Below, piece after piece: positions 1-64,000 of a stretch of 64,000 bases of DNA. The notes beneath the pieces are model-generated. The model had not been told where the DNA came from. It ran no database searches and saw only the letters and a list, made by a program, of their open reading frames with translations. The position numbers and the translations under genes are program-made. Every line of letters starts with the position of its first letter. Within the stretch, counting starts at the first letter, position 1. The DNA is from Alkalispirochaeta sp. (lineage in GTDB: Bacteria > Spirochaetota > Spirochaetia > DSM-27196 > Alkalispirochaetaceae): positions 32,001 to 96,000 of the forward strand of contig CBDESZ010000018.1 of the NCBI GenBank assembly GCA_965242725.1, read 5' to 3'.

Positions 1-40
1 CGAATACTATTCCGACGATTATTCGAGTACCTGTCCTCAT
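1..40 (-). CDS. 5' end of a CDS running off the window edge (MRTGTRIIVGIVF...), possibly secreted or membrane protein
   Basis: ATG at 40 on the minus strand preceded by a G-rich RBS-like run; open to position 1. Confidence 0.4.
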   Translation of the reverse strand, partial: MRTGTRIIVGIVF

Positions 41-345
41 AAAGCCCCCCAAAGCAAATGTATGTATACGTGCGCTTCCACGCGCACCTTGTTCCACGAA
101 CAAGGATGAACCTGAGATGTAAAAATTAGACTTTATGAATTAATACTTTGCAGTCGAGTAATATAAACAGACTATCACGATTCATTGAATTATCAACCAT
201 AAATATCGAAATCGAAAAAACAATTTTCGCCGGTATTCCATTTCGAACTTTATGACAGAGTCACCCCTGGATTCCTCGAAGAATGCCGTCGACATCAAAC
301 AGGTGAAGTCGCGGTGAACAGGCGGAAAGTGGGAAGGGCAGTGAA

Positions 346-1107
346 TTACATAAACGCCTTGAATATAAGCCCGGCAAGGGTTGCGAGAAGCGTCGAAAGC
401 AGTGTTCCGATAAGAAAATACTCGGCAAAGCCCCGGTCATCGAGCTGTTGAAACCGTGCTATCCCCTTTGCCACAAGCACATATCCGATCGCGTTCATAT
501 GACCGGTCAGGACCAACAGAAAAACGATTGTTCGTTCAAGACATCCGATAACCCTTCCGCGGGCGGGCTCGTCGATTTCCGCGGAGTCCCGGTCTGGAAG
601 GGCAACCGGTGACGGGGGCATGAGGTTGGTGCTTTTCAGAATCAGGGCGATGGGATGGTTGATTTCAAACGCGGCAAGGTACGAACCCGCAAGTGCGACA
701 AGTACGGCGTGGATCTGTGCCGCCGACAGAAGCTGTACAACCGGATTTGTCCCGATCAATCGCGTGAGCCGCAAAAAGGCGTGATTGAATCCACCGGTAA
801 TCGCCGGGTGTCCAAGGACAAATACGCCGATCAGAATATTGACGAGCAATGACAGTGTCCGGCCCGCGTTTCGATTAGCGACGGCCTTTGAAATGACGCC
901 GTGTATCCCGAATGTCATGACGGTTATGATCATAACGACGGCGACGTTCTCCCTCGTCATGACCGGCAGGATAATTGCCCCGGCGACGAGGACTGGAACG
1001 GCCGCGGACATGATTTTTTGCCCACGCCGGTTCTGCCGCACCCATTCCATTGCAGCCGGAACCATGAGTACGACGAAGAGCGTCCAGAACACATGGGTCG
1101 TCGTCAT
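346..1107 (-). CDS. DUF3307/SatE-like multi-pass membrane protein
   Basis: Several hydrophobic helices; C-terminal GRVIGCLER...AKGIARF...AEYFLIGTLLS motif typical of DUF3307-like proteins; ATGA overlap with the upstream satD. Confidence 0.7.
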   Translation of the reverse strand: MTTTHVFWTLFVVLMVPAAMEWVRQNRRGQKIMSAAVPVLVAGAIILPVMTRENVAVVMIITVMTFGIHGVISKAVANRNAGRTLSLLVNILIGVFVLGHPAITGGFNHAFLRLTRLIGTNPVVQLLSAAQIHAVLVALAGSYLAAFEINHPIALILKSTNLMPPSPVALPDRDSAEIDEPARGRVIGCLERTIVFLLVLTGHMNAIGYVLVAKGIARFQQLDDRGFAEYFLIGTLLSTLLATLAGLIFKAFM

Positions 1108-1760
1108 CGGGACGCCTCTTCAGTCGACCTCAGGTCCATACCTTTCTCAAACTCCTCTGTCAGGATACGAATCAACTGGACGACATCATCCAATGCATGT
1201 CGTGCAATCCCTTTATTCACCGCCCGAGGCGTGACGGACAATTCGGCTGCGATATCTTTGGTGGATGCCCCGGCCATGAGTCTCCGGAGGACGGTGAGGT
1301 TGTTGCGGCTCAGGTGGGCAATGACGTTTCCCATGAGCCTCAGAGATCCATTCATCAGCTGAATGGCGGGGAGATCAGGGGCGGTCACCTGGATTGTGTC
1401 TGTTGACGCCTGCTTCATCCCGTCTATAAGCCGTCGGGCCGCATAAAACGCCGGTCCGTCCATTTCCAGTGCCGCCTGTGTGTTGATATCGGTACTTAGC
1501 GCTCCGTAGGATAGTGCACATCTCACCTGCACCGGATGAATTGCGTGAACAATGCTCATGAGATCCGCAAAAATCGTATCCACGGCTCCGTACACCGCCT
1601 GAAACTCATCTCCCAGGGTGATGGTATAGGGTGAAAGGAGAGACGGCCCCGAGGACGTATTGATTTCCTCAAGTTGCCCTTTGAGGTTCCGTTGAAACTC
1701 CGCGCGCTGCCCGATCTTCTTTGATCCGATGATATCCGCGATAAGAACGACAACGTTCAT
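1104..1760 (-). CDS. satD: SatD family protein (nucleotidyl-cyclase/palm-like N-terminus plus C-terminal HTH)
   Basis: IADIIGS and TITLGDEFQ motifs, DGPAF motif, C-terminal STKDIAAELSVTPRAVNK HTH. Confidence 0.8.
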   Translation of the reverse strand: MNVVVLIADIIGSKKIGQRAEFQRNLKGQLEEINTSSGPSLLSPYTITLGDEFQAVYGAVDTIFADLMSIVHAIHPVQVRCALSYGALSTDINTQAALEMDGPAFYAARRLIDGMKQASTDTIQVTAPDLPAIQLMNGSLRLMGNVIAHLSRNNLTVLRRLMAGASTKDIAAELSVTPRAVNKGIARHALDDVVQLIRILTEEFEKGMDLRSTEEASR

Positions 1761-1766
1761 GGTTTA

Positions 1767-1795
1767 ATCATAACATTGCCCCGGAACGGTGACAA
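1767..1795 (-). promoter_or_regulatory. sigma70-type promoter of satD (TTGTCA-N17-TATGAT, extended -10), leaderless
   Basis: -35 at 1790-1795, -10 at 1767-1772, ATG 6 nt downstream, no SD. Confidence 0.6.
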
Positions 1796-1797
1796 CG

Positions 1798-1870
1798 AGA
1801 ACCATATAGGTTCTACATATATAAAGGAACTAAATAGGTTCTTATGGCGAGTAGGAACGCAATTGGTTCC
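1798..1870. repeat. Three palindromic GAAC-N7-GTTC boxes at exact 28-bp period (putative operators)
   Basis: AGAACCATATAGGTTCT 1798-1814, GGAACTAAATAGGTTCT 1826-1842, GGAACGCAATTGGTTCC 1854-1870. Confidence 0.8.
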
Positions 1871-1956
1871 CGTGAACGGTAGCCCGGTATATAATGGCAT
1901 ATTGGTAACACAAACCCGAGGGAACGGTGTTATATGGAGTAACGGAGGAACATAAA

Positions 1957-2622
1957 ATGACTCGACGATTGACAGGTGTATTTCTGGTCCTGAATGTTGT
2001 GGTCGTAGCAGGCCTTTTTGCCGGTCCGGCAGAAACGGAGTATCAGTGGGACCTCTCCGAGGAGGAGATGGTGCCGTACAACGGCGTGATTGAGGACTTT
2101 CTCGCGCAGCGTGAGGCGGAATCGATTGGCGAAATCACCATCGGGGAGATGCGTGAATTGGGTTCACGGCTTTCCGTACTGGCCCAGGAGGAAGATTACG
2201 TGCGCAGCGCCCGGCACGCGTCCCAGGCCTTTCCCGGTTCCGGACATCTGATGATCGGAGAAAACGGAATAGGTGCAGCCTATGTCACCGGATCGATCCT
2301 GGTTGTTGCAGCAACCGTTGTTGGCGCCTATTTTGTGTTGCCCGAGGCGGTACAGTTTCACGAGCTTGATTATATAAACGATTCCTTCGGCGATATCGAA
2401 CGAGCGTGGCGGGGTGAGAGTATTGCTTCCATCGCGCCGGCATTCGGTGTACTCCTTGCCGGCGGTGTTGTTCACGCGCTTCTTGGGGCGATTTCGTCGG
2501 AAGACGCGGAAAGACGGGCGCGGGAGCAGATCGTTTCGGGTGAAAAACGGTTTGAACCCACGCCGTTTATATATCCCGATGCCACGGGGCGGTTGATTCT
2601 GGGTGCCCGGATCGGGCTGTAA
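1957..2622 (+). CDS. Hypothetical exported/membrane protein
   Basis: GGAGG RBS before ATG 1957; signal-peptide-like N-terminus and two hydrophobic segments. Confidence 0.7.
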   Translation: MTRRLTGVFLVLNVVVVAGLFAGPAETEYQWDLSEEEMVPYNGVIEDFLAQREAESIGEITIGEMRELGSRLSVLAQEEDYVRSARHASQAFPGSGHLMIGENGIGAAYVTGSILVVAATVVGAYFVLPEAVQFHELDYINDSFGDIERAWRGESIASIAPAFGVLLAGGVVHALLGAISSEDAERRAREQIVSGEKRFEPTPFIYPDATGRLILGARIGL

Positions 2623-2653
2623 CGGCGTCGGCGGAATATTTGGTGGAGGAACG

Positions 2654-3289
2654 ATGAAGGAAGAAACATCAGCTTTTCCGGCGACGTTGTACGTTGACTA
2701 TCAGGAGCAGTCAGATCGCTTTACCGTCCTGTTACGACTGCTTTTGGCGATTCCCATACTGATTATCCTGGGATTGATGGTTGCCGGCGACGGGGACACT
2801 CATCACGAGACGGCAGAAGGGGTTCGTATTCAGGGAACGGCAATTGTGCTATTCCTGCCGACGATGCTCATGCTCGTCTTCCGCCGGAAATATCCCCGGT
2901 GGTGGTATGACTGGAACGTCGAGTTTACCCGGTTTACAAACCGGATCGGCGCCTATCTGCTTCTCCTCCGGGATGAGTACCCCTCCACGGACGAGGAGCA
3001 GGCGGTCCACATTAGGTTGTTCTATCCCGACGTAGAACACGATCTGAATCGATGGCTGCCGTTGATTAAGTGGTTCCTGGCGTTGCCGCACATTATCGTG
3101 CTCCTGATACTCTGGGCGGTGGTCATCATCTGTACCGTTTTTGCGTGGTTTTTCATCCTCGTTACGGGACGGTATCCCCGGAGGCTCCATCCCTTTGTGG
3201 AGGGCGTCATGCGGTGGAGTCTCAGGACGGCGGCATACGCATTCCTTCTGACCACCGATACCTATCCGCCCTTTTCCCTGCAGGAATAG
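2654..3289 (+). CDS. DUF4389 domain membrane protein
   Basis: Two internal repeats ending YLLLLRDEYP and YAFLLTTDTYPPF; GGAGG RBS. Confidence 0.8.
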   Translation: MKEETSAFPATLYVDYQEQSDRFTVLLRLLLAIPILIILGLMVAGDGDTHHETAEGVRIQGTAIVLFLPTMLMLVFRRKYPRWWYDWNVEFTRFTNRIGAYLLLLRDEYPSTDEEQAVHIRLFYPDVEHDLNRWLPLIKWFLALPHIIVLLILWAVVIICTVFAWFFILVTGRYPRRLHPFVEGVMRWSLRTAAYAFLLTTDTYPPFSLQE

Positions 3290-3344
3290 GAATCGGACCA
3301 CGGTAGAAGCGCGACGGGAGAAATAACTGCTGGCGACCGGTGTC

Positions 3345-3716
3345 TTATCGATGCTGGTCGATCAATACGGGATTGCCGTCGGGGTCCTCGAGGACGATAC
3401 TTCCCGGCCCCGAGTCGGTCCCGGCATCGTCGCTGGTGATGCGTATTCCCCGGCGAATCAGTTCATCCCGGATCTCCCGTACATCGGTGAACTCCGGGAG
3501 ATCTGCCGCCGACTGGTCCCAGCCGGGGTTGAAGGTGAGGATGTTTTTCTCAAACATGCCCTGGAAGAGTCCGATGACGTGCTCGCCGTTTTTCAGGATG
3601 ATCCATCCCTGTTCGGGTTCTCCGGCAAACCGCTCAAATCCGAGTTTCCCGTAAAATGCTATCGAAGCTTGTATGTCCTTTACGGCGAGACTGATTGAAA
3701 ATGCACCAAGGTTCAT
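3345..3716 (-). CDS. VOC/glyoxalase family protein
   Basis: SLAVKDIQASIAFYGKLGF ... DPDGNPVLIDQH motifs. Confidence 0.85.
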   Translation of the reverse strand: MNLGAFSISLAVKDIQASIAFYGKLGFERFAGEPEQGWIILKNGEHVIGLFQGMFEKNILTFNPGWDQSAADLPEFTDVREIRDELIRRGIRITSDDAGTDSGPGSIVLEDPDGNPVLIDQHR

Positions 3717-3921
3717 CGGCTCCTCCTTATCTCTGAAGATATCTCACCTATCATATCATATGTACCGGCGACGGGATTATTTTCCCCCTGCCCCGGGCGT
3801 GACTCCTTTTTGATCCGGTATGGCCCTTTCCACTGCGGGTGAGACGCGGGAGAGAACCGGATGGTTCAGTATTGGAAATAATGAATAATGCGGAGACCCG
3901 GGAGGGCTGGTACAATGGAGT

Positions 3922-5271
3922 ATGGAAAGCAGAAACCCCGCGACAGGAGTCCTTGTTGAGACGATCCCGGCGATCGATGACGGTGAGTTGGAGCGTCGCG
4001 TGGCTGCGGCAGGCGGCGCGTTTGGGCGATGGCGGTGTGAGCCTTTTCCGCGTCGGGCGGAGCTCGTTCTGGCGGCGGCGGATGTGCTTGAGGCCAATCG
4101 GGATGAGTACGCGGCGATAATCACCCGGGAGATGGGGAAGCCGATCGGTTCGGCCCGGGGAGAGGTTGAGAAGTGCGCGTGGGTATGTCGTTATTTTGCG
4201 GAGCGGGGTGAGGAGTTCCTCCGTGACGAGGAGCTTGAGACGGGGGACCGGGTGATCTTTCAGCCGTTGGGGCCCGTCCTGGCGGTGATGCCCTGGAACT
4301 TCCCCTTCTGGCAGCTCTTTCGCTTTGCCGCACCGGCGCTTATGGCGGGGAATACGGCGCTTCTGAAGCACGCTTCCAACGTTCCCCGCTGCGCCCTCGC
4401 CATTGAGGAGGTCTTCAGGCAGGCAGGATTCCCGGACGGCGTCTTTCAGACGCTGCTGATCGAGTCGGACCGGGTCGGTGCGGTGCTGGATGACCCGCGG
4501 GTTGCGGCTGCAACACTGACGGGAAGTACCGCCGCGGGCAGGGCGGTTGCCGCGCGCGCCGGGCTCAACATCAAAAAGACGGTGCTGGAGCTGGGCGGGA
4601 GCGATCCCTTTATCGTGATGCCCTCCGCGGTTATGGATGAAGCGCTGGATACGGCTGCGACGGCCCGCATGATCAATAACGGCCAGTCCTGCATCGCGGC
4701 GAAGCGCTTCATCGTCCATCGAGATATTGCCGATTCCTTTATTGCCGGCCTGGTGAAACGGCTGGAGGGGTACCGCATGGGAGACCCCGCGGATGAGAAG
4801 GTGCAGCTTGGCCCCCTGGCCACGGAGGCGATCCGCGACGAGGTTGCCGACCAGGTACGTCGGAGTATTGACGCCGGTGCGAGCCTGCGCACCGGCGGTT
4901 ACGTTCCCGGGGAGCGGGCGGGCTGGTTTTATCCGCCCACGGTGCTGACGGATATTCCTCCGGGCGCGCCGGCGAGGGATGAAGAGGTCTTTGGTCCCGT
5001 TGCCGCCGTTTTTGTGGTATCAGATGTGGAAGAGGCGATCGCCCTGGCCAATGAAAGTGATTTTGGCCTCGGCGCCTCCGTGTGGACCCGGGAGGAGGGC
5101 GAACAGGAACGTTTCGTCAGAGAGATCGCCGCCGGGGCGGTTTTTGTCAATCGCATGGTCGCCTCGGATCCCCGCGTTCCCTTCGGTGGAATCAAACTGT
5201 CAGGATACGGCCGCGAGCTGGCCGTGGCGGGCATCCGTGAGTTTGTGAATGTGAAGTCTGTGGTGGGGTGA
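3922..5271 (+). CDS. NAD(P)-dependent succinate-semialdehyde dehydrogenase (aldehyde dehydrogenase family)
   Basis: MPWNFPFWQ, LELGGSDP, NNGQSCIAAKRF, EEVFGPV, PFGGIKLSGYGREL. Confidence 0.9.
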   Translation: MESRNPATGVLVETIPAIDDGELERRVAAAGGAFGRWRCEPFPRRAELVLAAADVLEANRDEYAAIITREMGKPIGSARGEVEKCAWVCRYFAERGEEFLRDEELETGDRVIFQPLGPVLAVMPWNFPFWQLFRFAAPALMAGNTALLKHASNVPRCALAIEEVFRQAGFPDGVFQTLLIESDRVGAVLDDPRVAAATLTGSTAAGRAVAARAGLNIKKTVLELGGSDPFIVMPSAVMDEALDTAATARMINNGQSCIAAKRFIVHRDIADSFIAGLVKRLEGYRMGDPADEKVQLGPLATEAIRDEVADQVRRSIDAGASLRTGGYVPGERAGWFYPPTVLTDIPPGAPARDEEVFGPVAAVFVVSDVEEAIALANESDFGLGASVWTREEGEQERFVREIAAGAVFVNRMVASDPRVPFGGIKLSGYGRELAVAGIREFVNVKSVVG

Positions 5272-5351
5272 TAACGGCTATCTGCCGATGGGACCTAACG
5301 TCCGATACGGTAATAGGAAGGGACACGAAAGCGCAGATACCGTCTGAGTCG

Positions 5352-6068
5352 CTATTCCGTCCTCCGGACCGCCACAAATTCTATTTCCAGGATCACCTTG
5401 TCGTCCACGGCGGATACGATTGAGTTGCCTCCTACGTAGGGAATGGTAATATCAAAGTTGTCCCAGGTGATGGTGGTGGATCCATATCCGGAAATCTCCT
5501 CTTCCGAGGTGAGCTGAAGGGACAGGTCAAAGCTCACCGTCCTGGTTACATCCCGGACGGTCAGATCGCCGGTTGCCGTCAGGGAAATTTCGTCGCCCGT
5601 ACCTATTTGGTCGGGGACACCGGTGATTTCCGTCGGGCGGAAGGTGGAAAACTCGTATTCGTCGTTATTGGACTCCAGAATGAGGGTTCGTATGGAGCGG
5701 TCCCGCATTTCGTCGTCTGTGCGTATGGTCCTGACGTTAATTTCAAATTCACCGATCTCTATCGCCGGTTGGTCGTATCTGACGGCCACGGAACCGTCAA
5801 TCTGGTCGGTCGTGCCGACGACGGTGTTGGGCGAGCCGCGGAGTACTTCGTCAATGAGAAACCGCGCTTCCGAACGGCTGATATCGACGTCATAGGCGAT
5901 CCATTCCGGTTCCTCGGTATCCTCAGGTTGCACCGGTCGGGCAGCCACCTCCCGTGACGCTTCTCCTTCTCCTCCGGAAAACCATATATATCCGCTGAAT
6001 CCCGCGACAACGACGAGAAGAAATCCAAAAAGAATTCCAAGTACCTTTCCTACGCGTCGAATACTCAT
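5352..6068 (-). CDS. YceI family (polyisoprenoid-binding) protein with N-terminal membrane anchor
   Basis: SEARF, RD motif, GDLTVRDVTRTVSF beta-barrel pattern. Confidence 0.85.
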   Translation of the reverse strand: MSIRRVGKVLGILFGFLLVVVAGFSGYIWFSGGEGEASREVAARPVQPEDTEEPEWIAYDVDISRSEARFLIDEVLRGSPNTVVGTTDQIDGSVAVRYDQPAIEIGEFEINVRTIRTDDEMRDRSIRTLILESNNDEYEFSTFRPTEITGVPDQIGTGDEISLTATGDLTVRDVTRTVSFDLSLQLTSEEEISGYGSTTITWDNFDITIPYVGGNSIVSAVDDKVILEIEFVAVRRTE

Positions 6069-6103
6069 AGATTCAAGATAGATTTCTCCCGTCTCGACGG
6101 CAA

Positions 6104-7018
6104 CTATCCGACCAGAGAACCTTGAACGCGTCCAAGGAGGAGTCCCGCGATGAAGAGCACCGAAAAGAGAAAATGGAGCGCCGCCGTACGGGCAGGCAGG
6201 GCGGTAAGGTCTCCGGGGCCTGCATCGCCGGGAGGGGACACCCCGATGAGAATCTGCCTGGCACGTGGCGCCGAAAGCAGGACGATCAGAACGTGGGGAG
6301 GAGCGTAGTCGGCGGCGACAAGCACCCCCGTCGCGATATAGGCGCCTGCGACGAGTCCGAGGAAAAAACGCTCCGAACCGCGACGACCAAGCGCCCCCGC
6401 AAGGGTGAGCACCCGCGCACGCCTGTCCGTCTCCAGATCGCGAAGATTATTTCCGTGGAGAATTGCCGTGACAAGAAATGCCGGCGGCAGGGACAGGACC
6501 GGAGAGAACGGGCTCACTGACCCGGTAAGTGCCCACTCTCCCATCGCCACAAGAGCGGGGCCAATGAGAACAAAGACGGCAAGGTCACCGTATCCACGGT
6601 ATTTCAGACTGAATCTGCGGTTGGTATAAAAATACCCGCCCGCCGTCCCCGCCAGTCCGGCGACAAAAAAAACGGGTCCCCGGATGGTCGCAATCACCGC
6701 ACCGAGTGCGATGGCGAGGAGAAAATAAATATGTCCGCTGACAACCATGAACCGGGGCGTCACGATTCCCCTGATGATCGTATGGGTCGGGTCCCGATCA
6801 TCGGGACCGTCAACGCCGTGGCGGTAATCGAAATAGTCATTGAGGACATTGGTTCCCCCGTGAATGAGGAGTGCCGCCGCCGCAAAAAGGGGGTAGGTCC
6901 ACCACGTGACGGCATGCCCGGAATACGCTGCGGCGACCGCCGACAGGGCAATGGGCACGAGAGAAGCGGTAAAGGAGTAGGGGCGAAGGGAGAGAAACCA
7001 CCGTAGTACAGGGGTCAT
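6104..7018 (-). CDS. menA: 1,4-dihydroxy-2-naphthoate polyprenyltransferase (MenA/UbiA family)
   Basis: LRPYSF, NVLNDYFDYRHGVD, LKYRGYGD, NNLRDLETD motifs. Confidence 0.85.
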   Translation of the reverse strand: MTPVLRWFLSLRPYSFTASLVPIALSAVAAAYSGHAVTWWTYPLFAAAALLIHGGTNVLNDYFDYRHGVDGPDDRDPTHTIIRGIVTPRFMVVSGHIYFLLAIALGAVIATIRGPVFFVAGLAGTAGGYFYTNRRFSLKYRGYGDLAVFVLIGPALVAMGEWALTGSVSPFSPVLSLPPAFLVTAILHGNNLRDLETDRRARVLTLAGALGRRGSERFFLGLVAGAYIATGVLVAADYAPPHVLIVLLSAPRARQILIGVSPPGDAGPGDLTALPARTAALHFLFSVLFIAGLLLGRVQGSLVG

Positions 7019-8271
7019 CTGACCTTCCGAGAAGGGCGCGGGCGTGATGTCGATCCGGGTGCCTCGGCGGAACCGAGTGGATCGGACCGTCCTGCCGGGT
7101 CAACGGCACGGGCATAGTAGGCGAACCCCTTCCCTCCGCCAAAGTGGCGGAATCCGGACATGAAATAGTGCAACCTGATACCGAGGCGTCGACCCACCTT
7201 GAAGAGACCGAAGACACGGCCCACACTCTCGTCTCCGAGGGGAATGATCCACCCCAGGTCAACCGGGCGGAAAGACTTCATTTGTCTTTCCCCAAGCCAG
7301 GCGGCGACGTTTCCGCCGGCACGACGCCCGGAATAATAGGAGAAATTCACCGCCCGGCGGACAACGGTGCCGTCTTTCCGCTGCAGCGCCGCGGCGTCCC
7401 CGGCGGCAAAGATATCGGTATGCGCCGGAAGCTGAAGAAACTCATTGGTCACGATCCGTCCGTCCCGGGAAAAATCGGCGGTGAGGCCGAAATCCGCGGC
7501 GGTACCGACCATGCCACCGGCCCAGCAGACGAGAGGATTATCGATGACCGTGCCGTCGGAGAGGAGAACCGACTTTCCCGCCGGCACGTCGCCTGAATCT
7601 CCCGGGGCACCCGCAGTGACCTTCGTCACCCCGGTGCCCAACCGCAGTGAAATACCGATCGTCGACAGATAGTCTCTGATGCGTCGGCGTTCGCTCTCGG
7701 TGATCATCGGAAGAATATCGTCGGCCACGTCGGCAACGGTAATCTCCGCAGCCGTTCCCGCCTGGGAAACACCCTGCCGCAGGGCAACCGCCGTTTCCAA
7801 CCCGGTATATCCCGCTCCGACGATCAGAATATTGATATCCGGCGATGCGGCGAGACGCTCCTCCACGATCCTGCGGAAGGTGAGTGCCGATTCAAGGGTA
7901 TGTACGGCGTAGCATTGAATTCCGGACAGCGGTGAGGGAAGGGGGGACAGGCGCGATCCCGTCGCGACGACGAGCCCGTCGTAAGGGAATATACCTCGGT
8001 CCGTAATGACCATACGCCTTGCCGGGTCGACCCTTTCTACGGACGCGTTCACCACCCGCACAAAGGAACCCAGAATGTCCGGCAGGGGACGGTAAAGTTG
8101 CTCCCGTCCGATCTTCCCGGACAGGGCGTCGGGCAATGCAGGCACCATCGTGGCATTGCCGGTCCGGTCGATCAACGTAATCGACAGTGACCTGTCGCGG
8201 CGATGGGCTGCGAATGCCGCCTGTACGCCCGCAAATCCGCCTCCCAGGATCACTACGTTTTGTGTGCTCAT
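7015..8271 (-). CDS. Type II NADH dehydrogenase-like FAD-dependent oxidoreductase
   Basis: GGGFAG, YDGLVVATGS, GAGYTGLE, IFAAGD motifs. Confidence 0.8.
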   Translation of the reverse strand: MSTQNVVILGGGFAGVQAAFAAHRRDRSLSITLIDRTGNATMVPALPDALSGKIGREQLYRPLPDILGSFVRVVNASVERVDPARRMVITDRGIFPYDGLVVATGSRLSPLPSPLSGIQCYAVHTLESALTFRRIVEERLAASPDINILIVGAGYTGLETAVALRQGVSQAGTAAEITVADVADDILPMITESERRRIRDYLSTIGISLRLGTGVTKVTAGAPGDSGDVPAGKSVLLSDGTVIDNPLVCWAGGMVGTAADFGLTADFSRDGRIVTNEFLQLPAHTDIFAAGDAAALQRKDGTVVRRAVNFSYYSGRRAGGNVAAWLGERQMKSFRPVDLGWIIPLGDESVGRVFGLFKVGRRLGIRLHYFMSGFRHFGGGKGFAYYARAVDPAGRSDPLGSAEAPGSTSRPRPSRKVR

Positions 8272-8459
8272 CTGCGGCTAATGTACGATTGTCCCGTCTA
8301 CCCGGCAAGTTGGGCTACCGTTCCTTTGACGTGTGTACGCTCCGGCGGTATCGGCTTCTTGATCAATATTGAACTCGCGTTCTGCCGCGTTATTTTCGCG
8401 CGACTGCTGCGTAAAACCGGTTCGGGGGGCGGATAGTCCCCGATTTCACCTGAAAAGCA

Positions 8460-8855
8460 CTACTCCCAGAGTCTTTCGGCGCCGAGGGTGCTTAACGCTT
8501 CATCAATGCTTGCAACGGGCAGTTCTTCCATGACGCTCTGTGCTGCAAGCATTCTGTCAAAGGGATCCCGAAGGGTTCCGGGAATTGCCCCGGCCCGCAG
8601 TGCGTGCCCGGGGGTGATAGACAACTGGAGAAATCCGTCGGTGCGTATACGCTCGTCCCATTGGGCAATGATCGTACCACCGGAGGGCAGTTTCCCGATC
8701 CTGAACTTGGTCGATATCTCCCATGCCGACGCGGCGCTTACCAGAACCGTAGTATGCGGGTCCTTGAGGAGTCCGAGCACTCGGGGACTCAAGCGTGCGG
8801 GTTGGGACCACCACCACAGCAGTGTGTGGGTATCTAGAAGGATGCCTCCCGTCAT
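8460..8855 (-). CDS. vapC: PIN-domain VapC toxin
   Basis: LLDTHTLLWW, SAASAWEI..K, RDPFDRML.AQ; ATGA overlap with the antitoxin. Confidence 0.9.
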   Translation of the reverse strand: MTGGILLDTHTLLWWWSQPARLSPRVLGLLKDPHTTVLVSAASAWEISTKFRIGKLPSGGTIIAQWDERIRTDGFLQLSITPGHALRAGAIPGTLRDPFDRMLAAQSVMEELPVASIDEALSTLGAERLWE

Positions 8856-9076
8856 CGTTCCCACTGGTCCAGCTCCTCCTCCGGCAGTGGTTCAAAAAAA
8901 GTTTCCGGGATCGTGTCGGGATATCGTCCCGGGCGCCGTTCTTCCGGTTGTTCCAACGGCACCAAGCGAGCCCAGGGGATTCCCGCTTTGGCCACAACGA
9001 TCTCCTCTCCGCTGTGCGCGCGATCGACGAGCCGGGAAAACGCCGTCTTCGCTTCGTGAATGTTTACGATCTTCAT
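8852..9076 (-). CDS. Phd/YefM-family antitoxin
   Basis: VNIHEAKTAFSRLVDRAHSGEEIVVAKAG.P.ARLVP. Confidence 0.9.
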   Translation of the reverse strand: MKIVNIHEAKTAFSRLVDRAHSGEEIVVAKAGIPWARLVPLEQPEERRPGRYPDTIPETFFEPLPEEELDQWER

Positions 9077-9082
9077 AGTATG

Positions 9083-9111
9083 AAATTAGTCCGAGCGGAT
9101 GACTAAGTCAA
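9083..9111 (-). promoter_or_regulatory. TA promoter TTGACT-N17-TAATTT with overlapping operator palindromes (TTAGTC..GACTAA; TGACTAAGTCA)
   Basis: Direct inspection; ATG 6 nt after the -10 (leaderless). Confidence 0.6.
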
Positions 9112-9183
9112 CCAAGCATGTGCAGCCCCCAGGATTGGAGACGCAATCCCTTTACCCGTACCGTTTGTGTTTGGCACTATTAA

Positions 9184-9261
9184 CCTGCAACTCGGTGGAG
9201 AGTCTGCTTCCGATGGGAAGATGGGAATTGCTTTGATGTCGAGATTACTGATTATCATTGA
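9184..9261 (+). pseudogene. higB: C-terminal remnant of HigB (RelE-like) toxin
   Basis: In-frame WRVCFRWEDGNCFDVEITDYH* matches the HigB C-terminal consensus; in-frame stop at 9181 and no start; directly upstream of higA. Confidence 0.8.
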
Positions 9262-9282
9262 TTAGTCGTTGGAGGAAGGCAC

Positions 9283-9585
9283 ATGAAAAACGAGTTAATT
9301 GAACTTTCTACACCGGGGGAGGTGTTGAAAGAGGAGTTTCTAGACCCGATGGAAATAACGCCTTATGCGCTTGCCAAGGCTATATTTGTCGATCCTCCCA
9401 GGATTGATGCGATTATCAAGGGGAGGAGAAGAATCACTGCAGATACGGCGATGAGGCTGTCCAGATTTTTCGGAACTACTCCCGGATTCTGGATGAACAT
9501 GCAGAGCCGTTACGATATCGAGTTACTCCAGGAAGAGAAAGAAGAGGAGTACGCGGAAATCACCAGACATCACGTTGCGTCGTGA
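9283..9585 (+). CDS. higA: HigA-family addiction-module antitoxin (XRE HTH)
   Basis: TPGEVLKEEFL, ITADTAMRLSRFFGTTPGFWMNMQSRYD. Confidence 0.9.
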   Translation: MKNELIELSTPGEVLKEEFLDPMEITPYALAKAIFVDPPRIDAIIKGRRRITADTAMRLSRFFGTTPGFWMNMQSRYDIELLQEEKEEEYAEITRHHVAS

Positions 9586-9610
9586 CCGCGGAGTATTGCG
9601 ATCATTTCAA

Positions 9611-9757
9611 TATAGAGCGGGCAGGACTCGCCCTCTGGTCGGCCACATCGTGTGGCCTCCCGCCGGGCCGCCTTCGGGGCTCTCGGCACATCCTGTGCCT
9701 CGGCGCTCCAGGTATTCGCGCACGCCCCTGCGTTTCGAGTCCTGCTTCCACTTCCAT
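9611..9757 (-). repeat. tRNA-linked structured element: inverted and direct degenerate copies of the tRNA-fMet 3' end enclosing small hairpins
   Basis: Direct copy 9611-9630 (17/20 identical to 9797-9816), inverted copy 9733-9749, internal hairpins 9641-9657 and 9685-9699. Confidence 0.75.
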
Positions 9758-9797
9758 AAAAAAAAGACCGTAGCCCAAAAGGACTACGGTCTTTTTT
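9758..9797 (-). terminator. Intrinsic (bidirectional) terminator after tRNA-fMet
   Basis: A8-GACCGTAG..CTACGGTC-T6 hairpin. Confidence 0.85.
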
Positions 9798-9798
9798 A

Positions 9799-9871
9799 TA
9801 GCAGGGGCAGGACTCGAACCTGCGACCTCCGGGTTATGAGCCCGACGAGCTGCCAACTGCTCTACCCTGCG
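9799..9871 (-). tRNA. tRNA-fMet (initiator, CAT)
   Basis: Cloverleaf; CTCATAA loop; C1 unpaired with U72; three consecutive G-C pairs in the anticodon stem; GGTTCGAGTCC T-arm; CCA not encoded. Confidence 0.95.
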
Positions 9872-9887
9872 TCGTATGTAGGGGAAA

Positions 9888-10478
9888 TTACCAAATAACG
9901 CGGATTGAGTCAAGGGCGGTGAGGGCGAGATTGTAGGCGCTGTGCACGATTACGGCGAGGGTGAGGCGGGGGATGATGTTGGGATGGGAGCGGCCGCCGA
10001 AGGCGGCCGCGGCCTTTCCGGGATGGATGCGGGGAAGGGTGTAATAGACCGTTGTTGCAGTATGGAGGAGGCCCGCGGTGATGACCCGGACGATGAATGC
10101 CGCGGGAGAGAGGAAGAGGTAGAGCAGGTGTTCCGCCCCGGCAAATCCCCAGCCCCGCAGTGCGGCAGAGGCGATGAGGGTGGGCCGGTTTCTGCGGCTT
10201 TCAGTGGTGCTTCGGCGCAGCGTTGCGGTTGCGGTCGCTTTGGTTATCTCTTCGGCTATGACGACGGTGACGAGCCATGATATGCGCTGGAGGCTGTCGG
10301 TGGGTCTGATGGAGAAGATGCGGCGGGTCAGAAGGAGCAGTGCAAGAAGAACGGCGGCGGCGAGAAATCCCGCGGCCAGGTTGCGCAGGCGGCCGTCTCC
10401 CGGACGTGGAACGATGACGACGAAAACGGCGGTCGTAAGTGCGAGAATGGCGATGTTGACGGCGCCGTTACCCGCCAC
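9888..10478 (-). CDS. PrsW-like intramembrane glutamic protease family protein
   Basis: EEITK, GFAGAE, LLH and VHSAYN motifs; GTG start with AGGAG RBS. Confidence 0.65.
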   Translation of the reverse strand: MAGNGAVNIAILALTTAVFVVIVPRPGDGRLRNLAAGFLAAAVLLALLLLTRRIFSIRPTDSLQRISWLVTVVIAEEITKATATATLRRSTTESRRNRPTLIASAALRGWGFAGAEHLLYLFLSPAAFIVRVITAGLLHTATTVYYTLPRIHPGKAAAAFGGRSHPNIIPRLTLAVIVHSAYNLALTALDSIRVIW

Positions 10479-11550
10479 GGCGACTCCTGTCGGCCATGGC
10501 GTGCAGTCCCTTTTCAAGGACATCAATCTGATCGTCCGTACCGACGGTGATGCGTATGTGGCGGGGGAGGCCGAAGCTGTTGAGGGGACGGACGGTGGTT
10601 CCCTCCGCGGCGATGATCTCAGCCGCTTCTCTGGCGTCCATGCCGGCATCGATGCACATGAAGTTTGCTTCCGTCTGGAGATACGGGATTTCAAGGCCGG
10701 TTAGAATACGGTCCAGTCGTGCCTTGCCGGCGTTGTTGACCTCTCTCGACCGTTGAACGAAGGCGCGGTCGTCGAGGGCGGCGATGGCCGCGGCCTTGGC
10801 GAGGCCGTTGATGTTGAAGGGGAGGCGGACGCGCTCTATTTCCGCGATCCGTTCCGGCGAGGCGAGACCGTACCCGACACGTGCGGCGGCGAGTCCGTAG
10901 ATCTTGGAGAAGGTGTAAAGGGCGATCAGGTTTGGGTAGTTTCCTATGAGCGAGGCAGCGTCGGCCACCTCAGGCGAGGTGGCGTAGTCCTGGTAGGCGT
11001 GATCTATGACGACCAGCGTCTCCCGGTCGATGCCCTCCAGAAGTTCCTCGAGCTCTGCCTGAGTCCAGGCGAGCCCCGTCGGATTGTTGGGTGTGCAGAT
11101 GAAGACCGCCTTGACCGGCGAGGCGGATTGAGCCGCGCTCTCGAGGATGGCGCGGGGTGTAAGCGTCAGCTTCGGCATGGAAATAAATTGAATTGACGCA
11201 TCAAAGAGGCGCGCGGAGAAGGCGTACTGGGAGAAGGTGTGTGCGCCGATGAGGACGCGATCCCCCGGGTCAAGATACGTGCCGGCGATCATCGTGAGGA
11301 CTTCGTCGGAGCCGTTACCGGGAATGACCATATCCGGTGAGACGCCCCGGGAACGGGCGATGGCGGCGCGGAGGTCCGCGACGGAGCCGTCGGGATAGAT
11401 GTGCATGTCGTCGATCGCCGCGCGGATTGCGTCCTGTGCCCTGGGGCTTGGACCGAGGGGATTTTCATTGGATGCGAGCTTGATGACGCCGGGGCGTCGT
11501 TCTCCGGCGACGTAGGGCGGCATGTTCTTGAGGGTCTCACGGGTTTGCAT
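10468..11550 (-). CDS. hisC: Histidinol-phosphate aminotransferase
   Basis: KLASNENPLGPSP, GNGSDE, PNNPTG, TFSKIYGLAAARVGY. Confidence 0.92.
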   Translation of the reverse strand: MQTRETLKNMPPYVAGERRPGVIKLASNENPLGPSPRAQDAIRAAIDDMHIYPDGSVADLRAAIARSRGVSPDMVIPGNGSDEVLTMIAGTYLDPGDRVLIGAHTFSQYAFSARLFDASIQFISMPKLTLTPRAILESAAQSASPVKAVFICTPNNPTGLAWTQAELEELLEGIDRETLVVIDHAYQDYATSPEVADAASLIGNYPNLIALYTFSKIYGLAAARVGYGLASPERIAEIERVRLPFNINGLAKAAAIAALDDRAFVQRSREVNNAGKARLDRILTGLEIPYLQTEANFMCIDAGMDAREAAEIIAAEGTTVRPLNSFGLPRHIRITVGTDDQIDVLEKGLHAMADRSRRGG

Positions 11551-11602
11551 GGACCTATAGTATGGAAGTGACAGAGTGAGGACAAGCGTCTACACTTAGG
11601 CC

Positions 11603-12331
11603 ATGTTTGTCATGACCGAAATTTTTGGATACGCCGCGTCCTTTTTCGTGGCGATTTCCCTTTTGATGAGTTCCTTTTTATGGCTGCGGGTGCTCAATCT
11701 CATCGGGGCCGTCTCCTTTGTCGTCTACGGGAGCCTTCTGGGGACGATTCCCGTGGTGATCACCAACGCCTTTATCGTCTGCATCAACATTTACTACCTG
11801 GTGCAGATGTTCAGGCCTGATTTGAATGGTGTGAGCTATGTCCCCATCGATCGGGCGCGACGGCAGCAGCTTGACGATTTTATCGCCTTTTATCTCGATG
11901 ACATTCTGAAGTTTTTTCCCGACTTTTCGACCCGACGTATCGACGAGTGTTTTTCTTCAGGCGGCCGCGCCTATCTGGCGCTGAAGGATCTGCGGGTTGT
12001 GGGTTTTGCCCTGGTTCATCCCGTTCCCCGTCCCGACGAGGGGGAGCAGGCGGCGCTGGCCGAGGTGTACCGGCACATCGGGGACGAGCTCTTCCCGGAC
12101 CGGTCGGCGGTTGTCTCGGTGGACTACATCATCAGGAAGTACCGCGGGCTGGGTCTGGCCCACCGCCTTTACGATACGATCGAAAAGGAGGAGGGCGAGG
12201 GAGTTTCTTTCCTGCTCGCACCGGTTGAAAAGAAGGCGAAGCAGCACCGGCGCTTTCTCGTCCGCCACGGCTTTTCCCTTCAGCGGGAGTTTACCGGGTA
12301 CGATCTGTACGGGAAGGGGATCGGGACGTAG
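11603..12331 (+). CDS. YgjV-like small membrane domain fused to a GNAT-like domain
   Basis: GYAAS..VAISLLM...LRVLNLIGA..F..YG N-terminus; DYIIRKYRGLGLA acetyl-CoA-binding-like motif. Confidence 0.65.
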   Translation: MFVMTEIFGYAASFFVAISLLMSSFLWLRVLNLIGAVSFVVYGSLLGTIPVVITNAFIVCINIYYLVQMFRPDLNGVSYVPIDRARRQQLDDFIAFYLDDILKFFPDFSTRRIDECFSSGGRAYLALKDLRVVGFALVHPVPRPDEGEQAALAEVYRHIGDELFPDRSAVVSVDYIIRKYRGLGLAHRLYDTIEKEEGEGVSFLLAPVEKKAKQHRRFLVRHGFSLQREFTGYDLYGKGIGT

Positions 12332-12379
12332 GGCGCCGCAGCGGGCGGGACCTCGGAGCGCGAGGCGCCGCCGCTGTAC

Positions 12380-12646
12380 CTACTTCTCCTCTTCAGCCGG
12401 GTTTTGCTCTTTCGCCGGTTTGGATGAGGGCAGTTCCGGGGGATTTTCCTTTAAATATTGATGGTCTTCGCTCAAGTCCTCAATGAGGTCTTTTACCTTC
12501 ATTTTCAGGGAATTTTCAGTCGTTTTTGCAAAGATCGTATCTTTTGATTTGTCCAGCGTCTTTTTGACCGCCCGCATGACCAGATCGATTTCCGCATTAT
12601 CCATGCCGTGCATGATGATTACTCTGTTGTCCATGGGAGTGAACAT
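12380..12646 (-). CDS. DUF3783-like small protein
   Basis: VIIMHGM...IFAKTTENSLKMKVKDLIEDLSEDH. Confidence 0.65.
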   Translation of the reverse strand: MFTPMDNRVIIMHGMDNAEIDLVMRAVKKTLDKSKDTIFAKTTENSLKMKVKDLIEDLSEDHQYLKENPPELPSSKPAKEQNPAEEEK

Positions 12647-12720
12647 ACTATCCCGCCTGCGGAGGGGCAAGGCGGTCGGCAGGTCTATACGTGCTTCTCG
12701 CGCGGCGGAAGGATCGGCAG

Positions 12721-12762
12721 TTGACCGCGCAGGTGGAAGTGAATATAATTAGCCTAACCTAA
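12721..12762 (+). promoter_or_regulatory. feo promoter TTGACC-N17-TATAAT overlapped by a DtxR/IdeR-type box
   Basis: -35 12721-12726, -10 12744-12749; TTAGCCTAACCTAA (12749-12762) equals the right 14 nt of the DtxR consensus TTAGGTTAGCCTAACCTAA. Confidence 0.8.
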
Positions 12763-12780
12763 CATGTTTTGGATAAAGCG

Positions 12781-15063
12781 ATGATTCACACCACCACGAC
12801 GTATCGCGAAATCTGCCTCGCCGGAAACCCCAACTCGGGCAAGACGACGCTCTTCAACAGTCTCACCGGCGCCCATCAACGGGTTGGTAACTGGCCGGGG
12901 GTCACCGTTGAGGTGGTGGAGGGCGTCTTTCGCCAGGGCGACGTGGAGACCACCGTCGTCGATCTGCCGGGAATCTACTCCCTCAAGGCGTCAAGCGAAG
13001 ACGAGCGGGTTGCCCGTGATTATCTCCTCTCCCGCCGGGAGAGCCTTGTGGTCAACATACTCGATGCCACCAATCTGGAGCGAAATCTTTACCTGACGGC
13101 CCAGCTGCTGGAGCTTGGTGTGCCGATCGTCGTCGTGATCACTATGAAGGATCTCGCGGAGAGAAGCGGCATCGATATCGATGAATCCCATCTTGCCCAT
13201 CACCTTGGCGTACCCGTCTTTTGCATCGACGCTACCGACGATGGTGACGTCAAACGGGTCCGCCGTGCCATTGCCCAGGCGGAAGAGAAGCTGCCTCCCC
13301 GCATCACCCGCATCAATTATCCCGGCGAGGTGGAGGAAGTCGTCGAGGCGTGGGAAGAACCGCTGTCCGTCCTTGCCGGGGAGATCTCCGTTTCGTCCCG
13401 GTGGCTTACCTTGAAGATGCTGGAAGGTGACGTTGACCTCGCGCGACGGGTGGATGCAAACGGCCTGCTCTCCCTCGATGACATCAATGAAACAGTCCGT
13501 CGTCTCGAAGACAACCTCAAGGAGTCCATGGATATTGTCATAGCCGATGCACGCTTCGGCTTTGTCCATGGAGTGACCCGGGACGTGGTAAAACGTCGTG
13601 CAAACCGGGAAAGCGTTACGGAACGGGTCGACAGGGTGGTTCTCCACCCCGTCCTGGGTATTCCAATTTTCATGGCGGTCATGTACTCCGTCTTCTGGGT
13701 GACCATTGCCCTTGGCGGCGCGGCGATTGATTTCTTTGATATTCTCGGCGGTCTCTTTTTTGTGGAGGGACCGCGGGCGCTGTTACAGTCGGTGCATGCA
13801 CCGTCGTGGGTGGTTCTCGTTCTGGCCGACGGGATCGGTGTCGGTCTTCAGACTGTTGCGACCTTTGTTCCGATCATTTTCGCGATGTTCTTCATGCTCT
13901 CCATTCTGGAAAACAGCGGTTATATGTCCCGGGCCGCCTTTGTCATGGACCGGGTCATGCGGTGGATCGGTTTGCCGGGAAAGTCCTTTGTTCCTCTTCT
14001 TGTCGGTTTCGGTTGTACCGTACCCGCGATCATCAGCACCCGTACCCTTGAGTCCAGGAAGGACCGGCTCATGACTGTCTTCATCGCGCCGCTCATGTCC
14101 TGCGGCGCCCGCCTGCCCGTATATGCCCTCTTTGCGGCGGCCTTTTTTCCCGCCGCGGCGGGGCTTGTCGTTTTTTCTCTCTATCTTGCCGGTATCGTCA
14201 TGGCGGTCCTAACGGGGCTTCTTCTGAAACACACACTCTTTCCCGGGGAGGCGAGCCATCTCGTTCTCGAGCTGCCGCCGTACCATCGTCCAAAGATTCG
14301 CAATACCATGATTTTCACCTGGACGCGGATGCGCGGTTTTATAAGGAACGCCGGCGTGACCATTGCCGTGGCCGTTGCGATTCTGGGTATTCTGAACTCG
14401 GTTCCCTGGCCGGGTTCGGGTTCCAGTTCCGGTTCCGGCGGCGGAGACACGATTCTCGCGCGGACCGGCAAGATCGCGACGCCGATGTTTGCCTCGATAG
14501 GCATTGAGGAAGACAACTGGCCGGCGACGGTGGGGCTCTTTACCGGTCTCTTTGCAAAAGAGGCGATTGTCGGGACTCTCAACTCCCTCTACAGCCAGGT
14601 CGACTCGGACGGTACGGAGGTTTCCGCCGTCTCCGGTGAAGAAGGACCGGTGTCGTCGCCTCTCACGCGGTGGATACGATCAATTCCGGGAGAGCTGTCC
14701 GCCGCAGGCGCTTCTCTGTGGGCAGGGCTGAAGAGCCCCGGTTTTGGTCTCAGCAGTGAACACGGCGGGACGGTCGGCGACATTCATCGTCTGCGGTCGT
14801 ACTTTTCGCCCCTTTCGGCATACGCATATCTACTCTTTGTTCTGCTTTATTTACCATGTCTCGCCGCCTTTGGCGCTGCCGTACGGGAACTGGGTCCTCG
14901 CCTCGGGTGGATCCTCGGCCTCTACCTCATCGGTGTGGCGTGGTCCGTAGCGACGCTGTTTTTTCAGATTGCCGCCGGCGGGAGTGGAGGATATATCCTT
15001 GCAGCCCTTGCGGTCATGGCCGCCATTGTGATGTTGTTTCGTCTGCTCGGGAGGCACGCATGA
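12781..15063 (+). CDS. feoB: Ferrous iron transporter B
   Basis: GNPNSGKTTLFN, VGNWPGVTVE, DLPG, GFGCTVPA, MSCGARLPVY, LYLPC. Confidence 0.95.
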   Translation: MIHTTTTYREICLAGNPNSGKTTLFNSLTGAHQRVGNWPGVTVEVVEGVFRQGDVETTVVDLPGIYSLKASSEDERVARDYLLSRRESLVVNILDATNLERNLYLTAQLLELGVPIVVVITMKDLAERSGIDIDESHLAHHLGVPVFCIDATDDGDVKRVRRAIAQAEEKLPPRITRINYPGEVEEVVEAWEEPLSVLAGEISVSSRWLTLKMLEGDVDLARRVDANGLLSLDDINETVRRLEDNLKESMDIVIADARFGFVHGVTRDVVKRRANRESVTERVDRVVLHPVLGIPIFMAVMYSVFWVTIALGGAAIDFFDILGGLFFVEGPRALLQSVHAPSWVVLVLADGIGVGLQTVATFVPIIFAMFFMLSILENSGYMSRAAFVMDRVMRWIGLPGKSFVPLLVGFGCTVPAIISTRTLESRKDRLMTVFIAPLMSCGARLPVYALFAAAFFPAAAGLVVFSLYLAGIVMAVLTGLLLKHTLFPGEASHLVLELPPYHRPKIRNTMIFTWTRMRGFIRNAGVTIAVAVAILGILNSVPWPGSGSSSGSGGGDTILARTGKIATPMFASIGIEEDNWPATVGLFTGLFAKEAIVGTLNSLYSQVDSDGTEVSAVSGEEGPVSSPLTRWIRSIPGELSAAGASLWAGLKSPGFGLSSEHGGTVGDIHRLRSYFSPLSAYAYLLFVLLYLPCLAAFGAAVRELGPRLGWILGLYLIGVAWSVATLFFQIAAGGSGGYILAALAVMAAIVMLFRLLGRHA

Positions 15064-15335
15064 TACTGCGCGAAGTAAAGGGAATCCTGGCGGCACATCG
15101 ACGTATGACCCTCTCCCAGTTGATCGCTGAAACGGGAGAGGACAAGGCGTCCATCATGGCGGCTCTTGAGTATTTTGTACGCCGCGGTGATGTCTATCGG
15201 GAACTGGAACGCACCTCCGGAGTCACCTGCGGAACGATGTGTAAAAATTGTCCCATTTCCACCGCCTGCGTCCTCGGGAAGGGCGCGATGTCAGGAATGG
15301 AAATATTTGTCTGGAAAGAAGGAGTAACGGTATGA
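15060..15335 (+). CDS. feoC: FeoC-like winged-helix protein with Cys cluster
   Basis: MILREVK..L...; C-x3-C-x2-C-x5-C; ATGA overlaps on both sides. Confidence 0.8.
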   Translation: MILREVKGILAAHRRMTLSQLIAETGEDKASIMAALEYFVRRGDVYRELERTSGVTCGTMCKNCPISTACVLGKGAMSGMEIFVWKEGVTV

Positions 15336-15874
15336 CGGAACAGTTGTCTGACAGCCTATCCCGGTACGTGATGGCCATCTATGAGTTGTCTCTCGAAAAC
15401 AAAGTGGCCCGGTCGAAGGATATTGCAGGTCTGGTGGGCGTCAGCCGCCCATCCGTAACCGGGGCGCTCCAGAAACTCGCCCAAATGGGGCTGATTCAAT
15501 ACGAGCCGTACGGATACGTAGTCCTCACTTCTGAAGGCGAGGGTCAGGCGCGGCAGCTCCTCCTGAAGCACCGGGCGACACAGGACTTCCTTGAAGTTGC
15601 CCTGGGACTGCCGGCGGAACGGGCAAAAACGGTCTCAGCCTTTATTGAACAAAGTCTCCCCGCCGACGTGCTCTGCAGGCTCGTTCAGTTCAACAATTTT
15701 TACAAAACCAATCCGGATAAACGCTTTCAGTGGTCGCCGACGTGTCGAAATCTCTGTGAAATCATGTACGGCATGCACGGTCCTCAGGATTGTCACGCCG
15801 ATGGAGACGGGAGTGAAGGCGACGAGGTCCATCACGTCACCGCGATGCGGCCGGAACTGAAAGAAGTTTTCTGA
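15332..15874 (+). CDS. DtxR/MntR-family metal-dependent regulator (degenerate ligands, Cys/His-rich tail)
   Basis: ARSKDIAGLVGVSRPSVTGALQKL...YEPYGYVVLT.EG. Confidence 0.85.
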   Translation: MTEQLSDSLSRYVMAIYELSLENKVARSKDIAGLVGVSRPSVTGALQKLAQMGLIQYEPYGYVVLTSEGEGQARQLLLKHRATQDFLEVALGLPAERAKTVSAFIEQSLPADVLCRLVQFNNFYKTNPDKRFQWSPTCRNLCEIMYGMHGPQDCHADGDGSEGDEVHHVTAMRPELKEVF

Positions 15875-16841
15875 CCGCCTTCTCCACACGTCGCTCCCAC
15901 ACAACGAGGACGGCAAGGAGAAATCGCGGGATGATGAGCCATCCCGGAGGCAGTCCGATCGCCATATAGAGGAATGTGTCCTCAAGGAGGGAATGGGAAA
16001 CGCCGAGGTGATGGTTGAGTAGATCTCCATCCTCTTTTGACAGGCGTCCGCTTTCCGCCTCTTCCTTCAGCACCGCCGCGCCGAACGTCAGGCCGAGGGT
16101 ATTTGCGACGACCCAGGCGGGACTGCTCTCATGGGAGAGGCCGAGAACGTTCATGAACCATCCAAGCCGCCGGGCGATGGCGTCGGTAACACCGATATAG
16201 CGCAGCCAGCGGGCAAAAAAGAGAAGTATCGTCACGATTACCGCAATCCGGATGACCAGCCCCGTCGTATCCCACGCCCATTGGCCGATAGCGGACAGAA
16301 ACGACTCCCCTCCCGCAGCTCCGTTGAGCGCGGCCGCCTGCGACGCGGTACCGGAGGCGCCCAGCGTGAACGGCGCGCCCCATTTTCCTCCGGTGGGGAG
16401 CAGGACGGAAAGGATCTTCCCCACCAGCAGAGCGCCCAGTAACCGTACTGCAAGCATGCGTGAGACGGGTGTGCCCGTCCGTCTGGTGATCGCCGGTTCT
16501 ATGATGAGACTGTGGGCGATCAGGGTCATGACCGCCAGGATCGTCGCCTGTCTGAGGGTGAGGCTGAGTATGGGCAGCATCGCGATAACGCCGTAGAGGT
16601 TGATAAAAATGGCCGACAGAATTGCCAGCGCCGCCTCACCCGGCAACTGGAGAAAGCGCATGATCCGCTCCAGATAGCCCGCGATCGTGTGCAGAAAACC
16701 TGTATATTCAAGGATAAAGACGACGGCTGAGGCCGGTACCATGATCTTTGCAAGCCACAGTGATGTGTCGATGCTGCTTTTCAGACTTCCTCTGAGATGT
16801 CGGGTCAGTGGTTCACGGGCGGTCACGACGGCGTCCTCCAT
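15837..16841 (-). CDS. Nucleoside-recognition (Gate) domain membrane protein
   Basis: LQLPGEAALA, HSLIIE, GLTFGAA, HSLLEDT motifs. Confidence 0.75.
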   Translation of the reverse strand: MEDAVVTAREPLTRHLRGSLKSSIDTSLWLAKIMVPASAVVFILEYTGFLHTIAGYLERIMRFLQLPGEAALAILSAIFINLYGVIAMLPILSLTLRQATILAVMTLIAHSLIIEPAITRRTGTPVSRMLAVRLLGALLVGKILSVLLPTGGKWGAPFTLGASGTASQAAALNGAAGGESFLSAIGQWAWDTTGLVIRIAVIVTILLFFARWLRYIGVTDAIARRLGWFMNVLGLSHESSPAWVVANTLGLTFGAAVLKEEAESGRLSKEDGDLLNHHLGVSHSLLEDTFLYMAIGLPPGWLIIPRFLLAVLVVWERRVEKAVRKLLSVPAASR

Positions 16842-18393
16842 TGCTGCTCAACGTGAGCTCAAGATTGAGTAGACTTTGTATCATGGAGCCGAGAGGTTGC
16901 CAATGTTCGCCGACGATATCCAGAAGCTCGTGGGGGGGATAGTCACCCGCAAAGGTCCGCTTTTGAAAGTTCTGGATCTCATAGGCGACTTCCGCTCCCG
17001 ATATCGTCCGGGCAATGAGTGTGCCCGCCGTGGTCAGCGCATCGATACATTCATCCACTGCCATGCGTATTTTGGGTCTGTGACGCTCATATACGGTGGA
17101 CAGCTGGCGATGAAGGATGGATGACGGGCCCGACCGGTGCTGCAGGCGTTGGATTTCTTCACCCATGGTTCCCCGGTTTTCTCCGTCTCCGAGAAGCGTC
17201 GTCAGCCGTTCCAACGCCTGGTCGAGCTGGAGCGCCATTTGATGCAGCGTGTTCCGCGTATCGAGATGGTAAAAGGTTGCGTCTATGACAAGCTGGGTAA
17301 TCACCCTGCGGGTATCCTGAAAGATATCGCTCCCCGCCAGGAGGATGAGAATTCCCAGCGTCTTGGGCTGCAGACTGGACGGAATCCACACCGGCGGTTC
17401 ATGTTCCACAATAAATACCGAACGAATGAGAGAAAGCAGCCGTCCGTGACGATGCTCGAGGAGCTCGCCGTCGCACCGGTCGAGGGCGTTCCTCACCCAT
17501 GTCTCGGAGAATGGCGTCCACCAGTTGGTTTTCAGGATGAACTCGGGCACCTCGAGAAAGGGCTCTCCCTTTGCGTAGCGTATGATCGACAGAAGGGGAA
17601 TCTGGGTGCGCACAGTCTCGACGGCGGACCAGACGGCCCGGGGTGAGCGATGCTTTCCCCGCAGCCGCCCTCGCGCGAAGGCGAGGGCGAGCTCCACTGC
17701 CGACGGATTCGCATGACGATGACAGAGTTCCAGCGCCTGATGAAGGGTCACCAGTGATGTTGAGACGGCGCGCAGCGGCGTTTCCTGTCGTTTTGAACCC
17801 GTGACGGGGAACAGAAGCTTCAAGTCGACGCGGCAGAGCACATTGAGACTGCGCAGGGCGAGCCAGACGGGGTGCAATACCGACTCAATGCGCCGGCGGT
17901 TTTCCGCGAGGACCCCTTCCATACGCGCCTGGGCGGAATGACGTACCGCTTCAAGGGACAGGGAGAAATCCTTCAATTCCTCGCCGGTGAGGTGAATTTC
18001 GCTTTGCAGGCGATTGTGCATGATCGTATCGCGATCCGCCAGGACAACCCTGAGAAATGATCCCCGGGCCGCCCCTGTGGCTTCGTCCAGGGACGGGCGC
18101 ACCGCGTCGCGTTCTTCCAGCAGCTGACGAAGGGCCTGGTGAAAGCGGGGAAGCAACGCGGGAATGTTCGGGTCGATGATCTCTTTGGACTCTCGCGAGA
18201 GGGTGCGTTTGAGCTCATGGATATGGTGGCGCCTGGTTGTGTCTTCAACCGTCGAGGCCGAAAAAAGGGCCTGAAGGCGTATGTACCAGCGGTACCAGAA
18301 CGGAAATTTCCGATACGCATCACGGTACACCCCGGGCGGGGGCGGAACGGCGTCGGGAAAGGCTGTGGTATACCGGTCTGTGCGTCGGATCAT
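16813..18393 (-). CDS. Hypothetical helical protein, DUF5312-like
   Basis: Long ORF with a layout resembling the 61586-63319 protein. Confidence 0.55.
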   Translation of the reverse strand: MIRRTDRYTTAFPDAVPPPPGVYRDAYRKFPFWYRWYIRLQALFSASTVEDTTRRHHIHELKRTLSRESKEIIDPNIPALLPRFHQALRQLLEERDAVRPSLDEATGAARGSFLRVVLADRDTIMHNRLQSEIHLTGEELKDFSLSLEAVRHSAQARMEGVLAENRRRIESVLHPVWLALRSLNVLCRVDLKLLFPVTGSKRQETPLRAVSTSLVTLHQALELCHRHANPSAVELALAFARGRLRGKHRSPRAVWSAVETVRTQIPLLSIIRYAKGEPFLEVPEFILKTNWWTPFSETWVRNALDRCDGELLEHRHGRLLSLIRSVFIVEHEPPVWIPSSLQPKTLGILILLAGSDIFQDTRRVITQLVIDATFYHLDTRNTLHQMALQLDQALERLTTLLGDGENRGTMGEEIQRLQHRSGPSSILHRQLSTVYERHRPKIRMAVDECIDALTTAGTLIARTISGAEVAYEIQNFQKRTFAGDYPPHELLDIVGEHWQPLGSMIQSLLNLELTLSSNGGRRRDRP

Positions 18394-18887
18394 CAGATCT
18401 CTTGGTGCTCAAAGGTCCGTGATGTGGTATCAAAAAGTCCCCATGAGGGTTCTCCGAATCGACCCATCACCTCTCCGGGATTTGCCCAGAGGCAGGCGCC
18501 GTGCGTTTGTATGTACTTTTTGTGGTCGTGACCGCTGAAGACGGCGTCATAGAGACCGGACCGGGCGAGCCCCCTGGATATGTCGGGGTAATGATTGAGG
18601 GCGATTTTCAGACCGTCCACATCCAGCTCGGCCAGGTGGCCGTGGAGAGTGACGTGGTCGTACTTGCCGGCAATGTATGAGAGTAAAAAGGGATCGCCGT
18701 CGTTGTTGCCGAACACCGCGTCGACGGGACCGCGAAAGGTATCTCCGATCTGGGCCAGCGTAAAGGGCGCACAGAAGTCGCCAAGGAAGAAGAGCCGTTC
18801 CGCCTTGTGCGTGTCAACGACGGATTGCAACGCCCGCTCCAGATTCCATATGTTGTCGTGAATATCACTCAGTACCGCTATCTTCAT
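18393..18887 (-). CDS. YfcE-like metallophosphoesterase
   Basis: SDIHDN, GD, GNND, GHDH, NPGE; GGAG RBS. Confidence 0.88.
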   Translation of the reverse strand: MKIAVLSDIHDNIWNLERALQSVVDTHKAERLFFLGDFCAPFTLAQIGDTFRGPVDAVFGNNDGDPFLLSYIAGKYDHVTLHGHLAELDVDGLKIALNHYPDISRGLARSGLYDAVFSGHDHKKYIQTHGACLWANPGEVMGRFGEPSWGLFDTTSRTFEHQEI

Positions 18888-18912
18888 ACCTGCTCCTTGT
18901 GTAAAATCGGCT

Positions 18913-20233
18913 GTGGCACAGCAGATTCTTGAAATTCGAGTCTCCCATAAAGGCATCAAGCCCGTTCGCAACGGTCATCCCTGGATATTCAAAAACGCTC
19001 TCGCAGGTTCTCCGCGAGCCGCCCGGGTATCTCCGTCTCTGGAACGGAGCTTTTTTGGGCCTAATGGTCTCTCCTGGAATCTTACCACTCCGGCGCTGAT
19101 TTGTGACCAGGCGGGGGAACAATTGGGCTGGGGCACCTACAATCCCCACTCCCGTCTGGCGGGACGGATTCTGTCACGGGACCCGTCAAAGCCGTATCTG
19201 GCCGACGATCTTGGTGCTGCCGTTCGGGCGGGCGGTGGATGAACGACACCATTTGTTCCGCAATCCCGCCCACACCGCGTTTCGGCTCATCTACGGGGAA
19301 GCCGACGGCATACCCGGTGTTGTTGCCGATCTTTTCGATGATGTGGTCAGCCTTCAGTACTCCGCCGCATTTGCGTGGGATAACGCCGGAATGATCGAAA
19401 CGGCCCTCATCGATGCGGTGGGGAGCCGCGGAATCACGGCGCGTCCGGTTCGTTCCGTCGATGATGTCATGTTTCAGCGGGAAGGAATCCGGAAGGTCGA
19501 CGAGAACGGCGCCGAAGAACACTTCGGGGACGGCGAGGCAGCGGAAGGGCGCACCGTTCTGGAACACGGTCTCCCGTGGTTCGTCTTTCCAGGGGGCGGA
19601 CAGAAAACGGGGTTCTATTGCGACCAGCGGGAAAACCGGCCGCGTCTCTATCCGTATGCCCGCAACGCCCGCGTACTCGATGCCTTCTGTTATCACGGCG
19701 GTTTCGGTCTCCACACCCTGCACGGCGGAGCGAGGTCGGTCTGTTTTGCCGACCGGTCAACGGACGCGATGAATATCGTCCGACAAAATGCCGCCCTTCA
19801 GAAGATCGACGCTGAGCGGTTTGAGTGCGTGGACGGCGACCTCTTTGAGCGTTTCCGGCGGAATGATGTTCCCGGCGGGCTTGAGTCCTACGATCTGATC
19901 GTCCTTGATCCGCCGAAACTCGTTCCGGCCCGGAAGAACCTCACCGAGGGGTTGCGCGCGTACAAGGACCTCCATCTCTCGGTGTTCCGCCACGCCAAAC
20001 GGGGAGCGCGGGTCATGACCTTTTCCTGTTCAGGTGCGGTCGGACTGGATGACTTCCGGCGCACAATCGCATGGGCGGCGTCGGACTGCGGGCGCGCCGT
20101 CGTCGTGGAAGATGTCCTGACCCAGGGAGCGGACCATCCCGTTCCGCTCGCTTTTCCGGAAGCGGAGTACCTGAAGGGGTTGCTCCTCTATATCCGAAAC
20201 GATCGTCAATATGGTACCATCCGGCGGCAATGA
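18913..20233 (+). pseudogene. rlmI: 23S rRNA m5C1962 methyltransferase RlmI-like, split by a +1 frameshift near 19225-19235 (may be a sequencing error)
   Basis: PUA N-terminus GHPWIF in one frame; GEADGIPG, QKTGFYCDQREN, LDPPK, DHP...PEAEYLKG in the +1 frame. Confidence 0.8.
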
Positions 20234-21885
20234 AGGTTTCGAAAATCACCGCCGCCGTGACGGCGTCTTTCATATTGGCTCTCTTCGCCCCATTCGGTGA
20301 ACATCTGCTCTCCGCAACGGAGATACAGTCCGTGCGAGTGGAACCGACGGCACTGCTCCTTGAGGATGACTCGGCAGGGAGAATGGTGGAGCGGGAATCC
20401 CTCCGTGAGGCGACGGGACCAAATACCTATCTTACCAGCGCCGCCGTCGACGGTCGTTCCGGTGCGGGGACTCCCCGGAGAATAATCGTTTCAACGACCT
20501 TTCACGGTCTCTATGAGTCTACCGATGGAGGGGTGACGTGGATCGATCTCGGGGACCGGGGGGAAATAGAGGTCCTTCATCTGGGAAACGGCTTTTACGA
20601 GGACATTTCGGCCGTGGCGTATGACAGCGCCGATGAACACATTCTCTGGATAGAATTTGCCCAGGATGGTCGGGTTGTAGCCCTTGACCGCCGGACGGGG
20701 CGTATCATTGAGCAGGCCGGCGGAACCGGCAGCCGCGCGTTTTCCCGTACCGTCCGTGTTGCACCGCCGGACCATCCCCCTCTGGACGAAGCGGCCCGTC
20801 AGCGGCGAAAAAAGGCAGAGAATCACGTTTCCTTTTACCTCTCTCCGTGGCAGCTCAATGAAGAACGGCTGGCGGAGCACATGCGCTTTGCCGGCGACCA
20901 CGGGTTTACGGCGGTGGTCATCGATTTCAAGGACGACGGCGGACGTCTTGTCTACGATTCCCGGTTATCCCCGCACGACGAAGTCGGAGCGGTGACCGGC
21001 CGTGTATCCGCCCGGCGAATTATCGATACCGTCCACGATGCGGGGCTCTACCTCATTGCCCGGGTCGTCGTTTTCAAGGACGAGCGGCTCTATCGCTATG
21101 ACGACAATCGGTATGCCCTGTGGGACCGGCGCCGAAACGCACCGTGGGGCGTCTTTCGGGAAGAGATCAATGAGGAAACGGAAGAAAGCGAATGGGTTCA
21201 GTCGGAGTTCTGGGTCGATCCCTTTTCGGAATTTGTATGGAATTACAACATTGCCGTTGCCCGGGAACTTGAGCAACTGGGAGTCGACGAAATCCAGTTT
21301 GACTATATCCGAACTCCCGCGGAAGGGCGGGTGGGAGATATAGAATATCGCTACCATGACGGCAGTCCCCTTGAGGACGACGATCCATTCCTTGACGAGC
21401 GGGTCAAAGCACTTTCCACGTTCCTTTCGCGGGCACGCCGGGAGCTGACCATCCCGATCGGAATCGACGTATTCGGTTTCAACGGCTGGTACCGCATGAG
21501 CTATCTGGGGCAGGATATTGCCGTTCTTTCCGGTCACGTTGATGTCATATCACCGATGCTCTATCCGTCCCACTTCCCGCGGTCCTTCCGGGGTGATCTT
21601 CCCTATCTTGAGTGGGCGGAATGGATCTACCGGGAGGGTACCGCCCGGGGCGTGCGCATCACCGATGAACACGTGTTGATTCGACCGTATATTCAGGCCT
21701 TTCTCATCGGTGGAGAACTTCAGTTCGAACTTCCCACGTATACGGACTATCTGAAACGTCAGATACGGGGTTCAATCGAGGGTGGCGGGAGTGGTATCAC
21801 CCTTTGGAATAACTCGGGACGCTATTATATGGTTGAACGGGGGCTCTGGTATGACCGGGGGCCTGTGATCGGCGACGGCGAATAG
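20230..21885 (+). CDS. Exported putative glycoside hydrolase (DUF4015-like)
   Basis: Signal peptide; VVIDFKDDGG, YLIARVVVFKD, DEIQFDYIR, SPMLYPSH. Confidence 0.8.
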   Translation: MKVSKITAAVTASFILALFAPFGEHLLSATEIQSVRVEPTALLLEDDSAGRMVERESLREATGPNTYLTSAAVDGRSGAGTPRRIIVSTTFHGLYESTDGGVTWIDLGDRGEIEVLHLGNGFYEDISAVAYDSADEHILWIEFAQDGRVVALDRRTGRIIEQAGGTGSRAFSRTVRVAPPDHPPLDEAARQRRKKAENHVSFYLSPWQLNEERLAEHMRFAGDHGFTAVVIDFKDDGGRLVYDSRLSPHDEVGAVTGRVSARRIIDTVHDAGLYLIARVVVFKDERLYRYDDNRYALWDRRRNAPWGVFREEINEETEESEWVQSEFWVDPFSEFVWNYNIAVARELEQLGVDEIQFDYIRTPAEGRVGDIEYRYHDGSPLEDDDPFLDERVKALSTFLSRARRELTIPIGIDVFGFNGWYRMSYLGQDIAVLSGHVDVISPMLYPSHFPRSFRGDLPYLEWAEWIYREGTARGVRITDEHVLIRPYIQAFLIGGELQFELPTYTDYLKRQIRGSIEGGGSGITLWNNSGRYYMVERGLWYDRGPVIGDGE

Positions 21886-21897
21886 ACAATTGCGCCA

Positions 21898-23265
21898 ATG
21901 ACAAAAGAGTCTCCCTCATTGACATTACCGGTTCTCTTTCTGTTCTGGGTCCCTCTCGCGCTTATGTGGATCATCATGGGCGTGGAGCAGCCCGCTCTGA
22001 ACGGCGTCATGGCGCGCCTGCCCGCACCGACTCTGTCGCTTGCGTCATTTGAGATTGCCTTCGGAATCGCTCTGATCATTGAAAGTCCGATCATTCAAAT
22101 GCTTTCCACCGGCACCGCTGTCGTGAGAGGCCCCAGAAGCTACCGTCAGATGATTCGCTTTATGCATCTTCTGGCGATTATCCTGACCGTCGTTCACTTT
22201 GTAATATCCCGCCCCGTGGTTTTTACATTCGTTGCCGGACGAATACTTGGTGTTCCGGAAAACGTGATAGCCCCGGCGCGACACGTATTTACCATACTCC
22301 TTCCCTTTGCAGCGCTTGTTGGATATCGAAGATTGTGGCAGGGGAGCCTCATCCAACTTGGAGAAACGGGTGCCGTCGCGCGAACGATGATAGCCCGGCT
22401 GGTAATGACCCTTCTGGGTCTTGCGGGAGGAATGGCTCTCGTCAGGGGCGGCTTCATTGATACGCCCGGATACGTCGTGGGCGCGTGGTCGCTGATGGGA
22501 GGGATTCTCGGAGGAGCGGCGGCGTCGCTCTGGCTGTATCGGAAGAAAAGGGGCTTTTCCCGGCGTATCTACAAGCGTGTTGCCGGTGACGCTCCACCAA
22601 ACGGTGACGGCGCCGATGTGGTGCGTTCTCCGGGAGATCTCCTGAAATTCTACATACCTCTCTCGCTGACTTCGGTCATGGAGCTGGCGTCCCGTCCGAT
22701 CCTCGCCTACGGGATAGCCCGTTCCGTCAGGGCCGTTGACTCTCTGGCAACGTGGCCGGTTATACACAGTCTCGTCTTCCTGTTTACATCCATTGCGTTG
22801 TCATTTCAGGAGGCGGTAGTCGCCCAGGCGGGAAAGGATCCCGCCAACATCCCCGTGTTGCGTCGGTTTGGATTTCTCATTATGGCAACCCTTACGGGTA
22901 TTCTCTTTCTCCTGAGGGTGACCGGCGGTTCCCGGATCTGGTTTCAGACGGTTGCAAGCATCCCGCCGGAACTGATCGCCCTGGCGCAACCGGCGCTGTT
23001 TATCCTTCTTGCAATTCCCATTGCGGTGACGGGACGCTCGCTGCTGAGTGGTATGCTTGTCGCACGGGAAAAGACCGGTTTTCTGACCATCGCGGTGCTT
23101 GCCAATACGGCGACGCTCCTGACCCTTGTTCACGTCCTCCCGCGGTTTACCGATCTCATCGGGACGGTGGTAGCCGCAATCGCTTTTTCAACGGCCAACG
23201 TCGTGCAGGTTTCCGTCCTGTGGGCGGGCAATGCAGTCAGCAAACGTCGCGGCAACGGACGCTAA
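21898..23265 (+). CDS. MATE/ANKH-like multi-pass transporter
   Basis: About 12 TMs in two repeats (FWVPLAL / FYIPLSL). Confidence 0.7.
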   Translation: MTKESPSLTLPVLFLFWVPLALMWIIMGVEQPALNGVMARLPAPTLSLASFEIAFGIALIIESPIIQMLSTGTAVVRGPRSYRQMIRFMHLLAIILTVVHFVISRPVVFTFVAGRILGVPENVIAPARHVFTILLPFAALVGYRRLWQGSLIQLGETGAVARTMIARLVMTLLGLAGGMALVRGGFIDTPGYVVGAWSLMGGILGGAAASLWLYRKKRGFSRRIYKRVAGDAPPNGDGADVVRSPGDLLKFYIPLSLTSVMELASRPILAYGIARSVRAVDSLATWPVIHSLVFLFTSIALSFQEAVVAQAGKDPANIPVLRRFGFLIMATLTGILFLLRVTGGSRIWFQTVASIPPELIALAQPALFILLAIPIAVTGRSLLSGMLVAREKTGFLTIAVLANTATLLTLVHVLPRFTDLIGTVVAAIAFSTANVVQVSVLWAGNAVSKRRGNGR

Positions 23266-23308
23266 CATTTGAGGCGTGCGCGGCGCGGCGTGGTGCGACC
23301 TCGGGATA

Positions 23309-23890
23309 TCACGCCAGCAGCCGTTTTTTGAAACGGACCACCATGTGCACCACCGACGGTCCGTCGGCGATATTCTCGATATCGTGGTCAACGTCACACT
23401 GATAGCGAATAAAATCACCTTCTCCCAGTTCCGCGTCCCTGTCACCCGCCCGAACGCGGACGTTCCCTGAAATGACCGTGAGGAACTCCTCGGTCTGGGG
23501 GAAATGGGGTGCCGACCGAAGGGCTCCACCGCTGCTGAAGGTGAGGAGGTACATTTCCAGGTCCTCCACCATCTGCATGGGGGTGAGCACCTTAATGTGC
23601 AGTCCCTCTTCATCGGTGTCGAGAACGGTGATATTGTCCTTCCGGACGAGATGAAACTTCCTCACCGGCGCGTCGCTTCCCGCAAGGAGGGCGTTGATCT
23701 CGACTCCAAGGCCCTGGGCGATCTTCCAAACCGTCGCCACCGTCGGATTGACCTTCTGCGATTCTATCTGTGAAAGCATTGCCTTGGAGACGCCGCTTCT
23801 CTCTGCCAGAACATCGAGGGTAAGAGTCGCGTTCTTTCTGATTTCCTTCATGTTCCGTCCCACCGGCGGCGGGGTGTGTTCACGATCCAT
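23309..23890 (-). CDS. XRE-family HTH plus cupin transcriptional regulator
   Basis: LAERSGVSKAMLSQIE..KVNPTVATVWKIA; cupin H...TEE...H. Confidence 0.9.
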   Translation of the reverse strand: MDREHTPPPVGRNMKEIRKNATLTLDVLAERSGVSKAMLSQIESQKVNPTVATVWKIAQGLGVEINALLAGSDAPVRKFHLVRKDNITVLDTDEEGLHIKVLTPMQMVEDLEMYLLTFSSGGALRSAPHFPQTEEFLTVISGNVRVRAGDRDAELGEGDFIRYQCDVDHDIENIADGPSVVHMVVRFKKRLLA

Positions 23891-23906
23891 AGTGTTTTCC
23901 TTCATG

Positions 23907-23943
23907 TTACAGTATACCAAATAAAAAGTTTATTATAATGTAC
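23907..23943. promoter_or_regulatory. Tandem imperfect palindromes between the regulator and tdh (putative operator)
   Basis: GTTTATTATAATGTAC 23928-23943 and the related TTACAGTATACCAAAT 23907-23922, 21-bp period; overlaps TATAAT. Confidence 0.45.
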
Positions 23944-23961
23944 ACCGGGAAGGACGGATAG

Positions 23962-24951
23962 ATGAAACGAGTACTGATTACCGGAGCCCTCGGGCAGCTT
24001 GGCAGCGAAATAGCGGCCTATCTCCGTACCCACGACGGTGTTCAGGAAGTAGTATGTACCGATATACGTGATTTCGCGAAGGGTAGCGAAGCTGAAGGAG
24101 GACCGTTTTATCGTCACGACGTACGGGACGGTGAAGAGCTTGCGGCTATCGTGAAACGTCACCGCATCGATACGATCTATCATCTTGCCGCACTGCTTTC
24201 GGCTACGGCGGAACGGAAACCGCTTGAGGCGTGGGATCTGAACATGAATGGTACCGTAACCGTTCTTGAAGTCGCCCGTGCGGAGGGATGCGCCGTATTC
24301 ACCCCCAGTTCCATCGGTTCCTTCGGTCCCACCACACCGCGGGACTGGACGCCACAGGACACCCTGCAACGACCAACTTCTATGTACGGTGTCACCAAGG
24401 TGGCCGGCGAGCTGCTCTGTGACTATTACTTCCACAAGTACGGGCTGGACACCCGGGGTCTGCGTTATCCCGGGCTCATATCCAATAAGACGCTCCCCGG
24501 CGGAGGAACGACGGACTATGCCGTCGACATCTATTACGCCGCCGTTCTCCACGGCCGCTACCGCTGTCCCCTGAAGGGGAATACCTATCTCGATATGATG
24601 TACATGCCCGACGCCGTACGGGCGGCGGTGGAGGTGATGGAAGCCGATCCGGAGAGACTTCGCCATCGGAATGCATTCAACGTGACGGCGATGAGTTTCT
24701 GTCCTGAAGAGATGGCGGCGTGGATCCGTCGCTTCATTCCGATTTTTGAATTAGAGTTTGACATAGATCCCATACGGCAGGGAATTGCCGATTCATGGCC
24801 GAACCGGATGGAAGACTACGCCGCACGAGTCGAGTGGGGATGGTCTCCGCAGTACGATCTGGAACGGACAACACGGGACATGCTGTCGGTGTTATCGGCG
24901 CGACTGGAGGATGCACAATATGTATGGAGCGATTCGTCAACATCTGACTGA
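23962..24951 (+). CDS. tdh: L-threonine 3-dehydrogenase (SDR/epimerase type)
   Basis: GALGQLG, HLAALLSA, PSSIGSFG, YGVTK, PGGGTTDYAV, MMYMPD; adjacent to kbl. Confidence 0.9.
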   Translation: MKRVLITGALGQLGSEIAAYLRTHDGVQEVVCTDIRDFAKGSEAEGGPFYRHDVRDGEELAAIVKRHRIDTIYHLAALLSATAERKPLEAWDLNMNGTVTVLEVARAEGCAVFTPSSIGSFGPTTPRDWTPQDTLQRPTSMYGVTKVAGELLCDYYFHKYGLDTRGLRYPGLISNKTLPGGGTTDYAVDIYYAAVLHGRYRCPLKGNTYLDMMYMPDAVRAAVEVMEADPERLRHRNAFNVTAMSFCPEEMAAWIRRFIPIFELEFDIDPIRQGIADSWPNRMEDYAARVEWGWSPQYDLERTTRDMLSVLSARLEDAQYVWSDSSTSD

Positions 24952-26149
24952 ACAGCTGGAAGAGCTGAAACGACAGGGGCTCTACAAAGAGGAGCGCATT
25001 ATCACATCGCCCCAGGGTGCGGAGATCACCGTCGCCCCCGAGGAAGGGACGGCCGGAAAGGCGACCCGCGGATTGCGGCGGGTCATCAACTTCTGTGCAA
25101 ACAACTATCTCGGACTCGCCGGTGACCCGCAGATGACCGCCGCCGCAGCCGCAGCGATGGAGGAGCGCGGCTTTGGATACGCCTCGGTACGCTTCATTTG
25201 CGGAACCGCCGACATACACCGCCGCCTGGAACGTGGGCTGGCCGATTTTCTCGGCACCGACGACACGATTCTCTACGCCGCAGCCTTTGACGCGAACGGG
25301 GGCGTCTTTGAACCACTCCTCGGTCAAGAAGACGCAATCATTTCGGACGAGTTGAACCATGCCTCGATCATCGACGGTGTTCGACTGTGCAAGGCACATC
25401 GCTACCGGTATCGCCACGCCGACGGTGAAGATCTCCGGAGACAGCTGGAAACGGCACGGAATGAGGGGGCCCGCCATTGCATGATAGCGACGGACGGCGT
25501 CTTTTCAATGGACGGCGATATTGCACCTCTCCCGGAGATCGTGCGCGCGGCGGAGGATTTTGAAGCACTGGTGATGGTTGACGACTGTCATGCAACAGGG
25601 TATCTCGGTCCAACAGGCGCCGGTACCGCCGACTACTGGGGTCTCCGTGATGCGGTGGACATTGTCACCGGCACACTCGGGAAGGCACTGGGCGGCGCAT
25701 CCGGAGGCTTTGTCAGCGGCCGCAGGGAAATCATTGAGATGCTCCGGCAACGATCCAGACCGTATCTCTTCTCCAATACCCTTGCACCGGGAATAGCCGG
25801 TGCCGCCCTGCGGGGACTTGAGATCGTACGGACCGAGGATGAGCGGCGAAGACGGCCTCTGCTGCTGGCCGACCGGCTGCGGAAGGAGCTGCGGGGGCTC
25901 GGATTCGACCTGCTTCCGTCGGAGACGGCGATTATCGCCGTCATGATTTACGACGAGCCGACCGCCCTGGAGATGGCCTCGCGACTCCTTGAGAAGGGAA
26001 TATATGTCATCGGATTTGCCTTTCCCGTTGTACCCAGGGGGAAGGCACGTATTCGCCTGCAGCTTTCGGCGGCTCACCTCGACGACCATATTGATACGGC
26101 AGTGGAGGCGTTTCGTTCGGTCGGCAGGGAGATGGGGATTATTGGGTAA
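24920..26149 (+). CDS. kbl: Glycine C-acetyltransferase (2-amino-3-ketobutyrate CoA ligase)
   Basis: NFCANNYLGL, SVRFICGT, DELNHASIIDG, GTLGKALGGASGG, RQRSRPYLFSN. Confidence 0.93.
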   Translation: MYGAIRQHLTEQLEELKRQGLYKEERIITSPQGAEITVAPEEGTAGKATRGLRRVINFCANNYLGLAGDPQMTAAAAAAMEERGFGYASVRFICGTADIHRRLERGLADFLGTDDTILYAAAFDANGGVFEPLLGQEDAIISDELNHASIIDGVRLCKAHRYRYRHADGEDLRRQLETARNEGARHCMIATDGVFSMDGDIAPLPEIVRAAEDFEALVMVDDCHATGYLGPTGAGTADYWGLRDAVDIVTGTLGKALGGASGGFVSGRREIIEMLRQRSRPYLFSNTLAPGIAGAALRGLEIVRTEDERRRRPLLLADRLRKELRGLGFDLLPSETAIIAVMIYDEPTALEMASRLLEKGIYVIGFAFPVVPRGKARIRLQLSAAHLDDHIDTAVEAFRSVGREMGIIG

Positions 26150-26864
26150 CCGAAGATACGATCCCTATCGGCTCCTGTCGGAGGTATATGACGAAGGGTG
26201 GAGTTCGTACAGTGAGTATATATACCAGCTCATTCGCACGCTCGAGGAAGAGAGCGGGCGGGTATTCCAGAGAATCTGTGACGCCGCCTGCGGGACGGGG
26301 TTGCTCCTCCACTCCCTCTCATGCGATCCGTGGGAGCGGAGTCTCCGGGGATTCGATATCTCAAAGGGGATGCTGGACCGCGCCGTCCGGCGTCTGCCGT
26401 CGGCATACCTCGTTGAGGGAGACCTGCGAAGGGGTATACCCCTCGACGGCCCCTTTGATCTCATTACCTGTGTCTACGATTCGCTCAATTACCTGCTCCA
26501 CGGGCAGGAGATACTCCGGTTCTTTTCCGATGCCCTCGGGAAAACCGGCAGTGACGCGGTCCTGTTATTGGACGTGAATACAAGAGTATTGTACAACCGC
26601 AGAAACGGCGAAACGGCGCCGAGACTGATTGACGGCATTCCCTTCCGACAGCGACTCACCTACGACCCGGGCCCGCCGGAGCGGGGGTTTACGGAGTTCA
26701 CCTTTCCGGCGGGAGTGGAAACCCACGTTCAGCGACCATGGGAGACTGACGATATCGAGGACATGCTGGAACGGGCGGGCTGGACGGTCGCGGACACGCT
26801 GGACGTCATCGATGAGTCGGACAACCTTCCCAGCGGAAAGGTCGTCATCATCGCCGTTTCCTGA
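26142..26864 (+). CDS. Class I SAM-dependent methyltransferase
   Basis: DAACGTG, GFDISKGML, FDLITCVYDSLNYL; start uncertain (TTG). Confidence 0.8.
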   Translation: MGNRRYDPYRLLSEVYDEGWSSYSEYIYQLIRTLEEESGRVFQRICDAACGTGLLLHSLSCDPWERSLRGFDISKGMLDRAVRRLPSAYLVEGDLRRGIPLDGPFDLITCVYDSLNYLLHGQEILRFFSDALGKTGSDAVLLLDVNTRVLYNRRNGETAPRLIDGIPFRQRLTYDPGPPERGFTEFTFPAGVETHVQRPWETDDIEDMLERAGWTVADTLDVIDESDNLPSGKVVIIAVS

Positions 26865-26886
26865 GGCAATCTGTTATATTTCCCCC

Positions 26887-27876
26887 ATGAAGTATCTGCG
26901 GCGGCGAGGCGTAATCGCCTCCATAGCTGCCATATTCCTTACCGGTATTGCGGCATTCATCCTCCTTGGAAATACATCGGGATCCCCTGGAGTCGGGCAC
27001 CTCCGGGTGGAACGTGACGGAGAGACAATCCGCTCCGCTCAGGTACGCAGCGATGTGGCGGGCCTTCCCGATCCCTCGGAGCTTCCCGGATACGAGGAAA
27101 TCGCCGCACTGAAGGAGACGTTTCCGCACCGGGTATCGGCGATCAGGGCGGAAGAGGGCGAGTGGGCGCTCCTTCTGGACGGCACGTGGTACCACTGGGC
27201 GGAAGGTCGTCTCCTTCCTGCGGACTTGAAGGATAAGTGGGAGGAGTTTATTCCCATCCGCTTCTACAACTATTCATTGGGACCGTGGACGGCGCCTGAA
27301 ATATCTCCTGAACTGGAAGAGCGCCTCGTGCGTTCCACCAGAAACCGTGACAGCGACGAACGGCAGCGGTTCAACTCATTTCTTGATGACCTCTATCAGG
27401 TGAACTCCCGGGAGACTGCCGACGGGCACATGAGAAGGGTTGAATTTTTCGGGCACTCGACGCGGGTTCACCCGGAAGTGATCACCCCTCTTGCGGGTGT
27501 GGAGCGGCGAATCGACCATGTCATGCTTGAAAATCAGGAGGTCCGGGATTTCGTCAGAAACCTCGCATCCATACACGGCTACAACTGGCGTCTCATCGCG
27601 GGTACGCAGCGGCGCAGTTACCACTCCTACGGTATGGCGGTCGATCTCGTTCCCAGGACCTACAACGGCGGTTGGGCATATTGGCGATGGGCGGCGGATG
27701 GCGGTGTCGATTCGTGGTGGCGCCTTCCCGGCGACGATCGGTGGCGCATACCGCAACCGATAATCGATGCATTTGAAGCAGAGGGGTTTGTCTGGGGAGG
27801 CAAGTGGCTCTTCTTTGACAACCTCCATTTTGAGTACCGCCCTGAGGTTGTCCATATGGCGCGGAATGACCGGTGA
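26887..27876 (+). CDS. M15-family peptidoglycan peptidase with N-terminal anchor
   Basis: YNWR.IAGT..RSYHSYGMAVD, WGGKW..FDNLHFEYRPE. Confidence 0.85.
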   Translation: MKYLRRRGVIASIAAIFLTGIAAFILLGNTSGSPGVGHLRVERDGETIRSAQVRSDVAGLPDPSELPGYEEIAALKETFPHRVSAIRAEEGEWALLLDGTWYHWAEGRLLPADLKDKWEEFIPIRFYNYSLGPWTAPEISPELEERLVRSTRNRDSDERQRFNSFLDDLYQVNSRETADGHMRRVEFFGHSTRVHPEVITPLAGVERRIDHVMLENQEVRDFVRNLASIHGYNWRLIAGTQRRSYHSYGMAVDLVPRTYNGGWAYWRWAADGGVDSWWRLPGDDRWRIPQPIIDAFEAEGFVWGGKWLFFDNLHFEYRPEVVHMARNDR

Positions 27877-27888
27877 TGCAATGCGAAC

Positions 27889-28299
27889 TCAGGGGGAATC
27901 GGGAATCACCGTGGTAAGCCGTCGGAGAAACTCACTCAGAATGCCGATACGTTCACCTGCAACGTCACGCCACCGCTTCAGCTGGAGAGTGCCGCCATCG
28001 GTGATTGTGTACACTTTGCGCGCCGGTCCTCCGCCACCTGATCGAATGGACGCTGTTACCGCCCCGTCTTTTTCCATCTCACGCAGAATACGGTAAATGA
28101 CCCCCGGATCGGGGAGCATCGACTCAGGCAGGTCCAGTTTCAGACGGCGGACAAGCTCATAACCGTGGTTCTCCTGTTCCGCGAGAAGCAGAAGGAGCCA
28201 CGTCCGGATGAGGCCGTGTACTCTGTATTCCGGTCCCTGCAGGCGCCCGCTTTCGTTTGTGTCTCCATGGGCCGGCGAAGGGTTTGCCGATCGTTTCAT
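27889..28299 (-). CDS. PadR-family transcriptional regulator
   Basis: HGYEL, IYRILREME.DG.V, GPARKVYTIT. Confidence 0.88.
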   Translation of the reverse strand: MKRSANPSPAHGDTNESGRLQGPEYRVHGLIRTWLLLLLAEQENHGYELVRRLKLDLPESMLPDPGVIYRILREMEKDGAVTASIRSGGGGPARKVYTITDGGTLQLKRWRDVAGERIGILSEFLRRLTTVIPDSP

Positions 28300-28310
28300 C
28301 AGTATACGAC

Positions 28311-28351
28311 GATACATCACTATTGACGTTAAGTCAATAGTGATGTATCTT
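28311..28351. promoter_or_regulatory. Perfect 17-bp-arm palindrome containing mirror-image divergent promoters (putative PadR operator)
   Basis: GATACATCACTATTGAC-GTTAA-GTCAATAGTGATGTATC 28311-28349. Confidence 0.8.
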
Positions 28352-28417
28352 GGATAGAGAGACTCCCGAAATATCAATATCGGGATGGTATCTGCAATTG
28401 AAACAAGGAGTGTACTC

Positions 28418-28837
28418 GTGAAAGAAAACAGGGACAAAAGACCGCATGTCGTGGATATTGAGAAACTGACGACCGAAAATCGTACCTTCAGGACTGCCGA
28501 ATGGACGGGCAAATTTCTGCAAATGACGACGATGTCAATCGAGGTCAACGGAGAGGTCGGTCTGGAAATTCACAAAGATACCGACCAGTTTTTACGTATT
28601 GAGTCGGGACAGGCCCGGGTTCTCATGGGAACATCAAAGGAAAATCTCGACTATCAAAAGGATGCCGAGGACGATGATGCAATTTTTATCCCTTCCGGCT
28701 ACTGGCACAACATTCTGAACACCGGTGACAAACCGCTCAAGCTCTATTCCATTTATGCACCGCCTCACCATCCTGCGGACACCGTCCATGAGACCTACGA
28801 AATCGCGATGGCCGCCGAGGAGGAAGACCACGAATGA
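28418..28837 (+). CDS. Cupin domain protein
   Basis: GLEIH..TDQFLRIESG, IPSGYWHNILNTG..PLKLYSIYAPPHHP; AAGGAG RBS. Confidence 0.88.
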   Translation: MKENRDKRPHVVDIEKLTTENRTFRTAEWTGKFLQMTTMSIEVNGEVGLEIHKDTDQFLRIESGQARVLMGTSKENLDYQKDAEDDDAIFIPSGYWHNILNTGDKPLKLYSIYAPPHHPADTVHETYEIAMAAEEEDHE

Positions 28838-28877
28838 GAAGGTATTGACCGCTGAAATTCGGGGCGGCAGTGTGCAG

Positions 28878-29063
28878 TTATTTAGAGATAATCGCCGTTA
28901 CCAAAAGGCCTAACCCGAGCCCCCCGATAATACTCCCGACAAAGTACAGTGCCGATATGTGTAAAACGAAGAATCCGACGCCGAGCCCTATGAGTACGCC
29001 GCCACCGACCGCCCAGGGGCTCCTGTCGCGGTCGTTCTTCCCGGTCTTTTCCGTTTGTTGCAT
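28878..29063 (-). CDS. Small two-TM glycine-rich membrane protein
   Basis: GGAGG RBS; GGGVLIGLGVGF...GLGLGLL. Confidence 0.7.
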   Translation of the reverse strand: MQQTEKTGKNDRDRSPWAVGGGVLIGLGVGFFVLHISALYFVGSIIGGLGLGLLVTAIISK

Positions 29064-29157
29064 TTTGTTACCTCCCGGTGAGTGTATCTGAAAAACGGCG
29101 TAAACGACATCGAAAGGGCACAACTTCTCACGCGGGCCGTACCGACGAGGGCGCGAT

Positions 29158-31320
29158 CTATACGAAAAGCGTTACGGTACTGGTGGTGCCGCCGTTGCCA
29201 TCCATTAAAAATGAACCTCTGAACTGCTCTGCCAGCATACTTACGATAGTGCTGCCGAACCCAGTCACCTGGTCGGTCTTCATTCTCCTGCTGAAACCGA
29301 CACCGTCGTCCTGCACCGTCAGTGTTACCCTGGATTCAGTCTTTTCAAGTTGGATGAGTATCCAACCGTCCGATGTATCGTCGAATGCATATTTGAACGC
29401 ATTGGTTAACAGTTCATTGAGAATGATTCCTATGGGAATTGCATCCCGTGGCGGGAGCGTGAATTCGGTGATTCGTTTCTCTATGACTACGTCTGAATGG
29501 TTATAGAATATTTCGGTAAGTGAATCGATGATCCCCTCGAGGTATTCTCTCATCGAGACATGATCATAAACCTCGCCGATTAGGAGCTTCTCGTACAGCG
29601 TGCGGGTTGTCGCAACCCGGGCCATGGCGTCGTGCAGTGCGGACCGAACATTGACGTCTTCGGTTGCGTTTGCCTGCAGGGATAGCAGGCTTTCAACCTG
29701 AGCCATGTTGTTCTTTATACGGTGGTTCACTTCTTTGAGAAGGGTTTCTTTTTCGATCAGCTGCCGCTGTATTTCTCCTTCAGCGCGTTTGCGTTCGGTA
29801 ATGTCCATCGCCGCGGCCAGTGATCCATAATAGTCTCCGTTCTGATCCAGGAGAGGAGTCGTTTCCAGGAGCAGGTAGATTCGCGCGCCGTTCTTGGTGA
29901 TAAACTCAAAATCGTGCTGTTCCTTGATCCCCTTTTTCCTTCGTTCCAAAAGGCTGGTTGCTTTCGCAATGCCCTGGTCATCCATGAAGGAAAACAAATG
30001 TGCTCCCATCATTTCCGCTACTGTATAGCCGAGCATATCGGCCATTTTCTGGTTGACATAGGTGGTATTGTTGTTCAGATCCAGTTGCCAGACACCTTCC
30101 TGGATAGTCTCAATAAGGTTCCTGTGCTGTTCTACACGTTCCCGTAGCTCATTCTCCATCTGTTTGCGCGACGTGACGTCGTCAAATGTCACGATAAGTT
30201 GATCGGAAGTGAAATGGGCAAATATCTGGCATAGCTTGACGGAACCATCCGCGCAGGTGATGCGGTACTCACCGGTATTTACCGCCGTCTCTATTTGCCG
30301 CGCCCGTCCCAGATTATCTTTCCAGCGGTGGAGAACTTCCTGTCGGTAGTCGGGGTCGGGGTAGGCGAGGGTGAACCATTCGACCACCGTCTCCGGTTGG
30401 TGCCCGAACATATCCCGGGCGCTCTTGCTCCAATACAGAATCTTTTCGTCGGCGATGTCCGCGATGCCGATGGGAAAGGGACTTGAATTAACGAGAGCCT
30501 TAAACTGTTCGATATCACGTAGAAGGGCATCTTCGCGTTGCTTTTCCCGGGTTATATCCTGCATCACACATGAGAGCTCAACGGTCTTTTTCGCGTCGTC
30601 CCGGACGACCGCGCCTCTAACCCGCATCCAACCCGTTGGTTCACCATCTTTGGCGCGCTGAAGCTCAATCTCAAAGGATTCTCCGGTTCGAAGCGACTCG
30701 TCTATGGCTTTTGTCAGCAGCTTCCAGCTTTCGGACATGAAGAACACTGCGAGGTCGTTATACGTCGACGAAAATTGTGACGGATCTACGCCAAATAACC
30801 TGTACAGTCCATCCGTCCATATTACGGCGCCGGACTCGATATGGAATCGCCATATTCCGAGTTGCGCGCCGCGCAGAGATTCCTGTAGTTCCTTTTCTCT
30901 CCGGCTGAGAGACTCCTGATGCTTGGAGACCACGTGACTTTTTTCAAACAACTTGAATGCCGTTTTTATCGACGCATCAAGCACAGCGACAGCGATACCG
31001 GAAGACTTCATAACATATCCGTAGGCGTCGATCTTTTCAGTCTTCCTTACAATTTCCGGTTCTTCATGGCTTGAGATAAAAACGATAGGGATTTTCCTGA
31101 CCTCAAGGATTCGACGAGCCGCTTCCGTTCCGTCGATGCCCCGACCGAGATCTATATCCATGAGGATGAGATCTATCGGTTTATTTCGATTGCAAACGAG
31201 GTCTATGGCCTTTTCTCCTGTGGTAACATAGGATGTCTCGTAGCCACATCTGGTCAGCTCTTGTTGTTTTGCCAGTGCAACAATCGCTTCGTCTTCAACC
31301 AGGAGAATCTTTCCGCTCAA
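29158..31320 (-). CDS. Hybrid sensor kinase: REC, multiple PAS/PAC and HisKA_2-type kinase
   Basis: ILLVEDE, LMDIDL, PAS repeats, KEVNHRIKNN, NELLTNAFKYAF, DDGVG. Confidence 0.9.
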   Translation of the reverse strand: MSGKILLVEDEAIVALAKQQELTRCGYETSYVTTGEKAIDLVCNRNKPIDLILMDIDLGRGIDGTEAARRILEVRKIPIVFISSHEEPEIVRKTEKIDAYGYVMKSSGIAVAVLDASIKTAFKLFEKSHVVSKHQESLSRREKELQESLRGAQLGIWRFHIESGAVIWTDGLYRLFGVDPSQFSSTYNDLAVFFMSESWKLLTKAIDESLRTGESFEIELQRAKDGEPTGWMRVRGAVVRDDAKKTVELSCVMQDITREKQREDALLRDIEQFKALVNSSPFPIGIADIADEKILYWSKSARDMFGHQPETVVEWFTLAYPDPDYRQEVLHRWKDNLGRARQIETAVNTGEYRITCADGSVKLCQIFAHFTSDQLIVTFDDVTSRKQMENELRERVEQHRNLIETIQEGVWQLDLNNNTTYVNQKMADMLGYTVAEMMGAHLFSFMDDQGIAKATSLLERRKKGIKEQHDFEFITKNGARIYLLLETTPLLDQNGDYYGSLAAAMDITERKRAEGEIQRQLIEKETLLKEVNHRIKNNMAQVESLLSLQANATEDVNVRSALHDAMARVATTRTLYEKLLIGEVYDHVSMREYLEGIIDSLTEIFYNHSDVVIEKRITEFTLPPRDAIPIGIILNELLTNAFKYAFDDTSDGWILIQLEKTESRVTLTVQDDGVGFSRRMKTDQVTGFGSTIVSMLAEQFRGSFLMDGNGGTTSTVTLFV

Positions 31321-31437
31321 TTTGGAACACCTGCCACATTGTTTATGCTATGGGTATACCGGATCGTTGTCAAAGCGGCCGAATGGTCGGCTTCGATGGA
31401 AAAATAATCTCACTCGAACAACACCGCCCTTTTCTAT

Positions 31438-31492
31438 CGCGCTCAGGGGGAACTCGATCCCCGACTCTCGGCTTAGAAGGCCGATGGTTCTA
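31438..31492 (-). pseudogene. Displaced, degenerate 3' half of tRNA-Arg(TCT) (att-site remnant)
   Basis: 20-bp identity CTCGGCTTAGAAGGCCGATG at 31467-31486 and 32413-32432; degenerate T-arm and acceptor strand TGAGCGCG. Confidence 0.85.
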
Positions 31493-31668
31493 CCTCCTTG
31501 TATGTTTCGTGTCCATATGAGGCGCCCGCCGAGAAGGCATTCGGTGGTCGATTTTCCGATTACCTCAAATGGCTTGTGGTAAACGATATGGGGTTGAAGT
31601 AAGTCCGGACGTCGTTTCGGTGACCGTGGTCAGCGAAAACAACTGGAGGACCTGCTTTTCAACAGGAA

Positions 31669-31697
31669 TTGACTGCATAAAAATTTATGCGTATGCT
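31669..31697 (+). promoter_or_regulatory. TA promoter TTGACT-N17-TATGCT with operator palindrome GCATAAA-AA-TTTATGC filling the spacer
   Basis: Direct inspection; palindrome 31675-31690. Confidence 0.75.
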
Positions 31698-31706
31698 CTT
31701 TGCGGG

Positions 31707-31973
31707 ATGGAGTTCGAGTTTGACCCGGTAAAATCCGACGGGAATGCTCGCAAGCACGGGATAGACTTTAAGACCGCCCAAGAATTGTGGCAGGATAACA
31801 GGCTGATCGTTCTCCCGTCCAGGTTTGCTGAAGAAACACGTTTTCTCGCCGTGGGAAAGATTAAAGACAAGCATTGGACAGCTATCTTCACCGAGCGGGG
31901 CGAATACATAAGATTGATCAGCGTCCGACGTTCAAGAATAGAGGAGAGGGGGCTATATGAGCGAAACAAATAG
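31707..31973 (+). CDS. brnT: BrnT-family ribonuclease toxin
   Basis: MEFEFDPVKSDGNARKHGIDF..A, E.RF..VG, IRLISVRRSR..E. Confidence 0.9.
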   Translation: MEFEFDPVKSDGNARKHGIDFKTAQELWQDNRLIVLPSRFAEETRFLAVGKIKDKHWTAIFTERGEYIRLISVRRSRIEERGLYERNK

Positions 31974-32223
31974 AGATAACCTCGAAAAACGCTTCGACGC
32001 GGGTGATTCGGTTCTCGACTACTTCGATACGGACGTTATCCTTACTATTGATCGGCTTGCGCAATTCGCACCCATTCTTAATCTCTCTGCCGTGGCCAGA
32101 GAGGCGGGAATCAACGTCCAAACACTGCAGGCCAAGATCCGTCGCAAAACCCCATTGACCGGTGAGGAGACTCGCCACATTGTCGATGTGCTGAAGCGAC
32201 ACCATCTGGAGACGGTGGCCTAA
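31957..32223 (+). CDS. Cognate antitoxin (BrnA-like N-terminus, HTH C-terminus)
   Basis: Overlaps brnT; RFDAGDSVLDYFD N-terminus; LNLSAVAREAGINVQTL HTH. Confidence 0.75.
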   Translation: MSETNRDNLEKRFDAGDSVLDYFDTDVILTIDRLAQFAPILNLSAVAREAGINVQTLQAKIRRKTPLTGEETRHIVDVLKRHHLETVA

Positions 32224-32264
32224 ACGGGACCGATGTCCGGGACCATGGTTACTGAGGTCGCTTC

Positions 32265-32340
32265 CGCCGCCATCTATGGCCGCTCATCCTCGCTACCGCT
32301 CGGCGCTCACTCGTTTCGAGTCCTCCTGGGTCCCTGAACG
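32265..32340 (-). repeat. Second tRNA-linked structured element (inverted copy of the tRNA-Arg 3' end plus motifs shared with 9611-9757)
   Basis: CGTTTCGAGTCCT at 32312-32324 equals 9731-9743; CTCGGCGCTC at 32299-32308 equals 9699-9708. Confidence 0.7.
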
Positions 32341-32382
32341 AAAAAGCGGGCGGCCCCCGTTATAAAGGAGCCGCCCGCTTTT
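32341..32382 (-). terminator. Intrinsic bidirectional terminator after tRNA-Arg
   Basis: AAAAGCGGGCGGC...GCCGCCCGCTTTT. Confidence 0.88.
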
Positions 32383-32383
32383 A

Positions 32384-32457
32384 CGCGCCCAACAGGACTC
32401 GAACCTGTGACCCTCGGCTTAGAAGGCCGATGCTCTATCCAGCTGAGCTATGAGCGC
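32384..32457 (-). tRNA. tRNA-Arg (TCT)
   Basis: GCGCTCATAGCTCAGCTGGATAGAGC..TCGGC-CTTCTAA-GCCGA..GGTTCGAGTCC; cloverleaf. Confidence 0.95.
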
Positions 32458-32506
32458 ATGGTCTGTGGCTGTGTCGCTCCGCTGCAGTGCGGGCGAACTG
32501 CCGGGA

Positions 32507-32579
32507 TCGGGATGGCCGGACTCGAACCGGCGGTCTCCTGCTCCCAAAGCAGGCGCCTTAGCCACTAGGCTACATCCCG
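32507..32579 (-). tRNA. tRNA-Pro (TGG)
   Basis: CGGGATG acceptor, CCTGC-TTTGGGA-GCAGG anticodon arm, GGTTCGAGTCC. Confidence 0.95.
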
Positions 32580-32592
32580 GAATTGAATCACG

Positions 32593-32621
32593 AGTATATG
32601 GAAGGGACGCGTTGCCGTCAA
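32593..32621 (-). promoter_or_regulatory. tRNA operon promoter TTGACG-N17-TATACT
   Basis: Near-consensus hexamers with a 17-bp spacer just upstream of tRNA-Pro. Confidence 0.75.
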
Positions 32622-32652
32622 CGGTGGGATGAGTGTTATAGTGCTTGGCGAA

Positions 32653-33306
32653 ATGAGTGAACACGAAACGGCCCGGGCGATTGCGATACTTGAAAGACTG
32701 ACGGAGCTCTACCCGGAAACGCCGAGCATGCTCAGCTATTCAACCCCTTTTGAGCTGCTCATCGGGGTGATTCTCTCCGCCCAGACGACGGACGATCAGG
32801 TGAACGCGATACTGCCCGCCCTCTTTGCCCGGTATCCCGATCCACACGCCCTTGCCGCGGCGGATGTTGCCGAGGTGGAGACGATCATACATTCGGTAGG
32901 ATTTTTTCGGCAGAAGGCGAAAAGCATCGTCGCCACCGCGGAAATGCTTGTAGAACGGCACGGCGGAGAGGTGCCGGATACGATGGAGGATCTTACCGGT
33001 CTGCGCGGAGTCGGCCGCAAGTCGGCGGGCGTCATCCTTCTTCACATATACGACCTTCCCGCACTCATCGTGGACACCCACTTCTCCCGTCTCGTCCAGC
33101 GGCTCGGGTTTTCTTCCGCAAAGGATCCGTTGCGTTTGGAACGGGACGTCGCGGCGGTTCTACCCCGGGAACACTGGAACAGCGCGAGCATGCGGTTGAA
33201 CTATCACGGCAGACGGGTGTGTTTCGCCCGGAAGCCGGCGTGTGATCAGTGCGTCCTCTCCGATCTCTGTCCTTCAGCCTTTACCATTGCAGGGGGTACG
33301 GGATGA
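32653..33306 (+). CDS. nth: Endonuclease III
   Basis: LLIGVILSAQTTD, HhH LRGVGRKSA, VDTH, C-x6-C-x2-C-x5-C. Confidence 0.93.
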   Translation: MSEHETARAIAILERLTELYPETPSMLSYSTPFELLIGVILSAQTTDDQVNAILPALFARYPDPHALAAADVAEVETIIHSVGFFRQKAKSIVATAEMLVERHGGEVPDTMEDLTGLRGVGRKSAGVILLHIYDLPALIVDTHFSRLVQRLGFSSAKDPLRLERDVAAVLPREHWNSASMRLNYHGRRVCFARKPACDQCVLSDLCPSAFTIAGGTG

Positions 33307-34397
33307 TCGTCCGAAAACCGTGGCGTCCGCAGGTACCGGACGAGCTGCAGTCGCTCTTTGCAGAGGAGGGGATTGAAGTTCTGGGCGTCACCGCGGCAAC
33401 GCCTTCAAGGGAGGATGAAGAACGGTACGACCGGTGGTTGTTCAAGGGGTATCACGGATCAATGTCATTCATGGAACGCCACCGGGAAGGGAAGTATCGT
33501 CCCGATAAGATCGTACCGGGCGCCCGGACGATAGTCTTCGGAGCGATAAACTACTATCAACGTCGAACACCATCCGCATCCGACCCGCACCACGCCGGTC
33601 TGGTTGCCCGCTACGCATGGGGAAGGGATTACCATAAGGAGCTGGGGAAACGGCTCAAGCGCATCGCCCGAAAGCTCGGCAGCCGCTATCCCGACGAGAC
33701 GTTCAGGGCATTCACCGACGCAACACCCCTGGCGGAACGTCACTACGGCGAAACTGCGGGGATCGGTTTTACCGGGCGCAACACATTGCTCATAAACGGG
33801 GAACTGGGAAGCTGGTTCTTTCTCGGTGAGATTGTGACGACAAAATACTATCCCCCCGGGGAGGCGGCGGGAAGACATCACGGCGGCTGCCCGACAAATT
33901 GCACAAGGTGCATCGATGTCTGCCCTACCGGCGCGCTTCTCGGTCCCCACCGCATCGATGCCTCCAAATGCATTTCATACCTGACCATAGAGCATGACGG
34001 CCCGATACCGGAACACCTTCGTCCGCATATGGGTAGCTGGATATTCGGGTGTGATCTCTGCCAGGAGGTGTGCCCCCTGAATGTGCGTGCACAGGTGACG
34101 GACGTCTCCGGTTTCACGACGCCCATTGCCGGGGAACGGGTCATACTTCGTGATATATTGACGATGAAGGAGGACGAAGCGTTCGTCGAGCGATTTGCCG
34201 GTTCACCCCTGATGCGGGCTGGTCGGCGAAAGATGATCCGAAATGCCCTCGTCGCCGCGGGAAATCTTCATGCCGAGGACCTGGTAGACCTGGTTCAGTC
34301 GATTGCCGACGGTGATGATGAAATGCTGGCTGAACACGCCCAATGGGCACTCCGGCACATGGGGCAATCGGATGCGCCGGTAGACGGGACAACATAG
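33303..34397 (+). CDS. queG: Epoxyqueuosine reductase
   Basis: ARYAWGRDYH, GSWFFLGE, CxxCxxCxxxCPT, CISYLTIE, GCDLCQEVCP. Confidence 0.93.
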   Translation: MIVRKPWRPQVPDELQSLFAEEGIEVLGVTAATPSREDEERYDRWLFKGYHGSMSFMERHREGKYRPDKIVPGARTIVFGAINYYQRRTPSASDPHHAGLVARYAWGRDYHKELGKRLKRIARKLGSRYPDETFRAFTDATPLAERHYGETAGIGFTGRNTLLINGELGSWFFLGEIVTTKYYPPGEAAGRHHGGCPTNCTRCIDVCPTGALLGPHRIDASKCISYLTIEHDGPIPEHLRPHMGSWIFGCDLCQEVCPLNVRAQVTDVSGFTTPIAGERVILRDILTMKEDEAFVERFAGSPLMRAGRRKMIRNALVAAGNLHAEDLVDLVQSIADGDDEMLAEHAQWALRHMGQSDAPVDGTT

Positions 34398-34448
34398 AGC
34401 GATAAGGCAATTTCAAATCTCCCAATTGTCGAATATACTCGATCAGGT

Positions 34449-36095
34449 ATGGACGCTTTATCACCGACTGTGAACAAACGACTCGCCATGCTGGCCCGGC
34501 ACTTCCGGGACGGGTTACCCGCGAAAATACGGGAAATTGTTACGCTTCACGACGACGCAAAAAACGGTAACAGCGACGCCCTCAGGGCATTGCGCATGAG
34601 GGTTCATCGTCTGGCCGGTACGGCATTGACCTTCGGAATGGCCGGACTGAGTGAACGGGCACGACGTGCAGAGGAAGCGATCGAAATCGATCTTTCCTCG
34701 CACAAGGGGATCATTGCGCCCCGGACATCCTCTCTCATTGAGGAACTGCGGAGTGAAGGAACGCAGATAAGCGTCCTCCCCGGGAAGTGGGAACGAACCC
34801 GGGCGGAAGATACAGGTGATGCGTTGCGGGTCGTGGCGGTGGGCGGAACGGTCCGCGGGCTGCCCGCTGACTTCTCCGAACAACTTGCAGTATTCGGAAT
34901 CTTGACGATACACGTACGGGAACCCGACGAAATTCTCACTTATCTCGATGAACATGACGATACGGTTGAATCGTGTCTCTTTCTCGCCGAAGTCTCGTAC
35001 GTGTCGGAGCACCCCGACCGACACGCCGCAATGGGCGAAGTCCGCGGGAAATATATGGACCGGATTGTCACCGTCCTCGTCGGCGGTGACGACGCTTTTT
35101 CAACGCGGCTTCTGTCGGTCCGCTTTCAGGCCGATGCCTTTGTCTCGGCGCCAATGGATGTGGGAGGCCTTGTCATTCAGCTGGATGATATTCTCAAGAG
35201 GCGGAAAAAGGAGCCCTACCACGTCCTCATCGTCGACGAGGATCCCGACTACGTTTCCTCTATCGCGCTTTCACTCCAACAGGCGGGTATGATTACCTCG
35301 GTCGTCACCGATCCGGAAAATATTTTTCGGGTGCTCGTTGAATACAAACCGGAACTCGTTCTCATCAATATGCACATGAATCGCTGTTCCGGTATCGAAC
35401 TTGCGGCGGTCATTCGTCAAAACGAAAATTTCGTGAGTATACCGATCATTTTTCACTCCGTCGAAAAGGATTCCCGTCACCATCTCGAGGCGGTTCAGGG
35501 CGGCGGCGATGATGTCATTACCAATCCCTTTACGCTTGAACATATCGTGCGCTCCGTCCGCCTTCGGGCATCGAGAAACAGGCAGATGCGTTATTTCATG
35601 GAACGGGACTCCCTGACGGGGTTGCTCAATCACACAAACCTGAAACAGCGCCTGGAGCATGAAGTTCAGCGTGCGCGGCGAATCGGAACGAGTCTCGTCT
35701 TTGCGATGGTCGATATAGACCGCTTTAAGGACGTCAACGATACCTACGGACATCTTACCGGCGACAGGGTGATAAAGAATCTGTCCCGTCTGCTGGTGGA
35801 ACGGCTGCGCCGTACCGACGTCGTAGGGCGGTATGGCGGTGAAGAGTTCGGGATAATCCTTTTTAACACCGACGGTGTTCATGCGGCGCGTATCATGAAC
35901 CGCATTCGCGAGGATTTCTGCTCGGTGCACCACGTCGCGGCGGACGGCGACTTTACCGTCTCCTTCAGTTGCGGTCTGGCGGAATATCCGTTGTTTGAAA
36001 CGTCCTTTGATATTACGAAAGCGGCCGATGACGCGCTCTATCTCGCCAAAGAATCGGGACGGGATCGAATTATCGTGGCGGATCGGAACGGTTAG
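34449..36095 (+). CDS. Hpt-REC-REC-GGDEF diguanylate cyclase
   Basis: VHRLAGTALTFG Hpt; DSLTGLLNH, DIDRFKDVNDTYGHLTGD, RRTD I-site, GGEEF. Confidence 0.9.
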   Translation: MDALSPTVNKRLAMLARHFRDGLPAKIREIVTLHDDAKNGNSDALRALRMRVHRLAGTALTFGMAGLSERARRAEEAIEIDLSSHKGIIAPRTSSLIEELRSEGTQISVLPGKWERTRAEDTGDALRVVAVGGTVRGLPADFSEQLAVFGILTIHVREPDEILTYLDEHDDTVESCLFLAEVSYVSEHPDRHAAMGEVRGKYMDRIVTVLVGGDDAFSTRLLSVRFQADAFVSAPMDVGGLVIQLDDILKRRKKEPYHVLIVDEDPDYVSSIALSLQQAGMITSVVTDPENIFRVLVEYKPELVLINMHMNRCSGIELAAVIRQNENFVSIPIIFHSVEKDSRHHLEAVQGGGDDVITNPFTLEHIVRSVRLRASRNRQMRYFMERDSLTGLLNHTNLKQRLEHEVQRARRIGTSLVFAMVDIDRFKDVNDTYGHLTGDRVIKNLSRLLVERLRRTDVVGRYGGEEFGIILFNTDGVHAARIMNRIREDFCSVHHVAADGDFTVSFSCGLAEYPLFETSFDITKAADDALYLAKESGRDRIIVADRNG

Positions 36096-36573
36096 AGAGT
36101 CGCCGACAAAAATTCAGTTCCCATCTGCTGCCGGACCACCACTGTTCATCATCTCCCAGGGTTATGTCGTAGAGCGACAGCCATAGGGCCGATGTCGCGG
36201 GAAGGGGCGGCGATTCCGGTATCCCGGTAGTGGCGCTCCAGGAAATCCGGACCAGCGGCCGCGAGGAGGGCATCAGGACCGAATCTTCAACGAGGGGAGA
36301 AAATTCGTCTCGCAGATCGTTCTGAAGTCGGGCAAAACCGTGCAATATCGGTTCATTCGCGGTAGATCCTTCGGAAAGAACGAGATGGTGCCGTTTCCGG
36401 AACACATCCAGCGTGTGGATCGCGGGTAACAGGGGTGTCACGGCGATCGGAATAACCGGCGGCAGAAACATCGTCGAGGTGTCACCGGTCGCCTGAAAGT
36501 ACCGTTTCCGGAATGTGTAGAGGGTCTGCTCAATATTGGCGGCAAAGCGAAGTGCCCAGAGAATCGTGGCCAT
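36070..36573 (-). CDS. Hypothetical protein
   Basis: 167-aa ORF filling the gap between convergent and divergent genes. Confidence 0.55.
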   Translation of the reverse strand: MATILWALRFAANIEQTLYTFRKRYFQATGDTSTMFLPPVIPIAVTPLLPAIHTLDVFRKRHHLVLSEGSTANEPILHGFARLQNDLRDEFSPLVEDSVLMPSSRPLVRISWSATTGIPESPPLPATSALWLSLYDITLGDDEQWWSGSRWELNFCRRLSNRSDPPR

Positions 36574-36605
36574 ATATACGCGTCCTATGGTACAGTAGCC
36601 TCAAT

Positions 36606-38026
<1,421 letters not shown>

Positions 38027-38087
38027 AACCGGATCGGCTCTCCCCATGAAAGACGGTCTTCCGTGGAATTCGGACGCGACGATACCC

Positions 38088-39836
38088 ATGCCGGTTCACA
38101 GGCCATCAGGACGCCGGAGATGGGTTCTCCTCGCCGTCATATTACTGTCACTCCTCGGTTGTCATCGCACAATCGAGGGTGTTCCCGTGCTCATTTCCAC
38201 TCCCGAGGGGGAAGTTCCCATAGAAATGAGCGACCGGGAGCGGCTCCCCGCCGGGGAGGAACTCGTCATCGGCAAAAGCCGGGACGGCTATTCAGTCACG
38301 TTCCGGGACGAACATGCCGCACCGTCGGTTGAAACCCTTCGCATCCGCGTGACCGGCGATCCCCGGGGCGGAATGATCAGCTTTTTTGCCGGTGATCGCG
38401 AAGGCAGCGTCTCCTTTTCCTCCCTCTTTGATATGGATAATGCATCCTTGAGCGCCCCCGGCGCCGGCGTGTTCGAAATGGTTCTGCCGCTGCCGTCGTG
38501 GTTTATCCGGGGAGGTTCCTTCATCGAAGATTCCGGGCTTACCTTTTTCCCGGGAGCGACGGGGCAATACCGTGTGGATGCAATCACCTTTGGTCCCCAT
38601 CCATCGTCGCCCTCGGTCGGCTTGCGTGACGACGGGATTTTCACTGTCGACTATAGGTTGCCCGTCTCAGTAGAAGAGGGAAGGTGGATCGTCCGCCTTC
38701 CTTCTGAGTCTATGGCGAGTGATCCCGTAACGTACGCGCTCTCATATCGTTGGATTGAGGAAGAAATTGACGGCGTCGCCGTTTTCGGGGATCGCAGCGA
38801 CCGACCCCATGCAATGATCAGCGACGGTGCGACCCGTGTACGCGTGAATATGCGTCCCCGGGGTGGAACGACCACATTCCGACCCGCCCTGTGGGGACTC
38901 CAGGGAGAGTACCTGCAGATCGAAAGGGGAATTCGGGACTATCCCTTCCAACTGACCGGTTTTTCAGTCGTCGCCGATTCGGGGGAGTCATCGGGCCCCA
39001 TCACCGTGGAGCTGTCGGAACTCACCCGCTATCCCGTATCTTCATGGCGCAACGATGAGTTTGAACTCTTCTCGTGGTCGACGTTTCCCGATGTGTTGTG
39101 GGTCGACTCGGTCTCCTACGCGGTACAGTCGAAGTTTTTCAAACGAATGGCCTTTTTTGTTGAGAAGCGCGGCTATATCGGTTCCCTCCTTACCGATGAG
39201 GAGCTCTCAGGCCTCCACGGTTACAACGCCCATAACTATCGCCCCGAGGGCCTCGCCGATTTTTATACCGCCGCTGAACGCGAAGACTTTCCCCTCAACA
39301 GCTATGAACTGCTCCTGCGGGATGTGGTGGAACGTCACGGGATCATCATCCGCGACGAACGCGGCGGATGGCGGCCCGGCTCGGGAGGCGTATTGGGGGT
39401 GAGCCGGGAAAGCACCGGAGAACACCGACGTCTGTTGGTGGTGCATGAGGCGATGCACGGTGTGCTCTACGAGGAGGACGAATTTCACCGGGGAGTATCC
39501 GATTACTGGCGGTCAAGCCTTTCCGAGCGGGAACGTCAGTACTGGCGGGATATGCTGGGCTGGATGGGGTACGCCCCCGGAGACGAGTACCTCATGTACA
39601 ACGAGTTTCAGGCCTATCTCCTGCAGCGGCCGGAAGCGGCGACGCGCTGGTACTTTCGGTCACTCATGGCTGACCGCGTACGGAACGCCCGCGGCCGTCG
39701 CGAACCGGTGGATACATTCCTCGGCGATCATCCGACCACCTTCGTGGACAGCGCGGCGGCGATGAACGATCTCCTCTTCAGGACGACGGGACTCATCGGG
39801 GGAAATCCCTATTACCTTGAAGCAACGACCGACTGA
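38088..39836 (+). CDS. Putative lipoprotein with a C-terminal HEXXH (zincin-like) domain
   Basis: LLSLLG-C lipobox; VVHEAMHG and downstream NEFQAY. Confidence 0.7.
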   Translation: MPVHRPSGRRRWVLLAVILLSLLGCHRTIEGVPVLISTPEGEVPIEMSDRERLPAGEELVIGKSRDGYSVTFRDEHAAPSVETLRIRVTGDPRGGMISFFAGDREGSVSFSSLFDMDNASLSAPGAGVFEMVLPLPSWFIRGGSFIEDSGLTFFPGATGQYRVDAITFGPHPSSPSVGLRDDGIFTVDYRLPVSVEEGRWIVRLPSESMASDPVTYALSYRWIEEEIDGVAVFGDRSDRPHAMISDGATRVRVNMRPRGGTTTFRPALWGLQGEYLQIERGIRDYPFQLTGFSVVADSGESSGPITVELSELTRYPVSSWRNDEFELFSWSTFPDVLWVDSVSYAVQSKFFKRMAFFVEKRGYIGSLLTDEELSGLHGYNAHNYRPEGLADFYTAAEREDFPLNSYELLLRDVVERHGIIIRDERGGWRPGSGGVLGVSRESTGEHRRLLVVHEAMHGVLYEEDEFHRGVSDYWRSSLSERERQYWRDMLGWMGYAPGDEYLMYNEFQAYLLQRPEAATRWYFRSLMADRVRNARGRREPVDTFLGDHPTTFVDSAAAMNDLLFRTTGLIGGNPYYLEATTD

Positions 39837-41397
39837 TTCTCCATCGGGGATAGACGATATCCCGCCGCAGAGAAATCAAACCGACCGCATCAAGGTTCTC
39901 AAGTCCCTCCTCCAGTTCATCGCTCCGCCAGCCGCGGAAGAGCCCCCATCCGGGAAGGTGACGGTGGCCGGCGAGTCGTGATGCCGAGGACCCCCGCCCC
40001 TGCCACAGAGCGATCCACTGGGACGTGTGCAGCCGCTGCGGCGTTACGGCTATAGAGATCGTCGCAAGGACCATCCCGGGAGAACACGTCACACATCTTC
40101 CCCGGACACAGTGGTCACAGCCGCCGCAGGTGTCCTGGTCGTATCCCATGCAACGAAGAAGTCCGGTGCGACGGCAGGTAGCACTGAAGAAGACGTCTTC
40201 CACGGGACTCGACGAGCTGGTCCGCGTCCGATCGCGGTAGGCAACCACGTCGATGCCATCCACAAGTGTGACCGAGAGGGCGGGGGCTCCGTCCCGTCCG
40301 CCCCGACCGCTCTCCTGCAGAAACGCTTCCACCGAAGCGGGAATATATGTGTGTATCACGGCCCGTACATTTTTCTTGTCCACTCCCATACCGTAGGCGC
40401 ATGTGGCGGCAAGGACGCCGTCGGGAGAAGAAAAAAACTCTTTCTCGATCCGTCGTTTTTCAGATCCGGAGAGGCCTGCATGGTAGGAAAAGCAACGACT
40501 CCGGCCGACGCTGCGCGCCGCAACGGCGGCGTAGAAGTGTGTTTCCCCCCTGGTACGGCAAAAAATGATCGCCGGCCGCGGAATCCTCTGTCCCGGGGAA
40601 AAGACCGGCAGGGGATCGTCGGGGGAGGCGGATGCGTCGTGTTCTCCAACGGAGGTGTCAGTAAGCGCCCCGCCACGAAGCATGGCGGCGACGGCGCGGC
40701 GCTTACTGAGACATGAAATGACGCTGTAAGAGATGTTTTGCCGGTCCGCGTTGCCCCTGATGAGATGGGCACGGCCTTCCGGGAAGAGAACTTCCCTGAT
40801 GCGGGCGATCACTTTTTCTGAAGCAGTTGCGGTAAATGCCGTAATCAGGGGAACGTCGATTCCGGAAAGAGATTCTCCCACCGTGAGATAGGCGTCGCGG
40901 AAGGTGTCGCCCCATTCACTGATGCAGTGAGCCTCGTCCAGGACGGCGTGAAGGGGGCGGGCGCGACGAAGAAGTTCCTGTATATCCGGACGACGCAACG
41001 TTTCGGGGTTGGTGAGAATGAAATCGCAACGACCGGTGATTTTGTCGGCTGCCGTACGTCGATCGGCGGGAGTCATACCGCCCTTCAGCTGTACCGTGAT
41101 AAAACCCGCCTCAGACATGCGGCGCTCCTGATCATTCATGAGGCTGAGTAGGGGGTATACAACAAGCGTGGGGAAGGGGAATTGTGTAGCCGGCAATTGG
41201 AAACAGAGGCTCTTGCCCGCACCGGTGGGCAAAATGACGATCTGTCGCCCCATTTCGGTCGCGTCTTCAGACGGTGCGTTTCCCGTGATCAAGGGTTCCG
41301 CGGCGGAGAGAATATTCCGGACCACCAGACGCTGATACGGAAACAGATAGGGTACGCCGAAACGCTCCGCCGCAATCGTGTCTATTGAATCGTCCAC
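39793..41397 (-). CDS. recQ: RecQ-family ATP-dependent DNA helicase
   Basis: LPTGAGKSLCFQLP, DEAHCISEWG..FR, YHAGL, YGMGVDK, QESGRGGRDG, Zn-binding Cys. Confidence 0.88.
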   Translation of the reverse strand: MDDSIDTIAAERFGVPYLFPYQRLVVRNILSAAEPLITGNAPSEDATEMGRQIVILPTGAGKSLCFQLPATQFPFPTLVVYPLLSLMNDQERRMSEAGFITVQLKGGMTPADRRTAADKITGRCDFILTNPETLRRPDIQELLRRARPLHAVLDEAHCISEWGDTFRDAYLTVGESLSGIDVPLITAFTATASEKVIARIREVLFPEGRAHLIRGNADRQNISYSVISCLSKRRAVAAMLRGGALTDTSVGEHDASASPDDPLPVFSPGQRIPRPAIIFCRTRGETHFYAAVAARSVGRSRCFSYHAGLSGSEKRRIEKEFFSSPDGVLAATCAYGMGVDKKNVRAVIHTYIPASVEAFLQESGRGGRDGAPALSVTLVDGIDVVAYRDRTRTSSSSPVEDVFFSATCRRTGLLRCMGYDQDTCGGCDHCVRGRCVTCSPGMVLATISIAVTPQRLHTSQWIALWQGRGSSASRLAGHRHLPGWGLFRGWRSDELEEGLENLDAVGLISLRRDIVYPRWRISRSLLQGNRDFPR

Positions 41398-41480
41398 GCC
41401 CCGTTCAGTACGAAAACATCTGCCCCGCTTGGTATGCGCGATATTCCGGGTGCGTTATAGCGGCTTCGCGAACGGCGTCG

Positions 41481-42689
41481 CTACCACAGAGCGGCAAAGG
41501 CGTCCACAAATCGCCTCGCCAGGGCATTTGCGTCGTCGGTACCGGTTCCATCGACGGGGATAATGCCGCGCCACAGCGGCGCCTTCCCTCCGCCTTTTGC
41601 ATTGAGCGGCGAGAGGAGCTCTTTCCTCAAACGGTCCGCGGGAAACGGCAGCTCCGCACCGATAACCACCGCCCAGTGAATCTTTTCTGCCTCAATATTT
41701 ACCGCAACCAGCCGCTCCTGCGGGTTCACCGTTGCCGCTTCCGCCAGCGCCTTGAAGACATCGGGGTCCTCGTTATGCAGGATGATACCGCCATGTACTC
41801 GCTCGGCACCGTTGAGGATATAACCGGCTATGCGTTCCGCCCGTATTCTCAACGATCGTCTCAGCTCCTGGATTTCGTTCCGTTCCGTGTCTATCCGTTC
41901 AGGGAGCAGGGAAAACGGGGCGGAAAATTTCTCCGCCGCATCGACGACGACCGTGTGTTTTGCCCGATAGTCCACCAGTGCCCGATTGCCGATTTTGAAG
42001 TGAAAGCGCTGATGTCCCCTGATGCGTTCCTCCTGAACAACCTGTACGGCGTTGAGGGACGCCGTCGACGGCAGGTGTACTCCTCCACATGCGACGAGAT
42101 CATAGGGACGGTCGTCATTTCCTACCTGTACGAGCCGGATTTTGCCTTTCCGTCCGGTAGCACGACGAAGCCGGTATCGGGGCAGTTCATCTTCAGTGAT
42201 CCAGAATCCGTGAATGGGCAGATTGTCGCGGATCGCCTCGTTGGCACAGTCAACAACGGCGTTGATTTGCTGCGACGACAGCCGGTCCGTGTCTATTTCG
42301 ATGCTTGTCACATCGCTGCCCTGGGCAACACTGACCGTTGCCGCTTCGGCGACCGTCCAGAGAGCGGCGGAAAGGACGTGCTGCCCGGAATGCTGTTGCA
42401 TATAATCAAATCGGTGCTCCCAGTCAATGACACCGGTGACGGCGTTTCCGACGGAAATCGACGCCTCCAGGGGGTGCGCGAGCTGATGGACGATCGCTCC
42501 GTCGTCCCGTTTCTGCACATCCGTTATAACGCTTCCATTAATCGTGCCGCGGTCGGCCGGCTGGCCGCCCCCTTCGGGATAAAAAAGTGTCCGGTCGAGG
42601 ACGATTGCCTGTCGATGTTCACCGATTTCAATGATTTTTGCTTCGAACTTCGTCGCCGTTGCATCGTCATAGTAGAGGGGATAGGTCAT
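41481..42689 (-). CDS. AlaX-L type alanyl-tRNA editing protein (with DHHA1-like tail)
   Basis: TLFYPEGGGQPADRG, MQQHSGQHVLS, CGGVH, KGGG. Confidence 0.88.
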   Translation of the reverse strand: MTYPLYYDDATATKFEAKIIEIGEHRQAIVLDRTLFYPEGGGQPADRGTINGSVITDVQKRDDGAIVHQLAHPLEASISVGNAVTGVIDWEHRFDYMQQHSGQHVLSAALWTVAEAATVSVAQGSDVTSIEIDTDRLSSQQINAVVDCANEAIRDNLPIHGFWITEDELPRYRLRRATGRKGKIRLVQVGNDDRPYDLVACGGVHLPSTASLNAVQVVQEERIRGHQRFHFKIGNRALVDYRAKHTVVVDAAEKFSAPFSLLPERIDTERNEIQELRRSLRIRAERIAGYILNGAERVHGGIILHNEDPDVFKALAEAATVNPQERLVAVNIEAEKIHWAVVIGAELPFPADRLRKELLSPLNAKGGGKAPLWRGIIPVDGTGTDDANALARRFVDAFAALW

Positions 42690-42788
42690 ATCTTCATGGT
42701 ACGGAAAACGCGTCGTCTGTAAAGTACATTGTCGCAACGCGTTGTCCCGCCGGTCGGACGTACATGGCGGTGGAGCTGCCGTGGCGCT

Positions 42789-43745
42789 TCAGAATCCGCA
42801 GCGCCGGCACGCCCGAAAGAAGGGTTCCGTCGTTGCCGCAGCGCCGCGGTAGGTCAGATCACTTGTCATGACGTGAACGGCAAGAAGGCGCGCTCCGAGG
42901 TCGATCATGCGGACCATCGACTCCTCCATCGCCCGGGCATTGTCGGTTGACCCCGGACTGACGAGAATGCCCATGTGGATGTTGCGTACGGCCGCGGCGT
43001 GAATGAGGGAGGCAACTGCGTCCGCGGCGTCGTGATTGCCGCTGCGCATGAGGGCGTCGAAGGGGCCCACAAATCCGCATGCCCTGTTACGTCCCCGGGA
43101 TGCCATGATATCGAGAACGCGATCGCGTACTGAGGTATCGCGTATGTACTCATCGGTTTCAAACTGAACCCACCCCTGAGTCTCGCCTTCCGCCTCCCTG
43201 AGGGATGATGGTGAAAAATACATTGTGCGGTCACCGCCGCGGACGGGAAAGCCTCCGCGGTCGTATGGAGTGGCCGCGCCGGGCGTGGGAAAGGTTATCG
43301 ATTGAAAGTAACGTGTCGATTCCTCTGCGGTGATACCGTAGGGGCGCATCGTTGCGCGGGCACCCAGTTGTAAAGCGTCACCGTGGGTACTTATCGCTTC
43401 CCTGGGGAGTCGTTGGACCGGAAGCATGCCCAGCCGCAGAATCGAAGCGTTCTGTTCGCGCCCGTAGTATCCTTCCCACTGGCTGTGTTCACCGTCGTTG
43501 ACGACCCAGAGAAAACCGGCCTGTGCCCACGCATGGGCCTCGGATTCGCGGTACCGGTGCCACGGTATGTCATTGAAAATCCCGAGCATCGGAGGAGTCT
43601 CTTCTACCGATGGAGCGGCGTCCATTATCTCCTTGACGGGATTTCGCAGGGGATTCCGTGCCGTCCGGTACGCCCGGTCGGCAAAGGCTTCCACAGACAG
43701 CGGGACCGACGGGTCCGCCTGAGATAGCGCTTCCAGGGCGGTCAT
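42789..43745 (-). CDS. Divergent HpcH/HpaI aldolase/citrate-lyase family protein
   Basis: NDGEH, QRLP, VQFET, FVGPFD motifs. Confidence 0.7.
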   Translation of the reverse strand: MTALEALSQADPSVPLSVEAFADRAYRTARNPLRNPVKEIMDAAPSVEETPPMLGIFNDIPWHRYRESEAHAWAQAGFLWVVNDGEHSQWEGYYGREQNASILRLGMLPVQRLPREAISTHGDALQLGARATMRPYGITAEESTRYFQSITFPTPGAATPYDRGGFPVRGGDRTMYFSPSSLREAEGETQGWVQFETDEYIRDTSVRDRVLDIMASRGRNRACGFVGPFDALMRSGNHDAADAVASLIHAAAVRNIHMGILVSPGSTDNARAMEESMVRMIDLGARLLAVHVMTSDLTYRGAAATTEPFFRACRRCGF

Positions 43746-45004
43746 GTCGTCGTGCTCTCCGTCGAATCCCGTCTTTCTTCCGCCGCCTCGTTGTAGAGGG
43801 CGAGGGTCTTCTCGGCAATTGCGTCCCAGCTGAAATGGCGTTCCGCCCGTGTCCGTCCCGCCTCCCCGTAGCGGCGCGCCGTCTCCCTGTCTCCGGCTAC
43901 GGCGTTGACGGCTTCCGCCAGGTCCCGGGAAAACCTGTGCGGATCCCGGGGTGAGAAGGTACCGGGAATAAGGTCGGGATCGACGAGAAGTCCCGTTTCT
44001 CCGGGGACGACGACCTCCGGAATGCCTCCCACCCGGGAGGCGACGACGGCGGTCTTACACGCCATGGCCTCCAGGTTGATGATACCAAAGGGTTCGTATA
44101 CCGACGGACAGGCAAAAACGGTGGCGTGGGTATAAAACTGTATCGTCTCCCTGCGGGGCAGCATTTTATCGATCCAGAAGACGTTGTCCCGTCCCTTCCG
44201 GGCCAGGGCGATATGTTCCTTCATTTCCTCTGCGATTTGCGGCGTATCGGGAGCTCCCGCGAGGAGGACGACCTGAATATCTTTGTCGATATGGGGAATG
44301 GCGTCCACCAGATGGATTATTCCCTTTTGACGCGTGATGCGTCCGACGAAGAGGACATACGGTTTTGTCGGATCGACGCCGTGGGCGGTGATCGCGTCGG
44401 TTTCCACCGTGGGAGTGTATTCTCCGAGATCGATACCGTTGTGAATCACCCGCGTCCGCGATTCGACACCGGAAAAATGGCGATGGACGTCCGCTTCAGT
44501 CTCACCTGATACGGCGATAACGCGATCCGCCGACTCGATTGCCGTCTTTTCCATCCAGCTGCTCAGGTGATATGCGTTTCCAAGCTGTTCCACCTTCCAG
44601 GGGCGGAGCGGTTCCAGAGAGTGGGTGGTGAGAAGAAAGGGAATCCCCCACAACTGCGACGCGACAAGCCCGCCCATTTGGGTGTACCAGGTGTGACAGT
44701 GGACGACGTCGGCATCAAGATTGTCCTTCGCCATGGCGAGACTTCTGGAAAATGCACCCATCGCTGATACAAAGCGGGGATCCGTGTTCTCACCCATTTC
44801 CTTCCATGGCGCGTAATCGCGGACCGTCACGTTTCCGTCCCTGCGAATACCGCCGGCGGGTGCGTCTTTTCCCGCGAAACATCGGACTTCGACCTCAACC
44901 AGTCTGGCGAGCGCGCGGCTCAGGTATTCCACGTGAACACCGGCGCCGCCGTACACGTTGGGAGGATACTCATTGGTCATCAGGCATACTTTCCGGATTT
45001 TCAT
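43742..45004 (-). CDS. glgA: GT4 glycogen synthase, Corynebacterium-type (GlgA/GlgM, maltose-1-phosphate synthase-like)
   Basis: EYPPNVYGGAGVHV, HCHTWY, HSLEPLRPWKVEQLG, VGRITRQKG, YEPFGIINLEAMAC. Confidence 0.88.
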   Translation of the reverse strand: MKIRKVCLMTNEYPPNVYGGAGVHVEYLSRALARLVEVEVRCFAGKDAPAGGIRRDGNVTVRDYAPWKEMGENTDPRFVSAMGAFSRSLAMAKDNLDADVVHCHTWYTQMGGLVASQLWGIPFLLTTHSLEPLRPWKVEQLGNAYHLSSWMEKTAIESADRVIAVSGETEADVHRHFSGVESRTRVIHNGIDLGEYTPTVETDAITAHGVDPTKPYVLFVGRITRQKGIIHLVDAIPHIDKDIQVVLLAGAPDTPQIAEEMKEHIALARKGRDNVFWIDKMLPRRETIQFYTHATVFACPSVYEPFGIINLEAMACKTAVVASRVGGIPEVVVPGETGLLVDPDLIPGTFSPRDPHRFSRDLAEAVNAVAGDRETARRYGEAGRTRAERHFSWDAIAEKTLALYNEAAEERRDSTESTTT

Positions 45005-45061
45005 ACCCCCAGTATAGAACAGCGCCGTCGATGAAGGGAGAGAAAAATGCGGCTTTTCCGG

Positions 45062-46945
45062 TCACTCCCGCCCGTTGATGATCTCCTCCATCCGGGACCG
45101 ATCGATTTCCTCCTCCTCGAGGAGCGCCTCCGCCAGCGACTGCAGTGCATCCGCATTCTCCCGGAGGAGTTCCTGGGCACGTTGATAGGCGTTTTTCAGG
45201 ATGTCGTGGATCTCCTCGTCGATGCGCCGGGCGCTGTCGTCACTGTAGTCGTTCTGTCGGCCGATGTCGTTCCCGAGGAAGACCTCCCGCGCGTCCGAGG
45301 CAAAGGCGGTGTTCCGAAAGACGTCGCCCATGCCCCATTCGGTAACCATCCGGCGTGCAAGCTTGTGCGCTTCCTTCAGGTCGTTTTCCGCACCGCTGGT
45401 GACGACGCCGAATATCTCTTCCTCGGCGGCGCGACCACCCATGAGTACGACCAGACGATCCCTGATGTAGTCCTCCCGGAGGAGATACATATCTCCCTCA
45501 GGCATCTGCTGGGTAACCCCCATCGCGCGCTCGTGGGGGATGATCGTAATCCGATGGACCGGCTCCGCCGTAGGTAGTCGTGCCGCGGTGACGGCGTGAC
45601 CCGCCTCATGGTATGCGACGGTCTTGCGCTCATCCTCACTCATAACGACGCCGCTGCGCTTCAGGCCGAGGACAACCCTGTCACGGGCGGTGAGGAGATC
45701 CCGCTGGGTGATCGCCTTTCTTTCGTCCCTTACAACCTGAATTGCCGCTTCGTTGACGAGGTTGGCGAGGTCGGCCCCGCTGAAGCCGGGGGTCGTCCGG
45801 GCAAGGGCGGACAGGTCGACGTCCTCCCCGGTGGGACGCTTCTTTGTATGTATCTGGAGTATCTTCTCCCGGTCTCCCATGGCGGGGGCGGGAACGGTCA
45901 CTCGGCGGTCGAAACGCCCCGGACGGAGCAGTGCGGGATCGAGGACATCGGGCCGGTTGGTGGCGGCGAGGACGATGACGCTTTCGTGTTTTTCAAAACC
46001 ATCCATCTCTGCGAGCATTTGGTTCAGCGTCTGTTCCCGTTCATCATGGCCACCGCCCAGTCCGGCGCCGCGCTGTCGCCCGATGGAATCGAGTTCATCA
46101 ATGAAAATGATCGCCGGGCCGTTGTCGCGGGCGTCCTTGAACAGGTTGCGAACCCGTGATGCGCCGACGCCGACAAACATTTCAATGAAATCGGAGCCGG
46201 AAATCGAATAGAAGGGCACGTCGGCCTCTCCCGCGACGGCGCGGGCGAGGAGCGTCTTGCCGCTTCCCGGCGGTCCGACAAGGAGCACCCCGTGAGGGAT
46301 CTCGGCGCCCACCTCGGAGTAGCGTTCGGCCTTTTTCAGGAAATCCACGATTTCCACAAGCTCGTCCTTGGCGGAATCCGCGCCGGCCACGTCGGAAAAA
46401 TGCACGCTGCTTGAGTCTTTCTGGTACTTCTTTGCCTTGTTGTTTCCCATGGAGAACATCCCGCCGCCGAATCCGCCTCCCTGTTGTCGCGTCGCACGAT
46501 TGAAGCGTACGAAGAGATAAATAAGGAGGACGAAGGGGAGAATATTCAGGACCATCACCCAACCGGAATTGTCGCGGGTGGGCAGGGTGGTTACCGACAC
46601 GTCGGTCCTGCTCAACCGGTCAAGATAGGCACCGTCCACCGTTGCGGGAAGGTAGGTGATGAACTCAGTGACCTGATGGGTTACATTCCGCTGATCGGTG
46701 AATTCAGTTTGCCGTCGAAAGGTCCCGGTGACCTCTTCCTCCTGGATGACGACGGACTGCACGTTACCGTCGTCCAGCTGTCGCACAAAAAAGGAGTAGG
46801 GAACGGCCGTCTGCGATGTCGTTGCAAAGCGTCCGGTAATCCAGGGAAGGAGAAACAGCAGAGGCAACAAAACGAACAATGCGCTTCGTTTTCGAAAATC
46901 CGGCCCGAAAGGACTCTGCTGTTTCGGTTTTTTTTGTTCTGCCAT
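45062..46945 (-). CDS. ftsH: ATP-dependent zinc metalloprotease FtsH
   Basis: Two TMs, [38 protein letters not shown]. Confidence 0.95.
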
Positions 46946-47031
46946 ATCCGGAAAGTAACAAACCTGGATGGTTATGGCTATGAGATGACGGAAGAGTAAG
47001 TTAATGGTACTTTAATGAAAGGGAGTAAAAA

Positions 47032-47571
47032 ATGATCGTCTTTACTACAAACAAACCATTATTGACCGTTAGCGGTGTCGTGGCCATTGGAATCGGTGCC
47101 GCCGCGCTCATCTGGCCCTCCATTACGGCACGGGTTTTTGCCTTCCTTGTGGGTGCGTTTTTTCTTGTCGAGGCGCTCCTCGACTTTTTCTCTCGTGACA
47201 GGGGCGGGCTCTATACGTGGACGGCCGTCGCCCAGGGCGCCGTCGGACTCATCGTCGCCCTCATGCTTGTCCTGATGCCCGGTGCGGCGTTGCGTATCGT
47301 TGTACTCCTTATCGCTATCTGGCTCCTCGTACGGGGAGGGCTTCAACTGTATGTCGCGTTTCAGAACAGGGATTTTGCAGGATTTCCCCTTTTCTCGGGG
47401 ATGACGGGAGGAATTTCAGCGATCGTCGGGCTTCTTCTCTTCTTTCGTCCCGAGGCGGGCATTGTTGCATTCTCCTGGCTTGTCGGAATATACGCCGTTC
47501 TTACCGGTGTCCTTGCCCTCCTGTGGGCCCGCCGCCTTGACGATCAAAGCGGGAGCTACCGCGGAGGGTGA
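47032..47571 (+). CDS. HdeD/DUF308 family membrane protein
   Basis: Repeated G...I..G.....P TM hairpins. Confidence 0.8.
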   Translation: MIVFTTNKPLLTVSGVVAIGIGAAALIWPSITARVFAFLVGAFFLVEALLDFFSRDRGGLYTWTAVAQGAVGLIVALMLVLMPGAALRIVVLLIAIWLLVRGGLQLYVAFQNRDFAGFPLFSGMTGGISAIVGLLLFFRPEAGIVAFSWLVGIYAVLTGVLALLWARRLDDQSGSYRGG

Positions 47572-48398
47572 CGTCCGATTACTCTGAACCATTGAAATCA
47601 GCGGTGATACCTCTGGACCTCCACGAGCCGGAGGAACGGATTCGTGGCGTTCTGACGCTCATGGAACGTCTGGGTCTTCAAACCTTTCGCCTTCTTCACG
47701 TCGCGTCGTCGGCCGGCGCGGGCAGACGGGGAGCACCCCGTCTCGAGGAGCTCGTGAAGGGGCTGCAGGAAGAGATTTCGGTCTCCTCCCAGATTTTGAC
47801 GGGTTCACCGCCGGTGGAGATTCTTCAGGGCGCCGCAGCCTGGAACGCGGATCTTATCGCCATTCCATGGAAGCACAAGAACTGGTTGCAGCGGAGTCTT
47901 GTCGGCAGTGTAACCCGGGATATCCTGAGAATGAATGATCGAAGCACCCTCGTCTTCCGGCCTTCCGGCGGAAGATCAGGTGCTCCCCTGCACGTCGTTT
48001 TTGCCACCGACTTTCACCGCATTGACGATGTGGTCACGCCGGTGTTTGCCCGGTCCGGTCTCTCCATTGGGAAGCTTCATATCTTCCATGCCGGTGAACG
48101 CGCGCCCGATCCGAAGGCGGAGGAAGAGCGACGTCATTCCGTTACGTCCCGCCTCAACGATATCGCCGGGACCATACGGGATGCGTACCGGGCGGCTGCG
48201 CCCCTGGATATCGAAGTGGTCGACCATGTGGGGAGTCCGCGAAGGGAAGTGGTGAAATTCGTATCCACCGTCACCCCCGATCTCGTCATCGTTGGAAAGG
48301 GAAGACGTGAGAAGAGGTCGTCTATTCTCGGATCAGTTGCGGAAGAGATCGCATATCGTGCGTCATCCTCGGTTCTGATCATTCCTCCGGGAGCGTAG
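47568..48398 (+). CDS. Universal stress protein (tandem USP domains)
   Basis: Two GSP...I and LVGSV/LGSVAE motifs. Confidence 0.85.
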   Translation: MTSDYSEPLKSAVIPLDLHEPEERIRGVLTLMERLGLQTFRLLHVASSAGAGRRGAPRLEELVKGLQEEISVSSQILTGSPPVEILQGAAAWNADLIAIPWKHKNWLQRSLVGSVTRDILRMNDRSTLVFRPSGGRSGAPLHVVFATDFHRIDDVVTPVFARSGLSIGKLHIFHAGERAPDPKAEEERRHSVTSRLNDIAGTIRDAYRAAAPLDIEVVDHVGSPRREVVKFVSTVTPDLVIVGKGRREKRSSILGSVAEEIAYRASSSVLIIPPGA

Positions 48399-48402
48399 CA
48401 TT

Positions 48403-49896
48403 GTGAAGCGACCAAAGACGGTACTGATACCGTCTCTTATTATCGTACTTGCCGTCGTCATCGCCGGAGCCGCCGCACCGGTCGCGCTGGACGATGTAAC
48501 CAAGTCTATTCACACCGCCATTCTTGCCAATTTCGGATGGGGATACCTCATCGCGATCTTCCTTTTTCTGGTCTTTGTGGTCTATCTCGCCCTCAGTCCC
48601 CTGGGAAAGCTTCGGTTGGGAAAGGACTGGGAAAAGCCGCAGTACAGTTATCTCGGCTGGTTCAGTATGCTCTTTGCCGCCGGCATGGGGATTGGTCTCG
48701 TCTTCTGGGGGGTGGCGGAGCCGCTCCACCATTTCGGACGGCCGCCGGGGTACCTTGAAGGGGGAAGCGGAGACGCCGCCCACTTTGCAATGGTGCGCAG
48801 TTTCTTTCACTGGGGTATTCATCCCTGGGCCGTATACATCCTTATGGCTCTTTCAATCGCGTATTTTTCGTTCCGTCGGGGTATGGCGCCCCTTATTTCA
48901 AGCGTGTTTTTTCCGCTGATCGGGGATGCCGTGAATCGATGGCCCGGTCGTGTTATCGATACGACCGCAGTCTTTGCGACTGTATTTGGTGTGGCCACCT
49001 CCCTCGGCCTCGGCGCGTTGCAAATACGTGGAGGTCTTGTTGCGGCTTTCGGTATTCCCGACACCCTCAACTCGGCGCTCGTTATCATCGCGGTGGTCAC
49101 CGTTTTGTACCTCATCTCCAGTCTGACCGGTCTGGACAAAGGTATCCGCATTCTGAGCAGCGCGAATGTCATGGTAACGCTGTTGCTCATGACGGTGGTG
49201 CTCGTCCTCGGCCCCACCTCCTATATTTTCAATGTCTTTGTAAGCACCCTCGGCTCGTATGTGTCGGACCTTGTCGATCTGAGCCTTTCCACAAATCCCT
49301 TTCGCGGATTTCAGTGGACCCAGGACTGGACGCTCTTTTACTGGGCGTGGTGGATCAGCTGGTCCCCCTTCGTCGGACTCTTCATCGCCAGCATTTCCCG
49401 GGGGCGCACGATTCGGGAGTTTGTATTCGGTGCGCTCCTCGTCCCTACGCTGTTAACGTTTTTCTGGTTTGCCGTTTTTGGCGGTACTGCACTGCATATC
49501 GAACTGTACGGCAGCGGCGGTCTCGGGGAGATCGCCGTTGAAAACGTTTCGTCGGCGCTATTTGTGCTTCTCCGGCGGTTACCGGCGACGATGGTGCTCA
49601 CGCTCCTGGCGCTCGTTGTCCTCTCGATTTTTTTCATTACGTCCGCCGATTCCGCGACGTATGTGCTCGCGATGATGACCAGTGGGGGAACTCTGCGCCC
49701 GGCGTCGTCGCGCAAGATCATCTGGGGGGTGATTCAATCGGGCGCGGCGGTGGTACTTCTCGTTTCGGGGGGACTGGAAGCGTTGCAGCGTATGGCGATC
49801 ATCGCCGCGCTTCCCTTTGCAGTGATCATGCTTTTCATGATGCACAGTCTGCACAAGGCGCTGAGATACGAGCGGGATCACGAATTCCCGGAGTGA
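48403..49896 (+). CDS. BCCT family betaine/choline/carnitine transporter
   Basis: [56 protein letters not shown]. Confidence 0.93.
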
Positions 49897-49943
49897 TACG
49901 ACTTTTCTTTACAGGAACGGAAGGGGGCGTTACAACTGTTTGT

Positions 49944-51692
49944 ATGGGTCTCTACAAAGAGTTGAAACGCTGGCGTACGGAAACGGTTGAGCCCGTTCTG
50001 CGCACACATCCGGAGCGACGAAACGGTGATTTTCGTACGGCATCCGGAATTTCCGTGCGTCCCCTCTATACACCCCTTGACCTCCAGTCACCGGCAACGG
50101 ACTTCGGTTCCGTCGGAGACGGCACCTCATCGGCGGCACGACTTTCCGATTCCTCCGAAGGGGACGCGAACGAGAAATGGTATATCTCCCGCCTCGGATT
50201 TCCCGGGAAGCCTCCCTTTACACGGGGCGTTCAGCCTACCATGTATCGCGGCCGCTATTGGACGATGCGCCAATATGCGGGATTTGCCACGGCAAAAGAG
50301 TCGAATGAACGGTACCGCTATCTCCTCGATCAGGGGCAGACGGGGCTTTCCGTCGCCTTTGACCTTCCTACCCAGATCGGTCTGGACTCGGATCATCCCC
50401 TTTCCTTCGGGGAGGTGGGAAAGGTCGGCGTTGCCATCGATTCTCTTGCGGACATGGAAGTGCTCTTTGACCGCATACCCCTGCAGGACGTGTCGACGTC
50501 GATGACGATCAACGCTCCCGCGGCGATTCTTCTTGCAATGTATCTTGCGGTAGCTGAAAAACAGGGCGTTGCCCGGGCCGACCTTCGCGGCACGATTCAA
50601 AACGACATTCTCAAGGAGTATATCGCCCGGGGAACCTATATCTTCCCCCCCAAGCCTTCGATGCGCCTCATCACGGAGACATTTCGTTTCTGCACTGAAG
50701 AAATGCCGAAATGGAATTCAATAAGCATCTCCGGATACCATATCAGGGAAGCCGGTGCGACGGCGGTACAGGAGATCGCCTTCACCCTGGCCGATGCAAT
50801 CGCCTACGCCGATGCAGCCGTCGACGCGGGTCTCGATATCGACGCATTTGCCGGGCGGCTCTCATTCTTTTTCAGCGCCGGGAGCGACTTTTTTGAGGAA
50901 GTTGCAAAATTCCGTGCCGTCAGGAGAATGTGGGCTCGCATTCTCAAGGAACGGTACAGATGCGGATCGCCGCGGTCCCAGGCGATGCGTTTTCATACCC
51001 AGACGTCGGGGGCGATGCTCACCGCCGCCCAGCCGGAGAATAATGTTGTACGCGTCGCCCTCCACGCCCTCGCCGCCGTACTCGGGGGAACCCAAAGCCT
51101 GCACACAAACTCACGGGACGAGGCGTATGCACTCCCGACGGAGGAATCGGTACGCATTGCCCTCAGGACGCAGCAGATCATCGCCCTGGAGAGCGGTGTC
51201 GCCGACACGATCGATCCCCTGGGGGGATCCTATTTTGTGGAATCCCTCACGAATGAGGTGGAAGATCGGGCATGGGATTATTTAAAGCGTATCGATGAGC
51301 GGGGCGGTATGGTTCAGGCGATCGAAGAGGGAATCATCCAGAATGAAATCGAAGATGCCGCCTATCGATGGCAGAAGGAGGTCGAGGAGGCCAGTCGCCG
51401 GATAGTCGGCGTAAACTGCCACGAGCAGGACGAGTCGTCCCGTCTCGAGACGATGCGCCACGATCCGGCCGTACACGATGCACAGGTAGCACGGCTTCGC
51501 CGGGTGAGGAAGGAACGGTTGTCGTCACAGGTTGAAGGTGCGTTACGACGACTTGAGCGGGCTGCCCGCGATCCGGGAATCGCTCTCATGGAGCCGATCC
51601 TCGAATCAGTTCGGGCATATGCGACGCTTGGAGAAATCTGCGGCGTCTTCAGAACGGTCTACGGCGAATATGATCAGCGGATTACGTTGTGA
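49944..51692 (+). CDS. Methylmalonyl-CoA mutase, substrate-binding (large) subunit
   Basis: [14 protein letters not shown] (Tyr specificity residue), [27 protein letters not shown]. Confidence 0.92.
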
Positions 51693-51715
51693 GTGAATCA
51701 GGAGGAGTGGAAGGC

Positions 51716-52123
51716 ATGGATACAACTGCGCGGATCCTCATCGCGAAGCCCGGTCTGGACGGTCACGATCGGGGGGCCAAGTATATCGCCCGTGCACTCA
51801 GGGACGCAGGGTACGAGGTGATTTATACGGGTATCCGTCAAACCCCCGAGGCGATTGTGACGACGGCTATTCAGGAAGACGTACAGTTTATCGGGCTGAG
51901 TCTCCTCTCGGGGGCGCACATGGAACTTTTACCCCGGGTCACCCAACTGTTACGGCGGGAAGGGGCGGATGATATCGTCGTCTTTGCAGGCGGAATCATT
52001 CCCGATGAGGATATCCAGCCGTTGAAAGATGCGGGAATTCAGGAGATCTTCCCACCGGGAACACCCATACAGGGAGTGATCGATTTTATTGAAGGAAGGC
52101 GTCAATCCCGGTGGACCGGTTGA
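51716..52123 (+). CDS. Methylmalonyl-CoA mutase cobalamin-binding subunit
   Basis: [25 protein letters not shown]. Confidence 0.92.
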
Positions 52124-53094
52124 ATCGCCTCATTACGGAGCTGCGCGCCGGACGTCCCCGCGCGATCGCCCGGGCAATATCACTGATCGAGTCTCACCAC
52201 GAACAGAGGGACGAACTGATGCGGCGCATACATTCCCGGAACAGGTCCGACGCCGACGGGGACTATGACGGAAAACCGTGGGTCATTGGCGTCACCGGCC
52301 CCCCGGGGGCGGGGAAAAGTACGCTTCTCAATCGCCTCATTACCGCATCACGCGCCGAGGGCAAACGTGTCGCCGCCCTCGCCGTCGACCCGTCGTCACC
52401 GCTGACCGGTGGCGCACTTCTGGGAGATCGCATACGCATGGGAAGCCACAGCGGGGACCGGGAAGTCTACATCCGCTCCATGGCGTCCCGCGGTTACATC
52501 GGCGGCCTCTCCGCTGCCGTTATCGACGGGGTACGCATACTCGCCGCAGCGGGATTTGACGAAATATTCATCGAATCCGTGGGAGTGGGTCAGTCGGAAG
52601 TTGGGATCCTTTCCGCCGCGGATGTGGTGCTCCTGGTTCTCACGCCGGGTTCAGGTGACGAGGTGCAGGCGCTGAAGGCGGGTGTCCTCGAAATCGGTGA
52701 TCTATACGTCGTCAATAAGGCGGATCAGCCGGGAACGGACCTTCTGGAACGGGAACTCCAGTACGTCTGCAATAACTCACGGTGCAGCGACGTCACACCG
52801 GTTACGGCACGGACGATCGCGATCACCGGGGCGGGGGTAGACGATCTGTATGCCGCCGTTCTGGCGCAGATCGATGCCTTGAAGGAGACGGGAGAAATTG
52901 CCGCCCGCCGGCAGGCGCGTACGAGGGACGCCGTGATCGATGTTGCCGTCGATTCCCTGCGCCGCTGGCTCAGTCAGCGGTCGACACCGGGAGGATTCGA
53001 CAATGTACCGATGCATGCGTTGCGAAGGGGCATAACGGATGTCCTGGATAAGCTCGAATCTGAGTATGGAGAGAAACATGATAGAGTCGATTGA
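52111..53094 (+). CDS. meaB: MeaB/ArgK GTPase chaperone of the mutase
   Basis: [41 protein letters not shown]. Confidence 0.92.
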
Positions 53095-53503
53095 TCACAT
53101 TGGTATCGCCGTACGGTCTTTGGATGAGAGCATTCCCTTTTACCGAGACATACTGAAGTTGGGAGAACCTGCAGTGGAATACGTTCCGGAGCAGAAGGTT
53201 CGGGTAGCCGTCTTTCCCGTCGGTGATGACCCCGGCGCGGGACGTATAGAACTGCTGGAAGGGGTCGGGCCGGAGAGCCCGATATCCCGATATATCGAAA
53301 AGCGGGGAACGGGAATTCATCACGTTGCCCTGCGCAGCGGCGATCTCCAAACGGATATTGCCGCAATTTCCTGCGCCGGGTTGCCCATGATCGATGAAGT
53401 TCCCCGAACGGGCGCCGGGGGAGCGGAAATTGCCTTTGTCCATCCTTCCGCGGCGGCGGGAGTGCTCATAGAACTATGTAGCCCCGCCGCCGGCGTGAAA
53501 TAG
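53078..53503 (+). CDS. mce: Methylmalonyl-CoA epimerase
   Basis: [27 protein letters not shown]...GVLIEL. Confidence 0.92.
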   Translation: MIESIDHIGIAVRSLDESIPFYRDILKLGEPAVEYVPEQKVRVAVFPVGDDPGAGRIELLEGVGPESPISRYIEKRGTGIHHVALRSGDLQTDIAAISCAGLPMIDEVPRTGAGGAEIAFVHPSAAAGVLIELCSPAAGVK

Positions 53504-53518
53504 GATGTGTATATTTTC

Positions 53519-53552
53519 TCGAAATTCATGCAGACACTTGTATATTTATGCG
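53519..53552 (+). promoter_or_regulatory. Possible tandem ARG boxes upstream of carA
   Basis: TGTATATTTATGCG 53539-53552 and weaker TCGAAATTCATGCA 53519-53532. Confidence 0.4.
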
Positions 53553-53586
53553 GTTTTCATGCACCATGGGCGACCAGGGAGGTGCT

Positions 53587-54831
53587 GTGGAGTACTGTGT
53601 ACTTGTACTCGCCGACGGCCGGACTTTTCAGGGCCGATCCTTTGGCGCGAGAGCTCAAACGGTAGATGAGATACTGCACGCGGTGCGGGACGCCGAGTGC
53701 GGTGAAAGGGAACCGGTCCTCGCCAGTATCGGTGAGGTCGTCTTCAACACCGCTATGTCAGGGTATGTTGAGGTCCTGACCGATCCCTCCTATACGGGAC
53801 AGATTGTCGCGATGACCTATCCCCATATGGGAAACTACGGAGTCTCATACGAGTGGGCCGAATCTGCGGGCTCCATGACGCCTGCCGCGTTTGTGACGAG
53901 AACCCTCTACGATGGCCCCGTACCGACGGGGCGGCTCTCCCTTGATGATGCGTTACGTGAGGCCGGGATACCGGGTATCACCGATGTGGATACACGGACG
54001 CTGACCCGTCTCATTCGCAATGAAGGAAGTCAGAACGGCGTTATCTGCCGTCCCGAGGGAGACTCAGCGTCGCTTTCAGAAGATGAAACGATCCGAATGG
54101 GCGAGATGCTGCGGTCCTTTCCCGCCATGGAAGGACGGGGGCTCATCGACTTCGTGGGGTCCACGGAACGGCAGGAACTGCCGCCCGTGTCCGTTCCCCC
54201 GGGAAATGTTTCCGGCGGTGACGTCGGAAGTTCGCCCCATCTCGTGCTGTATGACTGCGGAACGAAGACAAACATCATCCGTGAACTCCACGCCCTCGGG
54301 TGCCGTCTGACCCTTTTGCCCTCCAGGGCGACGGCGGCGGAGATCAGGGAGGTCGGCGCCGACGGCGTGCTCATCTCAAATGGTCCCGGCGATCCCGCCG
54401 TCCTGAAGCATCAGGTGGAGCAGACGCGCCAACTCATCGGAGAAATGCCGGTTCTGGGCATATGTCTCGGCCATCAGATCATCGCGGAAGCGGTAGGCGC
54501 CCGGACGGAGAAGATGAAGTTTGGCCACCACGGGGTCAACCATCCGGTGAGGGACTCCGAAACGGGACGCGTCTTTGTGACGAGCCAGAATCACGGCTTT
54601 ACGGTGGACGAAAAGACCCTTCCCGAAGGCGTGTCGGTCTGGTTCCGGAACGCTAACGACGGCACTGTCGAAGGGCTGTGGGACCGGGAACGGTCAATCA
54701 GAACAACCCAGTTTCACCCGGAAAGTGCGCCGGGTCCCACCGACAGCCGTTGGATATTCAGCGCCTTCCTTCAGACGGTTTCGGACTCCCCGGGACGCTC
54801 GCGTTCGATCTTGAAAAAAAAGGATAGATAA
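53587..54831 (+). CDS. carA: Carbamoyl-phosphate synthase small subunit
   Basis: GEVVFNT, TDPSY, SNGPGDP, GICLGHQ, SQNHG, QFHPE. Confidence 0.95.
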
Positions 54832-54833
54832 CA

Positions 54834-57800
54834 ATGCCGAAGCGAAATGATATCTCGTCGATTCTTCTCGTTGGGAGCGGTCCAATCGTGATCGGCCAGG
54901 CGTGTGAGTTTGACTATTCCGGAAATCAGGCGGTCAAGGCGTTGAAGGAAGAGGGGTACCGGGTCATTCTGGTGAACCCGAACCCCGCGACCGTCATGAC
55001 CACGCCGGGAACGGCGGACGCCATCTACATGGATCCCCTCGAGGTGGAATATGTAGAAAAAATCATACAACATGAGAAACCCGATGCGATACTGGCGACC
55101 ATGGGCGGGCAGACGGCGCTCAACCTCGCGATGGATCTGGCGGCGGCCGGTGTTTTTGAACGTCACGGCGTGGAGGTTATCGGTGCCTCCATTGAATCGA
55201 TACGGCTCGCCGAAGATCGCGGCGCCTTCAAGGAGCTGGTAGCCGACCTTGGTCTGGAAAGCCCCCGTTCCGCCCTCGTTACCAACGTGGAGGAGGCGAT
55301 GGCGGTGCGGGAGGAGTTTGGCCTTCCTCTTATCATCCGGCCCAGCTACACCCTCGGCGGCAAGGGCGGGAGTATCGCCTACACCGACGGTGAAGCCAGG
55401 GACGCCATCGTACGGGCGCTGACGGAGAGTCCCGTCCATACCGCCCTCATCGAGGAAAGCCTCATCGGATGGCAGGAGTTTGAGCTGGAGGTGATGCGGG
55501 ACAGCGCGGATAATGCGGTGGTTGTCTGTTCCATAGAGAACGTCGATCCCATGGGCATTCATACCGGCGACAGCATCACCGTTGCACCGGCGCAGACGCT
55601 TACCGACCGGGAGTATCAGCGCATGCGAAGCGCCTCCATCGATATTCTTCGCGGCGTCGGCGTAGACTGCGGCGGTTCCAACGTCCAGTTTGCCTTTAAC
55701 CCCGCCGACGGCCGGCTCATCGTCATTGAAATGAATCCCCGGGTGAGCCGCAGTTCCGCCCTGGCCAGCAAGGCGACGGGTTTCCCCATCGCCCGAATTT
55801 CGGCGCGCCTCGCCGTGGGCTACACCCTCGACGAGGTGGTGAACGACATTACCGGAAAGACCGTCTCCAGCTTTGAGCCCGCACTCGATTACGTGGCGGT
55901 GAAGGTTCCCCGCTTTGAGCTGGAAAAGTTTCCCGCAGGCTACGCCTCCCTGGGAACGCAAATGAAGTCGGTGGGGGAGTCCCTCGCCCTGGGACGCACC
56001 TTTCTTGAGGCGCTGAACAAGGCGATTCGCGCCGCCGAGTACGGGTACGACGGGTTGGAGGAGGTGGAGCCACCGAAGTCGCCACCGGTGGCGACGGAAG
56101 GGCGGGAAAGTCCGGGTACGCAAGGACCACCATCGGGCGACGAAGAGACGCTGTGGAAGATGGTAAACTCCCTCCATCCCCGCCGTATCTTTGCCGCGTA
56201 TTCGCTGATCCGGTCAGCGGTGCATGGTGAAGCTGTTGCCGACGGGAAGGGCAACGACGCCGACGGACGCGGTGCCGGTCATACCGGTATAGACACCAAA
56301 GTCGGTGTGCCCGGCACCGGCGGAGATCCTTCCGGCGCAGCCGGAACCGAAGGGGGGCTTCCTGTGGAGGTTCTCCGCCGTATCGGGGCGGGAAGCGGGT
56401 ACCATCCGTGGTTTCTCCATGAGCTGTCCCGTCTTGCCCGACTTGAAGAGGCGCTCTACGCGGCGGGAACCAAAGGGACATCAGGAAAAGGGACGGGAAG
56501 AGATGGGATCGCCGCGGTACTTCCGGCACACCTGCTTGCGGAAGCGAAACGGGCGGGACTTACCGACCGCCGAATCGCCCGGCTGGTGAACGGCGCAGTC
56601 GCGGCGGCGGACCAAAACGACGCGCCGCCGTTCAACGGTGCAATGGTGAAAAGCCGCCGTCGTGAACTGGGCATTCTGCCGGCCTACCATTTTGTCGATA
56701 CCTGTGCCGGCGAGTTTGAGGCCGAAACGCCCTATTTCTATTCGTCCTGGGGCGAAGAGGACGAAGGTGAACCCGCCGGAGAGGCGGGTGTTCTCATCGT
56801 CGGTTCCGGTCCCAATCGCATCGGCCAGGGGTTGGAGTTTGATACGTGCTGCACCCTCTCGTCGCTGGCCTTTCGTCGGGCGGGACGCATGACGGTCATG
56901 GTCAACTCCAATCCTGAAACGGTCTCCACCGACTTCAACATATCCGACCGCCTCTACATTGAACCTCTCACCGCGGAGGACGTCATTCATATAATGGAAA
57001 AGGAGGAGCTTCGGGATGTGGTCGTCCAGCTGGGAGGACAGACGCCCCTGAATATGGCGGCCGAACTTGAGACAGCGGGTGCGCGTATTGTGGGAACACC
57101 GTTGTCGGGTATTCTCGATGCGGAGGATCGGGAAAAGTTTTCCGGTCTCGTCGGGCAACTCGGCCTGAGGCAGCCGCAGAATCGCATGGCAGCCACCGTC
57201 GGGGAGGTGCGTCGGGCCGCCGAGGAGATCGGATACCCCGTCCTGCTGCGCCCGTCATTTGTCCTCGGCGGCCGCAGCATGACCGTGGCGTTTCAGCGGG
57301 ATGAACTGGACGCGTTTCTCGCGGCGGCTCCTGTGCTCTCGCCGGAACGGCCCATACTTGTCGACCAGTTTCTGGACGATGCGTTTGAATACGACGTGGA
57401 TGCGGTGAGCGACGGAGAACACGTCTATATCGGCGGGATCATGCAGCATATAGAGGCCGCGGGTGTCCATTCAGGCGACTCCGCGTGTGTCTTCCCGCCG
57501 TACAAGAGCGACGCCACGATTGAAGAAGAAATGGTAGCGGCGACGGCGAAAGTAGCCAGGGCGATCGGTGTGAAAGGTTTTTTGAATATCCAGTTCGCCG
57601 TTCGGTCGGGAAAGCTCTACATACTGGAGGTCAATCCCCGGGCGAGCCGTACCGTCCCTTTCGTTTCCAAGGCGTCCGGAGTGGATCTCGTCGCCGCCGC
57701 GGTCGGCGTATGGATGGGCCGGTCCCTGGTGGAACAGGGCCTTGTCGCCCGGGGAGACTTCGGCAGTGATGACCCGGTCGGTGTCGGTACCTGCGTCACC

Positions 57801-58346
57801 GGGTGGGCGGTCAAGGAGGCGATGTTCAGCTTTGATCGATTTTTCGGTCACGATCCCCTTCTGGGGCCGGAGATGCGCTCTACCGGAGAGGCGATCGGAA
57901 TCGGTGCGGACTTCGGCGAAGCATTTGCCAAGGCTACGATTGCAACGGGGACAACACTGCCTCGTCATGGGCGCGTCTTCGTTGCCGTCAATGACAACGA
58001 CAAGGCGACAATTCTTCCCATTGTACAGGAGCTTGTTCAAATGGGATTTACCGTGTGCGCAACGCGGGGGACGGCGGCGTTTCTCTTTGAACACGGCATC
58101 ATGGCGGAGGTGATCCTCAAGGTCCATGAAGGCCATCCGGACATTACCGATCACATCCGGTCCGGTAGAATTGACATGATGATCAACACGCCCCTTGGAC
58201 GCTTTACCCATCGCGACGACGGATATGTCCGCATCGAGGCGTTGCGCCATCGCATCCCCTATACGACGACAACCTCCGCCGCGTGGGCAGCTGTGGAAGC
58301 GATTCGCCATTTGCGGCGGGATGAAATCGTGCCGCGCCGACTGTAG
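54834..58346 (+). CDS. carB: Carbamoyl-phosphate synthase large subunit (with low-complexity insertions)
   Basis: [56 protein letters not shown] domain. Confidence 0.96.
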
Positions 58347-58410
58347 CGCGTCAGGATGCGTCTGCTCGGGGACTTTTTTGATATTGAACGCGAGGCGTCA
58401 CATCGCGGCG

Positions 58411-59655
58411 CTACTCTTTCGTCTCGTCAAAGCCGAACTGGATGGTGATGATCCGGCTGTGACTCACCTGATTGACGGTAAACGTCCCCGTGGGGAGGCG
58501 AAATTCCCAGCCCACCGGCGGAATGTCACCGAACTCCTCGGTAAGGTACCCGCCGATCGTCTGGGCGTCGCCCTCAATCGGTAAATCGATATCGAGCAGG
58601 TCGTTGACCACATGAATGGGGGTATCGGCGATGATGACGTAGTCCCCGGCCGCCGTCTTTGTCACCGCTTTCGACTTTGCGATCTCATTTTCATCGTACA
58701 GTTCGCCCACAAACTCCTCAACCAGATCCTCGATCGTTAAAAGACCCGCCAGCCCGCCGTACTCATCGAGAACGATAGCCATGTTTGTATGTTCCCTCTG
58801 AAGGCGGGTGAGCATGTCGTGAATCGTGCGGCTTTCGGGAACGAATATCGGCTCGGTCATGATCCGTCCGATCGGTGTCTGAGGGTCGCCCTGGGTGACG
58901 AGTCTGACCACTTCACGGAGGAGAACGATTCCCACTATGTACTCGGGATCGTTGTTGTAAACGGGAATGCGGGAAAACCCCGAATCGAGAATGACGGGCA
59001 GCGCATTCCCCGCGGTTGTCCGTTTGTCGAGGCTGAAGATCTTGGTGCGGTGGGTCATGATCGCCTCAACACGCACTTCATGGGATCGAATCGCGTTCTT
59101 CACGATTGAGGCATGGAGCTTGTTCAATACGCCGGTGCGCCCGGCGTAGCGCGCAAGGTGGCGCAACCCCTCGGCGGTCACCTTCGGTCGCGGTTCCCCC
59201 CCGGTGAGCCTGGTGAGAAAGTTGCTTATCGTGCTGATAATGATGACAAACGGAAGAAAGACATAGGAGAGGATTTTCAGGGGGCGTGCGAGTGTTTTGG
59301 TGACGCTCTCGTTGTGGGCAATGCCGATCTGTTTCGGTGTCACCTCACTGACGACGAGAACCAGAATCGTCAGGATTGCCGTCGATGCGGTGAGCCACGC
59401 CTCTCCAAAGAGCTTGATCGTCCAGGCGGAGACGAGGGCCGACGCCGCGAGGTTGGCGAAGTTGTTGCCGATGGTGATGGTGGTGAGAACGGTATCGATT
59501 TCGTCATGGAGTGTTGCAACCAGCTTGCCCGTCCGCCCTCCCTTGCGGCGCAACTGTTCGATCTGCTCGAAAGAGAGGGAGGTAAAGGCAACTTCCGTAC
59601 CGGAGAACGCCGCGGAGAGAAGCAACAGGACGACGACGGCGGTAATTTCAAACAC
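58411..59655 (-). CDS. CNNM/DUF21-CBS-CorC (hemolysin-like) protein
   Basis: SAAFSGTEVAF, EVTPK, GFSRIPVY, DEYGGLAGLLTIEDLVEE. Confidence 0.9.
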   Translation of the reverse strand: MFEITAVVVLLLLSAAFSGTEVAFTSLSFEQIEQLRRKGGRTGKLVATLHDEIDTVLTTITIGNNFANLAASALVSAWTIKLFGEAWLTASTAILTILVLVVSEVTPKQIGIAHNESVTKTLARPLKILSYVFLPFVIIISTISNFLTRLTGGEPRPKVTAEGLRHLARYAGRTGVLNKLHASIVKNAIRSHEVRVEAIMTHRTKIFSLDKRTTAGNALPVILDSGFSRIPVYNNDPEYIVGIVLLREVVRLVTQGDPQTPIGRIMTEPIFVPESRTIHDMLTRLQREHTNMAIVLDEYGGLAGLLTIEDLVEEFVGELYDENEIAKSKAVTKTAAGDYVIIADTPIHVVNDLLDIDLPIEGDAQTIGGYLTEEFGDIPPVGWEFRLPTGTFTVNQVSHSRIITIQFGFDETKE

Positions 59656-59741
59656 GTCGGCACCGTATCGAGAATGTCCTTCTGCGATTCATGTCGCCCA
59701 GTTTACCACAGGCACCGGAGCCGTGAACACATCAGGGGCGA

Positions 59742-61358
59742 TCACCCCACCGGCTCGGTGAGGCTGTCCCGTTCTTCCGATACGACGTATACGTTGTAGT
59801 AATATTCCATCGCATCGATAAGGGCTTCCCATGACGCTTCAACGATATTTTCATGAACCCCCACGGTATCCCACGTCTGTTCGTGATCGGTGTACGTCAC
59901 AAAGACGCGAACCTTTGCGGCGGCTCCACTTTCGGGATTCAGCACCCGTACCCGGTAATCGGTGAGGGTGATGCGGTCGAGCCACGGACAGAGAGGGACG
60001 ATGGCGTCCCGCAGCGCATGGTCAAGGGTATCCACTGGGCCGACACAGACGGCGGCACCCATTACTTCCTGTTTCTCAAGCTGGAGAAAGATTCGTCCCA
60101 CCGTCTTTGACGGCGCGTCGGTCGTTTTATAGCTCTCCAGATGATAATTGCGAAGGTTGATGAGAGGACGGTAGACGTTCAGCGCCTTTCGCACGAGGAG
60201 ATCGAAACTCGCCTCCGCCGCCTCGTACTCATACCCGTCATTCTCTTTATGCTTGAGCATCGTCGTGAGCTCTTCAACCACCGGTGACGCCTTTGTGTAA
60301 TCGCCGTACTCACGCAGTTTTTCAACGACCGTAGACTTGCCCGCCAGCTCGGAGAGGACGATGTGACGCTCGTTTCCCACGAGGCGGCTGTCGATGTGTT
60401 CCATGAGATCCGCGGCCTTTCCGATGACGTCGGCGTGCTGACCCGCCTTGTGGCTGAACGCCGCGTCACCCACGTAGGGCTGACGGCGGTCGGGAATGAT
60501 ATTCGCTTTTTCCGCGACAAAGCGGGAGAGATGAGTCAGGTGATTCAGGCGGTCTTCGCAATTGGCGGCGTAGTCCGTCTTCAGGACGATATTGGGAATA
60601 AAGGTACACAGGTTGGCGTTGCCGCACCGTTCTCCCCAGCCGTTGATCGTCCCCTGTATCTGGATGCCGCCGTTGTCTATGGCGGTCATGCTGTTGGCGA
60701 CGGCAACACCGCAATCGTTGTGAAAATGGCCTCCCAACGGTGCGAGTAGCTCCTGTGGGAGGGCGGACATGATCGCTGCTACCTCATGGGGAAGGGTGCC
60801 GCCGTTGGTGTCACAGAGGACAAGACAGTCGGCGCCTCCGTCGCTCCCCGCCTGGAGAACGCGTCGGGCGTACTCGGCGTCATCCTTATAGCCGTCAAAG
60901 AAATGTTCGAGATCAAAGAAGACCTCCCGGCCCTGTGATTTCAGGAAGTGAACCGAATCGTAGATCATGCGCAGGTTCTCTTCCTCGTCGGTATGCAGCA
61001 CCTTTTCGACATGGGCTTTCCACGTCTTTCCCACAACGATAACGGTCGGGGTGTCCGCATCGAGGAGCGCCCTGATCATCGGGTCCCGTTCCGCTGAACC
61101 ACCCGCCTTCCGGGTCGATCCAAAGGCGACAACCCTGGCGTGCTGGAGGTTTTCTCGTTTCATTTGCTGAAAAAAGGCCGCTTCCTTTTCGTTGGAGAGG
61201 GGAAAGCCTCCTTCGATGTAGTCGATCTTCATCTCGTCCAGGGCGTGGGCAATCTTGATCTTGTCGTCCAGCGTGTAATTGACCTGCACCCCCTGCATAC
61301 CGTCCCGCAGCGTGGTGTCATACATTACCACTCGACGATCTCTGGAACCTGCTTTCAT
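59742..61358 (-). CDS. cimA: (R)-citramalate synthase
   Basis: YDTTLRDGMQG, IEGGFP, EHFFDG, LCDTNGG, HFHND, GERCGNAN, HKAG.H, YEAAEASF, NIVEASW (CimA clade of the LeuA family). Confidence 0.88.
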   Translation of the reverse strand: MKAGSRDRRVVMYDTTLRDGMQGVQVNYTLDDKIKIAHALDEMKIDYIEGGFPLSNEKEAAFFQQMKRENLQHARVVAFGSTRKAGGSAERDPMIRALLDADTPTVIVVGKTWKAHVEKVLHTDEEENLRMIYDSVHFLKSQGREVFFDLEHFFDGYKDDAEYARRVLQAGSDGGADCLVLCDTNGGTLPHEVAAIMSALPQELLAPLGGHFHNDCGVAVANSMTAIDNGGIQIQGTINGWGERCGNANLCTFIPNIVLKTDYAANCEDRLNHLTHLSRFVAEKANIIPDRRQPYVGDAAFSHKAGQHADVIGKAADLMEHIDSRLVGNERHIVLSELAGKSTVVEKLREYGDYTKASPVVEELTTMLKHKENDGYEYEAAEASFDLLVRKALNVYRPLINLRNYHLESYKTTDAPSKTVGRIFLQLEKQEVMGAAVCVGPVDTLDHALRDAIVPLCPWLDRITLTDYRVRVLNPESGAAAKVRVFVTYTDHEQTWDTVGVHENIVEASWEALIDAMEYYYNVYVVSEERDSLTEPVG

Positions 61359-61383
61359 CACGGCCTCCTTCCGTTTCCGATAC

Positions 61384-61420
61384 AAAAAAAAAACCGCCCG
61401 CTCCGTGAGGGAGGGACGGC
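61384..61420 (-). terminator. Attenuator terminator hairpin upstream of cimA
   Basis: GCCGTCCCTCC-CTCAC-GGAGCGGGCGG followed by T10 on the minus strand. Confidence 0.85.
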
Positions 61421-61443
61421 TTCATAGTCCAGATACCGGACGC

Positions 61444-61515
61444 TCATCCCTCCGCAGGTGTGATACCCTCAATAATCGCGGAAAGTATGATCGTCCAGCT
61501 CAGGATTTCCTGCAT
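61444..61515 (-). CDS. Ile-rich leader peptide MQEILSWTIILSAIIEGITPAEG
   Basis: 6 of 23 codons are Ile, including two tandem pairs; lies between promoter and terminator; overlaps the antiterminator segment. Confidence 0.8.
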   Translation of the reverse strand: MQEILSWTIILSAIIEGITPAEG

Positions 61516-61521
61516 GCATTG

Positions 61522-61550
61522 AGTCTTGATGATATTTTCCGCCATGTCAA
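61522..61550 (-). promoter_or_regulatory. cimA promoter TTGACA-N17-AAGACT
   Basis: Perfect -35 at 61545-61550; -10 ends 6 nt before the leader ATG. Confidence 0.6.
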
Positions 61551-61585
61551 GTAAAAGGTATCGCTTTTCCGATATACTAAGTAAC

Positions 61586-63319
61586 GTGATACATGAAAGC
61601 AGCCAGTTTGATAATCTTGCAGCGGAGCTCACCAACGAGGAACGACGCAAAATGCTCGCCAAAATACGGTCCTCCATGGAGAGTGAGGCGACGCCTATTT
61701 CGACGCCACTGGAGGCGGAGCCGCCGACCATCGAAACGCATATGCAGTCCCTTGGCTTTCTGGATCGGATCAGGCTTTTTCTCATTCAGATATTCACCGG
61801 ACGCAACACGGAGGAGGTCGTGCAGAGCTGGATCATGCGCTCTCTCACGGATACCCTCATCAAGAAGAAAATAGACGGCATCGACGGCAAGACACGTCAG
61901 TTTCGGGAAGCCTTCGCCGCCGACGTGGATCGTCTCAAAATCAAGGCCTCGGTGTTGGCCCCCAAAGTTGAAATCGCGTCGCGACGTCGCACGGAACTCG
62001 TACTCGGTCTCGCAATGCACCACTTTCCCGGAGTTCACCAGGAATTGATACGCAGAACCGGAGAATCTCACATCCGTTCCCTCAAGGAAGAGAGCGAACG
62101 ATATCTCAAACGTCAGCTTACCGACACATTTGAAGATCTCATGGCGGACATTCCATCGTCCAGTCGCGCCGCGATGACCAAGGCTCTCCATCAGGCCGAC
62201 GCCCTGCAGCGCCTGGCTACCTTCTCCTATGCCGGGATTCTCGGGAGCTTTGAGGGATACGGACAGGAGACCGGACGGCACTGCGCCTTCGACTATGTGA
62301 CAAGGGGTATCGAGCAGTTGCAGACGATATTTTCATCCCTTTCAGACCCCATAGATCTCTCCCTTTTGGAGACGCTGGTGATGCTCGAGCTGGACACGGA
62401 GGAGACGAGAAAAGATGAGCACCTCTTTCAGCAGACCCTTCGGGATGAGCTTGCGCAGATTATGGAAGTGCTGGGTGGATTCCGGCGTTTTACCGAGACC
62501 TATCCTCTCATTCTCATACTCAAGATCATCAAGGATGATCCATGGTGGTCTCCCCGGCCGGAACGGAGCGGTGAGGATTGGACAAAGATATATCGAACAT
62601 TCATTCTTGACCGTATTCACCGCATGGTTCTGCGGGTCTCCCTGGAGGGGACAATTCGCAAACAGCTTGTTCTGCTTCGGGATGTTGCGGAGGAACAGCC
62701 GATACCCATCGCCGGACTTCCCGACGGAACGGACGGGGTGTACAGCGTCTGCTGGTACCAGGGTTCGGCGATAAAGACGCTGACTGATAAACTCTACAGC
62801 CGGGTGCTCCCCAACCTGAGAATCGTCCTGACCGGGGGAGAGTTCTACAAGAGTTCAAACAGGGCACAGTTCAATGACGCCTACAACGAGTTTGAGAAAG
62901 TACCCGTCAAGATAAGGGAACTGGAAAAGAGTCTCCTTCCCGACGGCCCCTGGGGAGCGGTTCTGTGGGGAGAACACCTCATCGGGGAAAAGGATCGCAT
63001 GGCGCGACGGGTGGATCAGGATCTGTTCCGTGTCGTTGAAGGCGCGCGGACAACCGTCGAAATGCTCGTGAATGTCCTGGGCGGAATCCTCTACGCCCGG
63101 CCCGGAAGCCCCTATGATACGCTGGCAAACTACGGGCAACTGGGTGGAAGACGCAATGCAGAAGTGATCGAAGAGTTGAAGGAGACTCATACCCGCCTTC
63201 AGAACTTTGTGAGCATTCTCAAAGAGCTTGAAGTGGTGGAGACCCGGGCGAGGGAAAACGAGATTCCCCTGCAGACAAAGCTGCTGCGCTCGGGAAGAGA
63301 CGGTGGTGACGCGCCGTAA
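61586..63319 (+). CDS. DUF5312-like spirochaete protein
   Basis: FDNLAAELTNEERRKML N-terminus, GEDW, GEFYKSSNRAQFNDAYNEF, YDTLAN; start uncertain (61544 or 61586). Confidence 0.7.
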   Translation: MIHESSQFDNLAAELTNEERRKMLAKIRSSMESEATPISTPLEAEPPTIETHMQSLGFLDRIRLFLIQIFTGRNTEEVVQSWIMRSLTDTLIKKKIDGIDGKTRQFREAFAADVDRLKIKASVLAPKVEIASRRRTELVLGLAMHHFPGVHQELIRRTGESHIRSLKEESERYLKRQLTDTFEDLMADIPSSSRAAMTKALHQADALQRLATFSYAGILGSFEGYGQETGRHCAFDYVTRGIEQLQTIFSSLSDPIDLSLLETLVMLELDTEETRKDEHLFQQTLRDELAQIMEVLGGFRRFTETYPLILILKIIKDDPWWSPRPERSGEDWTKIYRTFILDRIHRMVLRVSLEGTIRKQLVLLRDVAEEQPIPIAGLPDGTDGVYSVCWYQGSAIKTLTDKLYSRVLPNLRIVLTGGEFYKSSNRAQFNDAYNEFEKVPVKIRELEKSLLPDGPWGAVLWGEHLIGEKDRMARRVDQDLFRVVEGARTTVEMLVNVLGGILYARPGSPYDTLANYGQLGGRRNAEVIEELKETHTRLQNFVSILKELEVVETRARENEIPLQTKLLRSGRDGGDAP

Positions 63320-63343
63320 AAAATCGGCTATTCTGCCGCCCAT

Positions 63344-64000
63344 ATGAAATCGTACCGGAATATATGGAAACAACGGGTCCTTGAAACACTTGCCGCCGTC
63401 ATCGGTGGAGACAAGGATGAAATAGCATCAGCTCTGATCGCGGAAACACCGCCGTCGCTGGATAAAGGTGATATCGCATTTCCAATGTTTCCATTTGCCC
63501 GTATTGCAAAACAAAATCCCGCGCACATTGCCGCCCAGGTTGCGGCTGAACTCTCTGAAATCGCAGCCGGGGAGGGCGCGAACGTCGTGACTGCCGGCCC
63601 CTACGTGAATGTATTTCTCGATCGCGCCGTCGTGGCAGCGGAAGTCGTCAATGACGTACTCAGGGCGGGAAGCCGATACGGCGACGGTGACGCCATGCAG
63701 GGAACACGGGTCATGATCGAGTTCAGTTGCCCCAACACCAATAAGCCCCTCCACCTCGGGCATTTGCGCAACGACGTCCTCGGTGAAAGCACCGCCCGCA
63801 TCCTTTCCGCGGCGGGAGCGGAAGTACGCAAGGTAAACCTCATTAATGACCGGGGTATTCACATTTGCAAGTCCATGCTCGCCTACCAGACGTTCGGAGA
63901 AAACGCCACGCCTGAATCGACGGGTCAGAAGTCGGACCACTTTGTGGGCGACTATTACGTGCGGTACGCGCGATGGGAAAAGGAAGATGCCGGCGCGGAA
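63344..64000 (+). CDS. argS: Arginine--tRNA ligase (partial, runs off the window)
   Basis: ETPP...GDIAFPMF, GPYVN, IEFSCPNTNKPLHLGHLRN (HIGH motif), INDRGIHICKSM. Confidence 0.93.
   Translation, partial: MKSYRNIWKQRVLETLAAVIGGDKDEIASALIAETPPSLDKGDIAFPMFPFARIAKQNPAHIAAQVAAELSEIAAGEGANVVTAGPYVNVFLDRAVVAAEVVNDVLRAGSRYGDGDAMQGTRVMIEFSCPNTNKPLHLGHLRNDVLGESTARILSAAGAEVRKVNLINDRGIHICKSMLAYQTFGENATPESTGQKSDHFVGDYYVRYARWEKEDAGAE

What the first reader, a model, noticed from the sequence alone, without database searches (positions are those of the whole stretch)
346..1760. SatD (cyclase/palm-like plus HTH) with a membrane partner: candidate nucleotide-signalling or defence-like two-gene system
Seen: two translationally coupled genes (ATGA overlap). 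The first keeps two acidic motifs, IADIIGS and LGDEF, and ends in an HTH; the second is a multi-TM DUF3307-like protein. Established: a beta1 Asp plus a G-D/E hairpin is how class III cyclases, GGDEF and Cas10/mCpol palm domains bind catalytic metals, and synthase-plus-TM-effector pairs are the architecture of CBASS and Pycsar. As far as I know SatD is described only loosely, as acid-tolerance associated. Inference: this may be an uncharacterised second-messenger synthase with a membrane effector, coupled to transcription by its own HTH.
Basis: partly seen in the sequence, partly recalled or inferred. Interest (0 to 1): 0.7.

Follow-up and report, generated by a model that had tools for sequence, protein, structure and literature searches.

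The report
Cyclase-fold regulator restraining a membrane partner
Two overlapping genes encode a DNA-binding protein built on a nucleotide-cyclase fold and a membrane protein; the first appears to control their shared promoter and to keep the second in check, like an antitoxin, which could explain why the same gene is oddly essential in some streptococci.

Summary
Observation confirmed, with one correction. satD (1104-1760, minus; PF16264 plus HTH) overlaps a 253-aa membrane gene by ATGA. Its N-domain has the cyclase/GGDEF/Cas10 palm fold, with invariant D9 and D51. The partner is not a DUF3307 member: it lacks that His/Asp module and keeps only the C-terminal SatE module, which is the whole partner in some relatives. 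Such arrays precede 75 of 81 loci, and HTH residue 179 tracks the operator's outer base. Published Tn-seq tables show satD essential and satE dispensable in S. pyogenes and S. agalactiae, partly so in S. mutans, not in S. equi: an antitoxin-like asymmetry that argues against CBASS-type activation. Best reading: an autoregulated, horizontally moved cassette in which SatD restrains SatE. A Panoptes-like inhibitory nucleotide signal remains possible (about 0.2): 2 of 11 plasmid-collection loci flank CBASS or Pycsar, but 0 of 42 chromosomal relatives do. No chemistry is shown. This scan reported the family and its operators before on other DNA; the Tn-seq asymmetry was not found in those notes.

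The parts
1104..1760 (-). satD, 218 aa: cyclase/GGDEF/Cas10-type palm domain plus C-terminal HTH
   Evidence: ORF; PF16264 E 4.1e-26 and GerE HTH; model pLDDT 94.1; fold
1317..1760 (-). Palm (nucleotide-cyclase fold) domain, residues 1-148; D9 (1734-1736), G50-D51-E52 (1605-1613), R80 (1521-1523), D101-G102, F105, R109 (1434-1436)
   Evidence: structure matches span model residues 1-149; conservation in 151 representatives and 16 divergent members
1200..1316 (-). LuxR/GerE-type helix-turn-helix, residues about 149-187; recognition-helix residue R179 (1224-1226)
   Evidence: co-variation of residue 179 with the operator's outer base
346..1107 (-). satE-like membrane partner, 253 aa, about 7 hydrophobic segments, no DUF3307 His/Asp module
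349..690 (-). Conserved C-terminal SatE module (residues 140-253: E148, G184, I187, G188, E191, R192, K214, A228, E229, Y230, G234, T235, S238 invariant)
   Evidence: profile match to a canonical DUF3307 protein, probability 98.9, E 3.3e-17; stands alone as a 138-aa partner in a Sphingomonas plasmid
1104..1107 (-). ATGA stop/start overlap (translational coupling)
   Evidence: same overlap in 38 of 73 related pairs
1115..1121 (-). Ribosome-binding-like GAAGAGG for the partner, inside the end of satD
   Evidence: read from the sequence; function inferred
1767..1795 (-). Sigma-70-type promoter: -35 TTGTCA (1790-1795), 17-bp spacer, TG-extended -10 TATGAT (1767-1772), 6 nt before the ATG, so probably a leaderless mRNA
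   Evidence: 10 of 12 consensus; the scan finds as many sites in shuffles, so the call rests on position; same geometry in close relatives; start site not measured
1799..1813 (.). Operator palindrome 1, GAAC-N7-GTTC, centre at -46, ending 3 bp from the -35 hexamer
1827..1841 (.). Operator palindrome 2, 28 bp from box 1
1855..1869 (.). Operator palindrome 3, 28 bp from box 2

Best explanation
An autoregulated restraint cassette (toxin-antitoxin-like logic). SatD dimers bind the three palindromes at the shared promoter and set the level of a coupled satD-satE message. SatE is a membrane protein whose conserved C-terminal module slows or stops growth when it escapes that control, so SatD behaves as the antitoxin. 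The palm domain of SatD binds a metal-nucleoside triphosphate, and may turn it over, as the switch that tunes DNA binding or releases SatE under a stress that is still unknown. Shown here: gene anatomy, fold, conserved residues, operator array, its co-variation with the HTH, patchy spread. Taken from published tables on homologues: satD essential, satE dispensable. Inferred: direct binding of SatD to the boxes, repression as the sign of control, SatE toxicity, nucleotide binding.
For: Operators: three exact boxes at 28-bp spacing, the only cluster among 84 such sites in the genome. An AACY-N5-RGTT array with 26-30-bp links precedes 75 of 81 loci, against 0 of 1489 control windows and 8 of 4050 shuffles. 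HTH code: Arg179 goes with G at the box's outer position in 19 of 20 loci, and 0 of 47 non-Arg loci have G boxes; it is the best predictor among all columns (MCC 0.96), with a nested switch in L030. Boxes overlap the called core promoter in 54 of 69 loci with a promoter call (heuristic). Asymmetry: S. pyogenes satD is the single essential accessory gene (PMC11323703 passages), essential in 9 of 9 data sets while its only operon partner is non-essential in 9 of 9. PMC4440532 names them satD E and satE NE. S. agalactiae orthologues: essential and non-essential. S. mutans insertions are depleted in satD (0.41/0.21/0.21) but not satE (1.46/1.31/1.66). The partner module was not found without a satD-like gene: 6 of 401 phylum genomes, 3 of 22 family genomes, plasmid loci. 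satD without the partner occurs in 4 of 77 informative loci. The cassette sits at three different sites in three genomes of one genus.
Against: In S. equi both genes are non-essential, and S. mutans satD does not reach that study's essential (<0.01) or compromised (0.01-0.1) bands in vitro. The nine S. pyogenes data sets come from four strains and include those of PMC4440532, so they are not independent. The streptococcal proteins were not fetched and belong to another clade. In the window's own clade no box overlaps the core promoter (centres -46, -74, -102), which also fits activation. The HTH co-variation rests on only 2 independent well-supported pairs and is not significant by the tree test. 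No palindrome array was found before satD in plasmid loci L111, L114 and L115. Neighbourhoods are mostly housekeeping.
Confidence: 0.45

Rival explanations
1. Panoptes-like inhibitory signalling. SatD is an active synthase that constantly makes a nucleotide which keeps the SatE module shut. Depletion of the nucleotide, for example by phage sponge or nuclease proteins aimed at CBASS or Pycsar, opens SatE and aborts infection. The HTH only sets the dose.
For: Fold match to OptS/mCpol Z 10.1, rmsd 2.7, 105 aligned, tied with cyclases and GGDEF domains. D9, S13, G50 and D51 are invariant in 16 of 16 divergent bacterial and archaeal members. Synthase-essential, effector-dispensable genetics is what Panoptes shows (PMC12657230 passages) and fits. 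Two of 11 distinct plasmid-collection loci lie directly beside a cyclic-nucleotide defence operon: CBASS cyclase, E2 fragment and 2TM effector in L111; PycC, E2 and PycTM in L114. Both lack a detectable palindrome array. The SatE module keeps invariant charged residues (E148, E191, R192, K214, E229) that could form a ligand site.
Against: 0 of 42 chromosomal loci of this clade have a CBASS or Pycsar cyclase within two genes. The window's genome (92% complete) gave no SMODS match. The partner has no beta-barrel, CARF or other known sensor domain. Phe105 stands where class III cyclases keep a catalytic Asn (mapping from recalled motifs), and R109 and D101 vary in divergent members. There is no background rate for plasmid genes next to defence operons.
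Confidence: 0.2
2. A benign one-component regulator. SatD senses a nucleotide or metal-phosphate signal with a non-catalytic cyclase-fold domain and regulates a small membrane channel or transporter. The Tn-seq lethality is a side effect of overproducing a membrane protein once its repressor is lost.
For: Autoregulation evidence as above. Housekeeping neighbours and stable synteny within Opitutae, Saccharospirillum and Ignavibacteria groups. No copy in 50,697 phage records or in viral contigs. satD is non-essential in S. equi.
Against: Very patchy spread (6 of 401 phylum genomes) and changing insertion sites suit a mobile cassette. Enzyme-like invariance of the acidic residues. No transporter or channel fold match for the partner.
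Confidence: 0.25
3. One reading: on infection SatD makes a cyclic nucleotide that switches SatE on.
For: Cyclase fold plus a dedicated membrane partner; two plasmid copies beside defence operons.
Against: Predicts a dispensable synthase, contrary to (unless the lethality comes wholly from lost repression). No PADLOC cyclase or effector model matches. No such neighbours in 42 chromosomal loci.
Confidence: 0.07

Closest known systems
SatD/SatE of the streptococcal sat ('secretion and acid tolerance') locus; Pfam SatD PF16264, DUF3307 PF11750
   Same: SatD family member above cut-off; same order and overlap (S. pyogenes satD 879875-880540, satE 880533-881249); shared C-terminal partner module with canonical DUF3307 proteins.
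   Different: The partner lacks the DUF3307 His/Asp module. No ffh or ylxM was seen among the genes flanking the pair. The family has no characterised activity in the papers found.
Panoptes (mCpol/OptS with 2TM-beta/OptE)
   Same: Stand-alone palm-fold protein with a membrane partner; synthase-side gene needed only when the partner is present (PMC12657230 passages); fold Z 10.1.
   Different: SatD carries an HTH and an operator array; no mCpol Pfam match; the partner is all-helical with no beta-barrel sensor; usually not beside CBASS.
Class III nucleotidyl cyclases (bPAC, Rv1900c, Ma1120), GGDEF domains, GTP cyclohydrolase III, Cas10/Cmr2 palm
   Same: Same fold: Foldseek E 8.6e-6 to bPAC; Z 12.4 GCH III, 11.4 bPAC, 11.0 guanylyl cyclase, 10.8 Cmr2, 10.6 GGDEF. 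Beta-1 Asp and G-D hairpin retained; Arg80 in an RxGxGxG strand like the pyrophosphate-binding Arg (recalled motif).
   Different: 8-21% identity; no Pfam match to these families; Phe in place of the class III Asn and no obvious base-selecting Lys/Asp pair (recalled mapping); fused HTH.
Type II toxin-antitoxin operons and C-protein-controlled restriction-modification operons (recalled)
   Same: Regulator first, coupled second gene, palindromic operators at a leaderless promoter, regulator essential only with its partner.
   Different: The regulator has an enzyme-like palm domain; the partner is a polytopic membrane protein; toxicity and direct binding are untested.

Membership tests
SatD (PF16264) | Profile match above the curated cut-off | tested here: met
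   92.4 bits against cut-off 29, E 4.1e-26
SatD/SatE-type operon | Coupled downstream membrane gene with the GxxIGxLER...AK..ARF...EY.LxGTLxS module | tested here: met
   73 of 80 loci
SatD/SatE-type operon | Upstream array of palindromes at 28-29-bp spacing | tested here: met
   three boxes; 75 of 81 loci
DUF3307 (PF11750) | N-terminal His/Asp module and Pfam match | tested here: not met
   no match; 0 of 80 clade members; motif in 0 of 68; canonical controls do match
Class III nucleotidyl cyclase | Palm-type cyclase fold | tested here: met
   shared equally with GGDEF, GCH III, Cas10 and mCpol
Class III nucleotidyl cyclase | Two metal-binding Asp (beta-1 and G-D hairpin) | tested here: met
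   D9 and D51 at 0.99 in 151 representatives, 16 of 16 divergent members; metal role inferred from the fold
Class III nucleotidyl cyclase | Transition-state Asn/Arg pair and base-selecting Lys/Asp or Glu/Cys | tested here: inconclusive
   R109 fits and F105 replaces Asn by motif spacing (recalled); no residue-level superposition was returned
Class III nucleotidyl cyclase | Cyclic nucleotide product from NTP | not testable with these tools
   needs enzyme assay
GGDEF diguanylate cyclase | GG[DE]EF signature and PF00990 match | tested here: not met
   LGDEF; no PF00990 match at E 0.1
Panoptes (mCpol plus effector) | mCpol family synthase | tested here: not met
   no mCpol profile match; fold similarity only, Z 10.1
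Panoptes (mCpol plus effector) | Effector with 2TM plus beta-barrel or CARF sensor | tested here: not met
   all-helical model; no Pfam, NCBIfam or PADLOC match
Panoptes (mCpol plus effector) | Catalysis-dependent suppression of effector toxicity | not testable with these tools
   only gene-level asymmetry in streptococcal homologues
Panoptes (mCpol plus effector) | Co-location with CBASS-type systems | tested here: inconclusive
   not at this locus or in 42 chromosomal relatives; yes in 2 of 11 plasmid-collection loci
CBASS / Pycsar | CD-NTase or PycC cyclase with cognate effector family | tested here: not met
   only weak HTH-region hits, E 0.012 or worse; the same library finds real CBASS and Pycsar genes
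Toxin-antitoxin system | Antitoxin essential only with the toxin; toxin dispensable | tested here: inconclusive
   met in S. pyogenes and S. agalactiae tables, partly in S. mutans, not in S. equi; no double-mutant data; not this organism
Toxin-antitoxin system | Autoregulation through operators at the operon promoter | tested here: met
   (comparative evidence; binding not measured)
Toxin-antitoxin system | Demonstrated toxicity and neutralisation | not testable with these tools
   needs expression tests

The most novel reading that the evidence does not exclude
SatD-SatE is a widespread, unrecognised inhibitory-signalling system: a self-regulating palm-fold synthase makes a nucleotide that holds a new class of all-helical membrane effector (the 110-140-residue SatE module) shut. 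Loss of the nucleotide triggers growth arrest, and the system sometimes guards CBASS or Pycsar. It would be a second, independent Panoptes-like design, the first with a transcription-factor synthase, and would explain the essentiality of streptococcal satD.
Probability: 0.2. Interest if true: 0.85.

Novelty: new variant of a known kind. Interest (0 to 1): 0.6.

Why it matters
SatD is a large family (3853 representatives at 50% identity) in bacteria and archaea, named only for sitting next to ffh in S. mutans. The restraint reading turns an unexplained published result, an accessory gene that is essential in S. pyogenes, into a simple testable prediction: removing satE should make satD dispensable. 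It also narrows the effector to a small conserved module of no known fold, and offers an HTH-operator code (Arg179 to G) that can be tested in vitro. If the palm domain is active, it may make a new signalling nucleotide.

Tried and rejected
No solved relative by sequence: only HTH-level hits, best E 0.066. The partner model found no fold match: Foldseek 0 hits at E 0.001, best VIA Z 7.4; this does not show that the fold is new. The ESM Atlas returned only SatD clusters and unnamed clusters, with DUF3307 at 0.76 as a lead. No RNA holder was listed, so expression and the start site are open. No Rfam match in 1-3000. No copy in phage records or viral contigs. The PycC search of the own genome rang nowhere, controls included, so it is uninformative. 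The divergent gene (1957-2622) as a conserved target was rejected: its homologues in 4 relatives examined (of 5 found) have no boxes upstream. A wider SatD regulon was rejected for this genome, since the paired-box pattern occurs once; single sites are not excluded. SatD-partner fusions were not found among 6 longer hits (weak test). Supplements of S. canis (PMC13167042) and S. uberis (PMC12174587) Tn-seq papers held none of the search terms. The original sat-operon paper (PMC95171) is not held. The neighbour scans used 150 of 165 proteins picked by a heuristic ORF caller from 46 of 80 loci (34 near-duplicates skipped by hand), covering 42 loci; wrong-frame picks lower their sensitivity.

Full report
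WHAT IS THERE. The window holds two minus-strand genes, 1104-1760 (218 aa) and 346-1107 (253 aa), joined by an ATGA overlap. The first is SatD (PF16264, E 4.1e-26) with a LuxR/GerE-type HTH at residues 149-182. The host appears to be a spirochaete: the closest named loci are Spirochaeta and Alkalispirochaeta genomes. Flanking genes are unrelated (DUF4389, glyoxalase, aldehyde dehydrogenase, YceI, UbiA). GC content is 54-55% in the two genes, 44% in the promoter and 57.7% in the genome.

THE SATD PROTEIN. An AlphaFold2 model from 109 sequences has pLDDT 94.1. Foldseek's best matches are class III cyclases (bPAC E 8.6e-6, Rv1900c; 72 matches at E 0.001). The exhaustive aligner gives GTP cyclohydrolase III Z 12.4 (rmsd 3.1, 114 aligned), bPAC 11.4, a guanylyl cyclase 11.0, Cmr2 10.8, GGDEF 10.6 and Panoptes OptS 10.1. 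These are close to tied, so the fold places SatD in the palm superfamily without naming a product. In 151 representatives D9, D51, E52, Q54, R80, D101, G102, F105 and R109 are conserved at 0.99-1.0. In 16 far more divergent bacterial and archaeal members only D9, S13, G50 and D51 stay invariant; R80, D101 and R109 vary. By recalled class III motifs, D9 and D51 are the metal ligands, R80 the pyrophosphate Arg and R109 the transition-state Arg, while F105 stands at the catalytic Asn and no base-selecting pair is evident. That mapping is inference. The site looks built to bind metal and triphosphate; catalysis is open.

THE PARTNER. It has no Pfam, NCBIfam, PADLOC or PHROG match. Its homologues include DUF3307 proteins, but the shared part is the C-terminal half (profile probability 98.9, E 3.3e-17). 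DUF3307 itself covers only the first 100-120 residues of those proteins, and that His/Asp module also matches a 119-position phage family (phrog_2470). In this clade the module is gone: 0 of 80 Pfam hits, motif in 0 of 68. In two alphaproteobacterial plasmid loci the partner is little more than the C-terminal module (138 aa with an ATGA overlap in L110). So what travels with SatD is the C-terminal module, with invariant E148, G184, I187, G188, E191, R192, K214, A228, E229, Y230, G234, T235 and S238. Its model (pLDDT 91.2) is all helical.

Earlier notes of this scan mentioned operator arrays, and I tested that here. Three exact GAAC-N7-GTTC palindromes lie at 1799, 1827 and 1855. They are the only ones within 120 bp of each other among 84 in the genome, and the paired pattern occurs once. 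The nearest ends 3 bp from a -35 TTGTCA, followed by a TG-extended -10 TATGAT 6 nt before the ATG, which suggests a leaderless message. An AACY-N5-RGTT array with 26-30-bp links precedes 75 of 81 loci (129 of the spacings are 28 or 29 bp), against 0 of 1489 control windows and 8 of 4050 shuffles. Divergent members keep the period with other arms (Vibrio and haloarchaeal plasmids). The base outside the core follows HTH residue 179: Arg with G in 19 of 20 loci, no G-majority boxes in 47 other loci, Val mostly with T, and Gln or Lys with C or A. Residue 179 is the best predictor of all columns (MCC 0.96), and L030 switched both traits inside a Gln/A clade (67 of 68 loci scored). The tree shows 4 changes but only 2 independent well-supported pairs, too few for significance. 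A heuristic promoter call has a box overlapping the core promoter in 54 of 69 loci, which suits repression. In the window and four close relatives the boxes only abut the -35, so activation is not excluded here.

DISTRIBUTION. The partner follows satD in 73 of 80 loci. Three of the other seven end at a contig edge and four lack it. In 401 genomes of the phylum, 6 carry SatD above cut-off and each has the partner module next to it, cut short in G068. The only other partner hit was a weak N-terminal match in an unrelated frame. In the family both genes occur in the same 3 of 22 genomes, at three different sites. There is no copy in phage records or viral contigs. In the plasmid collection 9 records match SatD and 10 match the partner module. 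In the partner-only hits a SatD-like gene lies upstream, by profile in three and by motif alone in the Bacillus one.

PUBLISHED GENETICS. No paper in the library joins SatD with DUF3307 or, relevantly, with cyclase (7 unrelated papers). 'SatD family' occurs in one paper (passages read) and DUF3307 in one (listing only). Searches listed no mechanistic study; subscription journals and bioRxiv supplements were not covered. PMC11323703 (passages and supplements) reports satD as the single essential accessory gene of S. pyogenes, present in 178 of 249 genomes (preprint passages). Its tables give satD as essential in 9 of 9 data sets and the only other gene of its operon as non-essential in 9 of 9. 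PMC4440532 (supplement) names the adjacent pair satD, essential, and satE, non-essential; its data are among those nine. PMC5452409 (supplement) gives the S. agalactiae orthologues as essential and non-essential, and both S. equi orthologues as non-essential. PMC5806208 (supplement and passages) gives S. mutans observed/expected insertion ratios of 0.41, 0.21 and 0.21 for satD and 1.46, 1.31 and 1.66 for satE, which is depletion but not essentiality. The passages I read do not interpret this as an antitoxin pattern. PMC13492114 (passages) lists SatE among vesicle proteins. PMC12657230 (passages) shows that Panoptes mCpol suppresses a toxic membrane effector through its catalytic activity.

DEFENCE CONTEXT. 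Of 150 neighbours within two genes of 42 chromosomal loci, none is a CBASS or Pycsar cyclase, a restriction enzyme-methylase pair or a Cas gene cluster. Toxin-antitoxin-type genes occur at six loci (L004, L005, L014, L021, and RosmerTA at L019 and L028); other PADLOC hits are generic domains or weak single matches. The window's genome gave no SMODS match. In contrast, 2 of 11 distinct plasmid-collection loci examined lie directly beside such systems: a CBASS operon in Arthrobacter L111 and a Pycsar operon in Sphingomonas insulae L114. The Agrobacterium copy lies among toxin-antitoxin genes. I have no background rate, so this is a lead only.

MECHANISM. The simplest reading of all this is restraint. 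SatD binds the array and limits a coupled message; SatE's C-terminal module harms growth when uncontrolled; the palm domain is a nucleotide-dependent switch (0.45). The Panoptes-like variant adds a catalytic step that directly inhibits SatE (0.2). A benign regulator-transporter pair with incidental overexpression toxicity is nearly as good (0.25). CBASS-type activation fits worst (0.07). The Tn-seq data cannot separate the first three; the promoter-swap and Asp-mutant rescue test can.

VERDICT. A real, unstudied cassette of the SatD/SatE family, in a clade whose partner has shed DUF3307. The family and its operators were reported before by this scan on other DNA. Two further look-ups for essentiality or toxin-antitoxin wording in those notes returned nothing. 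New variant of a known kind; interest 0.6.

Noticed in passing
L111:77-4493 (Arthrobacter plasmid CP017422.1): satD-satE pair divergent from a CBASS operon (cyclase E 3e-106, E2 fragment, 2TM effector), next to transposases; no palindrome array found.
   Followed up: partly
L114:388-6738 (Sphingomonas insulae plasmid NZ_CP048421.1): Divergent satD-like gene (DS in place of DE) and DUF3307 gene convergent with a complete Pycsar operon, near an HTH plus IrrE/ImmA pair.
   Followed up: partly
L110:4645-5061, L108:4676-5082, L116:4105-4554: Minimal partners of about 140-150 aa made of little more than the C-terminal SatE module; the Agrobacterium one is annotated with a late start.
   Followed up: partly
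L109:3790-3970 (Halorientalis plasmid): Archaeal satD-DUF3307 preceded by four GTTCG-N10-CGAAC boxes, mostly at about 29-bp spacing: the array design extends to archaea with other arms.
   Followed up: partly
P0154; P0155-P0159: A tandem SatD-SatD protein (424 aa) and SatD fused to TPR repeats (494-530 aa).
   Followed up: no
window 1104-1760: This SatD departs from its family at three strongly conserved positions: E99 (Gly in 87%), L150 (Trp in 95%) and N182 (Tyr in 86%).
   Followed up: no
L016 and L020 against L023, L032, L034, L055: Within Saccharospirillum the partner is present about 190-210 bp downstream in some species and missing in others, while satD and its boxes remain.
   Followed up: no
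window 1927-2622 (+): Divergent 221-231-aa gene with no family match, found in 6 of 22 family genomes; a TATAAT at 1890-1895 lies about 20 bp from the distal box.
   Followed up: partly
window 8460-9871: A PIN-domain gene (8460-8864, minus), a HigA-like HTH_3 gene (9283-9585) and tRNA-Met (9799-9871): toxin-antitoxin-type genes beside a tRNA, about 7 kb from satD.
   Followed up: no
G000:C18:20534-22863 (about 10 kb left of the window): Transposase plus ATP-binding helper pair, IS21-like by sequence reading.
   Followed up: no
L019:11163-12615, L028:12017-12673: RosmerTA genes (RmrT, RmrA) within two called genes downstream of the pair in two Saccharospirillum loci.
   Followed up: no
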